Below, in pieces: positions 1 to 64,000 of a stretch of DNA of 64,000 nucleotides (positions are counted from its first letter, which is position 1; the number at the start of each line of letters is the position of its first letter). The notes beneath the pieces are model-generated. The model was given only the letters and a program-made list of their open reading frames with translations. It was not told the origin of the DNA and searched no databases. The DNA is from Candidatus Latescibacterota bacterium (GTDB lineage Bacteria > Latescibacterota > UBA2968 > GCA-2709665): contig CAXXJS010000036.1 of assembly GCA_963662665.2 (NCBI GenBank), positions 1 through 64,000 on the forward strand, written 5' to 3'. Position numbers and translations under genes: made by a program.

Positions 1-221
1 GACAGAGGTGCGTACTGAACGACTCCCTTCGGGCATGCGTTCGTCCGCCCCCGTTCCAAGGGATCTTGTGATTCCTTTGAATTCCTCCATAGAGGACGTG
101 GAACGCCTGTTAATCGAAAACACGTTGACGCACGTAACGTCCAACCGGAAGAAAGCCGCCACAGGTGCTGGGTATCAGCGTGCGCGCGCTGCAATACAAG
201 ATCAAGAAATACAGCCTCTAA
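1..221 (+). pseudogene. 3' end of a sigma-54 enhancer-binding (NtrC-like) regulator, Fis-type HTH, with an apparent +1 frameshift near 160
   Basis: One frame reads ...SIEDVERLLIENTLTHVTSNRKKAA to 160. The +1 frame from 162 continues QVLGISVRALQYKIKKYSL-stop (TAA 219-221). Together they form a typical bEBP C-terminal HTH. The gene begins before the window. Confidence 0.7.
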
Positions 222-269
222 TCACAGGAAGTCCCGCACTTGCCGCGCGTCGACCGAAGCGCCGACGCC

Positions 270-317
270 TGCAATAATTGCGCATCGCATTGGACTGTCC
301 GGTGCAAAATTTGCGCC
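270..317 (+). promoter_or_regulatory. paired putative upstream activator sites TGCAA-W3-TTGCG
   Basis: TGCAATAATTGCG at 270-282 and TGCAAAATTTGCG at 303-315, 33 bp apart and about 100-145 bp upstream of a sigma-54 promoter. Confidence 0.6.
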
Positions 318-413
318 AACAGGAACCCGAGAGCGGAGATTATGCGCCCGCCGATTGGAATCGGCGGGCGTAAGTTCTTATATAATAACAATCTATACGT
401 AACCTAAGAAAAC

Positions 414-429
414 TGGCATTAAAGTTGCT
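414..429 (+). promoter_or_regulatory. sigma-54 (-24/-12) promoter
   Basis: TGGCAT-TAAAG-TTGCT matches TGGCAC-N5-TTGCW, with an AT-rich tract (371-410) upstream. Confidence 0.8.
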
Positions 430-667
430 TATAATATGTCGGTGGCGATACCGATGGGATCTCTTAAACCAGTGAAATTCTTCAATAGCCGTTAGTCCAA
501 GGCGGTTATCAACGGTACATTGCCGATCTGGCGGCGGCGATTCCGGCCAAACGGTCTGCAAATATTGCATAGATACCCATTCCGAAATTCGATACAGCGC
601 ATTCGACTCGCGAGAAATAAGGCGCATGACCGGGTCGAACCGTACTCGGGACACCGGTGGTAAGGGT

Positions 668-1216
668 ATGGCGTTCTTTGAAGACGATAACGGCGGTAAA
701 TGGAAGACGCACTTTCACGGCGTGGTCGATTTCCACCCAGGTACAATGGTTGAGAACCTGGAACCCAGGGATCGGATGGGCGCAATCAAGGCACTGGTGA
801 ACCGGTTGCACGGTGCGGGTTGCGTGAACGACAGTTTGCGGTTCCTGCAATCCGTTCTGGACCGGGAAGACCTGGAGAGTACGGTTGTTGGCAACGGCGT
901 CGCGTTTCCCCATGCCCGGTGCGGGTCTGCCGCGCATCTTGGGATGGCGTTGGGGATTTCACCGCACGGCGTGGATTTTCACTCGCCAAGGCATCCTGAG
1001 CCGGTCCGGCTGATCTGCCTTGTGGCGGTGCCCGGAGAGGGCGATATCAGGTATCTGCCCCTTCTGAGCTATTTGTGCAGGCTTTTTCGTGAAGACTTTG
1101 TTGCATCTTTTCTCAAGTCCCGTACTGCCGGGGAAATGAACCGCATGCTTTTGCGGCAGATGAGCCGGCATGGGGCTTTGCCGGAGACGTGCAGGGTGCA
1201 CGCCCCGGCGACGTAA
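668..1216 (+). CDS. PTS EIIA domain protein (Ntr/fructose type)
   Basis: Motif LDREDLESTVVGNGVAFPHAR with the phospho-His. ATG 668 chosen within ORF 626..1216. Confidence 0.85.
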   Translation: MAFFEDDNGGKWKTHFHGVVDFHPGTMVENLEPRDRMGAIKALVNRLHGAGCVNDSLRFLQSVLDREDLESTVVGNGVAFPHARCGSAAHLGMALGISPHGVDFHSPRHPEPVRLICLVAVPGEGDIRYLPLLSYLCRLFREDFVASFLKSRTAGEMNRMLLRQMSRHGALPETCRVHAPAT

Positions 1217-1244
1217 CGCTTTTTATTTTCTGGAGGTCGGACAC

Positions 1245-2096
1245 GTGGCTGGAATATTAATACAGGATAGCGAATCTCTGGATCTCTATCTGCGGGATAT
1301 CTCTTCTTCGGAGCCGCTTAACGCCGAGACAGAGATTGCGCTCGCAGACCGGATCCGGAAGGGAGATCAGCGCGCCCGGGACAGGCTGGTTGCTTCGAAT
1401 CTCCGTTTTGTCGTTAGCGTCGCCAGGGAATACCAGAATCACGGGGTGCCGTTGGCGGATCTCATCAGCGCGGGAAACATGGGTCTGATGACGGCCGCCG
1501 AACGGTTCGACGGGACACGGGGATTCAAGTTCATCTCCTATGCGGTCTGGTGGATCCGCCAGGCCATTCACCAGAGTCTGGCTCAGGATTCGCGCGTTGT
1601 GAGACTGCCCATAAACCGGATCGATCTCCTCCACAATATCGCAAAGGTCTCGCGAGAGATTCGCCAAACGGAAGAGGCAGATCCCGATCCTGAGACAATT
1701 GCGGAAAAGCTCGGCGTTTCGGTGGACATGGTGCAGGATACACTTCTCAGGGCGCGGGACGTATGGTCGCTGGATGCGTCGTTCAAGGACGACGACGACC
1801 ACAGCCTGCTCCATATTCTGCCCGATAGCTCACAGAAAGCGCCCGACCTCGAAGTCGTCGATGAGTCGGTCAAGGATCAGGTCCGGATGGTCCTTGAAAC
1901 GCTCGATGCACGTGAGGCGGAGGTGTTGCGGCTGTATTTCGGGTTGGGAGAAGAGGAAGCGATGACGCTTGAGGAAATCGGCACCCGGTTCAGCCTCACC
2001 CGGGAACGTGTCCGGCAGATTAAGGAAAAGGCTCTCCGGCGACTTCGCCATCCGCGCCGGCGTTTGCAACTCGAGCCGCTGATGGAGTCGGCATAA
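1245..2096 (+). CDS. RNA polymerase sigma-70 family factor (RpoD/RpoS-like, lacks region 1.1)
   Basis: Motifs SLDLYLRDI, NLRFVVSVA, GFKFISYAVWWIRQAI and TLEEIG..TRERVRQI. GGAGG RBS at 1232 precedes GTG 1245. Confidence 0.93.
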   Translation: MAGILIQDSESLDLYLRDISSSEPLNAETEIALADRIRKGDQRARDRLVASNLRFVVSVAREYQNHGVPLADLISAGNMGLMTAAERFDGTRGFKFISYAVWWIRQAIHQSLAQDSRVVRLPINRIDLLHNIAKVSREIRQTEEADPDPETIAEKLGVSVDMVQDTLLRARDVWSLDASFKDDDDHSLLHILPDSSQKAPDLEVVDESVKDQVRMVLETLDAREAEVLRLYFGLGEEEAMTLEEIGTRFSLTRERVRQIKEKALRRLRHPRRRLQLEPLMESA

Positions 2097-2361
2097 GGCC
2101 GGTCCGTCCGATTGCCCGGGGCCGCATTTGCTCGATCTTGTCCATATGGCATCGACGACCCCGGTTGGGGATTACACATGGCGGAGACCGTAATTGGTCT
2201 CCGCCGTTGTTTTTTTCGCGACTTGCGCCAACGACAGGATGTCTTCCGTATCGATAACGGATATCCGGGCAGGGATCACGCTGTAATTCCAATTGTCGCG
2301 AAAATTAAACGGAAATATCAAAAAGCCGCCCGTCTTTTTTTATGGCAGGGTATCGGCGCAC

Positions 2362-2391
2362 TTGACAAATTCCCACAATCAGTCCTATATT
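2362..2391 (+). promoter_or_regulatory. sigma-70 promoter of hup
   Basis: TTGACA-18 bp-TATATT. Confidence 0.6.
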
Positions 2392-2423
2392 CAGGGCAAA
2401 TTCCGGAAAGGGGGTGAATTGCC

Positions 2424-2699
2424 ATGTCGAACAGAACCGATCTAGTCGATGCGATTGCCAATCAGGCCGGCCTGTCAAAAAGGAATGCGGAATCCGCACT
2501 GCGTGTCGTACTTGAAGAAATCGAAAGTTCGCTCAAAAACGGCGAGCGTGTAGCGATTTCCGGTTTCGGTACGTTTTCGGTTGGAACCAGGGCCGCACGG
2601 ACCGGTCGAAATCCCCAGACGGGTGAGACTATTCAGATTTCCGCGGGAAAGACCGTGCGCTTCAGAGCTGGAAAGGCGCTCAAGGACGCTGTCAATTAA
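2424..2699 (+). CDS. hup: DNA-binding protein HU
   Basis: 91 aa with GFGTFSV..RAARTGRNPQTGE..FRAGKALKDAVN. Confidence 0.95.
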   Translation: MSNRTDLVDAIANQAGLSKRNAESALRVVLEEIESSLKNGERVAISGFGTFSVGTRAARTGRNPQTGETIQISAGKTVRFRAGKALKDAVN

Positions 2700-2725
2700 C
2701 CGAAAAGAGTCGAATTTGCCCACCG

Positions 2726-2760
2726 AGCCTCGACAGCACCACGCGATCGAGGCTTTTTTT
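2726..2760 (+). terminator. intrinsic terminator after hup
   Basis: AGCCTCGA/TCGAGGCT stem followed by a T tract. Confidence 0.75.
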
Positions 2761-2858
2761 CTTGACATCGCCTGTTCCCGGGAATATACTGGTCCCCGTG
2801 GACCGGGGCGTTCAGCGACGTCCGAACGGTCGCATGAATGGTTTCTATGGAGACTGGG

Positions 2859-3377
2859 ATGAACGGCCGATTGACCTTCGTTGTCTTGATATTGAGCGCG
2901 GGGTTCGCGTTGGGCTGCAGCGACCGCCTGGCGCAGATGCAGGAGCAGCTTGCGGGCACCTGGGAACTGGAGTCCCGATTGTTGCCGGATGGGACCGTGC
3001 TTCGAAAACCGGACGTCTCGGGCGTGTTTTCGTGGCAGCCGATCGATTCGCGAAAGGCCCACGTGACCCTGAATTTGCTTGTTGACGAGGGCGGCGAAAA
3101 ACCCAGAACATTTGAATTTGCCGCGAGCAAATACGAAATCTCCACCTCTGCAATCACGCGTTCCCGTTATCTGCTGGTCCGCCAGGGTTATCGTTCGTCA
3201 TCCAAGGCGCCAATAACGATTTATCACAAGGCAAAAGTCGAAAAGGGTAAGATTACGCTGGAAGACGGTCTGATTCGCATCACGCACGAGCGAGGGTACA
3301 GCGAGGAATTCCGCGGCGACCGGATGGCTGCATCGTTTCCCGACGTATTCGTGGATACCTGGAAGCGTGTGCGGTAG
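2859..3377 (+). CDS. hypothetical lipoprotein (lipocalin-like)
   Basis: Signal peptide with lipobox ALGC, LAGTWELES motif, GGAG RBS. Confidence 0.6.
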   Translation: MNGRLTFVVLILSAGFALGCSDRLAQMQEQLAGTWELESRLLPDGTVLRKPDVSGVFSWQPIDSRKAHVTLNLLVDEGGEKPRTFEFAASKYEISTSAITRSRYLLVRQGYRSSSKAPITIYHKAKVEKGKITLEDGLIRITHERGYSEEFRGDRMAASFPDVFVDTWKRVR

Positions 3378-3442
3378 ATTGTGTAGAAACAACACGTTCA
3401 AACATGGCATTGGCGCTTGTATCGCTCAAGTGTACATAAGAA

Positions 3443-3609
3443 GCGATTCGCGTCGTTCCCGACTCCGCGCCGCGGAGTTTTGGTATTTTCGAAAGCAAAG
3501 TGTCCTGAATTCCCGTCTGGCGCGTCGGGCCCCGTCGAAAGAATCTCGTTCGAATCGCAGTGGAACCGGAAATTGGAAAGGCCGGACAAATCCCCGAGCC
3601 TTTTTTTTT
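3443..3609 (+). ncRNA. candidate structured non-coding RNA ending in an intrinsic terminator
   Basis: Long imperfect rod (GCGATTCG 3443/CGAATCGC 3558, inner CCCGAC..GCGCC/GGCGC.GTCGGG, GAAA apical loop). It is followed by an AAAGGC..GCCTTT stem and T9. Confidence 0.45.
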
Positions 3610-3842
3610 ATTCGTTTCCGCGGAGCCGGACGACCCGCTCCCCGGACGGTTGTGTATTGCGCCCGCCGAGGGTATTTTGTGAGCATGATCGGGGAAATTG
3701 AAGTGGGTGAAGTATGCCGTCTCCCCGGGATCCGAATTAACCGGGGGCGGACGCAGTGCCGGCTGTGGCGGGTGAGACGCTCGCCGTCTCGGAACGGGCT
3801 TGAGATACGGCCGGCGAACTGGAATCCGTCAGGAGTCTCAAA

Positions 3843-5264
3843 ATGGCAGGTTTTTTCGAACCGCTGAAAAACTTCGAAGTCAGAAAGATGCCCGGGCGGA
3901 AACCGTCGTTCTGGAGACTGGCCGGACCTGGCGCAATTCTGGTGGGGCTTTCGATCGGTGCGGGTGAGATCGTTATCTGGCCACGGATTGTAGCGGAATA
4001 CGGAGCCGGCATGGTGTGGGCGGCCTGCGTCGGTATTTTCCTCCAGCTCTGGATCAACTTTGAAGTGGGGCGGTGGACGGTTGCCACGGGCGAAACGGTA
4101 TATACGGGTTATAGCCGTGTATGGCGTGGATTCGCTCCCGTATTTATTCTGCTGACAATATTCAGCTGGATCGCGCCGGGGTGGGGCCGCGCATCCGGAC
4201 TGGCATTGAAGGCGTTGCTTGTCGGGCCGTATGGTTGGGGTTCCGATACCTTCTGGACGGTAATCACGTTCGCGGGTGTAGCCCTTATTCTTTTCGGGCC
4301 GAAGTTGATTTATCAATCGGTCGAGCGGAGTATTGAACTGCTCGTGGTGGTGGTGACGATCGGCTTGATTGTCGTCGCGTACGCGGTTGGGTCGGCGGAG
4401 ACCTGGGCATCGCTTGGAAGAGGCGTCGTCAATTTCGGTTACATCCATCCGGGAATGAGTGTGAAGGCGATGTTCATCGCCCTCGTATTTGCAGGCGCCG
4501 GAGGTACGGCCAATCTCTTCTACACGTTTTACTTGCGCGATAAACACATCGGAATGGGCGCGCATTTGCCCAAAATGCGGAATCCGCTTCGTGGCCGTAC
4601 GGAGGCGTTGCCCTCCACCGGATTTCGTTTTGAGGAGACGGAAGAGAATATCAGTCATTTCCGGCAATGGTTCGACTACGTGAAGAAAGATCAGATGCTG
4701 TTTTTCTGGGCGTTGAATTCCGTAACCATTTTGCTTTTCATCTTTGGTGCGCTTGCGGTCCTGCATCCGAACGGGGTCGTACCCGCCAGAGGTACGCTGA
4801 TCTGGGACGAAGCCGAGGTCCTGGCAACGGTTTGGGGAGAGGCGGGGAGGTATGTCTTTCTGGTTGTGGGACTTGCCACGCTATTCAGTACGCAGCTTGC
4901 TCTGGTTGACGGGGTATCTCGATCGATCGCGGACATGGTTTATACCAATTTCAAAATAGCGCGGAAGCGGCATTTAAGCTGGTGGTATCTGGTCGTGGCG
5001 GCAACCTGGATCGTGGCCGGTTGCGTGATTACTTATGTAATGGAAGCCCGCGGGGTGAGTGAATTGGGATTCTTGTTCAACGCCGCCTATATTGGCGGAT
5101 TCGCAATGGCGATCTATACGCCCCTGACGCTCTACATCAACCATCGTCACCTGCCCGCGTCCGCCCGGCCCGGATGGGTATGCACCGTGATGATGGGGAT
5201 CGCGTCGCTCGTATACATCGTGTTTGCGGTGGCGTGTCTGATCTGGGAGTTCGGGCGGATCTGA
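3843..5264 (+). CDS. Nramp/YcsG-like APC-superfamily transporter
   Basis: Multi-TM protein with N-terminal GPGAILVGLSIGAGEIVIWP motif. Confidence 0.8.
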   Translation: MAGFFEPLKNFEVRKMPGRKPSFWRLAGPGAILVGLSIGAGEIVIWPRIVAEYGAGMVWAACVGIFLQLWINFEVGRWTVATGETVYTGYSRVWRGFAPVFILLTIFSWIAPGWGRASGLALKALLVGPYGWGSDTFWTVITFAGVALILFGPKLIYQSVERSIELLVVVVTIGLIVVAYAVGSAETWASLGRGVVNFGYIHPGMSVKAMFIALVFAGAGGTANLFYTFYLRDKHIGMGAHLPKMRNPLRGRTEALPSTGFRFEETEENISHFRQWFDYVKKDQMLFFWALNSVTILLFIFGALAVLHPNGVVPARGTLIWDEAEVLATVWGEAGRYVFLVVGLATLFSTQLALVDGVSRSIADMVYTNFKIARKRHLSWWYLVVAATWIVAGCVITYVMEARGVSELGFLFNAAYIGGFAMAIYTPLTLYINHRHLPASARPGWVCTVMMGIASLVYIVFAVACLIWEFGRI

Positions 5265-5280
5265 GGAGGAAGCCTCGAGC

Positions 5281-6327
5281 ATGTCCCCCGACGGCGAGAT
5301 ATTCCGGGTGGCCCTGACCGCCGACTTTTACGATACCGGCGGTACCTGCAAGTTCAGAGATATGGGTCTGTCGGTATTTGACGGCCAGGCCCATATTCGA
5401 ACCTCCGTGTTCGACGTGCATCGCCCGGAAATCGGGGTTGACCAGCTGAGGGACGTACAGGGCCTGGTCGTACTCACGCCGGCGGTGACCGCCGAGACTG
5501 TGTCGGCATCGAACGACTTGCTGGGGGTCGGCCGGTTCGGTGTGGGGTACGATTCGGTCGACGTGGGGGCCTGCACCAAGGCCGACGTGGTCGTGTTCGT
5601 CACGGCAGGCGCGGTCGACCGTTCGGTGGCTGAGGCGACCGTGGGATGGATGATTGCGCTGACCCACCATATGCGCGTCAAGGATCGGCTGGTGCGGACC
5701 GGCGAGTGGGATGATCGAACGCGATATATGGGACGCGAGTTGAGAGACCGTACGTTCGGGGCCGTGGGACTGGGCGGAATCGCACGGGAGACGGTTCGGT
5801 TGTTGGGTACGTTCGGCATGAATCCACCCCTGGCGTTCGACCCATACGTCGATCCCGGTGTAGCCCGGAAGCTGGGAGTGTCGCTTGTTTCGCTCGAGGA
5901 ATTGGTTTCGACCTCGGATTTTGTATCGATCCATTGTCCGTTGACCGATGAGACGGAAGGTATGATTGGCGTGCGAGAACTGACCATGATGAAGCAGGAC
6001 GCCTATCTCGTCAATACGGCGCGGGGCGGTATTGTGGATGAGGATGCGCTGTTCGAGGTCCTGGAGGCTGGCGCCATAGCCGGCGCGGCGCTTGACTGTT
6101 TCGCGTTGGAACCCGTAGTGGAACCCCAACGATTCGGTCAGTTCGATTCTGTTTTGCTCGCGCCGCATTCGGTAGCCTGGACGGATGAACTGTTTCGTGA
6201 CATCGGACGTGCGGTCTGCCAGGGCATGGTCGATTTGTCACTCGGGATGCGCCCGCGGGGCGTGGTGAATCCGGAAGTATTCCAACGCGGCGGCTTTCAG
6301 GAAAAGTGGTCGCGGCTGCAAAGGTAG
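5281..6327 (+). CDS. D-isomer specific 2-hydroxyacid dehydrogenase
   Basis: RFGVGYD, VGLGGIA, SIHCPLT, VNTARGG, LAPH. Confidence 0.9.
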   Translation: MSPDGEIFRVALTADFYDTGGTCKFRDMGLSVFDGQAHIRTSVFDVHRPEIGVDQLRDVQGLVVLTPAVTAETVSASNDLLGVGRFGVGYDSVDVGACTKADVVVFVTAGAVDRSVAEATVGWMIALTHHMRVKDRLVRTGEWDDRTRYMGRELRDRTFGAVGLGGIARETVRLLGTFGMNPPLAFDPYVDPGVARKLGVSLVSLEELVSTSDFVSIHCPLTDETEGMIGVRELTMMKQDAYLVNTARGGIVDEDALFEVLEAGAIAGAALDCFALEPVVEPQRFGQFDSVLLAPHSVAWTDELFRDIGRAVCQGMVDLSLGMRPRGVVNPEVFQRGGFQEKWSRLQR

Positions 6328-6396
6328 TGAAATTTGGGGATGACACCGCCTGAAGACAGGTCGTTTGAAACGCACACACGCGGAGAAGGGGAGATT

Positions 6397-7872
6397 GTGT
6401 CCGATACCATCAGAATTCATCCGGAAAACAGAAAAGTCTTCGACTACCGTGGACGCGCCCTGGTGCTGGTTTGTGCGACCGAACACTACGGGGCAGTAAT
6501 AAACAGGCCGTTTCGGTTTGAACGGTACCTGGCGGACGCCGCCGAAAGGGGGCAGACCCTTACAAGAATGTTTACGCTGTTCAGAGAGTTGCAGACGCCC
6601 GTAAACCCATATTCAACGTGCAAGCCTGAATCACCGGACTATATTGCGCCGTTTGAACGGACCGGCCCCGGAAATGCACTGGACGGCCAGCCCAGGTACG
6701 ATCTGACCCGTTGGAATAATGAGTTTTTCGAGCGGCTGCACTCATTTTTGTCTCTTGCGGAGACGTACGGGATTATCGTGGAGGTGGTACTCTTCAGCAA
6801 CACGTACAAGGATGAGGTCTGGGCGCTGAATCCCCTGAATCCCGCCAATAATATTACAATGGATACACCGGAGCCGCCAGTACCCTGGCAGGAGTATATG
6901 ACGTGCCGCCGGAACGACCTTCTGGACTGGCAGCGCGCGCACGTGCGGCGTATCGTGGAGGAAACCAACCAGTACGGGAACGTAATTTACGAGATCTGCA
7001 ACGAACCGTGTTTTTTCCCCGATACGGATGATTTGCCCGGATCCGAGGAGGTGAACGGCTGGCAGGCACAGTTCATTGCGCAGATCCGCGAGTTGGAGAG
7101 CGGGATGCCGAACCGGCACCTGATCGCCGGACAGGAAGCGATGACGATCAGGCCGTTCGATCAGCCTTCCGACGGATCCTTCGAGGCGATGGACTTCGAC
7201 GTCGTGAATATTCACCCGTTGCCGAATACCCTGTGCGACGGTCGGAGTTACGATCTCGGCGACTTCATGTCCAAGCAGCTCAAGTTGCGGCCGCTGCGTG
7301 ATTTCACGCTCGCAACCTATGGACGGCCGAAGCCGCTCAACCACGATGAGGACAACATCGCGACGCAATACAAGGAGTTCGAAGGATGGACGGTGCATCG
7401 CAAGCGGGCCTGGACCGCGCTTTTTTCAGGGGCGCACTACGATATGATAGACTTTTCCATCCTTCCGTACCTTGAGGCCGGAACCCCCGACTCCCGAAAT
7501 GGGATTCGAAGTTGGATGGGCCATCTGTCGCGCTTTATCCATTCGATCGATCTTGCCAGGGCGCGCCCCGTCATTCCGGGCTGGTTACAGAAACGCCCGG
7601 ATCATACCGTTGAATCGGTGTTCGCAGTAGCATGCGAGGACTATTGTATCTATCTCGCCGACGGCCGCGAACGGGAAGAAGCCGGATGCGGCGAACCGAT
7701 CGAGGGAACACTTGCCTTTCATTTGCCGGCCGGAGCTTACGAGGTGACCTGCTTTTCGCCGGCCGACGGCGTTTATTCTCCCCGTATCCCTCTCGGCGGG
7801 GGCGAATTGCGCAATGTTGTATTGTTGCCGTTTCGGCACGACATTGTGATTCGCATCAAAAAAGCGGACTAA
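6397..7872 (+). CDS. GH5-like TIM-barrel glycoside hydrolase-like protein
   Basis: Acid/base motif YEICNEP, PLNHDE and a beta-rich C-terminal domain. GTG start follows GGGGAG. Confidence 0.65.
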   Translation: MSDTIRIHPENRKVFDYRGRALVLVCATEHYGAVINRPFRFERYLADAAERGQTLTRMFTLFRELQTPVNPYSTCKPESPDYIAPFERTGPGNALDGQPRYDLTRWNNEFFERLHSFLSLAETYGIIVEVVLFSNTYKDEVWALNPLNPANNITMDTPEPPVPWQEYMTCRRNDLLDWQRAHVRRIVEETNQYGNVIYEICNEPCFFPDTDDLPGSEEVNGWQAQFIAQIRELESGMPNRHLIAGQEAMTIRPFDQPSDGSFEAMDFDVVNIHPLPNTLCDGRSYDLGDFMSKQLKLRPLRDFTLATYGRPKPLNHDEDNIATQYKEFEGWTVHRKRAWTALFSGAHYDMIDFSILPYLEAGTPDSRNGIRSWMGHLSRFIHSIDLARARPVIPGWLQKRPDHTVESVFAVACEDYCIYLADGREREEAGCGEPIEGTLAFHLPAGAYEVTCFSPADGVYSPRIPLGGGELRNVVLLPFRHDIVIRIKKAD

Positions 7873-7875
7873 TGC

Positions 7876-8685
7876 ATGGGACGACTGGATGGACAGGTCG
7901 CCTGGGTGAGTGGGGGCGCATCCGGAATGGGGGAGGCCACGGCCGAACTCCTCGCCGCTAAGGGCGCCCGGGTTGCCGTTGTCGACGTTCAGGCGGACCG
8001 CGGCAAACGGGTAGCGGACCGCATTGCGGAACAGGGTGGAGAGGCGATTTTTCTGTCATGCGACGTGGCAGAAGAAGAACAGGTTCGTGACACGATCGAA
8101 GCGACCGTGGCTCGTTTCGGCAAGTTGCAGACCGTAGTCAATTGTGCCGGCATCGTACACGTTGCGTATCTGCATGAATATTCCGCGACGGATTGGGACC
8201 GGTTGATGGGGGTCAATCTCAAGTCAATCTTCCTCTCCCTCAAGTACGGCATTCCCTACCTCCGGCGGCACACGCGCAGCTATATTGTGAATATCGGATC
8301 CGTCGGGAGCTTTATCGGTCAGGCTGAAACCCCCGCCTATACCGCGTCCAAGCACGCGGTGCTGGGATTGAGCCGGTCGATTGCGCTGGATTATGCCGTT
8401 GACGGGTTGCGCTGCAACTGTATCTGTCCGGGTATTACGGATACACCCATGTTAAGGTACCATCTGAACACGACACGGGATCCGGAGGCCACACTGGCGC
8501 AGCGTCTGCAGCGCGTCCCTACAGGCGCAGTGATCAAGCCGGCCGACGTTGCGCGGGCGGCTCTTTACTTCTGCTCGGAGGCGTCCGCCGGGATCACCGG
8601 CACCTCCCTGGTGATCGACGGCGGGTATATCGCCGCGGCGGAGTGGGAGACGCCCCGTCCGACGCGATTTACGGAGGAGCCGTGA
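7876..8685 (+). CDS. SDR family oxidoreductase
   Basis: SGGASGMG, VNCAG, YTASK. Confidence 0.9.
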   Translation: MGRLDGQVAWVSGGASGMGEATAELLAAKGARVAVVDVQADRGKRVADRIAEQGGEAIFLSCDVAEEEQVRDTIEATVARFGKLQTVVNCAGIVHVAYLHEYSATDWDRLMGVNLKSIFLSLKYGIPYLRRHTRSYIVNIGSVGSFIGQAETPAYTASKHAVLGLSRSIALDYAVDGLRCNCICPGITDTPMLRYHLNTTRDPEATLAQRLQRVPTGAVIKPADVARAALYFCSEASAGITGTSLVIDGGYIAAAEWETPRPTRFTEEP

Positions 8686-9518
8686 ACACCAGACTTGCGT
8701 GCTCGGATTTTACCTTTCCCCTGCTTCCGCACGAAGGGGCGCTGCAATTGGTTTCCCTGCTGGGTTTCGAGGGCGTGGACATCGGACTCTTCGAGGAACG
8801 CTCTCACTTGTGGCCTTCACGTGAGTTTCAAGACGTACGGCGCTCCGCGCGCCTGCTGAAGAAAAAACTGCACGACCTGGGACTGGAGCCGGCCGACGTC
8901 TTTCTACAGATGGCCCTGGATTTCGTGCCCTATGCAATCAACCACCCGCAGCGCGCACGGCGTCTGAAAGCGCGGGAATGGTACCTGAAGGCGCTGGAGT
9001 ACGCCGCCGAGTGCGGGTGCAGGCACGTGACGACATTGCCGGGTGTACACAATCGGGGCGAGTCGCGCGCCGACTCGTTCGGCCGGGCGGTCGATGAATT
9101 GAACTGGCGTGTGGCGCAGGCAAAGGAACACGGCATCGTATTCGGCGTTGAGGCGCACGTCGGTTCCCTGGTTCCCCGGCCGAAATCGGTTGAACGACTC
9201 GCGCAGGCCGTTCCCGGCCTGACATTGACGCTGGATTACACGCACTTCACGAAAATCGGCCTGCCGGATTCGGATGTGGAACCCCTGATGAAATATGCCA
9301 GTCACTTCCACGCGCGCGGCGCGCGCCGTGGCCGGATACAGACGTCTTTCGATTACAATGTAATTGACTACCGGCGGGTCGTCGAAGTGATGAGGGCCTG
9401 CCGATACCAGGGATGGCTGGGCGTTGAATACGTCTGGATGGACTGGGAGAATTGCAACGAATGTGATAACGTATCGGAAACTGTAAGGTTCCGCGATTTC
9501 TTCAGGTCGATGGATTGA
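8682..9518 (+). CDS. sugar phosphate isomerase/epimerase (xylose isomerase-like TIM barrel)
   Basis: VEAH, LDYTH, HFHAR, GWLGVE. The GTG start overlaps the SDR stop (GTGA). Confidence 0.85.
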   Translation: MNTRLACSDFTFPLLPHEGALQLVSLLGFEGVDIGLFEERSHLWPSREFQDVRRSARLLKKKLHDLGLEPADVFLQMALDFVPYAINHPQRARRLKAREWYLKALEYAAECGCRHVTTLPGVHNRGESRADSFGRAVDELNWRVAQAKEHGIVFGVEAHVGSLVPRPKSVERLAQAVPGLTLTLDYTHFTKIGLPDSDVEPLMKYASHFHARGARRGRIQTSFDYNVIDYRRVVEVMRACRYQGWLGVEYVWMDWENCNECDNVSETVRFRDFFRSMD

Positions 9519-9597
9519 AAGAAAAAGGGAAGACATCGATCCAACGTGGGTCGTGCGGTCCTTCGAGGCCGCATGGACGCCACTGGGTTTTGCCCTA

Positions 9598-9626
9598 TTG
9601 ACAAGCCCGGAAAACAAGAGTATATT
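9598..9626 (+). promoter_or_regulatory. sigma-70 promoter of ssb
   Basis: TTGACA-17 bp-TATATT. Confidence 0.7.
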
Positions 9627-9704
9627 CGGTTGAAAGCTATTTCGGAAAGGATGGTGCCATCGTCCATATCAGTTTGTTTTTATTTTATTTAAAGGAGATT
9701 ATTC

Positions 9705-10199
9705 ATGGCACGTAGAGGCGTGAACAAGGTGATTCTGATTGGCAATATCGGGGCGGATCCTGAGTTGCGATATACACCCAGCGGAACCGCTGTCACGAAC
9801 TTCAATATGGCGACCAATGAGAATTGGACGGACAGTTCCGGCGAACGCCAGGAGCGGACCGAATGGCACCGGATTGTCGTTTGGGGTCGTCTGGCTGAAA
9901 TCTGCAATCAGTATCTGCGGAAGGGCAGCAAGGTCTACGTCGAGGGGCGGCTGCAGACCAGCAGCTGGGAGGGGAAGGATGGTCAGAAGCGATATACCAC
10001 CGAGGTCGTTGCCAGAGATATGCAGATGCTGGACTCCCGCGAGGGTGTCGATGCGGGCGGCGGATTTTCCCAGGGTTCCGGTGGGCCGGCCGACGCAACG
10101 CAGGACGCCCGGCCGGGGTCCGGCGAATCGGGGGGCGGCGCGCAGCCGGGCGGGTCGGGTCCGCCGCCGTACAATGCGGACGACGATCTGCCTTTCTGA
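9705..10199 (+). CDS. ssb: single-stranded DNA-binding protein
   Basis: [16 protein letters not shown], acidic tail DDDLPF. Confidence 0.97.
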
Positions 10200-10250
10200 A
10201 CGCGGTGGTCGCCGGCATCGCGAAATGGTTCGGGATATCCCCGGATCGAA

Positions 10251-10275
10251 GGGCTGCAATTTTCTATTGCAGCCC
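10251..10275. terminator. perfect 10-bp hairpin after ssb (terminator or operator)
   Basis: GGGCTGCAAT-TTTCT-ATTGCAGCCC. No U tract follows. Confidence 0.4.
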
Positions 10276-10383
10276 GATGTCATGTACGTAAATTGACTGC
10301 GCGCCCGCGGTAGCGTGGGTTTCGGGTCACCCTGGCGAGCAATGCATCCGATGGTCCATTGCGGTTAAACAACGGGTGTGAGT

Positions 10384-11031
10384 ATGTTGAAGTTAATCGC
10401 TTTTTTTTCCGGCGCGGCGCTTATGGGGTTGGAAATTGCGGGCAGCCGGGTGCTTGCGCCGTATTTCGGCAGTTCGGTTTTTGTCTGGGGCAGCCTGATC
10501 GGGGTTGTTCTTGCCGCGATAAGTTTCGGAGCGTACGCCGGTGGGAGACTGGCGGACCGGGTGCCGACGGGGCCGCCATTGGCCGGGTTGCTGGGGGTGG
10601 CAGGGTTGGTGGCGCTGGTGCTGCCCTGGGTGGCGGCGGCGGTGAACCGGGCGGTTTTTTTTATGCATCTGGGTCCGCGTGGCGGGCCGTTGCTGGCTTC
10701 GGTCGTGCTTTTTGCGATACCGGGTGCGGCGCTGGGGGCCGTTACGCCGTTTATTGTCCGGATGCTGGCGGACCGGGTGGAACGGGTCGGTGGCGTTGCG
10801 GGGTCGGTGTCCGCACTGTCTGCGGCGGGAAGCATCGCGGGGACGCTGGGCACCGCGTTCTACCTGATTCCCGTAATGGGGGTACGGAATATTCTGCACC
10901 TGATCGGCGTGGTGCTTCTTGTATTGGCGGCGTTGGCTCTGTGGGGAACGGGCATGGCGGCGACAGAACAAGCGGGAATTCGCGCCTGGACCGAACCACC
11001 GTGGCGAGGCCGGGAAACGGATGATACGTGA
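10384..11031 (+). CDS. membrane domain of the fused MFS/spermidine-synthase family, here a separate gene
   Basis: FFSGAALMGLEIAGSRVLAPYFGSS..W motif, GSIAGT, 6-7 TM helices. Confidence 0.8.
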   Translation: MLKLIAFFSGAALMGLEIAGSRVLAPYFGSSVFVWGSLIGVVLAAISFGAYAGGRLADRVPTGPPLAGLLGVAGLVALVLPWVAAAVNRAVFFMHLGPRGGPLLASVVLFAIPGAALGAVTPFIVRMLADRVERVGGVAGSVSALSAAGSIAGTLGTAFYLIPVMGVRNILHLIGVVLLVLAALALWGTGMAATEQAGIRAWTEPPWRGRETDDT

Positions 11032-12049
11032 TTACGCGACGGAGAAGCCTGTGACGGATCTAGGAGGGCACAGATGGTTTTGTACAAAAACCACGTGCGG
11101 TTTGCCTCCGGTCAGTCTCGGTTTCACTCGTTTCCCCTCAAATATTCTGATTTTCTTAATTCTGATATATTCGCACTCTGCATGTGCCGTCCGGCCCGGT
11201 TTGCCGAAGCGGGAACGCCTGGTCTACGTTCACGACTCACTGTACAATCATATCGTCGTTTCGGAAGACGACGACGCACGGTACCTCAGGTTCGGCTACG
11301 GCGCAAAGCAGAGCGCGATGACGCTCTCAGACCCCACGGCGTTGCGCGTGCCTTACACCGCTTACCTTGCGTTGGGTCTCGCGTTTACGCGACCGAAGCG
11401 TGTGCTGATGATCGGACTTGCAGGCGGATCGGTGGCCCGATTCATACGCGCTGTTCGTCCGGCTGTCGCGGTGGACGTCGTCGAACTCGACCCGGAAGTC
11501 GTGCGCGTTGCCAGCCGGTTTTTCGGTATGGAATCGGACGCCGGTTGCAGAATTCACGTGGACGACGGCCGGATGTTTGTGAAACGCGCGACCGAACGGT
11601 ACGACTGGGTTATCCTGGACGCGTTTCATGCGGACTCCATGCCGCACCATCTGGCAACTGCGGAATTCTTCACGGAGCTAAAGCGAATTCTGGCACCGGG
11701 TGGCGTTGTGACCGTGAACGTGGCGCCTCTGGGTCCTGGTATATTGTATCTCTCGATCATTCGAACGTTGGCCGAAGTATTTCCACAGGTGTACCTGTTT
11801 CAGGTTCCAAAGCGGAGCAACGTCGTGGCCGTTGCCACGGCCGATGGAACACGGCGTGCGGGAAGTGAGATTGCAAGCGCCGTGGATGAATTGAAGGCGG
11901 AAGTTGGCGACGCGCTGGAATTGCTGATCGCCACGGCCCCATATGGAGAGCGTAAGCCGGTGGTTCGGGGCGTTCCGGTGCTGACGGACGACTATGCGCC
12001 GGTGGACTGGCTGCGATTCCGGCGTGCTCCGGCAGCGATCATCAGGTAG
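11021..12049 (+). CDS. spermidine synthase-like SAM-dependent methyltransferase
   Basis: VLMIGLAGGS, VELDPEV, DDGRMF, DWVILDAF, VLTDDYAPV. Start uncertain. Confidence 0.8.
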   Translation: MIRDYATEKPVTDLGGHRWFCTKTTCGLPPVSLGFTRFPSNILIFLILIYSHSACAVRPGLPKRERLVYVHDSLYNHIVVSEDDDARYLRFGYGAKQSAMTLSDPTALRVPYTAYLALGLAFTRPKRVLMIGLAGGSVARFIRAVRPAVAVDVVELDPEVVRVASRFFGMESDAGCRIHVDDGRMFVKRATERYDWVILDAFHADSMPHHLATAEFFTELKRILAPGGVVTVNVAPLGPGILYLSIIRTLAEVFPQVYLFQVPKRSNVVAVATADGTRRAGSEIASAVDELKAEVGDALELLIATAPYGERKPVVRGVPVLTDDYAPVDWLRFRRAPAAIIR

Positions 12050-12110
12050 ACGCGGCATCGGGCGCCGACGTGGATTACGGCTCGATGTCTTAAGCAGAAG
12101 GAGACGTGTG

Positions 12111-13766
12111 ATGGCAGAAGTATGGAATCCGGAACCTGAGTTGCTGGAGTCGCTGGACGCGGCTGTACCGGGAATTCTGGCATCTCAGAAGGAGAACGGA
12201 CGGTTCGGCACGGAACCGTGGATCTGCGGTGACCAGAACGTCATTTTTTCGCTGGCGGCGGCCTGGCACCTGAAGGAAAGCGAATATTACCGGAACGACG
12301 ATGTGTTACAGGCGATCGTTCGGGGTGGGGACGCGCTGATTCACGCGCAGGATGAGGACGGAAAGTGGACGTTTCTGAAAAAGGACTATTCGGAGTGGGG
12401 CCAGATTTTTATGCCCTGGACCTACAGCCGCTGGATTCGCGCGTATCAGGTGGTGGGGGATGCCATGGACGCCGATGCGCGGGCCCGGTGGGACGAAGCG
12501 CTGCAGATGGGGTTCGATGGAATTTCACGGACGTGCCTGGCGCATGTACACAACATACCCGCACACCATTCGATGGCCTTGTTCTGCGCCGGTACGGTGT
12601 TCGGCCGGGAGGACTGGCGAAACCAGACGCAAGCGTTCATGGCGAAAGTGGCTGGCGCGCAGTCGTCTCAGGGCTGGTGGCCGGAACACAACGGGCCGGT
12701 CGTGGCTTACAACTATGTCTATTCGGATTCATTGGGGACCTACTACGGGATGTCGGGCGACGCGGCGGTGTTGCCTGCTCTCGAACGTGCGGCTGCTTAT
12801 CATGCAAATCTTACCTATCCGGATGGGAGTACCGTAGAGACCGTGGATGGCCGCAACCCCTATCACACCGGTGTACATTCGGGCAATCCCGGGTTCAGCC
12901 ACACGGCCGTCGGAAGAGGGTATCTGGCGCAGCAGCACCGGCTGTTGCTGGCCGAGGGCAATCGTTTTGACGCGGACTATGCGGCGAGTTTGCTGCTATA
13001 TGGCGGTCGCGGAGAGGCAGAGGAGACCGCCGCCGGGCAGCAACGGCACGTCTTCCGCATGGGCGACGAGGCGACTGCAGTGAGGAACGGCCCCTGGTTC
13101 TTCTGTCTGTCTGCTTTTGTGGTGGACTTCCCCCAGAATCGATGGGGACAGGATCGACAGAATTTCGTAAGCGTGTTTCACGACAGGGCGGGGCTGATTG
13201 TGGGCGGCGGGAACACAAAGCTGCAGCCGCTGTGGAGTTGCTTCACGGTTGGGGACAAGCGTCTTCTGGCTCACACGCCCGGTGACGAAGATCCGGACTT
13301 CGACGCACCCGATGGATTGATCCACGTGCCGGACGAAGTTTCATACGTTTCCGGCGAAAATGGTGGCTGTCTGACGATGCGCTACGGCGATGAGACGTGC
13401 GGGGTGGAGGTGAAGGTCGCGTCCGAAACCGAACTGACGCTCGCGTACGAATCAACGCGAAATTCAGGAATGCCGGTGGACGGACACGTGACATTGATGC
13501 CGCAATTGGACCGACCGGTGGGGTTTTCGACGGGACACACCACAATCCTGGGTGAAGCGCGACAGGAGTGGTCCGGGGAGGCGTGGATCGAACATGCCGG
13601 ATGGCGGCTGTTTCTGTCGCCGGGGAGCAGGGTTGTCTGGCCGGCACTGCCCCATAACCCCTACCGGAAGGCGGGTGACTCGACTATCGAAGAGGCGCGA
13701 CTGGTCGTCGTGCTGCCCTTTTCGGCAAGCGCAGACCGCCATGTGTTGAAATTGGAGGTGCCGTAA
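12111..13766 (+). CDS. hypothetical protein, alpha/alpha toroid plus beta-sandwich (heparinase II/III-like)
   Basis: Long ORF with RBS AAGGAG. HNIPAHH and QSSQGWWPEH..YNYVY resemble alpha-toroid lyases. Confidence 0.55.
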   Translation: MAEVWNPEPELLESLDAAVPGILASQKENGRFGTEPWICGDQNVIFSLAAAWHLKESEYYRNDDVLQAIVRGGDALIHAQDEDGKWTFLKKDYSEWGQIFMPWTYSRWIRAYQVVGDAMDADARARWDEALQMGFDGISRTCLAHVHNIPAHHSMALFCAGTVFGREDWRNQTQAFMAKVAGAQSSQGWWPEHNGPVVAYNYVYSDSLGTYYGMSGDAAVLPALERAAAYHANLTYPDGSTVETVDGRNPYHTGVHSGNPGFSHTAVGRGYLAQQHRLLLAEGNRFDADYAASLLLYGGRGEAEETAAGQQRHVFRMGDEATAVRNGPWFFCLSAFVVDFPQNRWGQDRQNFVSVFHDRAGLIVGGGNTKLQPLWSCFTVGDKRLLAHTPGDEDPDFDAPDGLIHVPDEVSYVSGENGGCLTMRYGDETCGVEVKVASETELTLAYESTRNSGMPVDGHVTLMPQLDRPVGFSTGHTTILGEARQEWSGEAWIEHAGWRLFLSPGSRVVWPALPHNPYRKAGDSTIEEARLVVVLPFSASADRHVLKLEVP

Positions 13767-13800
13767 AAGGCGGGTACCGCCGTGCGGACGGCATTCCGGT

Positions 13801-14673
13801 ATGGTAGACGACGTTCAGGTTGGATGGTACAAAGTATGCGTGGACCTGCAGCAACACGCTTCCGGAACGGTGTCCGAGTTACTGTTTGACCTGGGAAGCT
13901 GCGGGTTGGAGGAGCAATGTGGCACGGCATATGGAAAGACAAGGTTGACGGCATACTTTTCCGATGACGTGGACAGCGGCAGGGTTTTGGCTGGTCTTGA
14001 GGATGGACTGAACGCGCTCAAGGGAGACCAGGCCGCCGTAAGCGTTGAATTGAAGGACGTCCCGCCCGAGGATTGGGCGGAAACGTGGAAGGCCCGTTTC
14101 AAGCCCGTTTCTCCGATTCCGAACCTCGTGATTTGTCCGCCGTGGGAACGTGTCGACGATCCGGAAGGTGGGTTCAGTCTCGTTATCGAGCCGAAGACGG
14201 CTTTCGGAACCGGTCAGCACGAAACGACGCGGTTGTCCCTGAGGATGTTGCACGCGGCCGTGAGTCCGGGTGACACCGTCCTCGACGTTGGCACAGGCTC
14301 GGGCATCCTGAGCCTCGCCGCGGCCGGATTCGGCGCATCACGGGTGACAGGCATCGACGTCGATGCGCTGGCCGTTGAGAATGCCCGTGCGAATCAGCAT
14401 CTGAATGAACGCGGCAACGTGGTGTTCCGGACGGGAACGCTGGAAGACGAATCCGGCGAATTCGACGTTGTCGTTGCCAATATCGAAAGCCGGATTCTGA
14501 ACCCGATGCTGCCAGCGCTGGTTTCTCACATGGCGCCACGGGGAGATCTGATCCTCGGAGGCGTGCTGGTTCAGGAGCAGGCGGAACTCCTCAAGCCGGT
14601 ACGCGGGGCCGGATTGCAGGTGGTGGAGGTCCGTGAAGAGAACGGCTGGTTGGGTATCCGGGCAGTCCGATAA
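13801..14673 (+). CDS. prmA: ribosomal protein L11 methyltransferase
   Basis: EDWAETWK, IEPKTAFGTGQHETT, LDVGTGSGILS, VVANI. Confidence 0.93.
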   Translation: MVDDVQVGWYKVCVDLQQHASGTVSELLFDLGSCGLEEQCGTAYGKTRLTAYFSDDVDSGRVLAGLEDGLNALKGDQAAVSVELKDVPPEDWAETWKARFKPVSPIPNLVICPPWERVDDPEGGFSLVIEPKTAFGTGQHETTRLSLRMLHAAVSPGDTVLDVGTGSGILSLAAAGFGASRVTGIDVDALAVENARANQHLNERGNVVFRTGTLEDESGEFDVVVANIESRILNPMLPALVSHMAPRGDLILGGVLVQEQAELLKPVRGAGLQVVEVREENGWLGIRAVR

Positions 14674-14791
14674 AACACGTACTTAGACCGAAAGACCGCG
14701 TTTCGGATATCGCTGTGGGTCGGACACGTCATGAACACATCCGGCGGCGAGACGTCCGGCAAAGCTGAATCGTTCGGTCCGTGCGGAGGGT

Positions 14792-15910
14792 CTACCGCAC
14801 GGCCAGTTTGAGCATTTTTTCGGTCGATTTCAGTCCGTGTCCCGTCAGAGGCGCGACAATGCACTCGTCTTCGTCCACCGGAATCTTCTTGAAGGCCGCT
14901 ATGGCGGTGGCGGAAGTGGGTTCCGCGTAAAGGCCCTGCATGGAGATATCCAGCAGGGCTTTCTCGATTTCGGCATCCGTCACGGCGACGACCTGCCCGC
15001 CGGTCTCGCGGATAGCGTCCAGGATCTGGGAAGCCCGTGTGGGTTCCGCGATTGCTATTCCCTCGGCAACGGTACCCCCTGAAGAAGCGGGGGGAATCTC
15101 CGACAGTTGATCCCGCCACATTCGAAACAGGGGTGCGCAACCGGCGGCCTGCACGGCGATCAATCTGGGCAACCGGGCGATCAGCCCGTTGTTCAAGAGG
15201 TCCCGGAAGCCGAGAAAGGCGCCGATAAGCAGGGTGCCGTGCCCCGTTGGGATGATTAAAGCATCAGGCGCATTGAAATCGAGTTGCTCCCAGATTTCAA
15301 ATGCGTATGTCTTGGTGCCCTGAAAGAAGAAGGGGTTCCAGACGTGGCTTGCGTAGAAGTGGCGTTCGGCCGCTTGCATTGCCGCACGTGCCGTGGCTTC
15401 TCTGGAGCCTGGTACGAGGTTCAGTTTCGCTCCGTAGAGCCGGATCTGGGCGAGTTTTCCCGGAGAAGTCGACTCGGGAACGAATATTTCGCATTCGATT
15501 CCCGCCTTTGCCGCATATGCGGCGACGGCGGCGCCGGCGTTGCCGGACGAGTCCTCAACGACTTTTCCAACCCCGAGTTCCAGGGCGCGGCTGATCAGTA
15601 CCGAGGCGCCGCGGTCTTTGAAGGAACCGGTGGGAAAGAGGTTTTCCTGCTTGACGGCGAGGGGTTTGCCATCGATTTGCGTCCGGATGACCGGTGTAGA
15701 CCCTTCGTTGAATGAGACGATGTGGTCATCCGCCTCAATGGGTAACGCTTCCCGATATCGCCACATCCCGGGCGGCCGGGTCCTGATTCTGGAAACGTCG
15801 ATGGCACCGTAGAAACCAACGTCCAGGGGTTCGCCGCAGTCGCATTTCCACAGGCGGGAATCTTCGGAGTGGACGACGTTGCAGGCGCGGCAAACGATCT
15901 TTAGCGTCAT
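14792..15910 (-). CDS. thrC: threonine synthase-like PLP enzyme
   Basis: N-terminal CxxC..CxC, PTGSFKDRG, EDSSGNAG, EPTSA. Start at ATG 15910. Confidence 0.75.
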   Translation of the reverse strand: MTLKIVCRACNVVHSEDSRLWKCDCGEPLDVGFYGAIDVSRIRTRPPGMWRYREALPIEADDHIVSFNEGSTPVIRTQIDGKPLAVKQENLFPTGSFKDRGASVLISRALELGVGKVVEDSSGNAGAAVAAYAAKAGIECEIFVPESTSPGKLAQIRLYGAKLNLVPGSREATARAAMQAAERHFYASHVWNPFFFQGTKTYAFEIWEQLDFNAPDALIIPTGHGTLLIGAFLGFRDLLNNGLIARLPRLIAVQAAGCAPLFRMWRDQLSEIPPASSGGTVAEGIAIAEPTRASQILDAIRETGGQVVAVTDAEIEKALLDISMQGLYAEPTSATAIAAFKKIPVDEDECIVAPLTGHGLKSTEKMLKLAVR

Positions 15911-16695
15911 GAAAGGACTCTTCCTTTGAGCATGGCGGAGGTTATAGCGATTGCTGTCCGGCGCGGAATGAGTCTTCCCGTAAAATTGAGCACTTTGTTG
16001 GCAACGCCATGGATCACGGAGGGTTTTCTGCCGAGTTTTCTCAGAGCCAGTGACACGACTGCATCCGGTGTGGCCTCCCTGAAGCCGCTGGCATCCTTGA
16101 TGTGGGCAACGCGGGTGAATTCGGTTTTTGTGAATCCGGGAGATAGCGACAGGCAGTCGATGCCCTTCGGCCTGTACTCCTTCCATAGGGATTCACCCAT
16201 CAACAGATTGAAGGCTTTGGTGGCGCCGTATACGCCGAGGTACGGGGTGGCCTGGTACGCGGCGGTGGATGCAAGAAAGACCAGGCCGCCCCGGCCTCTC
16301 GTCAACATTGGTGGCAGATAGTGGTTGGTGAGCATTACCGGCACGACGCAGTTCAACACGGTCATGTTGACCACCCGATCGGGGTCCAGATCGGCGTGCG
16401 CGCCGGAAAGACCGAATCCGGCGTTGTTGACCAGCAGGCCGACTTCAAGGTCGCTGGTTCGTTCGCCGACCAGCCTGCAGGCATTGCGATCCGTAAGGTC
16501 GACGGGAACGACGCGCGTCTGTACGCCGTGAACCCGCCGGACACCTTCGGCGAGCGCTTCCATTCGTTCTTCCCGACGGGCTGCGAGCACCACGTTCAAA
16601 CCCCGTGCGGCCAGTTGCTTCACGAATTCGGTCCCGAGTCCGGATGAAGCGCCCGTGACCAGTGCCCACGGACCATACTTGTCGTGCCATTGCAT
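15907..16695 (-). CDS. SDR family oxidoreductase
   Basis: YGPWALVTGASSGLG, VNNAG, YGATK. Confidence 0.9.
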   Translation of the reverse strand: MQWHDKYGPWALVTGASSGLGTEFVKQLAARGLNVVLAARREERMEALAEGVRRVHGVQTRVVPVDLTDRNACRLVGERTSDLEVGLLVNNAGFGLSGAHADLDPDRVVNMTVLNCVVPVMLTNHYLPPMLTRGRGGLVFLASTAAYQATPYLGVYGATKAFNLLMGESLWKEYRPKGIDCLSLSPGFTKTEFTRVAHIKDASGFREATPDAVVSLALRKLGRKPSVIHGVANKVLNFTGRLIPRRTAIAITSAMLKGRVLS

Positions 16696-16778
16696 GGATA
16701 CGGATCCTTTGCAGTCCAAGGGACCAGCGTCGTATATGGTCTGGCGACCTCGTAAGAATATCGTCCTGCGGCGTATCT

Positions 16779-17630
16779 CTATTCTACCAGCGAGGACTCA
16801 GCGAGTGCATCCGTATCGGCCACCATCTGTTTCCATGCGTTGTCGGTATAGTCCGGACCGAAGTCAAAGGGAGGGGTCTCGATGCACATAGTACGCTTAT
16901 AGCCGATACGGGCGGCGTGCCGGAAAAACCTGTGCCAGTCGACCCGTCCGTGGCCGGGCGCGAGGTGGGAATCGCGGTCGCCCGCGTTGTCCGCCAGATG
17001 AAATGCGACTACGTGGGCGCCCATGACTTCAAAGAATCGATGGGCATTCCCCCGGCCGGCCACCAGCGCGTGGCCGGTATCCAGACAGAAACCCAGATTG
17101 GGGTGGGCGAAGTCACGGATGATCCGTTCGAAGTGTTCGGGTCTGGAAGTGAATCGTCCGCCGCCGGACGGCAACATATTTTCCAGCGCAATCGTGAAGT
17201 TGAGGGCTTCGGCTTCACGCAGGAGTACGTCCAGGCTCTTGCCGATCTGGCGGAAATAGGTATTGAGTCCCTCCACGCCGGCGTCGGTACGGTTCGTGGT
17301 GGGATGCTGGATGCCAACGGTGGCCCCGATCAGCGAGGCCCTTTCCATCCAGAGGCGCATTTTGTCCACGGCCCGCAAGCGTGTGGATTCATAGAAAGAA
17401 GCGATGTCGTCTTCTGGAGAAAAGGGCAGGTGAAACGACTCGATGCAAAGTCCCGCCGCTCGATAGCTTCCGCCCAGTGCCTGCAGTTCGGCCTCGGCCT
17501 TTCCTTCAAACAACGGCGGTGCGCCTTCGATGCCTGCCAGCCCCGCGAAGCGACAGGTCTCCATGATTTCACCATGGGACTTTTCAGCCAGTCCGTAACC
17601 CGTCGTGGTCCACGTCCAGCCTTTCTGCAT
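16779..17630 (-). CDS. sugar phosphate isomerase/epimerase
   Basis: ALENM, CLDTGHA, HLADN..DSHL.PG.G..DW. Confidence 0.85.
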   Translation of the reverse strand: MQKGWTWTTTGYGLAEKSHGEIMETCRFAGLAGIEGAPPLFEGKAEAELQALGGSYRAAGLCIESFHLPFSPEDDIASFYESTRLRAVDKMRLWMERASLIGATVGIQHPTTNRTDAGVEGLNTYFRQIGKSLDVLLREAEALNFTIALENMLPSGGGRFTSRPEHFERIIRDFAHPNLGFCLDTGHALVAGRGNAHRFFEVMGAHVVAFHLADNAGDRDSHLAPGHGRVDWHRFFRHAARIGYKRTMCIETPPFDFGPDYTDNAWKQMVADTDALAESSLVE

Positions 17631-17902
17631 GACGGTTTCCTTCTTTGATGGGTGAATCCCGAGTAATCTTCGATTGTCTGAAATTCCCCTGTGCGTTCTC
17701 TAACAGTCCGTTGATACAGTCGCTCTGCAGGCGAGGCCGAGTCATTGTGGCCGAAGACAAGGCGCGCAACCGAGTCGAATCGAGCGATTCGGCGAGGGAG
17801 CGCAACGCAGTATCTCGACCGCAAAGGCCGGCCGTAGCCCGGATGGACTTTTTCAACGGGCTGCTAAGCCGATCAGATACCAATCGCGAGATCGATCTGA
17901 AT

Positions 17903-18679
17903 CTAATTCTTCGCCGGTTGCGCCCGATTGCGCTCCCAGCGATCGTACCAGTCCAGCAATTCAGGAGTTGGCACGAAATCGTGAATCGTTATCCGCCTGC
18001 GTCCGGGCAGATAGTTGCCGGTATGCCAGCCATTGGGATGGTAGAGCGCACAATCGCCCGCGTCCATATAAAGCCGCTCGGACCGCGGCATCCCCTGCGT
18101 ATACTCCAGACATGCACGCTCCCTTTCTTCGCAGGATGCGTCTTCCGGAGGCAGGGGAGCCCCGGCCGCGTCGATTTCGTCCGGCAGGTCGTCTCTCAAA
18201 TAGCTGCCGGGAACATACCAGGTACAGTTGTCCTCATATAACGGACAGTTGATCTGATTGAACCAGAGTGGATCGTGGTTCACGCGGCGAAACTCCTCCA
18301 GGTCAGGTACGTTCGATGTCTCGCGAAGGTCCCGGTGCCACGCGGTGCACCAGGGTTTCTTCTCGGGTTCCAGCAAGAGTCCCAACCGTTTGAGTTCGCT
18401 ATTGGCGATTTTATGCTCGGGGGTGAGTACTTTGCCGATGGCATCTACCAGCGGGGGAAGTTCCGCATAGTCCCAAAAGGGTTTGATGTCGATGTTGTAG
18501 TTGACGATGGGTTGGAGGCGCTGAGCCTGCGGGCCGCGTTGTTCGCGTGCATATTGATGGGCCATTTCCGAGGCGCGACGGAGGTCGCGGATGAGCGACG
18601 GGGGCAGGACCTGCCGGAAGATAACGCAACCCCGCGCACGGTAGTCGTGTATCATGGAATCGCAGAACCTGAAGCCCAT
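17903..18679 (-). CDS. phytanoyl-CoA dioxygenase (PhyH) family protein
   Basis: WHRD, YVPGS, WHTG metal ligands. Confidence 0.85.
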   Translation of the reverse strand: MGFRFCDSMIHDYRARGCVIFRQVLPPSLIRDLRRASEMAHQYAREQRGPQAQRLQPIVNYNIDIKPFWDYAELPPLVDAIGKVLTPEHKIANSELKRLGLLLEPEKKPWCTAWHRDLRETSNVPDLEEFRRVNHDPLWFNQINCPLYEDNCTWYVPGSYLRDDLPDEIDAAGAPLPPEDASCEERERACLEYTQGMPRSERLYMDAGDCALYHPNGWHTGNYLPGRRRITIHDFVPTPELLDWYDRWERNRAQPAKN

Positions 18680-18716
18680 TTGCGTCTCCGGCGGTTTGGA
18701 CCGCCCGTTCCGGCCC

Positions 18717-19280
18717 TTACACCTTTTTTACGATATCTCCCACCCGAACGGTGCCCGGGTGAACCACTCGCGCGTTGAGACCGCGCAGGCGGAGCTGCTT
18801 TCCCAGGCGCGAGTTGACGAATTTCATCGCATCCGCGCCAAATCGCGATACGAATTTTCCACAGCCGGTATGGGGAACCTCGGACACCTGAATCACGGCG
18901 GCGCCGAGTGAAAGTCGGGTGCCGGCTGGCAGATTGTCTTCGCTCAGGTCCAGATCCACGTACAACTGGTCACCGGCGAGTTGCCAGCGGTTGTCGCCTT
19001 GTGCGACAAGGGCGGCGCACCGCGCGTTCATGACGTTGAGCTGCATCTCGGGATCAGCCGATCCGTCGGGCGTTCGGGAACTGCCGCGTGTCTTCCAGTT
19101 GTCGCCGACGAGGCCCTCCGCCGGTTGGAGATTGCCTTCGGCGAGGACTTCCCGGCAGCCGACGTCCGGCCTTCGCACGATCAACTTCAGAGTGCCGTCG
19201 TCTTCCGGTGACTCCCGGATTTCGTCCAGTCCATTTTCGAGTTCCTTCATTTTCAGATGTCTTACGCCATCCATTTCCAT
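18717..19280 (-). CDS. MOSC domain protein
   Basis: GLVGDNW, GDQLYVDLDLS, PHTGCGKF, RGLNARV. Confidence 0.85.
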   Translation of the reverse strand: MEMDGVRHLKMKELENGLDEIRESPEDDGTLKLIVRRPDVGCREVLAEGNLQPAEGLVGDNWKTRGSSRTPDGSADPEMQLNVMNARCAALVAQGDNRWQLAGDQLYVDLDLSEDNLPAGTRLSLGAAVIQVSEVPHTGCGKFVSRFGADAMKFVNSRLGKQLRLRGLNARVVHPGTVRVGDIVKKV

Positions 19281-19391
19281 CCTCCGTCTTCTTGGTTTTC
19301 GCCATTGTGAGCCCGAATGACGCCTGGAGACAGGGAAAGCACACCGTCCGGACCCCGGAAAACGCTGTATACTCCATATGTCGAGTCAAGG

Positions 19392-20072
19392 TCAGGTCGA
19401 AGGCCATTCAAACCCATACCCTACGCCTCTAACGGTGGAAATCGTACCGTTAAAGCCGGCCAGTTTCGATCGAAGTCTCGCGACATGTACGTCAACGGTG
19501 CGCATGCCTCCGTGATAGTCGTATCCCCATATGCGATCAAGCAGATCCGATCGGGTAAACACGCGGTCCCGGTGCACGACCAGGTATTTTAACAATTCGT
19601 ACTCTTTCAGCGTGAGGTCGACCAGAGTGCCGCATATGCGGACTTCGTAACGCACCAGGTTGATGACCAGTTCGTCCAACTGGATTACGACCCGCCGTTC
19701 CGTGCGTCCGAGGATCAATTTCAAGCGGGCATCAAGTTGTCCGAGGGAATGTGGCCGTGTGATGAAGTCGGTGATTCCCGTCGAGAAGTCCAGGTTCGAG
19801 ACACGGGCTTCGTCGGTGATCAGCAATATCGGTGTATTTCTGCCCATGGGGGGCCGCAGAAGATATTGAACTGATTCCGACAGTTGGCCCGAGAACTCAT
19901 CGTCGTCGACGATGAGGAGGTCTACCGGATCGATCGGCTGATTGCCTGCATATAGTCGTTCGTTACGGTCCTGGTTCCAGGTCTGATGGGAGACGTTATG
20001 ACCGATCGATTCCAGATCTGACTTCAGTTGGATGCCGTGGGTTTCATTGGCAAGCAGCAGGATGTGGGCCAT
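19392..20072 (-). CDS. OmpR/GlnR-like response regulator with atypical receiver
   Basis: Winged helix LTLKEYELL..TVDVHVARLRSKL..TVRGVGY. The receiver lacks the N-terminal acidic pair and has RP in place of KP. Confidence 0.85.
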   Translation of the reverse strand: MAHILLLANETHGIQLKSDLESIGHNVSHQTWNQDRNERLYAGNQPIDPVDLLIVDDDEFSGQLSESVQYLLRPPMGRNTPILLITDEARVSNLDFSTGITDFITRPHSLGQLDARLKLILGRTERRVVIQLDELVINLVRYEVRICGTLVDLTLKEYELLKYLVVHRDRVFTRSDLLDRIWGYDYHGGMRTVDVHVARLRSKLAGFNGTISTVRGVGYGFEWPST

Positions 20073-20421
20073 AGAGTGGGTGTTGCTTCTTGCCGCTGAT
20101 GCACTCTGGAAAGCGCTCCGGGAGGCCATAGTGCCGGTCTGCCTCGCCCCCTTCGAGGTGGGACTCGCAAACTGAAGGCGGGAAATTACAGCGTGCCGCG
20201 CAACTTTGTCAAGGGATATCTGCTCCGTAAAACTCTGAATGTCGGGCATGAAGGATGGAACGGTGGGGTGTTCCGGGGATCTGCCGTATGTCGCGTATCA
20301 ACTTAAAAAGGCCGAAGCGCCTGGCGCCCTCGGCCCTCTGCTGCATCCTTGCCGGTAATAATATAACAATAATCGCAGATGAAATCAATAAATTTAAATC
20401 CTTTAAAAACAAAATATTATA

Positions 20422-20450
20422 TTGACTTTTTTAAATCCGTTTCGTATTTT
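20422..20450 (+). promoter_or_regulatory. sigma-70 promoter with AT-rich upstream tract
   Basis: TTGACT-17 bp-TATTTT, with an IHF-like AATCAATAAATTT at 20383-20395. Confidence 0.55.
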
Positions 20451-20540
20451 TCAACTCTTGGACGATTCGTTCCACTACTTGGCCCTCCTTTTCCAGCACT
20501 TGCTGGAGGGATCTCACTGTATTTGCGGGAAGGGGTGTCT

Positions 20541-21566
20541 ATGGTCCGGAAACCGATCATTCACGGGCGGAAGCGATGCGAGGTCTGTGGGGTTGAGATA
20601 CCGAAGGACCGTAAGGTGGAAATGCCCGGCGTATCGACCTGTGTACAGTGTCAGAAGGAGCGGGAGCAGCGGAAACTCGCAGAGGTCAACCCGGACGAAC
20701 CCGCAAGTGAATCGTCCGGCACGTCGACGTTCCCTGAAGGGAGTACGGTGGAGGTAAAGGGAAATCTGGTGCTGTCGGGGAATTGGTCCGGTAATCTGAT
20801 TGACCTGGCCGCACGCGAAGGGGAGTTGAGGCAGTTATTGGCCACGGGTGAGGTCGAGCGGGGTCGAACGCTGGTGCAGTCGCTTTCAGTGGGGGAACAG
20901 GCCGCGCTGGTAGCGATGAGTGGTTCGCCGGAGGAGGTGCTCTCTTTGACCGGCGCAGACGGTTCCGGCGTCCCGGGCTACAGTCGCGACGTGGTGGCAC
21001 TGCTGCCCGCCGAGTCCCTGGGCAATCTGATTTCGCTTAACCCCGAAGAACAGAAGTTCAATACGGAGCTGATCCGGGCGATGTCCCCTGTTGTATTGCG
21101 GCGCACCATGGCGGAAACCCTGGACCGGGTTGACAATCCCGACCTGCGTACGCGCGTATCCTGGGAGTGGCTGCAGGCCCTGGCGACGCTCAAGGAGTTC
21201 GACCGCCGGGCGGAGTTGTTGCGCGCCGTGGATCCGTCACACTTAGAGGATGCGCTGCTGGACCGCCTGGGACACCTGAAACTGAACGAGGTTGTCGGCT
21301 TCGGCGGCTTCCAGGTCTATCGATTCCGGCTCTTTTCCACGGAGGGGCTGGGCGGAACCCGTCCCAGCGCCTTTATCGACGATCCGGAAACCGGCGACGT
21401 GCTCGACGCCCTCTACGAAGCCGCGCCCGCCCTGCTTTCGGAAGTTATTCGTGGGGCGTGGGAACGGTCGCTCGCCGAAGACGACGAGGAAAACGGAGGC
21501 GGGCAGCCAAATCCGGAGCGCAAGGAAAACGGAGAACAGACGGATGAACGTCCTGGCAGGCGTTGA
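20541..21566 (+). CDS. DksA/TraR-type C4 zinc finger fused to an uncharacterised helical domain
   Basis: CEVCGVEIPKDR..MPGVSTCVQCQ. RBS GGAAGGGG. Confidence 0.7.
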   Translation: MVRKPIIHGRKRCEVCGVEIPKDRKVEMPGVSTCVQCQKEREQRKLAEVNPDEPASESSGTSTFPEGSTVEVKGNLVLSGNWSGNLIDLAAREGELRQLLATGEVERGRTLVQSLSVGEQAALVAMSGSPEEVLSLTGADGSGVPGYSRDVVALLPAESLGNLISLNPEEQKFNTELIRAMSPVVLRRTMAETLDRVDNPDLRTRVSWEWLQALATLKEFDRRAELLRAVDPSHLEDALLDRLGHLKLNEVVGFGGFQVYRFRLFSTEGLGGTRPSAFIDDPETGDVLDALYEAAPALLSEVIRGAWERSLAEDDEENGGGQPNPERKENGEQTDERPGRR

Positions 21567-22446
21567 CTTTGAAAAACTCAGGATCGGGTCGGAGGGGTTC
21601 CTGGGTCAGGCAATCGACCTGGGGGTCAAGTACGGAAGACTGCCGGACCATACTCCGGATATTCTGATTGCCTATTTGCGTACTGTAGGGACAAGATTTG
21701 GCCAGCGGTACCGGACCGGGATTGCCGTTTCGCGGGACGTGCTGGAGCAAGGGGTGCGTCAGACGCTAGTCAGCCTCGAACTGGGTCTTGCGGTCGCCGC
21801 GCGGAAAGACCTCAACCGCGCCGTGGATCTGCTTGCCGAAGGCGATCTCGAGAATATTCGCAAAAGAGGCTGGGAGGAAGCGTACGCGCGGCTGGCGGAG
21901 ATGGGTCGCGTGTGCCGCTCGATCACAGGACGGCCGGAGTCGCGTCTAATGCGGGATTATGCTTCGCAGATCGACCGCTGGTCCCGCGTGGTCCCGGAGA
22001 ACTGGATGGTTACGGGTGGGGAGGACGAAGACGAAGACCACGTGGACCCGCTGAAGGATTACGCCGGGTTTCGGAGACTTCACGCCCGGTTGAACTTCAT
22101 CCGGCTTCTTCCGTCGTCAGTCCTGCAACCCTTTGCCGAGGCCGTGGACGAGTGCGGGTTCAGTGACTTCGTTCGACATCTGATTCTGGCGCTGGCGCTG
22201 GGCCTTGAGACACTGGTTCCCTGCACGCGTGATATAGCAGCCTTCGAATGCGATTGTCTCGGCTCTGAAGGCGTGGCGGCCTGGGCGCGCGACAAAGTGA
22301 TGGTGAAGGTGAAGGAAATGGCGCGGGAGGCGGTTGATGATTCGCACCTGCGGATGCTGTTGATGCAGGAGGTGGAAGACGAGATGGCTTGTCTGGCAGG
22401 GCTCCCGGCTGATTCGATTGCGGACGCGTTCGTGACCGGTTCTTGA
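21544..22446 (+). CDS. hypothetical helical protein (DUF6178/DUF6179-like)
   Basis: ATG 21544 with GGAG RBS, overlapping the upstream gene. Segment LELGLAVAARKDLNRAVDLL recalls these families. Confidence 0.55.
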   Translation: MNVLAGVDFEKLRIGSEGFLGQAIDLGVKYGRLPDHTPDILIAYLRTVGTRFGQRYRTGIAVSRDVLEQGVRQTLVSLELGLAVAARKDLNRAVDLLAEGDLENIRKRGWEEAYARLAEMGRVCRSITGRPESRLMRDYASQIDRWSRVVPENWMVTGGEDEDEDHVDPLKDYAGFRRLHARLNFIRLLPSSVLQPFAEAVDECGFSDFVRHLILALALGLETLVPCTRDIAAFECDCLGSEGVAAWARDKVMVKVKEMAREAVDDSHLRMLLMQEVEDEMACLAGLPADSIADAFVTGS

Positions 22447-22492
22447 GCCTGTTCGGTCGGGGAGTGGTACCGACCGCCGTACCAAGAGCAAC

Positions 22493-23992
22493 TCAGGATA
22501 CCGATTTTCCGAAATGCCTGGCAAAGGTCAGGAAGTCGGGGAAGTTGATCTGCCCGTCCCGATTCAGGTCGAACATCGGATCGAAGCCGGTGGTGCCATC
22601 CTGCCTTCCGAAATGCCTGGCAAAAAGCAGGAAATCGTTGAAGTCCACCCGACCGCTGGCGTCGAAATCAGCCCGGACGATCGCCTCCCGTTCCCAGGTG
22701 CGTATTCTTCTCATGAACGCGAGAATTGCATTGGAATCGACCAATTCGTCGCTTTCCATTATCAGTACGTCCCTCCCGTCCTGCGATACGGCAATCGATC
22801 CGGAATCGGACGGGTATTTTAACGTAAGCAATTCACGATAAGCTTCCGCGAAGTCGTCCGCGTCGTCTTCCGTATCCCAACTCGTGTAGAGCAGCAGCAA
22901 CAGGTTCCGTCCATCCTTCGACCGGAATACGGCGTACCGGTCTCCGTTCCATCCTTCCGCCGCCGATTCGCCACGAACATCCATGTCAAAATCGGCGAAA
23001 ATGATCCGCCAGGTCAGTTCTCCGATCGTGTCCACGTCCAGCAGATTCCAGTTTTCGAACAGACCCGCTACCTGAAATGGCGGCCACGTAAACCGGTCCG
23101 GTTCTTCCCGGTCAATCCATTTCTCCGGATGCAGGATCTGCTCGGTTGAAACGGGCGGCTCAACGTAGAGTCGATTGACGGCACTCCATCCGTCCCGCTG
23201 AATCTCGTGGACGAAATTCATGCCGTAGGTGTAGACGACAGCCTGTTGTAACAACATGAAATCCGGAAGTTTATCGATTGTCTGCAGCGCTTGCGGTGAA
23301 CTGCCCTGTAACCGCGCAAGCTCCTTCATATTGTTCCGGAGCGTCTCCGCGTCAAACAGCAGTTGATCGCGGATCATGCTCCGCAACAGCCCGCGAACCG
23401 GCATGCGTCCGGTCCGGCTATACAAATACCAGATGGTCTCGACGTACGTCGCGTCGCCTTCCCCGACCGCCTGTCGCGCGAGCTGTTCGTCGGTATTCAA
23501 CGAATTGGCGTGCGCCGGCAGGTACCTGTTGAGGTCGAAGTGCTGGTCCTGCAGACCGTGGCAGAGTTCGTGCGCTAAAACGACGTCGAGCAGACTCGCG
23601 GGAAGGTTTTCTTTCAGGATGTAGAATCTGTCTGTATCCGGATCGTAATACGCGAGCGCGCCAGCTTGCAGGAAGGAGAGTACAAGTGAGCGATCGAGGA
23701 CGGCGTCACCGCTGTAAAGACCCAGTTTTCGAATCACCGGGTCGTAATTCTCCCACTCGGCAGCGGTAAATTGCTGATCCATCTGGCGTTCGGCGTACGC
23801 CTTGAAGTCGGATGGACTCTGCACCGCCACGTCGATTGGCCACTTGAACGCAAGCTCCCGGATCTCTGAGACCTCGTCCTCGATCTCTCTGGCTCTGCGT
23901 CTGAGTTGCGTAAGTTCCTGCGTCCTGGCGGGGACGTCCGTAAGGACGACGACGAAACAGGCGAACGACGCCAGAAAGCGAAAGAAGCGCAT
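22493..23992 (-). CDS. secreted zincin-like metallopeptidase with C-terminal dockerin-like double EF-hand
   Basis: Signal peptide, AHELCHGLQDQHFDL, EGDAT, STEQILHP, and tail DFDASGRVDFNDF..DLNRDGQINFPDF. Confidence 0.75.
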   Translation of the reverse strand: MRFFRFLASFACFVVVLTDVPARTQELTQLRRRAREIEDEVSEIRELAFKWPIDVAVQSPSDFKAYAERQMDQQFTAAEWENYDPVIRKLGLYSGDAVLDRSLVLSFLQAGALAYYDPDTDRFYILKENLPASLLDVVLAHELCHGLQDQHFDLNRYLPAHANSLNTDEQLARQAVGEGDATYVETIWYLYSRTGRMPVRGLLRSMIRDQLLFDAETLRNNMKELARLQGSSPQALQTIDKLPDFMLLQQAVVYTYGMNFVHEIQRDGWSAVNRLYVEPPVSTEQILHPEKWIDREEPDRFTWPPFQVAGLFENWNLLDVDTIGELTWRIIFADFDMDVRGESAAEGWNGDRYAVFRSKDGRNLLLLLYTSWDTEDDADDFAEAYRELLTLKYPSDSGSIAVSQDGRDVLIMESDELVDSNAILAFMRRIRTWEREAIVRADFDASGRVDFNDFLLFARHFGRQDGTTGFDPMFDLNRDGQINFPDFLTFARHFGKSVS

Positions 23993-24005
23993 TCTGATCC
24001 GACCT

Positions 24006-24416
24006 TCAATTACCGGATTCTTTTTCTGCAGCGCGGCGGCGGGCTTCTCGGCCCTTATCGGGGGTAGGATCTCTTACGAGCCCGTAGGATTCCCTGCCTT
24101 CATGACCTTCCGGCAGGTATTCTGTGACAGGCAGGCCTTCGGGGGTAACGAAGAGCAGGCAATGGCAGTATTTGTAAATCTTCATCTCGTCGCATGCGCA
24201 GACCCATTCCCTGCTGCGTTCGAGTTCCGCCTTTTTGTCGGGGTAAAAATTGCACGGGCACAGCGGACGCCCGAGTTCGTCGACGTGTGCCGCCAGACCG
24301 TTGACGACGGCTTCTGTGATGCCGTTGTCCGGATGGCCGGTGGTGCCGGTTTTCTCACAATATTTCTCGAAGTAGACCCACATTCGCTTCAGGCTCTTTT
24401 CCGATGGCTGGTCCAT
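24006..24416 (-). CDS. ferredoxin-thioredoxin reductase catalytic subunit-like protein
   Basis: CPC..CAC..CHCLLF motif. Confidence 0.85.
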   Translation of the reverse strand: MDQPSEKSLKRMWVYFEKYCEKTGTTGHPDNGITEAVVNGLAAHVDELGRPLCPCNFYPDKKAELERSREWVCACDEMKIYKYCHCLLFVTPEGLPVTEYLPEGHEGRESYGLVRDPTPDKGREARRRAAEKESGN

Positions 24417-24585
24417 TGTGAATCTCCGGTGGGTTTGGGGGTGTCAGGGGCGCAAAATTCAAATCCCCGGCGTTGCCGGGGACATTTGGCCTTGTCGCGG
24501 CGAGTTCCGTCGTTGCGTCCGACAGCCTCAATAGGCATGCAATCGGGACAACGATGCCTCGGCTGGCGACTTTCTCAACGGCCTG

Positions 24586-25401
24586 TTAAAGCAGACCGTT
24601 GAGATAGTCCATTGACTTCCTGAGTTCGGCTTTGGGGTCGCTTCCGGACGGTATCGCGCATTCAAAGCCACAGAAATGACGATAGCCGATTTCATCCAGA
24701 GCCTGAAGCGCAGGCCTGAAATCGGTATGCCCGTAACCTGGAAGGATCCGGTTGCTGTCGGCCAGATGCACGTTGGCGATCCATTCGCCGCAGTTGCGAA
24801 TGGCCTGTGCCATATCGGACTCTTCAATGCTCATGTGGAAGAAATCGGCCATTAAGGTGACGCCGGGACTGTTGACGGCGTTGCAGATCTCAAGCCCGTC
24901 CGCGAGGGTGCACGGCCACCACTGTTCGTATCGGTTGAGCGGTTCTATGATGACGCAGCATCCGCAGGCTTCGGCGTGGGGGGCGATTTCCTGCCGGAGA
25001 ATTTCCGTGAGAAGACGTGATTCCAACTGGGCAGTTGTGGAAAAAGGGGATAGATCCGGAATACGGTGCCCATTCTGAAGTTTAATAGCAATCAGTGGAG
25101 GGAATATGACCCCGACGCCGCCCAGGTCGCCGCAGAGTGTGAGCGCGTCTTTAAGGTCCTGCGCCGCCCGCTTTCGTTCCGCGAGCCGTGCATCCAGAAG
25201 GCCCATCGTTCCCCGGATTGAAAAAATGTTGGGGGTGACGCCCGTTTCCTCAGATGCCTCGCGGATTTCGTTGGCGTATTCAACCGAGCTGCTGGATGTG
25301 ACTTCAATGCCTTGAACGCCGATTTCCGCGAGGTTACGGAATTTTTCAAGGATAGACTTCCCTGGCGCCATATTCTCACGGATGGAGTATTTCAGCGGCA
25401 T
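24586..25401 (-). CDS. sugar phosphate isomerase/epimerase
   Basis: IEPLNRYE, ADFFHMSIEE, HLADSNR..PG.G. Confidence 0.88.
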   Translation of the reverse strand: MPLKYSIRENMAPGKSILEKFRNLAEIGVQGIEVTSSSSVEYANEIREASEETGVTPNIFSIRGTMGLLDARLAERKRAAQDLKDALTLCGDLGGVGVIFPPLIAIKLQNGHRIPDLSPFSTTAQLESRLLTEILRQEIAPHAEACGCCVIIEPLNRYEQWWPCTLADGLEICNAVNSPGVTLMADFFHMSIEESDMAQAIRNCGEWIANVHLADSNRILPGYGHTDFRPALQALDEIGYRHFCGFECAIPSGSDPKAELRKSMDYLNGLL

Positions 25402-25488
25402 ACGGGTCTTCCGGGGTGGCTGAAAACGGGCTTGCGGATCGGGGCGGAACGGCGGCGTTTGGGGGTGGAATCCCTTCACGATTTGCGA

Positions 25489-25517
25489 AATATAGGATCT
25501 GTAACGTGAATTGTCAA
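25489..25517 (-). promoter_or_regulatory. sigma-70 promoter
   Basis: Minus strand TTGACA-17 bp-TATATT. Confidence 0.65.
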
Positions 25518-25590
25518 GAGATGCACCGGCGGCGTTACCGGGACCAATCGAATCTCTCGTCGGAATCGGGCGAGTCGGGACCGGTTCGCA

Positions 25591-28143
25591 TCACGCTTTG
25601 ATTGAGGGAGTCAATCTGGCGCTCCGGATCCTTTCGATCCGGAACGTCCGCTCGCCCTTTCGGTGCCGGCAATATCCGTAGAGTACGCCATGATCCTCGA
25701 AGATCGGCTCAATCGAGCGAGGCGTTGCGGTGACATTTCGTTCGGGGAGGTAGTCGATCTCGAGGCAGAGACGATGGTCGATGGCATACCCGATGAGACT
25801 TCTGATGTCGGCCTCGCCGGTGGCGGGATTGGCGCCCGGGTATTGAACAAGCGCCTTGATGCCGTCGCGCGGCTGCCCGCCCCGGACCAGCGATTCAAAA
25901 GTCTTGTTATAGTCGTTCACCGCGTCATGGCAATCGCCTTCTGAAATGCTCCCGAGACTCCTGCGGAGCCGCTTCAGTAGACGACTGAGGTCCTCCGGAA
26001 GAGGAACCGATCGTGCGGCGAAAGTCTGAACGGCGGTTTCGAGAAATCCTGCCAATTGTAACAGTTCCGAACTATTCAGCACTATCTGGTGTTGTTCGTC
26101 GGTCGACTCCTTGCACGTCATGTTCGGCATATAGCCACGCTTGTTCAGGGCGTCCAGAAGTTCGTCGACGCGCGTCGACGGGTCTATCGCGGCAACAGTC
26201 GGTGAGAGCCGTATTCCGAGAAGAGAAGCGATTTTTTTTTGTATGAGGAGTTCGTCCAGCAGTTCCGGCCGATCGCTGACAAGATAACCGGAAGCCGGCG
26301 AGATTTCGATTTCGCCGTGTTTGTTTTCGCACTCCCGTATCAGGGCGTCCACCGTCTCCGGCAACCCGGTGGCGCTGTGGGTCCGAAGAAATCCTCTGAG
26401 GGAAGCGCCGTTCCAGCCTCTGCCCATTGCGACGTGGACGGATTGAGGGGTAATCCGGAACCTTCCCAGGACGTCGACTTCTTTGAGTTCCGCAATGGTA
26501 AAAAGCCGGATGTACAGGGCAAAAGAGAGATCGGGCGGAGAAAGGATTTCAAGATTTGGCTGAAGGACAAACTGTCCGGCCGGACGGGTCTCCGTTTCTC
26601 CGGGTATATTCGCGGGATCACGTCCTTTGAGGAGGGCCGCCGCGGGGGCGGTGAGTTTAAAGACACCCGGGTGGCGCGGCTCAAGCGGCTCGCCGAACGC
26701 ATCGGGGTTTCCCAGGCTGACCAGACCTATCCACGTGAGTGCCGAAACGAGTATACGCCGGAGCAGTTCGTCGGCGTCGCCGCCGACCGAGTCGCGACCC
26801 GCAGGGGGGCGTCCATCGAGGTGGGCGAAGGTTTCCGACCTGCGCGTGAGCAACGTGTAAAACTGAGGGTACGATATCCAGGTGTCCTCGGGACAGTCGG
26901 CGAGGCAGTCGAGCAGGTCGCCACGAAGCGCTCTCAGCGTATCGATCCTGTTGCGGACTCGCCCGCCGGAACGTTCCGCAGTCCACTCATTCCATCTTTC
27001 TGTTTCGCGCCAGACCGTAAGCAGGGCGTTTCTAATGTCAAAAACTCCCGATAGTCGGTCGGCAGCGTCCCCGGCGAGACGCCACGTTCTGGCGTCGCAC
27101 CGGATGAATCCGGACGTTTCCGCAAACAGGAGTAGAAATTCGGAATAACCCGGATCTACGTGGCCGCGGTAATATTTGCTGACGTCCCTGAGCCGGGCTC
27201 TGGATATTCCGCCATGTTTGAGCGCACGCGGCCTGCGCTGCTCGATAAAACCAAGAAGGGTGCACAGGTTGGGTACCAGGCATGACGTGTGTTCCCGGGT
27301 CTGCGAGGGATTCGGTCCGGTGCTAACGGCTATTTCACCGACTGTGTCCTCGATCCGGTCGTCCAGGGACTGGATTTCCGGCTTCAGGTCCGAAGCCAGA
27401 CGCAGTGGCGTATCGCCCGTCAGTCGATCGCTTGAATGAAAAAACAGGGGCGTTTTCCAGATAAACTCGTCCAGTGCTCTAAGTCCCCCTTCTCCCTGGA
27501 GACACCGGACTTCGTCCTGTGTAATTGCATCTCTGGCGAGAGCCAGATCGAGGATGGCTCTTTTTGTCTCAGGCAGATCCAGGATGTAAGTCTTCAGATG
27601 CTCCGGATCCAGTAGCCGGTTACGTACAGCGCGCGTCACAAAGGCGCGGCGAGCATCTTCGTTCGGACAGCCCAGTTCGCCTGCAAATGCGCGAAGCAGT
27701 CCGATGGAACGGGATTGCATCAGACGGCGGAGCCGACCCTGAACCTTCGCCGGCAGGGCAACGGCCTTGAGGACAGGCTCGGGAATTCCAACCAGGCAAT
27801 TTTCTGCGCCGAGGGTTTCCACGTCTTCGAAGACCAGACCCATATTGGAAGCTGCATCCTGCATCTTCTGAAACCGATGGGTAAAACCCGCCCCTAACTC
27901 TTCGATGGCGTCGTCCTTAAGCAGTTCGCCGCCCTCAGCGGCCAGATTGACGACAAACTCCCGATGTTCGGGCTGTAGCGAATCCAATCGTTTCCGGATC
28001 TGCGACGGGTTGGAAAGATGCCGACACATCAGGTCTATCCGGACCGTTTTGTTGGCTCCGTGATGAATCGCCAGGCCGGTGGACGCGGCGATCCGGCGGA
28101 GCCTGTCAATGGGCTGGTGGCTGAGTACGGCTCTCAATTTCAT
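25591..28143 (-). CDS. helicase-associated (XPB-partner, Helicase_C_3-like) domain protein with C-terminal WYL domain
   Basis: VLQPNLEILSP..FRITPQSV..G....LRGFLRTHS..GLP, and C-terminal IEP....YGYCRHRKGERTFRIERI. Confidence 0.8.
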   Translation of the reverse strand: MKLRAVLSHQPIDRLRRIAASTGLAIHHGANKTVRIDLMCRHLSNPSQIRKRLDSLQPEHREFVVNLAAEGGELLKDDAIEELGAGFTHRFQKMQDAASNMGLVFEDVETLGAENCLVGIPEPVLKAVALPAKVQGRLRRLMQSRSIGLLRAFAGELGCPNEDARRAFVTRAVRNRLLDPEHLKTYILDLPETKRAILDLALARDAITQDEVRCLQGEGGLRALDEFIWKTPLFFHSSDRLTGDTPLRLASDLKPEIQSLDDRIEDTVGEIAVSTGPNPSQTREHTSCLVPNLCTLLGFIEQRRPRALKHGGISRARLRDVSKYYRGHVDPGYSEFLLLFAETSGFIRCDARTWRLAGDAADRLSGVFDIRNALLTVWRETERWNEWTAERSGGRVRNRIDTLRALRGDLLDCLADCPEDTWISYPQFYTLLTRRSETFAHLDGRPPAGRDSVGGDADELLRRILVSALTWIGLVSLGNPDAFGEPLEPRHPGVFKLTAPAAALLKGRDPANIPGETETRPAGQFVLQPNLEILSPPDLSFALYIRLFTIAELKEVDVLGRFRITPQSVHVAMGRGWNGASLRGFLRTHSATGLPETVDALIRECENKHGEIEISPASGYLVSDRPELLDELLIQKKIASLLGIRLSPTVAAIDPSTRVDELLDALNKRGYMPNMTCKESTDEQHQIVLNSSELLQLAGFLETAVQTFAARSVPLPEDLSRLLKRLRRSLGSISEGDCHDAVNDYNKTFESLVRGGQPRDGIKALVQYPGANPATGEADIRSLIGYAIDHRLCLEIDYLPERNVTATPRSIEPIFEDHGVLYGYCRHRKGERTFRIERIRSARLTPSIKA

Positions 28144-28235
28144 AGGGTACCGTTGGTCTCTGCGTTGTCGATACGTGAGAATTCCGCAAAAACGAAAAAA
28201 ACCGACTCCCACAGGCCGGTAGACCATCATAAAGC

Positions 28236-28264
28236 AGTATAGAATAAATAGTAAGCGTTGTCAA
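28236..28264 (-). promoter_or_regulatory. sigma-70 promoter of the WYL-domain gene
   Basis: Minus strand TTGACA-17 bp-TATACT. Confidence 0.7.
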
Positions 28265-28396
28265 GTCGCAATACCCGGGTAGCGTCCGAACAATAAAAAC
28301 AGGAATTTCGAGCGTCCCGTTTGTATATTGACGCGTCGCCGGGCAACGAATTCATCCGGGCTTCGCACGCAGAACACCGAAACCTCCCAGGGACCC

Positions 28397-28996
28397 ATGA
28401 CCCTTCTTTGCGCTCAGCGCGTCGTGGCGCGCGCGATCTCGGCCGTACTCAGTCCTCCGCTCGCGGGGGCCGGCATGTCGATCCTGCTGATTTCCGGTTT
28501 CCGTGCGCCAATGTTGCATCGGGCCGGCTGGCTGGGCATCTGTCTGTTATTTGTAACCTGTTTACCGACGCTGTATGTTGGCCTCCTGGTTGCGCGCAAG
28601 GAGGTGGATGGATTCTTTATTGCAATTAGATCGCGCCGCCAGACGCCGCTGCTGGTCAGTTCCGCGAGTTGCTTCGCGGGATTCTTGTTGCTGCGGGCTA
28701 CCAACGCTCCCCCGTCGGTTACTGCGTTCCTGCTCAGCTATGCCATGTTGGGACTGGTAGCCGCCGGGATGAACGCGCGATGGAAAATCAGCTTGCACGC
28801 GGCGGGCGTGTGCGGTCTGTTGGCGATGCTTCAACATTTGCCAGGGACTTCGGCCATTTACTGGCTTCCGTTGCCGATTGCGGTCTCGTGGGCGCGTATC
28901 GTTCTTGGCGCGCACTCGATTCCACAGGTTGCGGCCGGAGGCGGGATGGGCTATCTGGTCGTCCGGGTCGTGGCCGCCCTGTATACTTCTGTCTGA
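28397..28996 (+). CDS. PAP2-superfamily membrane phosphatase-like protein
   Basis: WKISLHA and WARIVLGAHS..QV motifs, with TM helices. Confidence 0.7.
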   Translation: MTLLCAQRVVARAISAVLSPPLAGAGMSILLISGFRAPMLHRAGWLGICLLFVTCLPTLYVGLLVARKEVDGFFIAIRSRRQTPLLVSSASCFAGFLLLRATNAPPSVTAFLLSYAMLGLVAAGMNARWKISLHAAGVCGLLAMLQHLPGTSAIYWLPLPIAVSWARIVLGAHSIPQVAAGGGMGYLVVRVVAALYTSV

Positions 28997-29023
28997 ACCG
29001 TGGAACACCACGTCTCGAGTCGA

Positions 29024-30256
29024 CTATCCTTCATGTACTTCCGTGTCCTGCCAGAACGTTATCCAGGCGAACCAGAAGGCGCCGTGCCCCGGGACTCTCT
29101 GCAGCACACTGTCTTCCAGGGGCCCCGCAATAGCCCGGCCCTTCAGATCCCACATGGTTTCGGTCTCCCGATCCCGCAACATGAATGGGTACGTCTGCGA
29201 GGCGGACGGGATTTTCTGAAAGTTCAGCGTCCGCTGTGCATAATCCCGGCTGAAGGCCACGGCCATTTGTTCGGCCCCGTACCATACGACAAGGATGTTT
29301 CTATCGGCCAGCGTATCGTTGATCACCGCCTCATCGCCCAGGGCAGACAGTGGATATGCTTTTGCTTTTTCGACAAAACGGACCCCGAAAATCAGTTCCT
29401 TGGGCAAAAAGAGTTTCGTGAGCGGATTGTCTTCAAGACGTGGAAACACCTGGAACCACGGGGCGGAATCGGGATCTCGATATAATCCATAAGGATATAT
29501 ATTGTATTCACTTATATCAAATATTCCGGGCGTGTTGCTGCTGATGACGAACGTGTCGGGATGAAGTTGTTTCCAGTATCGCCAGGTGGTTTCCACGAAG
29601 GGCGGGGTATTCAGGACCCATCCGGCCCTGACGCCGGAAATGCCCGTATGGGTCATCTGGGGATAGCGAATCTGGTCGTCATTCAGATCGTACATGATCA
29701 GATTGTTGTTAAACAGTTCTCCGGTTGCACCGAACTTGAGCCGGTTGATCGCGCCGCCGCTCCATGCCGCGAATACGATGCCGCTCCCGGTTAATGGTGA
29801 AAACGTCACCGAAATGGGCTGCCCGCCAATCCGGTCGTTGACGATCTGGTGGTACCACGCGATTTTGTGGGGATAGGCTTTGGATATGCCGTTGAGACGC
29901 ACTCCGATGACCAGGTCGTCGTCCGAAATATAACGAGCCTCCGCTGAAGCAGCCGGAACGAACCGCGGGTCGATCAAGGCGCGCGTTGCATCTTTTTCGT
30001 AGACACTCTCGATCCTGTCGTGCGGAAACGTCAGGGGGTTCAGGAAATTGCGTCCGGTGAATGCTACTGACCCGACCCGGCTGGAGTCGGCGCCGCTGGC
30101 CGGGTTGTCCTGAAGTACGGTCTTGAACGTCCGGCCGCCGGAGCTATCGGAACCGTTTTCGGGATCGGTGGGCATTTCCCTTCCGCAGCCGGCTGCACTG
30201 ACTGCGAGAAACTCCAGAATAAGTCGGAACGTGGGTCGTGCGGTGAAGTGAGTCAT
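29024..30256 (-). CDS. DUF3179 family lipoprotein (Ser at the usual Cys site)
   Basis: Lipobox AAGC, KAYP, VTFSPLTGSG, LFNNNLIMYD, TTW..WK..HPDT, FWFAW. Confidence 0.8.
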   Translation of the reverse strand: MTHFTARPTFRLILEFLAVSAAGCGREMPTDPENGSDSSGGRTFKTVLQDNPASGADSSRVGSVAFTGRNFLNPLTFPHDRIESVYEKDATRALIDPRFVPAASAEARYISDDDLVIGVRLNGISKAYPHKIAWYHQIVNDRIGGQPISVTFSPLTGSGIVFAAWSGGAINRLKFGATGELFNNNLIMYDLNDDQIRYPQMTHTGISGVRAGWVLNTPPFVETTWRYWKQLHPDTFVISSNTPGIFDISEYNIYPYGLYRDPDSAPWFQVFPRLEDNPLTKLFLPKELIFGVRFVEKAKAYPLSALGDEAVINDTLADRNILVVWYGAEQMAVAFSRDYAQRTLNFQKIPSASQTYPFMLRDRETETMWDLKGRAIAGPLEDSVLQRVPGHGAFWFAWITFWQDTEVHEG

Positions 30257-30411
30257 CCGGAGTCGTGATTGGCGTGGAATTCGGACGGCGTCGTAGATGA
30301 CCACGTCCGATCGCGTACGAGATCGCCGGTCGCGAAAATCCTCTTCCTGCCGCAAATGGCCCGGTCCCGTAGAGACGGAACCGGGCCAGGTGTGTTTCTT
30401 TTTGCCGGGGC

Positions 30412-31035
30412 CTACCTGAAGAACACCGAGACGCCGACGGTCGCGACGTGGCGGTTCAGGCGCTGGCCGTCGGTAAACAGTGCGACGTACGCGTATCGTG
30501 TGGTCAGTGCCGTGCGGTTGGATATTGACCTCCTGAACCCGCCGCCGCCGCCCACTTCGCTTACGCCTGCCCACCCCCAGTAGTCTCTGGCGGCGAACAC
30601 CTCGAGGAACGGGGATGTGCGCCTGTCCACTCTCAGCGGAATGTTGAGCCTGTAGAAGCCGGACAGCGAGGAGCCGAAACCGTCTTCGGCCGACACGGGA
30701 TATCCGGCCGTGGTCTGTACGGGCAGGACCGGCGTCTCGATAATCTCATTTTGATCTCCAAAGCGATCGTACGCCCGGTTGCCCACCACGAAAGACCCGC
30801 CGATCTGGTGCAGGCGGCTCAATGCATATCCTAACGACACACCGCCCCGATAGAACATCTCGCCGTTGTTTATGCCCACGGAAAGAATGGGGATAACCTC
30901 CAGGCGTCCGGCCCGAATGGGACTCAGCGTTACGCCTCTTTCATCATCCGGCTCCTCTCCCGGAAAAAAATCGGCATGCGCCGGGGAGATCCAGGACAGC
31001 ATCCCAACTGTAAGAACGACGATAGCATTTTTCAT
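30412..31035 (-). CDS. outer-membrane beta-barrel protein
   Basis: Signal peptide ending AHA, amphipathic strands, C-terminal VGVSVFFR. Confidence 0.6.
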   Translation of the reverse strand: MKNAIVVLTVGMLSWISPAHADFFPGEEPDDERGVTLSPIRAGRLEVIPILSVGINNGEMFYRGGVSLGYALSRLHQIGGSFVVGNRAYDRFGDQNEIIETPVLPVQTTAGYPVSAEDGFGSSLSGFYRLNIPLRVDRRTSPFLEVFAARDYWGWAGVSEVGGGGGFRRSISNRTALTTRYAYVALFTDGQRLNRHVATVGVSVFFR

Positions 31036-31138
31036 GGCGCGACTCCTTTCGTTAAGAGGTGTTCGTTTCCCGACCAGAGGGTTTCCTTTCCGTGACGGCT
31101 GCCGGCTTTGCGCTGTTGCCGTCGCCGTCACAGCGGCT

Positions 31139-31903
31139 TCAGATACAACCGGGAACGGCGGCGCCCCGGACCAGCATCGCGTCGTTATTCTCGGCCGGTC
31201 CTGTATAGCGGCATCTCGCGCTGACGTAGTGCGTGGCATAGCCCCGCCGGCGCAGGTCGGACCTGTTCGGCCGGCTGCAGTGCAGTATCAGCCCATGGTG
31301 AAAGCTGCAACTGCCTGCTTTCAATTCTATGGGCCGTTCTTCCGGCAGCCTGCCGTCCAATGACATTTCTTCATAGGCCGCCCATTTCTCCTTGGGTATG
31401 ATCCCGAACCGGTGGGTTCCAGGCAGCATCCAGAGGCATCCGTTTTCTATGGTCGCATCATTCAACGCCGCCCAGCAGGTGACCATATCGGGCGGGTCGA
31501 TGTGGAATCCGAGCGGCATATCCTGGTGGTACGGTTGCCGGGAACCAATTCTGGGCGGTTTCATAAACCACTGATCCTGATAGAGCTTGAGGTCAGGGCC
31601 GAGCAGGGACTCGATCACGTCCAGTATCTTCGGGCTGCGAGCGTGGGACTCGAATACTTCGTCGCAGAACGCGAGATGGCTCATCTTTCGAAGTGAATCC
31701 GCACACGTGGCCGCCGTCGCCATTCCCGTGTCTACCGCAGGCTCAGACTGCAGCAGTTTTCTTGAAACGTGCGGGGCCCGGCCGCTTGCCACCCATTCGG
31801 CCCTTGCGAGAAGCGCCTCGACTTCATCGGCGTCGAGCATGTCCTCTACCACCAGCACGCCTTCTTCCCGAAATTGATCCACTTGCGTATCGGTCGGCTT
31901 CAT
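31139..31903 (-). CDS. PhyH family dioxygenase
   Basis: FMKPP, YHQD, ENGCLWMLPGTH, LHCS. Confidence 0.9.
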   Translation of the reverse strand: MKPTDTQVDQFREEGVLVVEDMLDADEVEALLARAEWVASGRAPHVSRKLLQSEPAVDTGMATAATCADSLRKMSHLAFCDEVFESHARSPKILDVIESLLGPDLKLYQDQWFMKPPRIGSRQPYHQDMPLGFHIDPPDMVTCWAALNDATIENGCLWMLPGTHRFGIIPKEKWAAYEEMSLDGRLPEERPIELKAGSCSFHHGLILHCSRPNRSDLRRRGYATHYVSARCRYTGPAENNDAMLVRGAAVPGCI

Positions 31904-32059
31904 ATCACACCTCTCTTCACTCGTCACGGCAATCAAGTCGGAAAGACGGCGCGAAACGCCGACACGTGCCATCGGTTAACATGCGGGTTTTGGTCCGGGG
32001 ATTCGGCAGGCTGTACGAGAACCCGCATTTAGCGAAGCACAGGGACATGTCCGGATCGC

Positions 32060-33007
32060 TCATCTCCCGCCGGGCTCGAAGTCCCGCGCAAACGCGTTGC
32101 CCTGGTAGGAAATGCCGACGACGGCCATCCAGCCGGCCGGATAGTTGCGGCCGTGGACCGAAATGTTCATTGCCGTTTCCAACGTCATCCCGCGGAATGG
32201 CCCCAGGCTGATCCCAGGTGAAATATAGGTAATTCTCTTGATGTCCGACTGGATTCTAACGCCGAAGACCGTAGCGGCTCTGCCCCTGACGCCATGGATC
32301 TTTACGCCGACCAGCGTTGAACGGCGCACCTGTACGCCGGCTTCCGCGAGGAAGGTCCACTCATTACCGGGGTCACGGTCGGTCTCCGCGTTCCTCAGGC
32401 GGAGCCTGTAACCGACGTCGGCATTGACATACACGGGCATGGGCCAGAAGGAGCGGCCCAATTGAACGATTGCGTCGAAGTCCCACTGTCCTTCCCCAAC
32501 CGGAATCAGGCCGTCTTCATTGACAAATTCGCCGGATGGCGCCTTGAAACCCAGCTTCACCGTGCCCACGGTGCGCCGGTTCAACAGGTTGACCTTGAGG
32601 AATCCACGGACGTCTCCGAAACCGGTCGCCTTTCTGGGTTCTCCAAAGCCGGTGAGGAGCGGCGTATCCTGGTACTCCTGGTTGAAGAAGGGCAGCTGCA
32701 GGCCGACGTCGATTCTGTCCGTTGCACCGTAAAAGAGATCGAAAAACAGGGCACGGGAACGGTACCTGCCGTTAAACCGATACCGGGCGCGGTTCCCGAC
32801 GTTGTAGATCCTCCCTGGATCCGGTCCTCTTCCCGATCCGGCCGCGCCCACGTATTCTTCGTCGGTCGTCTGGCTCAGGAAGGCTGCTTTACACCACACG
32901 TGATTCCTGGGAAGCGTCCATGCGCCTGCGAAAACGTCTGTGGGTATCGGGCAGGCGATGGCCGCGAGCAGTCCGACCGCGGCGGGCTTGAGGAGCACGT
33001 TCTTCAT
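32060..33007 (-). CDS. outer-membrane beta-barrel (MetA-pathway 'transporter'-like)
   Basis: Signal peptide then AGAWTLP, GFGD, K.PSG, G.GQWD motifs. Confidence 0.65.
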   Translation of the reverse strand: MKNVLLKPAAVGLLAAIACPIPTDVFAGAWTLPRNHVWCKAAFLSQTTDEEYVGAAGSGRGPDPGRIYNVGNRARYRFNGRYRSRALFFDLFYGATDRIDVGLQLPFFNQEYQDTPLLTGFGEPRKATGFGDVRGFLKVNLLNRRTVGTVKLGFKAPSGEFVNEDGLIPVGEGQWDFDAIVQLGRSFWPMPVYVNADVGYRLRLRNAETDRDPGNEWTFLAEAGVQVRRSTLVGVKIHGVRGRAATVFGVRIQSDIKRITYISPGISLGPFRGMTLETAMNISVHGRNYPAGWMAVVGISYQGNAFARDFEPGGR

Positions 33008-33126
33008 GAACCGTACCGCGGTTCGGAATCAGGACACGTGAACCACGTCGGCTGTACCTGCGATGCTGAAGTATCCAATAGCACATCCAATCGGGCTCGG
33101 CATTCAGGGTATTCCTCGTTCTTCGG

Positions 33127-34302
33127 TCAGGGCCGGTAGACCGCGGTATCCTGCCAGAAGGTGGCCCAGGCAAACCAGAATGCGTTGTGTGCGGGGATCT
33201 GATAGAGCTGGTTACCTCGAAGTTCGCCCGCCAGTGCCTGACCCAGCAGGTTCCAGGTGGTCCCGGTTTCGAGGTCTCTCATCGAAAAGTCAAACCGCCG
33301 ATCCGTGGAAGGCACTTTCTCAAAGTTGAGTGTCAGATTGCCCAGATCTCGGCGGAAGGGCAGTGCCATGCGCGCTGCGGCGTCGTAAACGACGAGGACG
33401 TTCTGATCTGCGACCCGGTCGTTGATTACGGCCCGGTCGTCACCCATTTGAGAAAAGGGATACGCCTTGGCGAAGTTTCCGAATCGAACCCCCAGTACGA
33501 TCTCTTTCGGCGGATAATCGTGTACAATGGGATTGTCGTCCGGTTCCGGAAACAGGGGAAACATGGGCGCCGACGCCGGTTCCCGGTAGCCCGTGTAAGG
33601 GTAAGATGAATAGCGCTCCGGCCGGTACATGCCCGTGGAACCCGAACTGACGATCAGCGTGCCGGGGTGAATCCTTTTCCAGTTGCCCCAGGTGGTTTCG
33701 ACCACGGGCATCAACGTGAGTTCCTGCTCGGTGCCGTAGCCCCTGATGCCGATATGGGTCATCTGAGGGTAAAGGGTGTCTTCAAATCGACGGTCGTACA
33801 TCACGAGATTGTTGTTGAACAGCAGACCGGAGACGCCGAGCTCCAGCCGCCCGTTGCCCTCGCCCTGCCCGTCGAAGACCATCCCGGTGCCCGTGAGCGG
33901 GCATAACGTGACAACAAGGGCACGGTCGCTCGCGACGTCGTTGACGATTTCATGGTGCCAGCCGATATTGTGCGGGTAGGCTTTGGCGACGCCGTCGAGG
34001 TAAACCCCGAGTACGAGATCCTCGTCGAGAAGATAGGTGGCGTAGGCCGAACCCGCGCGGACAAAATCCGGATCCGTCAGCGCGGGGATGCCGTCCTTGG
34101 CCACGCCGCCGCTGATCAGTCGGTTCATGGGAAAGCGCGATACGTTCAGAAAGTTCCTTGACGCCAGCGGCGCTGCACTGCCTGCCTCACCGTTGCTTCC
34201 GGTTTCCGGGGGAGACACCGGAGCAGATGGCGTCTTGCCGCCGCAAGCGGAGAGCGCGCCGGCAACAGCGAACGCAAATGCCAGATGAAGGGGAGGCTTC
34301 AT
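33127..34302 (-). CDS. DUF3179 family lipoprotein
   Basis: Lipobox LSAC, SGGVAKDGIPAL, HEIVND, TLCPLTGTG, FWFAW. Confidence 0.88.
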   Translation of the reverse strand: MKPPLHLAFAFAVAGALSACGGKTPSAPVSPPETGSNGEAGSAAPLASRNFLNVSRFPMNRLISGGVAKDGIPALTDPDFVRAGSAYATYLLDEDLVLGVYLDGVAKAYPHNIGWHHEIVNDVASDRALVVTLCPLTGTGMVFDGQGEGNGRLELGVSGLLFNNNLVMYDRRFEDTLYPQMTHIGIRGYGTEQELTLMPVVETTWGNWKRIHPGTLIVSSGSTGMYRPERYSSYPYTGYREPASAPMFPLFPEPDDNPIVHDYPPKEIVLGVRFGNFAKAYPFSQMGDDRAVINDRVADQNVLVVYDAAARMALPFRRDLGNLTLNFEKVPSTDRRFDFSMRDLETGTTWNLLGQALAGELRGNQLYQIPAHNAFWFAWATFWQDTAVYRP

Positions 34303-34620
34303 ATGCGACAGATCCAAATGACGGGATACCGTATACGCTCAAGACCCGGTCCAGCGCGTTCCATGTACGTGATTTTGCGTCTGTCCTGTGAAATCTAACC
34401 AGTTTGAACCCAAAAAAAAAGTACAATGAGCGCCGATTCCACGTATTTTCATGGTCGAGACCGGGATGGCAAGCCGAACACGGCCGGCAGTACAGACAGA
34501 AAATGTCAATTCCGGCGAGATTGGGATTCGTAGCATTGTTCTTGCTTTTGTGACGAACCATATCTAAATTATCTATACATTTGGTCACTGTTTTTCGGCT
34601 GCGAAGAGTGTCACGAGGTG

Positions 34621-36633
34621 ATGATGAAGCGTTTTCGGGTCAAGGCGCCGTTTGAGCCGGCCGGCGACCAGCCGGCGGCAATCGCTGAATTGAGCGAGGG
34701 CGTTCAACGTGGCGACCGGTTTCAGACCCTGCTGGGGGCGACCGGAACGGGTAAGACGTATACGATTTCGAAAGTCATCGAGGCGATACAGATGCCAACC
34801 CTCGTCATTTCGCATAACAAGACGCTGGCGGCTCAGTTGTATGGTGAATTCAAGACGTTTTTTCCGGACAACGCGGTGGAGTATTTCATTTCCTATTACG
34901 ACTATTATCAGCCCGAGGCATATAAGCCCGTAACGGATACCTTCATTGAAAAGGAAGCCGACATCAACGATGAGATCAACCGGTTGCGCCTTCGGGCGAC
35001 GAGTGCGTTGATGGAGCGTCAGGACGTGATTATCGTGGCCAGCGTATCCTGCATTTACGGGATCGGCAATCCGGAAGAGTACGAGGGCATGCACGTCATG
35101 ATCGACCGGGGGGACAGGGTGGACCGGGACGATCTGCTTCGCCGGCTGGTGGACATACACTACACGCGTAACGATGTGGACTTCGGACCGGGAACCTTTC
35201 GGGTGCGCGGCGACGTGGTGGAGATCTATCGACCCGACCGGGACGATCCGGTTCGCGTGGAATTCTTCGGAGACGAAGTGGACGCGATCAGTCTGGTGAA
35301 ACACGTGACAGGGGAGGTGCTGGATTCGCAGGAACGGGCCGCGATTTATCCGGCGCGCCACTTCGTGACCAGCGGCGAGCGGATCGAGCGGGCGATCGAG
35401 CAAATCGAGATTGACATGGCCGGGCAGCTTGATGAATTCAGAAACAAGGGGAAACTGCTTGAAGCCCAACGTCTGGAGACCCGGACGCGGTACGATATCG
35501 AAATGATGCGTGAGATTGGCTACTGCGCAGGAATCGAGAATTACTCGAGATATATCGATGGGAGGGATCCCGGTCAGCCGCCCCACGTGTTACTGGACTA
35601 TTTCCCGGACGAATTCATGATTGTCGTCGACGAGTCGCACGTGACGCTGCCACAGATCCGGGGGATGTGGAACGCCGACCGATCGCGAAAAACGACATTG
35701 GTGGAACACGGGTTCAGGCTGCCCGCCGCGCTTGACAATCGTCCACTGTATTTCGAAGAATTCGAAGGAAAGGTGAAGTCCGGGATTTTCATGTCCGCCA
35801 CACCGGCGGACTATGAACTGGATAAGACAAAGGGCATTGTGGTCGAGCAGATTATACGGCCCACCGGCGTTCTGGATCCGGAGATGCAGGTACGACCGGT
35901 GCGCGGGCAGGTGGACGATCTGATCGACGAGGTCCGCGAGCATGTGGGGCGGAAAGAACGTGTGCTCGTCACCGCATTGACCAAGAGGATGTCGGAGGAT
36001 CTGGCCGAATACATGCGTGATCTGGGTATACGCGCCCGCTATATGCATTCGGAAATAGACTCCCTGGAACGCGTCGAAATTATCAGGGGATTGCGGCTGG
36101 CTGAATTCGACGTTCTGGTGGGCGTGAATCTGTTGCGCGAAGGCTTGGATCTTCCTGAAGTATCCCTGGTGGCGATTCTGGATGCGGATAAAGAGGGCTT
36201 CCTGCGCTCCACGCGTTCGCTGATTCAAACGGCGGGCCGGGCAGCCAGAAATGTGGCCGGCAAGGTCATTATGTACGCGGACAAGGTTACGGATTCCATG
36301 CGCCGGGCGATCGAAGAAACCAACCGCAGACGGCAGGTGCAGCAGGCATTCAATGAACGGATGAACGTGGTGCCGCAGACCGTCTACAAGAGCAGGGATG
36401 AGATTCTGCAATCCACGGCGGTCGCCGATGCCAGGCAGGAGGAGATGCCGCTTGCGGCGGAGGAAACGTCCGGGTACGAGGCCGGCGCCAACCTACCGGA
36501 CGCCATCGCGGACCTGGAAGACAAAATGGCCAGGGCGGCTGCTGAACTGGCATTCGAAAGAGCGGCAGAATACCGGGACGAGATTACCAGGCTGAAAGCC
36601 GGCATGAAGGGGGTCTCGGACGACGCTGCCTAG
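34621..36633 (+). CDS. uvrB: excinuclease ABC subunit B
   Basis: [38 protein letters not shown]-terminal UVR domain. Confidence 0.98.
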
Positions 36634-36651
36634 GCGGGAAGACTGACTGAG

Positions 36652-37515
36652 ATGTTGAACCTGATGGAATGGGATGGCCTCGACCGTGTGGTCGACGCCG
36701 CGATTATGGAAGACGTGGGCGACGGCGACATTTCTACCGCCTGGACAGTGCGCGAAAAGACGCAAGTCCGGGCGGTGATGATCGCAAGGGCCCAGGGTGT
36801 TGTCGCAGGGCTGCCCGTGGCGAAACGGGTATTTCAGCGGGTTGATTCAGGTATCCGGTTGACGCCCCGAACCCCGGAGGGCGCGCGTGTTGAGGCCGAG
36901 GACGTGCTGGCCGACCTCGCCGGCCCGGCACGGGGTATCCTGACGGCGGAACGGACGGCATTGAATTTCCTGCAGCGCATGTCCGGAATCGCAACAATAA
37001 CGTCGGCCTACGTTGCCGCGGTCTCCGGGACAGGCGTAAGGATTCTGGATACCCGGAAAACCGCGCCCGGACTGCGGTTGCTGGACAAGTATGCGGTTGT
37101 GGCCGGTGGAGGAACCAGCCATCGCATGGGATTGCACGATATGGTACTCCTCAAGGAAAACCACATCGAAGCGGCGGACGGCATCGGACCGGCGGTCGCC
37201 GCGGTAAAGGCGGCCATGGGCAGGGACCGCAAGCGGGTTCTGATTGAAGTGGAAGTGAAAACCCTTCGAGAACTGGACGACGCGCTGGCCGTAGGCGTGG
37301 ATCGGGTGATGCTGGATAATATGGACCTGCAGACCACGCGCCTCGCGGTGGCGCGGGCAAATGCGTGTGGGCAGGAAAGGCCCCTCCTGGAGGCGTCCGG
37401 CAACGTCACACTCGAAACCGTTCGCGCCGTGGCTGACACCGGCGTGGACCTGATTTCGGTTGGCGCACTGACGCATTCGGCGCCCGCCCTCGATCTGAGC
37501 CTGTTATTCCAATGA
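36652..37515 (+). CDS. nadC: nicotinate-nucleotide pyrophosphorylase (carboxylating)
   Basis: ERTALNFLQRMSGIAT, DTRKTAPG, KENH, LDNM, GALTHS. Confidence 0.96.
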   Translation: MLNLMEWDGLDRVVDAAIMEDVGDGDISTAWTVREKTQVRAVMIARAQGVVAGLPVAKRVFQRVDSGIRLTPRTPEGARVEAEDVLADLAGPARGILTAERTALNFLQRMSGIATITSAYVAAVSGTGVRILDTRKTAPGLRLLDKYAVVAGGGTSHRMGLHDMVLLKENHIEAADGIGPAVAAVKAAMGRDRKRVLIEVEVKTLRELDDALAVGVDRVMLDNMDLQTTRLAVARANACGQERPLLEASGNVTLETVRAVADTGVDLISVGALTHSAPALDLSLLFQ

Positions 37516-38546
37516 GTGCGAAGCGGCCGTGTTTCTCCACGGAATCATTGCCCGGCGCCGTCGGCGTTGAGACCTCCATTTCGTATCGGGTACTCGAGGC
37601 GTTGGATAAGCATCGGGAGGAGCGGGTCTCGGTTGAACACCTGGCCGCGGCGCTTTCGTGTACGCCCGACGACGTCCGAAGCGCCATCGACGCGATGCGA
37701 CGCCTCGGATATTCCGTTTCTGATTGTACCGGCGCGGGCGTACGCCTGGACACGGAAACGGATGTGATCCTCCGGTCCCGACTTCTCGGGCGCCTGAGGA
37801 CCCTCGCCCTGGGTCGTTCTCCCGTGTGCCGTCTGTGCGTTGATTCAACAAATGCATTGGCCGCTCGGGCCGCTCTCGCCGGCGCGCCGCACGGCACCGT
37901 GGTCCTTTCGGAATATCAGGCGGCCGGTCGCGGGCGTCTTGGCAGGAAATGGTTTTCGCCGCCCGGCGTAGGACTCTGGTTCTCACTGATTCTTCGGTAC
38001 GAACTGCCGTTTTCACGCGCCTGGACGCTTACGCTCGGCGCGGCCGTCGCCCTGGCCGACGCCGTGGAGGTCTCAACCGGCACCCGGCCCGATGTCCGGT
38101 GGCCCAACGACCTGTATCTGAACGACCGCAAGCTTGCGGGTGTCCTTACGGAGGCGCGCGGCGGCACAGACGGATTACGCTTCGCCGTTCTCGGCATCGG
38201 GATCAATGTTAACCAGGAACATGCGGACTTTCCCGCGGGTCTGCAAGATACCGCGACGTCCCTCAGGTGCGTTACGGATAGTGTGTACGAGCGGACGAGC
38301 ATCCTGGCCGAGGTACTCCGGGCTCTGGAGCAGGTATACGGATGCCTGGATGCAGCGCGGATAAGAAAATTGTGGAAGGGGAAAGCCCGGATGCTGGGCA
38401 GGTCCGTTCGCATCCTGACCGGCGATGGCCCCGTTAACGGCGTGGCGGAGGACGTCGGAACCGATGGCGCGCTTCTTGTACGGTGTTGTGACGGCGGGGT
38501 CCGGAGGGTCCTGTTTGGCGACGTGGATGGCGACCTCGCGGTATAA
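37512..38546 (+). CDS. birA: biotin-protein ligase with N-terminal HTH
   Basis: DSTN, Q..GRGRLGRKW.SP, WPND, KLAGVLTE, GIGINVN. Confidence 0.93.
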   Translation: MSAKRPCFSTESLPGAVGVETSISYRVLEALDKHREERVSVEHLAAALSCTPDDVRSAIDAMRRLGYSVSDCTGAGVRLDTETDVILRSRLLGRLRTLALGRSPVCRLCVDSTNALAARAALAGAPHGTVVLSEYQAAGRGRLGRKWFSPPGVGLWFSLILRYELPFSRAWTLTLGAAVALADAVEVSTGTRPDVRWPNDLYLNDRKLAGVLTEARGGTDGLRFAVLGIGINVNQEHADFPAGLQDTATSLRCVTDSVYERTSILAEVLRALEQVYGCLDAARIRKLWKGKARMLGRSVRILTGDGPVNGVAEDVGTDGALLVRCCDGGVRRVLFGDVDGDLAV

Positions 38547-38618
38547 CGCTCCATAACCGACGGACCGCCGCTTGCGGACTTGAGGTTTCCGGTACGAACG
38601 TCACGACTGGGCAACTGA

Positions 38619-39392
38619 ATGTTTCTCGCTCTTGACATCGGGAATTCCAATATCGGCTGCGCCATATTCGACGGCGGCGACATTCGGACTCGCTGGTCCA
38701 TGAACACCAACGTCGGGCTGGGCAGTGTCGCGTATTCGACGTGTTTGCGCGCGCGTATCGAACAGGCGGGCATCGCAGTCCGTGCGCTGGAAGGCGCCAT
38801 TGCTTCGTCCGTGGTTCAGGGAATGGCAGAGATTCTGGGTGGGGCCGTCCGGACGATGTCAGGGTGTAATCTGATCTTGGCCGATGCCCGTTCCGACCCG
38901 GGGATCGACGTCGCCGCCGAGACGCCCGAGGCGGTGGGCGCTGACCGGCTTCTGGCGGCCGGTGCCGCCTTCCGGCTTGCCCGCGGCCCGGTGATTGTGG
39001 TTGATGCCGGAACCGCCCTGACAGTCGACCTGGTTTCAGCCGGGGGATGTTTCCTGGGCGGAACGATCGCTCCGGGCCTGAACGCTATGGCGGATGCGCT
39101 TGCATCGGGGACCAGCCTTCTGCCCGAGGTAATAATCCGGGCGCCGGCATCGGCGGTTGGGCGGGACACACCGGAGTGCATTCGCGCAGGTGTGGTGTTC
39201 GGGGCGGCGGGAGCCGTGGACCGTGTGGTCGAAGAATTGATCGCCACCGCCGACGGGGCGCCGCGCGTGTTCCTGACAGGCGGAGACGCGACGTTCCTTT
39301 CACCATATATCAGGTCTCCGCACGTTTCTGAACCCGACCTGGTGCTACGTGGACTCGCATACGCGTACCGGCGGCGGCATCAACCAGCGTAG
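38619..39392 (+). CDS. coaX: type III pantothenate kinase
   Basis: LDIGNS, VGADR, VDAGTALT.D, GG.I.PG, TGGD. Confidence 0.95.
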   Translation: MFLALDIGNSNIGCAIFDGGDIRTRWSMNTNVGLGSVAYSTCLRARIEQAGIAVRALEGAIASSVVQGMAEILGGAVRTMSGCNLILADARSDPGIDVAAETPEAVGADRLLAAGAAFRLARGPVIVVDAGTALTVDLVSAGGCFLGGTIAPGLNAMADALASGTSLLPEVIIRAPASAVGRDTPECIRAGVVFGAAGAVDRVVEELIATADGAPRVFLTGGDATFLSPYIRSPHVSEPDLVLRGLAYAYRRRHQPA

Positions 39393-39403
39393 GCAGGCGG
39401 TTT

Positions 39404-39449
39404 AAAAAAAAACAGTCCCGCGGGCGGTATCGCCTGGCGCGGGATTTTT
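39404..39449. terminator. bidirectional intrinsic terminator
   Basis: A tract, TCCCGCG..CGCGGGA stem and T tract between convergent genes. Confidence 0.7.
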
Positions 39450-39490
39450 GCGTACGTGCGCGGTGGAAAAGTCGGTTCTTTCGCCGCCGT

Positions 39491-40333
39491 TCAGGAAATC
39501 GTGCTACCGCTGGTTGAATCCGCGACGGCCGATTCAGCCATGGATTTCAGGGTTCTGAGGTTGCGTTCTGCGGTTGACAAGGCATCTTCCATTGGAGGCG
39601 TCTCAAATACAAGCGGCCCACTGTAACCGACTTCGGCCAGCGCTTTCAGACAGCCTTCGAGGTCAATATCGCCCTCGCCCACGTAACAGGGCGTCCGGTC
39701 CTTTCGCGGGTCCTTAATGTGCACCTGGACAATCCGGTCTCCCAGACAATGGATATCGGACACCGAGTTGCTGCCGAGCATCTGTGCGTTGCCAACGTCG
39801 AAATAGGCCCCTACGTACGCATTGTCCACCGCGTCAATCAGTTCCATCATTTGTTCGCCGGTAACCACGTGGCTGCGCCCCACGTTCTCCAGGCCGATGT
39901 GGATGCCCATGGCGGCCGCGTGCGAAGCCACGGCGCGAGTTTCGTAGGCCCAGCGGCGGGCGGCTTCGTCGGGCGGCAACGACAGTGGATTGGTGACCGG
40001 AACGAGTATGGTCTTGACGTCCAGGACCTTACAGGCGTGAATGGCCTGGAAGACGATCTGTTTGGCCATAAAGCGGTTCGCCACGTCCGGGTCGGCAAAG
40101 GTATACTGCCAGAACGTGTGCAGGCAAACGGAGAGGATGGGAACGCCCGCCGATTCAGCGCGCTGCCCCAGGGCTTCGATGCCCTCCTCGTTCCAGAGGT
40201 CGGACGCCCGATAGGTGTTCCCTCGGATGCCCAGTTCAACGCCATCGTAACCGAGCGCCTTCGCTTTTGGAAAAACATCCACCCAGTCTGACTGCAGTAC
40301 GTCTTCCAGAGTACCGAATTTGAACCGGCTCAT
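39491..40333 (-). CDS. sugar phosphate isomerase/epimerase (L-ribulose-5-P 3-epimerase-like)
   Basis: GLENV, YFDVGN, VHIKD, VFE. Confidence 0.85.
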   Translation of the reverse strand: MSRFKFGTLEDVLQSDWVDVFPKAKALGYDGVELGIRGNTYRASDLWNEEGIEALGQRAESAGVPILSVCLHTFWQYTFADPDVANRFMAKQIVFQAIHACKVLDVKTILVPVTNPLSLPPDEAARRWAYETRAVASHAAAMGIHIGLENVGRSHVVTGEQMMELIDAVDNAYVGAYFDVGNAQMLGSNSVSDIHCLGDRIVQVHIKDPRKDRTPCYVGEGDIDLEGCLKALAEVGYSGPLVFETPPMEDALSTAERNLRTLKSMAESAVADSTSGSTIS

Positions 40334-40685
40334 TGCTTCCTTCCAGATTTCGGTCTTGCGTCATTCGACGTGAAGGCGGGGCCGTGTCGCGCGCGGACCT
40401 GTAATTCCCCGGATCTTTTTTCGTGGCGGACGGAACGGTCCTGGGACCGGCCTTGACCGTGTCACGCCGCTGTGTTCCGATAAAGTACAAAAGGTCCGGA
40501 GTCCTGTCAACAGGATCGTGAATTCACGTGAGCTCCATATTCCGAGGGTCAATACGCGCCCCCGCTGTTCCATGCCGGCGGTGAGGCCGGCTGCCCCGAA
40601 CGCAGAACACGGATTTCCGGACGCGCCGGATCGAACCGGGGCGCCGCCGTGTCTATATAACGACGTCCGGTTTGCGCCATTCGGT

Positions 40686-40714
40686 TTGACATCCGGATGG
40701 GGGCGCGGTATTAT
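40686..40714 (+). promoter_or_regulatory. sigma-70 promoter
   Basis: TTGACA-17 bp-TATTAT. Confidence 0.7.
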
Positions 40715-40740
40715 AGGTCGATTTCAAAGGAGACGCGACG

Positions 40741-41526
40741 ATGAAGACGGCGCTGTGTACAATTGCCTTCAAGGACAGGGCGTTTGAGGAAGTCCTGGAT
40801 CTGGCGGTTCGGGCCGGTTTCGACGGCGTCGAGCCGTGGGGAAAGCCTGATCATATTCCCGCGGCCTATGACGCAGAGTTCAACCGGCGAATGGCCGGAG
40901 CGATCCTGGAGCGTGGGCTGGTGGTATCGCAGTATGGATCGTACGTCAACCCTGTTTCGGACGGTTTCGAGCATGAGGCGTCCGAAGGCCTGGACATCGC
41001 GTCGGACCTTGGCGCGGATAAGATCAGGGTATGGGCCGGATCCTGCGGTTCGGCCGAGGCGACCGGCGAGGAGTGGCAGGCCGCGATCTCGGGATTTCGT
41101 TGGCTTGCAGACCGGGCCGGCGACGCAGGCGTGAGCCTGGTTCTGGAGATGCATGCTGGATATCTTTCCGACACGGCGTGGGGTAGCCTGCGCCTCGTGG
41201 AGGGCGTGGATCGTCCCAATTTTTCGCTTAATTTCCAACCGATGTATACGGATAACGCGGACCGGGTGATGGCCGTGACACGGCAGGTGGCGCCTCGTGT
41301 CGCGACCGTACACGCACAGAACTATACCTCCCCGGGTCAAAACGCGCGCAGCCTGATATCGGAGGGCTACGTGGACTACCGTGCGGTCGTCCTGGATCTC
41401 GTGTCGGCGGGTTTCGACGGATTCCTCGAGGTCGAATTTGTCAGGGAGGACGACCCCGAGGCCGCGCTGATGGCGGATTCCGCGTACTTGCGCGGGTTGT
41501 GTGAGGGAGAACGGGTTAACCGGTAA
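40741..41526 (+). CDS. sugar phosphate isomerase/epimerase
   Basis: GFDGVE.W, IRVWAG, LEMH, HAQN, LEVEF. Confidence 0.85.
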   Translation: MKTALCTIAFKDRAFEEVLDLAVRAGFDGVEPWGKPDHIPAAYDAEFNRRMAGAILERGLVVSQYGSYVNPVSDGFEHEASEGLDIASDLGADKIRVWAGSCGSAEATGEEWQAAISGFRWLADRAGDAGVSLVLEMHAGYLSDTAWGSLRLVEGVDRPNFSLNFQPMYTDNADRVMAVTRQVAPRVATVHAQNYTSPGQNARSLISEGYVDYRAVVLDLVSAGFDGFLEVEFVREDDPEAALMADSAYLRGLCEGERVNR

Positions 41527-41549
41527 ATGATGACACAGGAGGTCGGGCG

Positions 41550-42329
41550 ATGGAATTTCTGCTGGGGTGTCTTGTGTTTGTCGCGGTCCTGATGACGGTG
41601 GATTCGGCACATGCCGAAGGTTGTCCGAGCTATACGATCTATCGCGCCGGAACCCCGATAGTGGTCGACGGACGGCTGGACGAACCGGCGTGGGTGGCCG
41701 CGCCCGACGTGGGTGCGTTCGTCTTCCCGTGGTACCGCGACGGCAAACAGGAGCAGACGGTGGCCAAGATGCTCTGGGACGATACCCATCTGTACGTGTC
41801 GTATATCTGTGAAGACGCCCACATCTGGGCCGATCACACCGAGCGCAACAGCGAAGTCTACGATGACGACTGTGTGGAAGTGTTCGCCGCGCCGAATCCG
41901 GACCTGCCGCACGTTTATTTCAATATCGAGATGAACGTACTGAGCATTTATCTGGAACGGTTCAATCCGAAGGGGGCTGGTGTGGTCGTGGACACGGGGT
42001 GGCGGGCGAGAGGTCTTCAGGTTTCAACGTTTGTCGCGGGTACATTGAACGACGACGAGGATACCGATTCATACTGGGTCCTCGAGGCCGCCGTGCCATT
42101 CGAGAATTTTTCCGGCGTTGCGAAAAATACCCCACCCGCGCCGGGTGACGTCTGGAACCTGAATCTGAACCGGCTGGGCGGAAAAACCAACGCGCAATTC
42201 AGCCAGTGGTCCGCCAGCCGTACGCCGGAGCCGCAGTTTCATGCGCCTGATGATTTCGGGCGGGTTACTTTTTCAGACGTGGCGAGTCCATTCTGGAAAC
42301 GAAAGCGGTTGGTTGGTGACGTCGGGTGA
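41550..42329 (+). CDS. secreted CBM9-like protein
   Basis: Signal peptide, VDGRLDEPAW, LWDD.HLY, DCVEVF, W..EAAVP. Confidence 0.8.
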   Translation: MEFLLGCLVFVAVLMTVDSAHAEGCPSYTIYRAGTPIVVDGRLDEPAWVAAPDVGAFVFPWYRDGKQEQTVAKMLWDDTHLYVSYICEDAHIWADHTERNSEVYDDDCVEVFAAPNPDLPHVYFNIEMNVLSIYLERFNPKGAGVVVDTGWRARGLQVSTFVAGTLNDDEDTDSYWVLEAAVPFENFSGVAKNTPPAPGDVWNLNLNRLGGKTNAQFSQWSASRTPEPQFHAPDDFGRVTFSDVASPFWKRKRLVGDVG

Positions 42330-42368
42330 CCGGCGAGACAGCCGACGCCGCCGGGAAAGGGGCTCGGG

Positions 42369-43121
42369 ATGTTCACAACGCGTGCGATCGTTCTGGCCTG
42401 GCTCGTTTTGGGGGGCGCAGGCGGCGGATTTGCGGAAGAGATCCGGGACATTCAGGTACTCGTGGATCGAATGGACCGGTTGTACCGCAGCGAAACCAGT
42501 TTCGCCGAATTGGAAATGGAAATTCAGACACCCCACTGGCGACGGACGCTCCGAATGAAGATGTGGACTGAGGGGATGCGCAAGACCTTTGTCACGATAT
42601 TGGCGCCGAAGAAAGAAGCGGGAACCGCGACATTGCGCGTGGGCACGGAAATGTGGAACTATTTTCCCAGAATCAATAAAGTCATTAAGGTTCCGCCATC
42701 GATGATGATGGGATCCTGGATGGGCTCGGATTTTACCAATGACGACCTGGTGAAGGAGAGTTCGCTGGCGGTGGACTACCGGCCCGCCTTCGGGACGCCC
42801 GGGAACGACGCCGTGTACGAAATCGTGCTGACTCCCAGAGATGAGACACCCACGGTATGGGGCAGGATCGTACTCACGGTACGAAAGTCCGATCTGATAC
42901 CGCTGTCGTACGTGTATTTCGACGAGCGCGGTAATCCGATGCGGGAAATGACGTTTACAGATCCCACGGACTTCGGAGGACGAACCTTGCCTGCGGTGCT
43001 GGAAATGAAGCCATTGAAGAAAGAGGGGCACCGAACGGTTATAAGATATCTGGATGCGCGGTTCGATCAGCCACTGGCAAAGGGCACGTTTACCCATCGG
43101 AATCTGCGGCGCCGCAGATGA
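42369..43121 (+). CDS. outer-membrane lipoprotein-sorting (LolA-like) protein
   Basis: MWNYFP, MMGSWMGSDFTNDDL. Confidence 0.85.
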   Translation: MFTTRAIVLAWLVLGGAGGGFAEEIRDIQVLVDRMDRLYRSETSFAELEMEIQTPHWRRTLRMKMWTEGMRKTFVTILAPKKEAGTATLRVGTEMWNYFPRINKVIKVPPSMMMGSWMGSDFTNDDLVKESSLAVDYRPAFGTPGNDAVYEIVLTPRDETPTVWGRIVLTVRKSDLIPLSYVYFDERGNPMREMTFTDPTDFGGRTLPAVLEMKPLKKEGHRTVIRYLDARFDQPLAKGTFTHRNLRRRR

Positions 43122-43130
43122 ACGGGCTGT

Positions 43131-43327
43131 TAACCTTGATTCATAATTCTTCGGGGAAGTGAAACCGAATTTATGCAAGTAGATAAAGGCGATTAGACTT
43201 CGGATTACCAGGATACACCAGGTCACTGGACGTGAACTGAAAAAAAGTCCTTTTGGACGACCTTTTCGGCCCATTTCGGAAGGTTTAATCGCGGCGCAGA
43301 GTTGCTGGTTTTGTCGAATTGAGGTTA
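43131..43327. mobile_element. MITE-like element, copy 1 (193 bp plus TA duplication)
   Basis: TA-ACCTTGATTC ... GAATTGAGGT-TA terminal inverted repeats. Non-coding. Colinear with 58338-58524. Confidence 0.75.
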
Positions 43328-43440
43328 AACCTTGATTCGTGATTCTCCGGAGACGTTAAATTAAATATACCCGGGTGGAGAAAGCCGATTTGAGGTTGGA
43401 TTACCAGGATACTTCAGGTCTTTGGACGTGAACGGAAAAA
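43328..43440. mobile_element. MITE-like element, copy 2 (diverged, 3'-truncated, tandem)
   Basis: AACCTTGATTC...GGATTACCAGGATAC..CAGGTC..TGGACGTGAAC, homologous to copy 1. Confidence 0.7.
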
Positions 43441-44661
43441 ATGTCCATGGTGCTCAAAATCGCGTTTCGGAATCTCTTTCGCCAGCGGCGGCGGTCGGTA
43501 TTGACCCTGGCGGCGATGGCGGGGGGTTTTGCGCTGTGCTCGCTGTCCATCGGGATTTCGGACGGCACCTACCTGGGGCTGATCGAGGCGTTCACCAGAG
43601 ACCGGACAGGCCACGTTCAGATTCATGGGGAAGGCTATCTCGACAGACCCACGCTTTACAATACCATTGACGATCCGGACCGGGTGGGGGCGACCGTCGA
43701 GTCGTTGGACGTTGTCGAGGCATGGACGCCCAGGGTGTATTCTCCCGTTCTGGCCGCGGCGGGAAACAAGACCTCGGGCGCGCGGATTGTGGGCGTGTTG
43801 CCCGGCCGTGAGGCACGGACAACCCGTCTCAGATTGAAAGTGCGCGAAGGCCGGTTTCTGACCGACCGTTCCGGGCCGGAGTTGATGCTGGGCCATGGAC
43901 TGGCACAGTCGTTAGATGCAAACACTGGCGATGAGGTGATATTGATCGGGCAGGCAGCGGACGGATCCATCGCCAACGACGTCTACCGCGTTGTGGGTAT
44001 CGTGGGCGACGCCAGGGATCCGTACCAGCGCGTGGCCTGTTACATGCACCTCGAAGAGGCGCAGCATTTCCTCGAACTGGGTCGTCGCGTTCACGAAGTG
44101 GCGGCCGTGCTTACGGACCCTTCGGTGTCGGTGCGTACCGCCAGTCAGCTGGAGGGCCTCCTGACCGGCGGCTCGTTCGAGGTCTCGCCGTGGCAGGTGG
44201 TAGAAAGCGCGTTTTACCGGGCGATGCAGGCCGACCTCCAGGGGATGTGGATCTCGCTGGGTATCATCAACCTGATCGTGGCCATCGGCGTGCTGAATAC
44301 CGTACTGATGGCCATAATGGAGCGCACACGTGAATTTGGCGTGCTGCGGGCTTTGGGTACGCGGCCGGCAACCGTGTTTCTCCTGATCCTGGGCGAGACC
44401 GCCTGTCTGTCGGTTTTCGGCGCGCTGATCGGCGGGGTTCTGGGCACGATCTGCAACGCGACCCTGGCGAAACACGGCATCGCCTACCCGACGCCGGTGG
44501 AATACGGCGGCTATGTTTTCGATCGGCTGATCAGTATGGTTTCGTTTCGGTCGGTCTGGATACCGGCGGTGCTGACCTTCGGTACCGCCGTTCTCGTGAG
44601 CCTGATCCCGGCGACGCGCGCGGCCAGAATCGCGCCTGCACGGGCGATGCGGACGCATTGA
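43441..44661 (+). CDS. ABC transporter permease (LolC/E-FtsX family)
   Basis: AFRNLFR..RRS, NTVLMAIMERTREFGVLRALG. Confidence 0.92.
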   Translation: MSMVLKIAFRNLFRQRRRSVLTLAAMAGGFALCSLSIGISDGTYLGLIEAFTRDRTGHVQIHGEGYLDRPTLYNTIDDPDRVGATVESLDVVEAWTPRVYSPVLAAAGNKTSGARIVGVLPGREARTTRLRLKVREGRFLTDRSGPELMLGHGLAQSLDANTGDEVILIGQAADGSIANDVYRVVGIVGDARDPYQRVACYMHLEEAQHFLELGRRVHEVAAVLTDPSVSVRTASQLEGLLTGGSFEVSPWQVVESAFYRAMQADLQGMWISLGIINLIVAIGVLNTVLMAIMERTREFGVLRALGTRPATVFLLILGETACLSVFGALIGGVLGTICNATLAKHGIAYPTPVEYGGYVFDRLISMVSFRSVWIPAVLTFGTAVLVSLIPATRAARIAPARAMRTH

Positions 44662-44749
44662 GGATGGACTGTGCGAGTCGGGACCGGAGAATCCCCGTCG
44701 CGTCGGGATGGGCGCGTGCAGTCCGAGCTGTTCGTCGAAAGAACAAATC

Positions 44750-45976
44750 ATGTTGTTTTTAATAAAAATAGCGTGGATGAATACCTTTAGAAACGCACGA
44801 CGAACGCTGCTGGCCGGGCTCGCGATCGGAATCGGGTTGGCGGCGTTGATCTTTACCGACGGTCTGATGATCGGGATGTCCGACTCCATTGTCCGGATTG
44901 CGACGGATACGTTCATGGGGCACGGCCAGGTACACGCGGAGGGTTTCAGGAGTACCCGTGACGTGGCGCGGGTCGTGAGGGAACTGCCCGGCGTGCTGGA
45001 GCGCCTGACGACCGAGCCGGAAGTGGAACACATTTCACTGCGCGTGCAGACGCCCGGAATGCTGGCCTCGCCGGCCACTTCCGGCATCGTGCTGCTTTAC
45101 GGGGTCGACCCTGACCTGGAAAGGGTGTTCTCACGGGTCGGCGAGGCCATCGTGGAAGGGTCGTTCCTCGAGCGGAACGACCGGCGAAAGATCCTGCTGG
45201 GTTCGAAACTGGCGGAATCGCTGGAGGTTGGTCTGGGCGACCGGGTGGTGGTGACGGCGGCAGAGGCGGAATCCGGCGAATTGGCCCAGGATATGTTCAG
45301 GGTGGGGGGGATATTCCACTTTAATGTCCGTGAACTGGATGGCGGGGTAGGTTTCGCGCATATCGAGACCGTGCAACGTCTGCTCGGACTTCCAGGTGAG
45401 GTGCACGAGATTGCCTTGCATTTCAAGGGGTTTTCGGGAAACGAAGCAACGGACGCCGGATTCTGGTCCCGATATTCGCGGAGCGGAAACGAAGCCCGAA
45501 GCTGGCGGGAGCTGATGCCCCAGCTCAGCGCGGTTCTGGATATGTCCGGATTCTCATCGTTGATTGTAGGCGTCATCCTGTTTGCGGTGGTGTCATTGGG
45601 CATTGTAAACACCCTGTTCATGTCGCTCCACGAACGGATGTTCGAGTACGGGGTGCTCCGGGCCGTTGGCACGCGTCCGGGGCGTATGGCGATGATGATT
45701 CTGTTCGAGGCGGGCGCACTCTCGTTGTTCAGCATCCTGATCGGATGCTGTATCGGATTCGCCGTGACGCTCCTGTATTCCATTCGGGGGATCGATTACG
45801 CGGGCATTGAGTTTGCGGGCGTGACCCTGAGGGAGATGATTTATCCGGTCCTTCGGTTGGAGCAGTTCGTCGTGTTTCCGATGTGTGTGTTTCTTTTCAC
45901 CTTGATCGCCGGAATCTATCCTGCCGTCTACGCCGCCCGGCTGAAACCCGCGCAGGCGATGAAGACGTACGAATGA
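44750..45976 (+). CDS. ABC transporter permease (LolC/E-FtsX family)
   Basis: NTLFMSLHERMFEYGVLRAVG. Confidence 0.92.
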   Translation: MLFLIKIAWMNTFRNARRTLLAGLAIGIGLAALIFTDGLMIGMSDSIVRIATDTFMGHGQVHAEGFRSTRDVARVVRELPGVLERLTTEPEVEHISLRVQTPGMLASPATSGIVLLYGVDPDLERVFSRVGEAIVEGSFLERNDRRKILLGSKLAESLEVGLGDRVVVTAAEAESGELAQDMFRVGGIFHFNVRELDGGVGFAHIETVQRLLGLPGEVHEIALHFKGFSGNEATDAGFWSRYSRSGNEARSWRELMPQLSAVLDMSGFSSLIVGVILFAVVSLGIVNTLFMSLHERMFEYGVLRAVGTRPGRMAMMILFEAGALSLFSILIGCCIGFAVTLLYSIRGIDYAGIEFAGVTLREMIYPVLRLEQFVVFPMCVFLFTLIAGIYPAVYAARLKPAQAMKTYE

Positions 45977-46004
45977 ATGCGAACCGGTGGAATGGGAGTG
46001 TTGC

Positions 46005-46709
46005 GTGACCGGCGATGCCGTGTTGATTGAAGCGGAAGGCGTGAGCAAGGTCTACCGCGTCGGGGAGATAAGCGTATCGGCGTTGAAGTCCGTGGACCTC
46101 AAAGTTGCACGAGGTGAGTTCACCGCGGTCGCGGGACCGTCGGGATCCGGGAAGTCCACGTTACTGAATATCCTGAGTGGACTGGATACACCCACCGCTG
46201 GTCGGGTGAGCCTTGCGGGTACGCCAATCAGCGAGATGAGTGGACGCGCACTTTCCGATTTTCGCCGCGACCATATCGGGTTTATTTTCCAGGCATTCAA
46301 TTTGATCCCGGTGCTCACGGTGCTGGAGAACATCGAATACATACTGCTGCTGCAGGGCGTGTCGCGCCGCGCCCGCCGGGAACGCGTGCGGGAGATGCTG
46401 TCTACTGTTGGACTGGAGGGGATGGAGGACCGGCGACCTCCCCAGCTCTCGGGCGGGCAGCAGCAACGCGTGGCGGTAGCCCGGGCGATGGTCTCGCGGC
46501 CGGACCTGATTCTTGCGGACGAGCCCACGGCCAATCTGGATTCGGCCAGCGGCGGCGCGCTGCTGGATCTGATGAGGGAATTGAACGAGCGCCGTCGGAT
46601 GACCTTCCTGTTTTCATCGCACGATCGAATGATCATGGATCGGGCGAAACGGCTGGTGGTGCTGAAGGATGGAAGCCTTGTACAGGATGTCACCCGGAGC
46701 GGGTCTTAG
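46005..46709 (+). CDS. ABC transporter ATP-binding protein (LolD-like)
   Basis: [28 protein letters not shown]. Start approximate. Confidence 0.95.
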
Positions 46710-47949
46710 AAGGTTTTGCCCGCCTGCGCATGGGTTGTTCCTGTGTTGTCTGGTTCTTTTGGCTCTTATCCCGACGACGGGGTTGACGCACGAAGGGCGA
46801 ATCAGGCTGAGTGGATACGCGAAGTCCTTTGCAATGTTACAACAGAGGGTGTCCGTCCCTGAAATCCGGAAACCGGAATCCCGCAGGATATGGTTGAACC
46901 GGGTTCGCCTGAAGTTGATCTGGCGTCCAGCCAGGGAGGTGTCGGGCGAGTTCGCGTACGAACTGTCTGCAAGAGTCACCGGTGCGCCTTCCTCGGCAAC
47001 GCCGTGGTTGCCGTCGCCCGCGCTGTTCGATTACCGGGTGAGAGATTTCGAATCCAGACTGTATCCCCGCATTGACGTCAGGGGCCGCGGTTTTACAATG
47101 ACCCAGAATCTGGACCGGGCCGTGGTGACGGTCTCGCTGCCGCGCGCGGATGTCTACGTTGGCCGGCAGGTCGTCGCTTTCGGTTCGGCGCGAGCGGTGA
47201 ATCCGACCGACGTCGTCGCCCCCTATTCTCCGGAAGTGCTGGACAAGGAAGAACGCTTGGGGGTGGATTCAATCCGGTTGCGGGTGCCGGTTGGAACAAT
47301 GGGGGAGCTGGACGCAGGGTTTGTTCCCGGTCGGGATTTTTCGACGGAAAGCGGCGCCGCCTTTGTTCGCGGCCGCTTTGTTTCGCACGGCGCCGACGTA
47401 TATGTGACGGCGATGGGTTTCCGGGATCATCTGCTCGTGGGCCTGGACGCGGCCAGATCGCTGGGAGACGCCGGGGCCTGGGTGGAGGCGGTGTGGATCC
47501 GAAGACCCGACGGCCGGTCGTTTCCACGGATCTCGACAGGTCTCGATCATCGATTCTCGAACGGCGTCTACGGAACCCTGGAGTATCACCTGAACGGCGC
47601 CGGAGCTTCACGCACACGCGACTATCACACGCTACTTGAGGACCAGACCTATCTGGCGGGGGGCGTGTTCCTGCTGGGGAGGCACTACGTTGCGCCAGGT
47701 CTGGCGTGGCAACTTACACCGCTATGGTCGGTTCGTCTGTCCGTTCTGTGCAATCTGACGGACCGGTCAGCATTTCTGTCGCCCGCGTTCGAGTACGGAA
47801 TCTCTCAGAATGGGTCCATCTCCGGCGGCGTGCTCTTCGGGCTTGGCAGGGGCTCCGGCGAGTCTTCATCCCGGGTTTCGATTGATGTGCCTTCGGAGTT
47901 CGGACCGTTTCCGGCGCTGGGTTTCGCATCTTTGAGTTATTATTTCTGA
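46669..47949 (+). CDS. putative outer-membrane beta-barrel protein
   Basis: GRQ...FG....NPTD motif, C-terminal LSYYF. Start uncertain. Confidence 0.7.
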
Positions 47950-48046
47950 CGGACGCATGCCGTCGACCGTGCCGCAAACTGCCGGTTTGCGGTACCGGGT
48001 CGGGCGCCCGTAGCGGACACGCGTCAAGGTTTGAGGAGGGTTCTTC

Positions 48047-49090
48047 ATGACTGACCGGAACAACGCCGCACGGCTGCATCGAGACGCCCTGGTGATCGAT
48101 TCGCACAACGATGCGATTGTCAACCACATTCGCCGGGGGAATCTGGGGTTTTCCGGGAGTCCACCGCCTGACGGAGACCGCCGGTCCGCCAGTGTGGCCG
48201 GATTACGAGGGCGTCTGGACCGGCCGGCCCTTGAATCCCCGGTACAGATCGATTTTCCAAAAATGCGAACAGGAGGGCTGGACGCCGCTTTCTTCGCCGT
48301 CGACGTCACGCTTGCCGTGAAGAACCATCTGACCTATGCGCTTGATGCAATCGGATTTTTCGACTCGGAACTTGAAATGCACGGCGATGACGTGGTCCTG
48401 GCGAAATCCGCCGGCGACATTATGCGTGCAAAGCAGGACGGCAAACTGGCGGTCGTGCTGGCGATCGAAAACAGCGACGGGGTGGAGGGCAGCGTGAACG
48501 TGCTTCGCATGCTGCACAGGGTGGGCGTGCGTTCGATCGGATTGACGCACGACGTCAGCAGCCTTGCCGCGGATGGAAATGCCGAAGCCCGCAGCCGGGG
48601 TGGGCTCACGCGTTTCGGCGTGCGGCTTGTGGAAACAATGAACGACCTGGGAATGCTGGTGGACGTTTCTCACATCAGCGAAGCAGGATTCTGGGATGTG
48701 ATGGAAGTATCGCAAAGACCGGTGATCGCTTCCCACAGCAATTGCAAGTCGGTGTGCGACCATTCAAGGAATCTGAGCAACGAACAGATCAGGGCATTGG
48801 CGAAGAATGGCGGGTCGATGGGCATCACGTTTGTGCCTCGTTTTGTCGATAAGTCAGCGCCCTCATTCAACCGCCTCCTCGATCACGTCGACCACGCGGT
48901 GCAACTGGTCGGCGCGGATCACGTGGGCATCGGATCGGACTTCGACGGCGGGGGTACGCTGTTGGACGACGCAACCTCGTTTCCGCGGATTTCCGAGGGT
49001 TTGCTCGCGAGGGGTCACCCGGAGGGCGATGTCCTCAAGATTCTCGGCGGGAACCACCTCAGAGTTTTTTCGGAAGCGACCGGAAACTGA
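48047..49090 (+). CDS. membrane dipeptidase (peptidase M19)
   Basis: DSHND, DVSH, ASHSN, GIGSDFDG. Confidence 0.92.
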   Translation: MTDRNNAARLHRDALVIDSHNDAIVNHIRRGNLGFSGSPPPDGDRRSASVAGLRGRLDRPALESPVQIDFPKMRTGGLDAAFFAVDVTLAVKNHLTYALDAIGFFDSELEMHGDDVVLAKSAGDIMRAKQDGKLAVVLAIENSDGVEGSVNVLRMLHRVGVRSIGLTHDVSSLAADGNAEARSRGGLTRFGVRLVETMNDLGMLVDVSHISEAGFWDVMEVSQRPVIASHSNCKSVCDHSRNLSNEQIRALAKNGGSMGITFVPRFVDKSAPSFNRLLDHVDHAVQLVGADHVGIGSDFDGGGTLLDDATSFPRISEGLLARGHPEGDVLKILGGNHLRVFSEATGN

Positions 49091-49175
49091 ACCAATCCCT
49101 GAGTCGCCATTGGCCTGATCGCGCGGGTCTCCCGGGCGGCAGCGAGTCACGCCTGGCGGGTTCGGCGGGTTCCCG

Positions 49176-50045
49176 CTATCCGATGGACGGGACCTCGATT
49201 TTCGTTTTCCGGCTGATGGAATTTTCCAGCGCTTCCAGTACGGCAACCGGCATGAGCATCGACTCGCGCGTTTCATCGGTGTTGCCGGTCTTGAACATGT
49301 CGCAAAAGGCCCTGGCGCCGCCCAGATACGGATTCTCGTCGTACCCGATGGTGCGATCCACGCGTCCTTTCTCGCAGATGACGGAGACGTGGAAGGCGCT
49401 GTGCCCTTCGGTGAAAAGATTGAGCGTGGATATGGCGCCGCTCGACGAATAGAGGGTGCCGGTATGGTTGTTCCCGCCCAGGTTGACCTGCGCGTGGGTA
49501 ACGTCGCTGTCGAGCAGTCGCACGGCCATGTCCACCTGATGGATGCCGTAGAAGAAAACGCCGCCCCACTCGGATTCGATGTCGCAGGGCCCGGTAGTGA
49601 CCACGGAGGCGACCCGGCCCAATCCTGCGATGTCTTCCTTAAGCTGGCGGAAGGACTCCTGCCGGGGTAACACCGAAAAGGAGCAGACGGGGACCCCGAG
49701 TTCCGACGCGCGATCCAGGAAGCGTCTTCCCTCCTCAACCCGATAACAGAACGGCTTGTCCACGAATACCGGGATTCCGGCTTCGATCAGCGGCCATACC
49801 GCGGGCAGGTGATATTTCGCGTCGCGATGGTCCACGCACGCGGCGTCGACCTGACCGATCATGCCTTCGGGGGTCTCGACGATATTCGGAATCTGTCCCC
49901 GGTCCTGGGCGTCTTTGGCGTACCGGGCGGCTTCGCCCCACACGTGGGTGACGCGGCAGCCCGGTACTTTTTTGTCGATGTTCAGCGTCTTCGAAATGGC
50001 GACAGTATGGCTGTTCTCCGCGCCGACAATTCCAATGTTGATCAT
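49176..50045 (-). CDS. Gfo/Idh/MocA oxidoreductase
   Basis: IGIVG, VFVDKP, YGIH. Confidence 0.85.
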   Translation of the reverse strand: MINIGIVGAENSHTVAISKTLNIDKKVPGCRVTHVWGEAARYAKDAQDRGQIPNIVETPEGMIGQVDAACVDHRDAKYHLPAVWPLIEAGIPVFVDKPFCYRVEEGRRFLDRASELGVPVCSFSVLPRQESFRQLKEDIAGLGRVASVVTTGPCDIESEWGGVFFYGIHQVDMAVRLLDSDVTHAQVNLGGNNHTGTLYSSSGAISTLNLFTEGHSAFHVSVICEKGRVDRTIGYDENPYLGGARAFCDMFKTGNTDETRESMLMPVAVLEALENSISRKTKIEVPSIG

Positions 50046-50082
50046 TTCGTCCCTCCTTGGTTGGGTTCAGGCCTGCGGTCAC

Positions 50083-51282
50083 TCAGGGTCTGGCGGGTGA
50101 GCCGTCGGGCAGGCGGGTCTGCGTCCAGTCGATAACCTCATTCTGACATGGATATTTCGAAGCGAGTTCCTCGTCGACGTCGATGCCGAGGCCGGGCCGG
50201 TCATTGGGGTACATGTAACCGCCTTTGACTTCAGGCGTGCCCGGAAACATATCGTAGACGAGTTCATCGAACCGGCACCACTCCTGGATTCCGAAGTTGG
50301 GCGCCCAGAGATCCAGGTGCAGGTTGGCGGCGTGGCCGACCGGAGAAACGTCACCCGGTCCGTGCCAGGCCGTGCGAATGCCGTACATGCCGGCGAATGC
50401 CGCCACGTTGCGTGCGGGCGTCAGGCCGCCCATCTGGCTGATGTGCATTCGGACAAAGTCAATCAACCGGTTCTGGATGAGCGGCGTCCACTCTCGCGGG
50501 TGGTTGAAGAGTTCCCCCATGGCGATCGGCGTGGCGCATTGCCGCCGGATGTTGCTGAACCATTCCAGGTCTTCAGGCGCCAGCGGGTCCTCCAGGAAAA
50601 ACAGCTTGAAGGGCTCCGCGTCTTTCGCGAACTGAACCGCGTCTATGGGTACGAGGCGTTCGTGAACGTCGTGGAGGAGTTCGACGTGCGGGGCCGTGTT
50701 TGCGCGGACATGCCCGATCATGTCGAGTACCCCTCGCGCGTATTCCCGCGGGTCGTAGTACGACCCTTCCCGGGCCCCTTCAGGGCCGCGCAGGCGGGAC
50801 GTCCGTCCTCCGTACCCGCCCATCTGCACGCGGATGTGCTGATAGCCCTCTTCATGGAATTTCAGGACGTTGTGCAGGACCTCGTTCTTCTCCCGTCCGT
50901 CTGCGTGTGCGTAACAGGCCGCGGCTTCCCGGCATTTGCCGCCGAGGAGCTGGTACACGGGCATCCCCGCGCGCTTGCCCTTGATATCCCACAGCGCGAT
51001 ATCAACGCCGGAAATTGCGTTGTTGAGTACGGGGCCGTTGCGCCAGTAACCGTTGACCATGGACGTCTGCCAGATGTCTTCGATGCGGTCAACGTCCCGT
51101 CCGATGAGAAAGGGTTTCAGGTGTTTTTCGAGAGCGGAATGGACGGCGTGGAATCGCTGGGTGAACGTGGCGCATCCGAGACCGTAGAGGCCGGGCTGGG
51201 ACGTGACGATTTTGACCACGATGAGGCGGGATCCCGCGGGCTGGGTGAGGATGGTGCTGACGTCGCGTATGGTGACGGACAA
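50083..51282 (-). CDS. enolase-superfamily sugar-acid dehydratase (RspA/ManD-like)
   Basis: YWRNGPV, LLHDVHER, FLEDP, MGE, AWHGP.D. TTG start after AGGAG. Confidence 0.9.
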   Translation of the reverse strand: MSVTIRDVSTILTQPAGSRLIVVKIVTSQPGLYGLGCATFTQRFHAVHSALEKHLKPFLIGRDVDRIEDIWQTSMVNGYWRNGPVLNNAISGVDIALWDIKGKRAGMPVYQLLGGKCREAAACYAHADGREKNEVLHNVLKFHEEGYQHIRVQMGGYGGRTSRLRGPEGAREGSYYDPREYARGVLDMIGHVRANTAPHVELLHDVHERLVPIDAVQFAKDAEPFKLFFLEDPLAPEDLEWFSNIRRQCATPIAMGELFNHPREWTPLIQNRLIDFVRMHISQMGGLTPARNVAAFAGMYGIRTAWHGPGDVSPVGHAANLHLDLWAPNFGIQEWCRFDELVYDMFPGTPEVKGGYMYPNDRPGLGIDVDEELASKYPCQNEVIDWTQTRLPDGSPARP

Positions 51283-51445
51283 GAATCGACTCCTGGCGAT
51301 TGGAGATGGATATAGACGTTAACCCGGTCCCCGGGTTTCTTTAATAAGGTCTGTGCGGTGAAATGTCCAAGGTAATTTTACAGGGGTTGCCGGGTGACGG
51401 GGCCTCACTCATGCCCCGCATCGGCGTGCCGAACTGACGGGAGCG

Positions 51446-52750
51446 CTACAGCCGTCCTTCTTTCTGAAGAATGTCTCCCGCGATCGCGTAGGTTGCGCCG
51501 TGCATGCCGATGACGACGAGACCCAGACCCTCGGCCAGGTATCCGCCGGGGTACATGCCTGGCACCTCGGCGGATTCATAATTATGCGGATGGGTGGGCA
51601 ACTGGTGGACCTGGAAGCGGTAATTGTCGTACTTTTCCACCGGGCGAAGGGGTGAAAACCCATCGAACAGGGAGTAATCCGCGATGCCGCCGATTTCGAG
51701 GAGGGCGTGGTCGACTTCCAGCGTTTCCCGCTCGCCGTTGCGGCAAAGGTTGGCCAGCCCGGCGGAGGCTCCCTGTTCAAAACCCGCGACACGGGTCTCA
51801 TAGCGGGTATGCAGGCGTGGAGACCGGCTTTCCATGATTTCGGCGATCCGCGCGTAGTAGGGGAGGCCCCATCGGCTGTCCGATATGAGGCGCCAATGGC
51901 GATCGAAAGGCTGGCGCATGACGTAGTGGACCTGTCTGCCCGCGTCATGCAGTTCGGTTGCCGCCCAGTCGGCGGATCGGCCTCCGCCCACGACAAGTAT
52001 GCGTTCGCCGGGATAGCTCCCGGGTTGATCGTAGCCTGAAGTCACGAACGGAAGGTGTTCGCCGGGCACGTTGAGTTGTCGCAGAATGCAACGCTGTCCC
52101 ACCGCATAGACCAGGTACTTGCACGTGTAACGGCGGGTGATATCCGTCCCGACAACGCGGGACGTGAGCAGAAAGCCGGCGTCGTGGGGCAGGATGCGGG
52201 TCACTTCTTCGTGTGTGCGTATGCGGTCGACGACTTCGAAGCGGCGCGGCACGGCGTGGTAGTAGTCAATCAGGTGTCTTTTGGCGACCAGGGCATTGAC
52301 GTCAAGATCGATTCGTTGTTCGCGGCAATGCCGGTCGAGCGGATGAAAGGCGAATTCCATCCATTGCCCCGGTGACAGCGTAAGCATGTTTTCCGGAACA
52401 CTGTTCCACACGCCGCCAACCTCTTCCCGGGTGATCAGCAATACGTCGACGGGTTGGCGTCTGCGGAATTCCAGCGCGATTTCACCCTCACCTCGGAACT
52501 TCTGCCCCGGATGGTGCAGAATGCGAAACAGGTCCACCGGACGGATGCCGGCGTTCGTTACGGCTCTGAAGTCGAGGCCCAGCAGCGTGCCGTTTTTGCT
52601 GCGAAGGTAGCGGTCGACCTGCTCGTATCGACTTCTGAAAAGGTCGCCGCCGCGATAATACGGGTGCCACCCGCCGAGGACGACGGCAAGTGGAAGACCC
52701 GCCGGGCCGCCACCCACGATGATAACGGTATGGTGTTCGGGAGTGACCAT
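51446..52750 (-). CDS. FAD/NAD(P)-dependent oxidoreductase, OSGIN-like
   Basis: GGGPAG..L...LGGWHPYY, GGVW....MLTLSPGQWME, second Rossmann VGGGRSADWA. Confidence 0.75.
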   Translation of the reverse strand: MVTPEHHTVIIVGGGPAGLPLAVVLGGWHPYYRGGDLFRSRYEQVDRYLRSKNGTLLGLDFRAVTNAGIRPVDLFRILHHPGQKFRGEGEIALEFRRRQPVDVLLITREEVGGVWNSVPENMLTLSPGQWMEFAFHPLDRHCREQRIDLDVNALVAKRHLIDYYHAVPRRFEVVDRIRTHEEVTRILPHDAGFLLTSRVVGTDITRRYTCKYLVYAVGQRCILRQLNVPGEHLPFVTSGYDQPGSYPGERILVVGGGRSADWAATELHDAGRQVHYVMRQPFDRHWRLISDSRWGLPYYARIAEIMESRSPRLHTRYETRVAGFEQGASAGLANLCRNGERETLEVDHALLEIGGIADYSLFDGFSPLRPVEKYDNYRFQVHQLPTHPHNYESAEVPGMYPGGYLAEGLGLVVIGMHGATYAIAGDILQKEGRL

Positions 52751-52908
52751 GGGATTTGGGTACTGACGGTCGGATGGGCCGTTACCGCGAAACGTCGGTT
52801 CCCGATCGTACGTGTGGGGCCGTCGGACCGTACCTGTAGCGCAAAGCGACACCGGAACGGGACGGACCGGCGCGCGGGCGGTCCGGCCGGGAACGAGCGG
52901 TGTAGACC

Positions 52909-52937
52909 TTGACTTCAGCCATTGAAAACCGTATGAT
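52909..52937 (+). promoter_or_regulatory. sigma-70 promoter of the aminotransferase operon
   Basis: TTGACT-17 bp-TATGAT. Confidence 0.7.
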
Positions 52938-52960
52938 GTTGCTCTTGAAGGAGCGGCTAC

Positions 52961-52989
52961 AAAGTAGATCCCAGACCCTCTGGAGTCAA
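52961..52989 (-). promoter_or_regulatory. sigma-70 promoter toward the OSGIN-like gene
   Basis: Minus strand TTGACT-17 bp-TACTTT. Confidence 0.5.
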
Positions 52990-53022
52990 GGCGAATAACG
53001 TGGTTTTGAACGGGAGAATTCG

Positions 53023-54390
53023 ATGGAGGACAAACATCAAGTGGATGCTGGTGAGATTCGGGCGCAGGACCGCGCGCACGTGTGGCATCCGATGTTACAG
53101 CACCGGTCGTTGGAGCACCGAGATCTGATGGTGATCCACAAGGCAAAGGGAACAACGGTCGTGGACGCGGAGGGCCGGGAGTTCCTGGATGCTTACGCGG
53201 GGCTGTGGAACGTCAACGTCGGATACGGCCGCCGGGAGATCGCGGAAGCCGTGTACGAACAGATGCTGCAGCTTTCGTACTATCCCCATCTGCACGTAAA
53301 TCTTCCCGCCGCGAAGCTCGCATCCAGGCTGGCTGATCTTCTGCCCGGGGATCTGAACCATCTCTTTTTTTCGAACAGCGGATCGGAAGCGAACGAGACC
53401 GCGCTGAAGATTGCCAGGCAGTATGGCCGGCAGAAATACCCGGGCGAGAACCGGTTCAAGGTGATTGCGAGATACCAGGGGTATCACGGGTTCACATTTG
53501 GCGCCATGTCCGCGACGGGACAGGTTGCCAGGCGGGCCGGGTTCGAACCCCTGATGCCGGGCTTCATTCATGTGAATCCGCCGTGGTCCTTTCGCTTTGG
53601 GTCGAAACTGACCTATCCCGACGGCGGCGTGGCGTGTGCGAACGAGGTCGAAGAGGTTATAGTACGGGAGGACCCGACAACGGTTGCGGCGGTCATCGCC
53701 GAGCCGATCATCGGTGGCGGCGGCGTGATCATCCCGCCGGACGGGTACCTGCCGCGCCTTCGCGAAATCTGTGACCAATACGGCGTGCTGCTGATCCTCG
53801 ACGAAGTGATAACGGGCTTCGGCCGGACAGGCAAGCTGTTTGCCGCCGAGCACTGGGGTGTGGTCCCGGACATGATGACCATGGCGAAGGGCGTGTCCAG
53901 CGGTTATCTGCCTCTCGGTGCGTGTGCGGTGACGCCTGAGGTGTTTGAAACCTTCAAGGGGGAACCCGGTGAGTACCGTGAATTCTCCTCGGTGGCCACC
54001 TATGGCGGGCATCCGGTCTGCTGTACGGCGGCCCTGGCGAATCTGGACATTCTGACGGGCGAACGACTCTGGGAGAATTCTGCGGAAGTTGGCGCATACC
54101 TTCTGGATGCATTGGAACAACTGGATTCTCCGTTTATCGGCGAAGTGCGGGGCAAGGGCCTGATGATCGCCGTCGAACTTGCGGCTCAGAACGGCGATAT
54201 GCTGGACTCGTCCCGGGTCGCGGCGGTACAGGCCGGCATCGTTGATCAGGGCGTAATCGTGGGACGCATGAGCCACGTGATGCACGGCCCCGAGAGTATT
54301 TTCTTCCTGGCGCCGCCCTTGATATTGACACGAGAGGAAGCGGACCGGATTGTATCGGCGTTCGAAATGGGTCTGAAGCGGATCTCCTGA
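53023..54390 (+). CDS. class III PLP aminotransferase
   Basis: SGSEANE, YHG, LILDEVITGFGRTG, MAKG, TYGGHP. Confidence 0.93.
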   Translation: MEDKHQVDAGEIRAQDRAHVWHPMLQHRSLEHRDLMVIHKAKGTTVVDAEGREFLDAYAGLWNVNVGYGRREIAEAVYEQMLQLSYYPHLHVNLPAAKLASRLADLLPGDLNHLFFSNSGSEANETALKIARQYGRQKYPGENRFKVIARYQGYHGFTFGAMSATGQVARRAGFEPLMPGFIHVNPPWSFRFGSKLTYPDGGVACANEVEEVIVREDPTTVAAVIAEPIIGGGGVIIPPDGYLPRLREICDQYGVLLILDEVITGFGRTGKLFAAEHWGVVPDMMTMAKGVSSGYLPLGACAVTPEVFETFKGEPGEYREFSSVATYGGHPVCCTAALANLDILTGERLWENSAEVGAYLLDALEQLDSPFIGEVRGKGLMIAVELAAQNGDMLDSSRVAAVQAGIVDQGVIVGRMSHVMHGPESIFFLAPPLILTREEADRIVSAFEMGLKRIS

Positions 54391-54401
54391 CAGAGGACGT
54401 T

Positions 54402-55793
54402 GTGGCGGACGATTACAGAACATTCGAATCATCGGGCGGGGGGACAACGGCGCGTATCGATGCGCTGTTGGAACTCACAACCGAACTCCTCGCGCTTGAC
54501 GACCGGAAAGCCCTTGCCCGCGTATTGAACGCGCAGCGTGCGGCTGACGTGGCAGACCTCATCCGCAGGCTGGACGACGGTACGCGGGAAATCGTGTTCG
54601 GTCTGCTTCAGGACGGCCTGGGGGTTGAGGTGTTGGCCGAATCGGACGTCTTCACCGCCCGCGCCATCGCCGAAGACCTGAAACCGGAGACCCTGTCCGG
54701 GCTGGTTGAGGAGATGGCGCCTGATGACGCGGCCGACGTGCTGTCCGATCTGGAGGAGGAGGACGCGGGAGAGGTCCTGGGTTTGATGGCGTCGGAGGAG
54801 GCTCGGGAAGTTCAGGCTTTGATGGCCCACGACGAGGACTCGGGGGGCGGCTTGATGACGCCACGGCTGGTCCTTGCTGACGTCTCGTCCACGGCCCTCG
54901 AAGTGATCGAAACGTTGCGGCGGGAAGCGGCGTCGGCGGAGATCCTGAATTTGTACGTGGTGAATGCCGAAGGAAAGTTGCAGGGCGTTGTGCCGCTGCA
55001 TCTGCTGGTCACCGCGCCGCCCGCCGTCGCGATGGGCCGGTTGATGGATACGGACGTGATCAGCGTGACGCCTGAGACCGACCAGGAGGACATTGCTCGG
55101 CTCTTTACGAGGTACGATCTCGTGGCCATGCCCGTTGTGGACCGCGGCGGGCGCGTCATCGGTCAGATTACCGTCGACGACGTGATGGATGTGATCATTG
55201 AGGAAGCGACAGAAGACATCTACAAGATGGCGGGCACCAGCGACGTCGAAATCGAGCGGCCTTCGGTGGTGCGTGTGGCGCTCATCCGACTGCCATGGCT
55301 CCTGATGTGCCTGCTGGGGAGTTTCCTGGCCGGGCTGGTCATTCACCGGTTTGAAGTGACGCTCGAACGGGCCATTACCCTGGCGTCGTTCATTCCGGTG
55401 ATCATGGCAACCGGAGGAAACAGCGGTCTGCAGGCTTCAACGGTGACCGTCAGGAGCCTGGTAACGGGCCGCCTTTCTCCGGGTCTCATGTTCAAAATGG
55501 TCTTCCGGGAGGTCGGCGCGGGCGCGTTGATCGGGCTGGCGTGCGGGCTGGCCGCGAGTGCGGTCGCCTGGCTATGGTTCGGGCAGGCGCTTGTCGGGAT
55601 CTGCGTTGGCGCGGCGATGTTTCTGGTCATCGGATTCTCCGTCTTACTCGGTGTGATTACACCCATTGTCTTCGATCGAATCGGGATCGACCCGGCCGTC
55701 GCTTCAGGTCCGGTTATCACGACGACAAACGACGTAGCCGGCATCCTGATCTACCTGGGGTTGGCGACGCTGCTCCTGCAGACACTTTTGTAG
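54402..55793 (+). CDS. mgtE: magnesium transporter
   Basis: N-domain, CBS pair, RLPWL, GGNSG.Q, DPAVASGP.ITT..D. Confidence 0.95.
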   Translation: MADDYRTFESSGGGTTARIDALLELTTELLALDDRKALARVLNAQRAADVADLIRRLDDGTREIVFGLLQDGLGVEVLAESDVFTARAIAEDLKPETLSGLVEEMAPDDAADVLSDLEEEDAGEVLGLMASEEAREVQALMAHDEDSGGGLMTPRLVLADVSSTALEVIETLRREAASAEILNLYVVNAEGKLQGVVPLHLLVTAPPAVAMGRLMDTDVISVTPETDQEDIARLFTRYDLVAMPVVDRGGRVIGQITVDDVMDVIIEEATEDIYKMAGTSDVEIERPSVVRVALIRLPWLLMCLLGSFLAGLVIHRFEVTLERAITLASFIPVIMATGGNSGLQASTVTVRSLVTGRLSPGLMFKMVFREVGAGALIGLACGLAASAVAWLWFGQALVGICVGAAMFLVIGFSVLLGVITPIVFDRIGIDPAVASGPVITTTNDVAGILIYLGLATLLLQTLL

Positions 55794-55800
55794 ACCGCAT

Positions 55801-57363
55801 ATGCAGGCCTGTTTTCGACATTATGCCGCTCTCCGGAAGGAGATGGACGCCTGGTTGGCGCAGAGCAGGCGCATGGATCCGCCGGGCAGACACGGCGGCG
55901 GCGAGGACGAAGCCAACTACGCCCTGGCCTGGTTCCCGCACTTTCTTGCAACGGGCGATCCGGCGGTTGTGGAGCATTTCGAGTATCTCCGGGATCAGCT
56001 TGCGGGTTGGGTCCGGCGCGAATGTCTGCACGGCTACGAGCCGGAGGCGGAGGCGCATCATGGCACCGAGCCGTTCCTGCTCTTTCTCCCGCGCTATCTG
56101 GGTGTGTTTCCGGAGGACCGGGTCGGTGCGAGACTGCTTGCGGATGCGGCCGAACACATCGGGAACTGGGAAAAGGGGATTCCGGCGTGGTTCGACTGGG
56201 ACCGGAACCGGTTCTTCGGATACCACATCGGTACACGGACCGTGGGGCGGGATCCGGAGCACGCGGTGGAACTGGCGGAGCACTTCCGGTTCATTCACAT
56301 TGCCCTGGCGGCGTACCGCGTGCTGAAACAGGATCGGTACCTGGACTGGGCGTTGCGTTACGGAAGGCGCCGCGCGGAGATGATCGTGGCCGCGCCTGAC
56401 GGGGAATTACCCGTGATGTGGGGGCCGGACGGACGGCCTCTGAGCGAATGCGAGTATACGGAATCGCAGCGTCGGATGAGCGCCGCAAGCCACCATCTGC
56501 CGGACGATCCGGCAAGGGGCGTGGAGGTGCTGCTTGCCTCAGGTGCCGTCCACGCGCTGGGCGATCTGTTTCGGCTGTCCGGCGAGACGGTATTTCGCGA
56601 CGCGGGATTTCGGATTGTCGAGCCTCTCGTCGGCATGCTTCACGACCCCTATTGCGATCCCGGCGCCGCTGCCGTCTCCTTCTACCGTTGCGCCTTTGGC
56701 GACGATACCCTGGATGGCCGGATCCGGGAAATGGTCCGGCGGCTTCCAGACGTGGAACCCGGCGAACTCGTGCTTATTGTGCCCGAGGTTCCACGGATGT
56801 CCTTTCCCGGCGTGGGGAAGCGGGCGGATATGCTGCACTGGGGTGTGCAGACAAAAGGCGTGGACCACATCGCGCCGACGCGGGAGCCGTGTACGGCTAC
56901 GTTGACGCTTGCCTACCAGATGACCGGCGACGTGTCGTTTGCATCGCGTGCACTGAAGCAGGCGGCGCGGAAGCTGAAAGTGGCGAGGCGTGTATTGAGG
57001 GGTGGAAGGGAGCACGCGGACATGGGCGGGGCGGTTTGCTCCGTGGCGGCGGGCCACGGTCGAAACTGGGGTTCGGGAGCCGTGACCGGATGCTACGGAC
57101 CCTTGCTGCTCGGCGCCCGGGAGCAACTTGGCGCGATGGCCCCCGCGGTGGAAGTCCGCAGGTCTGGAGACGAGTACGGTCTGCCCGAACGGGTAGTTTC
57201 GCTGGTCGTCCCGCCCGGTCCGTCCACTGGAAACGTGCGGATCTACAACGGTGGCGACTCGGAGGAGACCGTCTCGTGGCGGCGGCCGGGAGCGGCGTGG
57301 CAGGAGGTTTCCCTCCCGCCGGGAGTCGAAACCAGGGCGGTACTGGAGGAGGATGTGCGATGA
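55801..57363 (+). CDS. hypothetical protein (probable alpha/alpha barrel)
   Basis: 520-aa ORF in operon context with HGGGEDE and AHHGTE motifs. No family recognised. Confidence 0.6.
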   Translation: MQACFRHYAALRKEMDAWLAQSRRMDPPGRHGGGEDEANYALAWFPHFLATGDPAVVEHFEYLRDQLAGWVRRECLHGYEPEAEAHHGTEPFLLFLPRYLGVFPEDRVGARLLADAAEHIGNWEKGIPAWFDWDRNRFFGYHIGTRTVGRDPEHAVELAEHFRFIHIALAAYRVLKQDRYLDWALRYGRRRAEMIVAAPDGELPVMWGPDGRPLSECEYTESQRRMSAASHHLPDDPARGVEVLLASGAVHALGDLFRLSGETVFRDAGFRIVEPLVGMLHDPYCDPGAAAVSFYRCAFGDDTLDGRIREMVRRLPDVEPGELVLIVPEVPRMSFPGVGKRADMLHWGVQTKGVDHIAPTREPCTATLTLAYQMTGDVSFASRALKQAARKLKVARRVLRGGREHADMGGAVCSVAAGHGRNWGSGAVTGCYGPLLLGAREQLGAMAPAVEVRRSGDEYGLPERVVSLVVPPGPSTGNVRIYNGGDSEETVSWRRPGAAWQEVSLPPGVETRAVLEEDVR

Positions 57364-58340
57364 AATACCGAAAGCTGGGACAGACCGGGCTGGCGGTCTC
57401 GGAAATCGGCCTCGGCGCGTTTCCGATTTCCGGGATGCAGAGACAGGCGGACGGTACGCGGTTCGGATGGACCGGAACCGGGGATTCCGAGTCAATTGCG
57501 CTGATTCATCGCTGCGAGGAACTCGGGATCAATCTGATCGATTCCGCTGAAAGCTATGGCGACGGGCACAGCGAGGTTCTCACGGGCAAAGCGCTGCGAG
57601 GACGGAGAGACAGATGGATTGTGGCCACGAAGGTCCAGCCGAACGCGGGTATCGACTCTGAATCACGGGACGTGTCCGCGGTTCGGCGTCGAATTACAGA
57701 GGCGTGTGAGCTCAGCCTCAAACGGTTGGCGATGGACCACATAGATGTCTACCAGTTGCACGCCGTGCCTTACGAGTGGGCGATGCCAGCGGTAATGGAC
57801 ACGCTGGCGAAGCTCAGACAGGCCGGCAAGGTGCGGTGGTACGGGATTTCGACCAATGACAGGCAAGCCGTGGAGAAGCTCCGTACGTTCGGATCTGTCC
57901 ATATGCTGCAGGTGGGCTATAATCTGCTCGAACGCACCGCGGATGGGTTTCTGCACTGGGCCAAGGCCGAGAATATCGGTACGTTGATTCGCGTGCCGCT
58001 GGCAAAGGGTCAGCTGACGGGCAAGTATTTCGGAGCGGAAGCACGGACGATTCCGGAAAACGACGTGCGGTACGAACGGTTCAACAAACCCGAGACGGTC
58101 GATGGGCTGAAGCGTCTGCCGCAGTTGTTGTTCCTGCAGAACCGGACGCGAACCATGGCGCAGGCGGCGCTGCGTTTCGTGCTGGACCATCCCGGTGTGT
58201 CCTGCGTGATTGCCGGCGCCAAAAACCGACGGCAGGTGGAACAGAACGCCCGGACCGTAGAAATGCCGCCGCTGACCGAGGTTGAGCTCGAACGCGCCAT
58301 CCCGATCGCGGATACCATCGGTACGCCGGGCTGGATCTAA
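57360..58340 (+). CDS. aldo/keto reductase
   Basis: MKYRKLGQTG, DSAESYG, IVATK, YQLH, YNLL, PLAKG.LTGK. The start overlaps the upstream stop (ATGA). Confidence 0.92.
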   Translation: MKYRKLGQTGLAVSEIGLGAFPISGMQRQADGTRFGWTGTGDSESIALIHRCEELGINLIDSAESYGDGHSEVLTGKALRGRRDRWIVATKVQPNAGIDSESRDVSAVRRRITEACELSLKRLAMDHIDVYQLHAVPYEWAMPAVMDTLAKLRQAGKVRWYGISTNDRQAVEKLRTFGSVHMLQVGYNLLERTADGFLHWAKAENIGTLIRVPLAKGQLTGKYFGAEARTIPENDVRYERFNKPETVDGLKRLPQLLFLQNRTRTMAQAALRFVLDHPGVSCVIAGAKNRRQVEQNARTVEMPPLTEVELERAIPIADTIGTPGWI

Positions 58341-58476
58341 CCTTGATTCTTAACTCTTCGGGGAAGTTAAACCGAATATATGCAAGTGGATAAAGGCGTC
58401 TTAACGGCTGATTACCAGGATACACCAGGTCACTGGACGTGAACTGAAAAAACGTCCCTTTGAACGACCTTAGTAC

Positions 58477-58524
58477 CGCGTTACTGAAGTTTTCGTCGTG
58501 GTGTCGCCTTGCAGTTTTTTTCGA
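58477..58524. repeat. 48-bp direct repeat, left copy
   Basis: 42/48 identical to 61742-61789 by manual alignment. Confidence 0.85.
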
Positions 58525-58929
58525 CCTCCACCATTCTCTACTAACTCCCCACCGCCCGTGGGCTCCCCAACCTGTCCCGCTACGCTCGCAGTTCGTATCA
58601 ACGATAAAACTCCTCGGCGGCCTCCGCCACTGACTTTAGTTCAGCAAGGGCTTGGAATGCTTCTCGAGGAAATGCCGTGCCCCGGGGATGGCGGAAAACC
58701 CCTGAGGGTGTTTTTCCAAGTGGGCCAGCTAAATCTATGTTGTGGATCTCCGCGATTATAAGACTGATCTACCGTTGAGCCCTGAAGCAGAAGGAACGTC
58801 GTTGTTCTATAGATATAGTAAACCAGAACGAATGGCTTCACGTCAAGCGCGATGAGTTTTGTTTTGCTTAACGGGACGGTAGATTACTGCCGTCTCCTGA
58901 TTTATATAAGCGAATCACGAGGGAATGAA

Positions 58930-61734
58930 ATGCGCTGGTTCTTATTGATTTTCGCAATACTATACCGTTACCCGGACCTCACTTGGGCAAATGAGATACA
59001 ACCCTGCTCGGTGATTGCGTTTGATGATTATCCAGAAGTTGCCGCAAAACAGACCCTCAATCTGGATGTAGGTCCACCGCGCAAGGTTCGTTTGATCTAT
59101 TTTCATTATAGTGATCGGCCTGTGCGCAGCCACGTAATTATTGGAATGCGCGAAACGATTCTAACCGCCCAAGGTCGTTTTGGTCAGCACATGCAAGCTC
59201 GACGTTTGGGGTATAAAACCTTTGATATTGAACTTACAAATCAGAATGTACCACGTGTGCATATAGTAGAGAGTCAGGAATTGAGTTATCACTATAGAGA
59301 GGATACACTTACACCTGTACTCGACGAATTGGAAACAAGATACGATTTAACCAGGAACATTTATTTTATCGTAATTGACAACAGGGAGCGTTGGATTGCG
59401 CGTGGTGAAGGGAGACGGTCGCGGGGCATAGGTGGGCGACACGGTAAGGCTGGGGGGATTGCAGTGATGCCTACCGAGTATAGCGTAGATACTGCGATGC
59501 ACGAACTGGGACACGCGTTTTCTCTCCATCACGATTTCAGTGATCGTCGAAACTTAATGTCCTATGGGCGAGATCGTGACAGACTATCGGCTTGCTCTGC
59601 ACAGTTGTTATCTGTGCATCCACACTTCAACAGGGACATTCCCGTACATCAATTGAGTGAGGATAGAGGGCCTCTGCGTACCTTGACTTCGTCTTATGAA
59701 TATATACTCGATACCACCCCCGTTCCTATTCGCATAAGAGCGACAGATCCTGACGGTATTCACCAGGTGGTATTGTTTGTTGAAACTGGTAGTTTACACC
59801 CGGCGGCGGGATTTTTGGAAGTAAAGTCTTTTGAACTGTATCGAGGGCGTGAGGACATTGTCGTTTCGTTTGATTTTGATGGTAAGGTACCTTCTCATTT
59901 GGCACAAGGGCACAGTTATCCTACCCCAACACCCTTGCGCGGTCGTCAGAGGATCTTTCTTTATTTCTATGACCGACTAGGTAACAAGGGTGTGATGCAT
60001 TTTGAGTTGTTGTCCATTCCTTCCCGGCGCGAGGTTAAGTTTATCCACAGTAATTCACGCACTAGTGTGGGTGATCGAGTGGCTCCACTTATCGTTACTT
60101 CTGTCGCTTTTTCGTCTGACGGTAAATATGTTGCTTCGGGTTCTGGTAAGGGCGAGGTTAAATTGTGGGACCTGGACCGGAAACGGAATATCTGGACAAA
60201 AAAACATGGTAACTCTGTAGGCGCTTTAGCGTTTTCGCCGGACGGCAAGGTCTTGGCTTCCGGTGGTTCTGAAGGGACAGTCAAGTTCTGGAATATGCCA
60301 TCGGGCACGGACACTCGAACATTGCAAACCGCTACTGTCGAAAAATCCATTCGTGCGTTGGTTTTCGCTCCTGATGCTACTTTCCTTTATGCCGGTTTAA
60401 CGCGCGATGAGATTGTTTTCTGGAATATAGCGAAAGGGGCCGTGACCTACGGCCTTTCTCATATCGGAATGGGTAATGTCAATTCACTTGCCCTGTCTCC
60501 AGACGGCACAACGCTTATTTCTGGTTCGGCAGATGGGAAAATACGCGCTTGGCGCCATCGCTCTGGAGATGAGGACGTACAAGAACTGTGGGCGATTCAC
60601 GCACACTCGGAATCCGTACACTCTGTAGCATTTGCCCCCGATGGCAATTCAATTGCCTCTGCAGGATTAGAGACAGACCCGAGCGTTACGGTTCGAGAGA
60701 ATACCCGTACGAGCGATCGGACAGACAGCGTTGTTAAGTTTTGGGATTTTAATACTCGAAGGCAATTGGGCACTATTGAAACGGATACTCGACCAGGCTT
60801 TTCCTACCAGGTGCGGTCGATAGATTATTCGCCCAGTGGAAAACAACTGGCTGTAGGGTCCTGGGACAATACGGTGAAGTTGTATGGCACACAGGCCCCT
60901 TATCGTGAAATTGTTAATCTTGGCTATCACAATGAGCCGGGTAGGTGTGTTGGTTTCGTCTACGCTGTTGATTTTGCCGCAAGTGGTACTTTGTTGGCTT
61001 CCGGAGCATTAACCGGTAGTTGCGGAGGTTACTTGGGTTCGACTAAACCGTTTTTTGGTGAAGTTCATTTGTGGAATATGGAAGGCTTGGGGACGGGCAC
61101 TCGTTGGACGAGTTTCAATATGTATCTGGACGGAAATTTAGCGCCCGGCAATCACGCGGTCTCCGCGTTAGACGTGGCTCCTGGTACTACCGTTACGCTA
61201 CAGGTTCTAATTTATTATGTTCACGGGGCAAAGGGCATTAAGTTTAGCATAGAGTATGATGCTAAACAGCTTGAGTTTCAAGGTTTCAAGCCCAGCGAAC
61301 TCTTGCCAAATGCTCAGGTATTAATTTCACAACAAGAGAAGCCCAATGCCGTTGAAATTAATCTTGTCTCTTTCGATGGCGAAATTACAGATGGCCAGGG
61401 TGGTACACTGGGTGAGCTTTCTTTTACAAGCCGGGAGGGATTTACCGGAACAACAATCCGGTTAACCCAGGCCGAAGTTGGACAAGCCGACCAGACAGAA
61501 CGCAAGAACTTTACGAATCGGACAATGGTATTGAACCTTAAGAAAACAACGCCTTCGGCTGATTTCAACCAGGATGGCGATGTAAATTTCACCGATTTCT
61601 TAGTTTTTGTGGAGCACTTCGGACGCAAGAAAGGTCAACCAGGGTGGGATGCGAAATTTGATTTGGACAGCAATGGCGAGATCGGATTTGGGGATTTCTT
61701 GATTTTTGGGGCATCGTTCGGAGCGCGAGTTTAA
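58930..61734 (+). CDS. secreted multidomain protein: metzincin-like protease, WD40 propeller, cohesin-like domain, dockerin-like tail
   Basis: Signal peptide, HELGHAFSLHH with NLMSY Met-turn, repeats such as VAFSSDGKYVASGS..VKLWD, and tail DFNQDGDVNFTDF..DLDSNGEIGFGDF. Visibly AT-richer codon usage. Confidence 0.85.
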   Translation: MRWFLLIFAILYRYPDLTWANEIQPCSVIAFDDYPEVAAKQTLNLDVGPPRKVRLIYFHYSDRPVRSHVIIGMRETILTAQGRFGQHMQARRLGYKTFDIELTNQNVPRVHIVESQELSYHYREDTLTPVLDELETRYDLTRNIYFIVIDNRERWIARGEGRRSRGIGGRHGKAGGIAVMPTEYSVDTAMHELGHAFSLHHDFSDRRNLMSYGRDRDRLSACSAQLLSVHPHFNRDIPVHQLSEDRGPLRTLTSSYEYILDTTPVPIRIRATDPDGIHQVVLFVETGSLHPAAGFLEVKSFELYRGREDIVVSFDFDGKVPSHLAQGHSYPTPTPLRGRQRIFLYFYDRLGNKGVMHFELLSIPSRREVKFIHSNSRTSVGDRVAPLIVTSVAFSSDGKYVASGSGKGEVKLWDLDRKRNIWTKKHGNSVGALAFSPDGKVLASGGSEGTVKFWNMPSGTDTRTLQTATVEKSIRALVFAPDATFLYAGLTRDEIVFWNIAKGAVTYGLSHIGMGNVNSLALSPDGTTLISGSADGKIRAWRHRSGDEDVQELWAIHAHSESVHSVAFAPDGNSIASAGLETDPSVTVRENTRTSDRTDSVVKFWDFNTRRQLGTIETDTRPGFSYQVRSIDYSPSGKQLAVGSWDNTVKLYGTQAPYREIVNLGYHNEPGRCVGFVYAVDFAASGTLLASGALTGSCGGYLGSTKPFFGEVHLWNMEGLGTGTRWTSFNMYLDGNLAPGNHAVSALDVAPGTTVTLQVLIYYVHGAKGIKFSIEYDAKQLEFQGFKPSELLPNAQVLISQQEKPNAVEINLVSFDGEITDGQGGTLGELSFTSREGFTGTTIRLTQAEVGQADQTERKNFTNRTMVLNLKKTTPSADFNQDGDVNFTDFLVFVEHFGRKKGQPGWDAKFDLDSNGEIGFGDFLIFGASFGARV

Positions 61735-61741
61735 TTCACAA

Positions 61742-61789
61742 CGCGTTTCCGCAGTTTTCATCGTGGTGTCGCCTTGCTGTTTTCTTCGA
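61742..61789. repeat. 48-bp direct repeat, right copy, followed by the MITE right TIR
   Basis: Matches 58477-58524 and continues ATTGAGGT-TA as in copy 1 (43318-43327). Confidence 0.85.
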
Positions 61790-61822
61790 ATTGAGGTTAG
61801 ACGGCGACTCTGGAGATCGTAT

Positions 61823-63085
61823 ATGTCTTCGGCAATTCGGATTGGCGTGATCGGTTGCGGGCGAATCCTTAACGCGCATCTGCGCGGACTCCGAATCCTT
61901 CAGGAAAACGGCTTCGGGGATCTCTTCCGGGTGACGGCGCTGTGCGCAAGGAAACGTGAGGACGCCCTCCGTTTTCGAACGCGTGGCGAAGGCCCGGGTC
62001 CCAGACCGGCGCCGGTGGAGGCCCCGGGTGACCCGCTGAATGCGCCGCACGCGTACATCAGCGACCTGCATCCCGGTCAGGAAACGGCGGTTTACACGGA
62101 TTATCGTGAGATGCTGGAACGCGGACCGGTCGACGCGGTGTGCATCCTGACGGGACACGATACGCACCACACCATCGCCATCGATGCCATGCGGGCCGGC
62201 AGGCACGCGACGGTCGAAAAGCCGATGGCGATCTCGGTAAGGGCCGCGCTGCGGATGTGTGAAGTGGCTGCCGAGACGAACACCGTCTTGAGCGTTGCAG
62301 AGAATGTGAACTTCACTCCCGCGGTGCGTGCGAGCCGGTGGGCCGTCAGGCAGGGATTCATCGGTGACGTGCAGATGGTCTACCGCGGAGCGATCGGGTT
62401 CCGGTCTCACCGGCCGGATCTGGTTGCCGCGCGTACTCCGTGGAGGCAGTCAAAGCTGGGCGCCGGCGGCGGAGTATCCATCGATTTGGGCGTTCATCTC
62501 TTCAACGGCGTACGGACGATCTGCGGTCCGGTGCATTCGGTGCAGGCCCTGTGGCGGATTCTGGAGCCGGTCCGGGTGCTGATGTCAGACGACGACCGGG
62601 GGGTCGCGGATGAGGTCCGGAACCAGGTCGACGACGTGTTTTTTTCGAATTTCAGGTTTGCGAACGGGGCGATCGGACATCTGGCTGTAGCCCGAAGCAC
62701 CAGAGGCACGCAGATCGGCGTGCCGGGAGGTACCAACGTATTCGGCAGCGCGGGGACGTTGTCGGATGGGAAAATTTACACGGAGGAACGGGCTGAGGAA
62801 GACGTTCTGGAGCGCTTTCAGCGGGATGCCTCCGAAAGTGAACTGGCAGAAGCGATGCCCGCCGGGATCACCGATGCTTTCGCGCTGGAGAACCTGGACT
62901 GGCTGCGCGCCATCGGTGGCGGATCGCCCGCGCGCATGACGGGGGAGGAGGGGACGACGGACCTGGCATTGAGCTACGCGATCCTCGAGTCGGGGCTGCT
63001 GGGACGGGAGGTGTCCCTGGAGGAGATGCTGGGAGGCGACGTGGACGGATATCAAAGGCCGATCAACGCGCACTACGGGTTGTAG
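61823..63085 (+). CDS. Gfo/Idh/MocA oxidoreductase
   Basis: IGVIGCG, VEKPMA, DLGVH. GGAG RBS. Confidence 0.88.
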   Translation: MSSAIRIGVIGCGRILNAHLRGLRILQENGFGDLFRVTALCARKREDALRFRTRGEGPGPRPAPVEAPGDPLNAPHAYISDLHPGQETAVYTDYREMLERGPVDAVCILTGHDTHHTIAIDAMRAGRHATVEKPMAISVRAALRMCEVAAETNTVLSVAENVNFTPAVRASRWAVRQGFIGDVQMVYRGAIGFRSHRPDLVAARTPWRQSKLGAGGGVSIDLGVHLFNGVRTICGPVHSVQALWRILEPVRVLMSDDDRGVADEVRNQVDDVFFSNFRFANGAIGHLAVARSTRGTQIGVPGGTNVFGSAGTLSDGKIYTEERAEEDVLERFQRDASESELAEAMPAGITDAFALENLDWLRAIGGGSPARMTGEEGTTDLALSYAILESGLLGREVSLEEMLGGDVDGYQRPINAHYGL

Positions 63086-63165
63086 AGGTTCGAAGTTGCG
63101 GGCGTAGATCAATTTCTGCATCGGCCTACCTGCCGTTGAGCGGGTGGGCGTCTTGTTCGTTTGTA

Positions 63166-63744
63166 TCAGCGTTTTTCGATTTCGAGGTTGCGGAACCGGA
63201 TCTGACTGTTGTGGTCCTGCAGGCCGATGTACCCGGTTTCGGTCATTTCGCAGTATGCGCGGTTGAATTTGTTGGGCGTGCCATCGGGGTTTTTACCCGG
63301 GGTCGTCCAATTGCTGAGATCCATGTCGGTGATCTGCTGCCCGTTCAAGGTGACGCCGATGAGGTCGTCCATGACGTCGATGACCATGTGATTCCATTCG
63401 TCCGCGGGCTTACAGGCGTTGTGCGACGGGGCCTTCACGTCATAGACCGCGCCGCAGCATTTCGCGGTTGCGGGTTTGCGACCGTGCGTATCCAGGATCT
63501 GGATTTCGATACCGGTCTGTACGGGGTCGTCCAGATCGGTCCAACGGAAGAATACACCGCTGTTGGCTCCGGGCGGGTGCTTGAACTCGAGCGACATTTC
63601 GAAGTTCCTGAATTGTTCGTTCGTATAATACAGGTATTTCCCATTCTCCGCGGTGCAGAAGATACAACCTCGATCTACCGTCCAGCCGTTGGGATTGCCG
63701 GTGGCTGCCCAGCCGTTGAGGGATTCGCCGTCGAACAGGTGCAT
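63166..63744 (-). CDS. DUF1080 / 3-keto-disaccharide hydrolase family protein
   Basis: LFDGESLNGW, NSGVFFR, EIQILD, GYIGLQDH, FRNL. Confidence 0.9.
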   Translation of the reverse strand: MHLFDGESLNGWAATGNPNGWTVDRGCIFCTAENGKYLYYTNEQFRNFEMSLEFKHPPGANSGVFFRWTDLDDPVQTGIEIQILDTHGRKPATAKCCGAVYDVKAPSHNACKPADEWNHMVIDVMDDLIGVTLNGQQITDMDLSNWTTPGKNPDGTPNKFNRAYCEMTETGYIGLQDHNSQIRFRNLEIEKR

Positions 63745-63903
63745 GTATCGTCCTTTCAGTGATACTGTTTCAGGAATCGACCGCCATTGGGTATATCGCG
63801 CCTGCTGTCTTGGACTGCCGGAGCGCCGGAACCATCTATGGGCAATATCTGTCAAACAGGAAGAAAAACAAAGCGAAAGCCACACTCTCGAGGAGGGAAT
63901 TCC

Positions 63904-64000
63904 ATGGTTGCACACGTGACACGTGCGGTTTGTTTTCTGGCGCTGTTGCCGCTTGGCATTCACGCCGACAACTGGCCGCAGTGGCGTGGGCCGCAGCAGA
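63904..64000 (+). CDS. 5' end of a secreted PQQ-like beta-propeller protein (truncated by window)
   Basis: GAGGAGG RBS, signal peptide, then DNWPQWRGP. Confidence 0.75.
   Translation, partial: MVAHVTRAVCFLALLPLGIHADNWPQWRGPQQ

Follow-up and report, generated by a model that had tools for sequence, protein, structure and literature searches.

ERIC and RUP-type MITEs are small, multicopy, intergenic elements, often located at stop codons, that duplicate TA. Correia MITEs, as treated in PMC9330008, are likewise small, multicopy, intergenic, and often found at stop codons, features shared by the MITE described here; the relevant part of that source gives them a TA duplication, whereas our element has a 4-bp duplication and IS1380 ends. 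Among the closest described systems are the transposable modules (TMos) of the IS1380 elements ISPme1 and ISEcp1, in which, according to the sections of PMC9330008 and PMC3281130 on these elements, IS1380-type ends are combined with a distal right end that carries adjacent DNA. The first feature recurs in our material, and the second appears to do so in compound MITEs of two congeners, G013 and G007. Unlike the TMos of ISPme1 and ISEcp1 as presented there, the MITE lacks a transposase, the cargo unit has no target duplication and was seen at no second site, and the cargo lies inside an inner right end.

Two other systems place passenger genes between transposase-free miniature elements, as seen here: the TIME-COMPs of Pseudomonas (PMC4133298), whose transposition is reported there as demonstrated, and the MITE-flanked class 1 integrons of Acinetobacter (PMC9771954). 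In the passages of those papers that concern them, both consist of whole copies found in several contexts, whereas our locus has partial pieces of two subfamilies at one orthologous site. MITEs and ISs also serve as portable homology for transposase-independent recombination within repeated mobile DNA (PMC9330008, PMC4133298); the cases set out in the relevant sections are deletions and rearrangements within a genome, whereas here a gene appears to have been imported from another species, between flanks of about 82 to 84% identity. In the passages of the open literature that were examined, no IS1380-derived MITE with a cargo is described.

Layout of the AKR-Gfo interval

The window, by which we mean the whole 64,000-nucleotide stretch that was analyzed, contains an aldo/keto reductase (AKR) gene (57360..58340, plus strand; PF00248, E 8e-52) and a Gfo/Idh/MocA oxidoreductase (Gfo) gene (61823..63085, plus strand; PF01408, PF22725, and PF02894) on either side of the unit. 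The AKR gene is intact and unharmed: its TAA stop codon (58338-58340) falls within CTAA (58337-58340), the 4-base flank left of the MITE, and its last codons before the stop are identical in all 14 congeners. The left MITE piece (58341..58524, plus strand; nhmmer model positions 1-184) has an intact left end and a right end without its last 7 bases. It is followed on the plus strand by a 405-bp noncoding cargo leader (58525..58929), 87% identical to G013; the cargo gene (58930..61734; 934 aa; WD40, E 4e-40), with 95% DNA identity to G013; the right MITE piece (61738..61796; model positions 133-191), which has a G013-type tail and an intact right end; and the 4-base flank TTAG with the spacer up to the Gfo start (61797..61822).

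From CC at 58341 to GG at 61796, the unit measures 3,456 bp and has one left end and one right end, supplied by two partial MITE copies (positions 1-184 and 133-191) rather than by two complete ones. Its flanks, CTAA and TTAG, mismatch at two of four bases, so that no target duplication surrounds it. The cargo is its only long ORF; the unit has no transposase gene of its own, and neither its copy in this genome (G000) nor that in G013 contains an integrase gene. Apart from one chance match, Rfam yielded no structured RNA in 57800-62300.

An earlier note on this DNA had bounded the unit at 58338..61799 with TA, limits that we move to 58341-61796 in view of the 4-bp duplications of solo copies. 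Its alignments hold: 58338-58524 aligns to a solo copy at 43131-43317 with 80.7% identity over 187 bp; the last 48 bp of the left piece (58477..58524, plus strand) recur, 42 of 48 identical, at 61742-61789 inside the right piece; the latter supplies the right end, 61738-61796 being the last 59 model positions; and 22 bp is the correct distance to the Gfo ATG. The tail motif occurs only twice in the whole genome, both times at this locus.

A MITE family with IS1380-type ends

The 191-bp MITE is short, multicopy, and without a transposase; nhmmer found 80 matches in the genome, with 52 full copies of 185 to 195 bp at a mean identity of 86.6%. An exact 4-bp target duplication, mostly YTAA, flanks 33 of the 54 matches in which both ends were located (22 of 76, with one end missing, were excluded), compared to 10.7 expected from cross-pairing; two or more flank mismatches occur in 7 of the 54 solo copies. 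The solo full-length copy at 43134..43324 (plus strand) has an exact 4-bp duplication, TTAA, and is followed by a truncated copy at 43330-43450 (positions 1-121). Its fold has a z of −2.3 as RNA and −0.4 as DNA.

Target duplications of 4 and 5 bp are tabulated for IS1380 members in PMC4133298 and PMC3281130. An intact 1,553-bp IS1380 element with a 4-bp duplication is present in the same genome (C57:49338-50890); its transposase scores 215 bits against NF033539 (cut-off, 180), and its ends are identical to those of the unit at 9/10 and 8/10 bases. The first 9 bases of the MITE are also those with which IS1380 copies in G005 and G001 start, while its internal sequence shows no visible derivation from the IS1380 copies compared (no nhmmer match at their ends). 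Judged by its ends and duplications, the 191-bp element is a nonautonomous MITE with IS1380-type ends and a 4-bp YTAR-type duplication, distributed genus-wide. Fifteen near-identical IS1380 copies of the genome were rejected as its partner because their left ends differ. An integron attC reading, which the outer flanks fit by eye (RYYYAAC/GTTRRRY), was dropped given the 4-bp duplication and the IS1380 ends. A promoter carried by the MITE that might serve the cargo was looked for, but the plus strand holds no consensus site.

We looked for further cargo-bearing split copies among the 80 matches, the orphan ends, and relaxed end pairs up to 12 kb, and found none. The longer end pairs with matching flanks were intron-bearing copies, IS1380 itself, a 47-bp mini element, and two pairs in which the end of a solo copy is joined to a distant end or end-like match.

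Origin of the unit

The cargo is absent from the AKR-Gfo site in 13 of 14 congeners and present in one, the distant G013, whose near-complete assembly has the same order of parts as G000. Among 22 family genomes, the unit occurs beyond G000 only in G013, at the same site, and metagenome and genome scans gave no second close copy apart from that one. The allele of G013 too has MITE pieces on both sides of the cargo. G000 and G013 belong to different clades, and the sister of G000, G006, has neither MITE nor cargo here. Between G000 and G013, dS is 0.154 and 0.117 in two blocks of the cargo gene, as against 0.757 for AKR and 0.654 for Gfo; identity, 74 to 87% in flanking bins, reaches 91 to 97% in bins of the cargo gene, and the flanking genes show no increase beside the junctions.

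The head of the left MITE is 92% identical to the genome consensus and its tail 71%, lower than in any of the 52 full copies (lowest, 74%); the same tail is 91% identical to the right piece of G013. Diagnostic sites up to position 119 are 22 native, 3 G013-type, and 1 other (n = 26), and those from 122 to 176 are 3 native and 13 G013-type (n = 16; Fisher P = 1e-5 for a break chosen post hoc), which places the subfamily switch at about 58449-58462. By these sites, the left MITE is a chimera of a native head and a tail of the G013/G007 subfamily, which is otherwise absent from the genome. The tail resembles the right piece of G013 more than the left piece of that genome (83%), which excludes G013 itself as the donor. 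Among the 80 genome matches, this is the single chimeric MITE that encloses a gene. The CTAA/TTAG mismatch is expected if the two ends stem from different insertions.

Compound MITEs of G013 and G007 consist of a MITE with its inner right end, a palindromic module of ~140 bp, and a second right end. Five complete copies are present in G013 and one in G007; the outer 4-mers are identical in three of the six and differ at one base in the other three. One compound copy has a long duplicated tail, and another (L148) has the layout of the AKR-Gfo allele minus the cargo. This structure suggests that a compound MITE moves as one piece via its outer right end; such reading through the inner right end would amount to ISEcp1-style gene-capture behavior in a nonautonomous element. 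Compound MITEs of the G013 type already carry the tail repeat without any cargo, which speaks against the composite proposed in the earlier note. In G013, the cargo splits the inner right end without a duplication: the first part stays on the left, and on the right a 6/7 match to the last 7 bases of the inner end and a 4-base spacer precede the module. G000 lacks the trailer and the module, 413 bp in all, and the copy in G013 is broken by an IS630.

With modest confidence, we favor the view that one allele recently replaced another between species through a crossover within the MITE, which would make the unit a recombination product and not a transposon that jumped. The 191-bp MITE, with its IS1380-type ends and 4-bp YTAR-type duplication, is found throughout the genus, and its compound form is present in the G013/G007 lineage. 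In an AKR-Gfo spacer of that lineage, the cargo gene with its leader and trailer would have entered the inner right end of a compound MITE, at the position seen in G013; the tail repeat would then merely resemble a composite transposon. G013-like donor DNA may subsequently have reached an ancestor of G000 with a native MITE in the AKR stop codon, the left crossover falling within the MITE at about positions 109-122 and the right one at, or close to, the short conserved spacer that precedes Gfo, so that the old spacer was replaced. Loss of the 413-bp trailer and module in G000, and later the IS630 break in G013, would complete the series; these differences are visible, their order presumed. So understood, the locus would be a clean natural footprint of a MITE-internal crossover coinciding with gene transfer between species whose adjacent genes share only about 83% identity.

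Some observations count against this reading. In G003, G010, G013, and G014, a MITE right end at the same position is followed by a spacer like 61797..61822, and the spacer of G000 is equally close to those of G003, G014, and G013. Right-end remains also occur here in G010 and G014, and more weakly in G003, all members of G000's own clade; the right side may thus be native. Neither the genomes examined nor four runs showed a pre-transfer allele, with a native MITE in the stop codon but without the cargo; among the runs, no cargo-free joint is listed, and X7, X8, and X9 are too fragmented to show alleles.

A different history, which we consider possible rather than probable, is that the cargo allele crossed lineages (in either direction or from a third lineage) by ordinary recombination via short homologies at the ends of the gene, and that a native MITE later entered the AKR stop codon of this genome, where it underwent recombination or gene conversion with the older piece beside it. 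The MITE would then have been a passenger and not a dock. About 75 native MITE copies are available as conversion donors. Spacer types at the locus are distributed irregularly across the tree. The Gfo gene is mosaic, with a tree that differs from that of AKR, so that ordinary recombination is active here without MITEs. Moreover, in three genomes of another family the same AKR-Gfo interval holds cargo-family genes and no MITE match. Nevertheless, this history requires one extra event, the donor-type tract begins within the MITE, and identity to G013 fails to rise in AKR and Gfo near the junctions.

Another alternative, likewise possible rather than probable, concerns only the entry of the cargo into the inner right end: the cargo might be what is left of an integrative element of the tRNA/tmRNA type after its recombination into the T-loop-like TTCGA motif found there. 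Consistent with this, the cargo splits that end without a duplication, the leader starts with the 9 bases that end the tmRNA of the genome (9/9; 11/12 in G013; left edge only), and in one congener a further, partial tmRNA lies 50 kb away from the first. However, the match is short, was found after the fact, and requires small deletions, and the unit has no integrase. Leader-like DNA follows none of the 15 tmRNA loci in the genus, nor does the leader have any real match beyond G013 in 168 genomes of the phylum, 176 of a second phylum, and 3 single genomes, or in plasmid, phage, and viral contig searches; two short matches were inside unrelated genes.

We think it improbable that the whole 3,456-bp unit was moved in trans by an IS1380 transposase, as happens with transposable modules and mobile insertion cassettes; mobilization in trans, as a composite of two MITE copies, was one of the two proposals of the earlier note. 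Both outer ends are intact and match the intact IS1380 of the genome, compound MITEs of G013 and G007 appear to use a distal right end, IS1380 members are known to carry adjacent DNA in this manner (PMC9330008, in the part on that family), and mismatched flanks like those of the unit are found in the 7 solo copies mentioned above. Against such a move, no duplication surrounds the unit, which occupies one site only in the 22 family genomes; with about 9,000 YTAR sites to choose from, an element would be unlikely to enter one and the same site in two distant species; the right end is already in place in cargo-free relatives; and the left element is chimeric.

The assignment to IS630/Tc1-mariner, with two MITE copies forming a TA-flanked composite in a TAG stop codon, is refuted by the duplication length and the IS1380 ends: TA does flank the unit on either side, being part of YTAA and TTAG, and IS630 genes do occur in the genome, but 8 of the 33 exact 4-bp duplications lack TA at the proposed positions, none of nine tblastn matches to one IS630 query has MITE ends on both sides within 900 bp, and neither the genome nor any of the 228 loci compared contains the 14-base empty site that had been predicted, the real cargo-free alleles being different. 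One of the nine IS630 matches adjoins a separate MITE copy.

Misassembly at the 48-bp repeat can be dismissed with near certainty, although no Logan contig bridges the central part of the left MITE head and none covers the locus from end to end. One contig of run X4 matches 58428-63000 with 0 differences (4,573 bp, including the two copies of the repeat, the cargo, and Gfo), a second contig matches 57200-58430, also with 0 differences, and no listed joint links the 48-bp copies to each other. All sampled words are contained in five runs of four samples from two studies (one possibly the assembly source), and G013 has the same order. No RNA run is among the listed runs that hold these words.

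The cargo gene and its family

The 934-aa cargo product has a WD40 propeller and a cohesin domain (E 1.5e-7, above the cut-off), as well as matches just under the cut-off to Reprolysin_5 (E 2e-5) and Dockerin_1 (E 2e-4). The peptidase domain is M12/reprolysin-like with HExxH, and the tail is a dockerin-like EF-hand. By eye, the N terminus is a probable signal peptide; the domains point to a probable role as a secreted metallopeptidase that can dock. In sponge Latescibacterota, PMC12993501 counts WD40 proteins among the eukaryote-like ones.

The description of the cargo as foreign is borne out by its composition, 47.8% GC with a GC3 of 0.445, as against 60.5 to 65.5% and 0.74 to 0.75 in three flanking genes, but not by its family, which is represented by 11 matches in this genome and occurs in 64 of the 132 class genomes. 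The cargo is a member of a large native family with turnover elsewhere without MITEs. For close relatives of the cargo at other sites, a metagenome scan gave weak matches only, at 25 to 29% identity or 71% over 21 residues.

The other proposal of the earlier note, that MITEs act as recombination docks, fits the AKR-Gfo locus, where the left MITE is chimeric and the cargo far more alike between the two species than its flanks, but this is the only case among the 80 matches. It seems rather unlikely that the IS1380-derived MITE family is a genus-wide, cross-species dock that offers 80 to 90% homology patches in diverged operons, takes in genes at the inner right end, keeps modules movable by the resident IS1380 transposase, and so spreads secreted cohesin-dockerin proteases between co-occurring species. 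Were it general, short repeats would help to explain the trade of eukaryote-like surface proteins among these bacteria; with one event so far, and a gene family that also moves without MITEs, the wider claim is unproven. Among the matches listed (all 12 N-terminal and at least 12 C-terminal ones), paralogs have been gained and lost at other sites without a MITE. As a point against the favored reading, one low-GC paralog that lies more than 3 kb from any MITE likewise has a patchy distribution, being shared with G013 and G007 but lacking in G006.

Chimeric left MITE piece and cargo shared with a distant congener

The unit (58341-61796, on contig C36) lies in the spacer between genes for an aldo/keto reductase (AKR; 57360..58340, +) and a Gfo/Idh/MocA oxidoreductase (Gfo; 61823..63085, +). 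A model built on 52 full MITE copies of this genome, G000 (mean identity 86.6%, range 70-98%), places its left piece (58341-58524) at positions 1-184 of 191 and its right piece (61738-61796) at positions 133-191. The sole gene between them, the cargo gene (58930-61734), follows the left piece after a 405-bp leader for which no source was found; its GC3 is 0.445, versus 0.74-0.75 for three flanking genes. Upstream of AKR, a 520-aa gene (55801-57363) without a Pfam match keeps its position in congeners.

Judged by diagnostic sites (positions separating the G000 consensus from six copies of the congeners G013 and G007), the left piece is a chimera of a native head and a G013-type tail: through position 119, 22 of 26 sites are native, whereas 13 of 16 between positions 122 and 176 are G013-type; the switch falls at about 58449-58462, where the two types share their sequence. 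The head is 92% identical to the G000 consensus; the tail is 71% identical to it, below every one of the 52 copies, but 91% and 83% identical to the right and left pieces of G013. The tail motif occurs only twice in G000, both times at this locus.

G013 belongs to a clade other than that of G000 and, among 22 family genomes, is the sole other holder of the cargo DNA; the record with its copy (L138) is labelled Candidatus Latescibacterota. The cargo of the two genomes is 94-95% identical (dS 0.154 and 0.117), versus 83-84% for AKR and Gfo (dS 0.757 and 0.654), whose identity to G013 does not increase near the junctions. The G013 gene is interrupted by an IS630 (DDE_3), and 413 bp downstream of it are missing in G000.

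We consider it somewhat probable that a native MITE would have occupied the AKR stop codon in the G000 lineage and that a G013-like allele, if this was the direction of transfer, recombined in and displaced the old AKR-Gfo spacer, with the left crossover inside that MITE and the right one presumably at or near the short spacer before Gfo. The chimeric left piece and the low cargo dS relative to the flanking genes favor, at this locus, the earlier note's suggestion that MITEs act as recombination docks. The main rival, possible but rather doubtful, is that the same transfer took place and the chimera formed later within the genome. The unit behaves like a portable region of homology, here built from an IS1380-type MITE; it was also tried as a composite transposon and as an IS630 element, and fits neither.

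The AKR-Gfo site and compound MITEs in congeners

AKR and Gfo are adjacent in all 14 congeners. Seven have a spacer of 16-19 bp. In three others, among them G006, which the AKR and concatenated trees make the sister of G000, the spacer is 59-117 bp and lacks a MITE. A further three, without cargo, have 201-380 bp that retain traces of a MITE right end, distinct in G010 and G014 and weaker in G003. G013 alone has cargo there. Empty sites thus exist, but the unit, flanked by CTAA (left) and TTAG (right), was probably not placed into one of them as a single insertion. The empty site predicted earlier was absent from G000 and from 228 loci searched; the real ones differ. Gfo itself (61823-63085) is mosaic: 89-98% identical to G006 across its first 750 bases, then 76-83%, G011 being closer over the latter part.

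In G013 and G007 the G013-type tail is part of a compound MITE, in which the inner right end is followed by a 4-base spacer, then by a palindromic module of ~140 bp, and finally by a second right end (five complete copies in G013, one retrieved from G007). Of the six, three have identical outer 4-mers and three show a single mismatch, whereas the inner 4-mer hardly varies, as would be expected of a transposase that acts on the distal end; such use is described for IS1380 transposable modules (PMC9330008; PMC3281130). One copy, L148, has a long duplicated tail and matches the AKR-Gfo allele of G013 in all but the cargo; the 48-bp tail repeat is older than the cargo's arrival. In the G013 allele the cargo divides the inner right end without duplication. 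Its left edge resembles a tmRNA 3' end; no integrase was found for it, nor a matching tmRNA neighborhood among 15 genomes. Two complete tmRNA genes lie 2.2 kb from each other in G007 (L214), and G010 has a second, partial one 50 kb downstream of the first (L213, L215). The palindromic module links MITE parts in several chimeric forms in G013 and G007 (L146-L154), accompanies a right end once in G000 (C61:190041-190192), and forms an array in G013 (C1, about 3051600-3055300).

Transposition of the whole unit is improbable. MITE-bounded cargo is known, as in TIME-COMP (PMC4133298) and MITE-flanked integrons (PMC9771954); against the composite of two MITE copies proposed in the earlier note stand the mismatched flanks, the chimeric left piece, and a repeat that predates the cargo. 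The parts of the literature searched, mostly outside subscription journals, describe neither compound forms of an IS1380-derived MITE nor a cross-species crossover inside such an element.

An IS1380-type MITE family and the assembly of the locus

The reported colinearity of 58338-58524 with the solo copy at 43131-43317 held (80.7% identity across 187 bp, aligned within the window). A truncated second copy (43330-43450) adjoins the solo copy and ends at the apparent start codon of the next gene. The solo copy as query gave 76 matches in G000, and the 52-copy model 80. With ends taken as CC and GG, an exact 4-bp duplication flanks 33 of the 54 matches with both ends located (10.7 expected from cross-pairing), and one within a single mismatch flanks 47 (33.9 expected). 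CTAA and TTAA make up most of the targets; the TA duplication first reported, of IS630/Tc1-mariner type, was seen because TA is the middle of the duplicated 4-mer, and the TA required by those boundaries is missing in 8 of the 33 exact cases. None of nine IS630-like matches in G000 is bounded by these ends. The IS630 composite of the earlier note is very improbable.

PF13701 has 17 matches in G000, 15 of them one element with left ends unlike the MITE's. An IS1380 element (C57:49338-50890; 1553 bp) has a 4-bp duplication, a 459-aa open frame that scores above the NCBIfam cut-off for IS1380, and ends identical to those of the unit at 9/10 and 8/10 positions; IS1380 relatives in G005 and G001 share the MITE's first 9 bases. 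On sequence grounds the MITE is of IS1380 type, with IS630 ruled out, and the shared ends suggest that the C57 transposase may move it. G009 carries a nearly identical version of that element together with its flanking DNA (L097; protein 99%), and G002 a close one (L098; 92%), which is another indication of recent DNA exchange within the genus.

Eight G000 contigs (C8, C10, C11, C23, C28, C37, C40, and C50; e.g., L216) carry ORF-less, 756-nt group II introns with 0-2 differences, placed 13 bases inside the MITE left end; the host copies, only 87-97% alike, are dispersed over the tree, a pattern that speaks for retrohoming. Three 1975-nt copies (C61, C24, C16) encode a reverse transcriptase. 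The two MITE ends of a 47-bp mini element (C23:45042-45088), which has an exact CTAA duplication, enclose a 21-nt hairpin that matches the group II intron 5' end.

Misassembly at the 48-bp repeat, whose copies are indeed identical at 42 of 48 positions, is hardly conceivable: in sequencing run X4, assembled as Logan contigs, no contig covers the whole stretch, but one equals 58428-63000 with zero differences, a second matches 57200-58430, and no joint linking the repeat copies is among those listed. All sampled words of the locus are present in five runs (four samples, two studies), one of which may be the source.

The cargo protein and its family

The cargo protein has a firm WD40 match, a cohesin match above cut-off, and M12-like peptidase and dockerin matches each slightly below their own; its N-terminus, judged by eye, and its domains suggest secretion. 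The family, with matches in 64 of 132 genomes of the class and 11 in G000, is native to the class, so that "foreign", as the gene had been called, must be qualified; this allele is probably a recent transfer given its low dS against G013. Other homologues are ≤46% identical over the N-terminal part, with a few short matches higher.

Of seven genomes retrieved from a second family, three also have cargo-family genes in the AKR-Gfo interval, without a MITE match, and a low-GC paralog on C11, common to G000, G013, and G007 at 87-90% and absent from G006, has no MITE within 3 kb. The family therefore turns over without MITEs, which limits what this locus says about any general route. In one second-family genome a cargo-type gene sits between two racemase genes 92% identical. 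Across that family's intervals (L190, G027; L191, G031; L192, G029; L193, G028; L194, G040), cargo-family, AAA-ATPase, and duplicate mandelate-racemase genes come and go; G028 and G040 lack the cargo gene of G027 and retain the sequence 3' of it.
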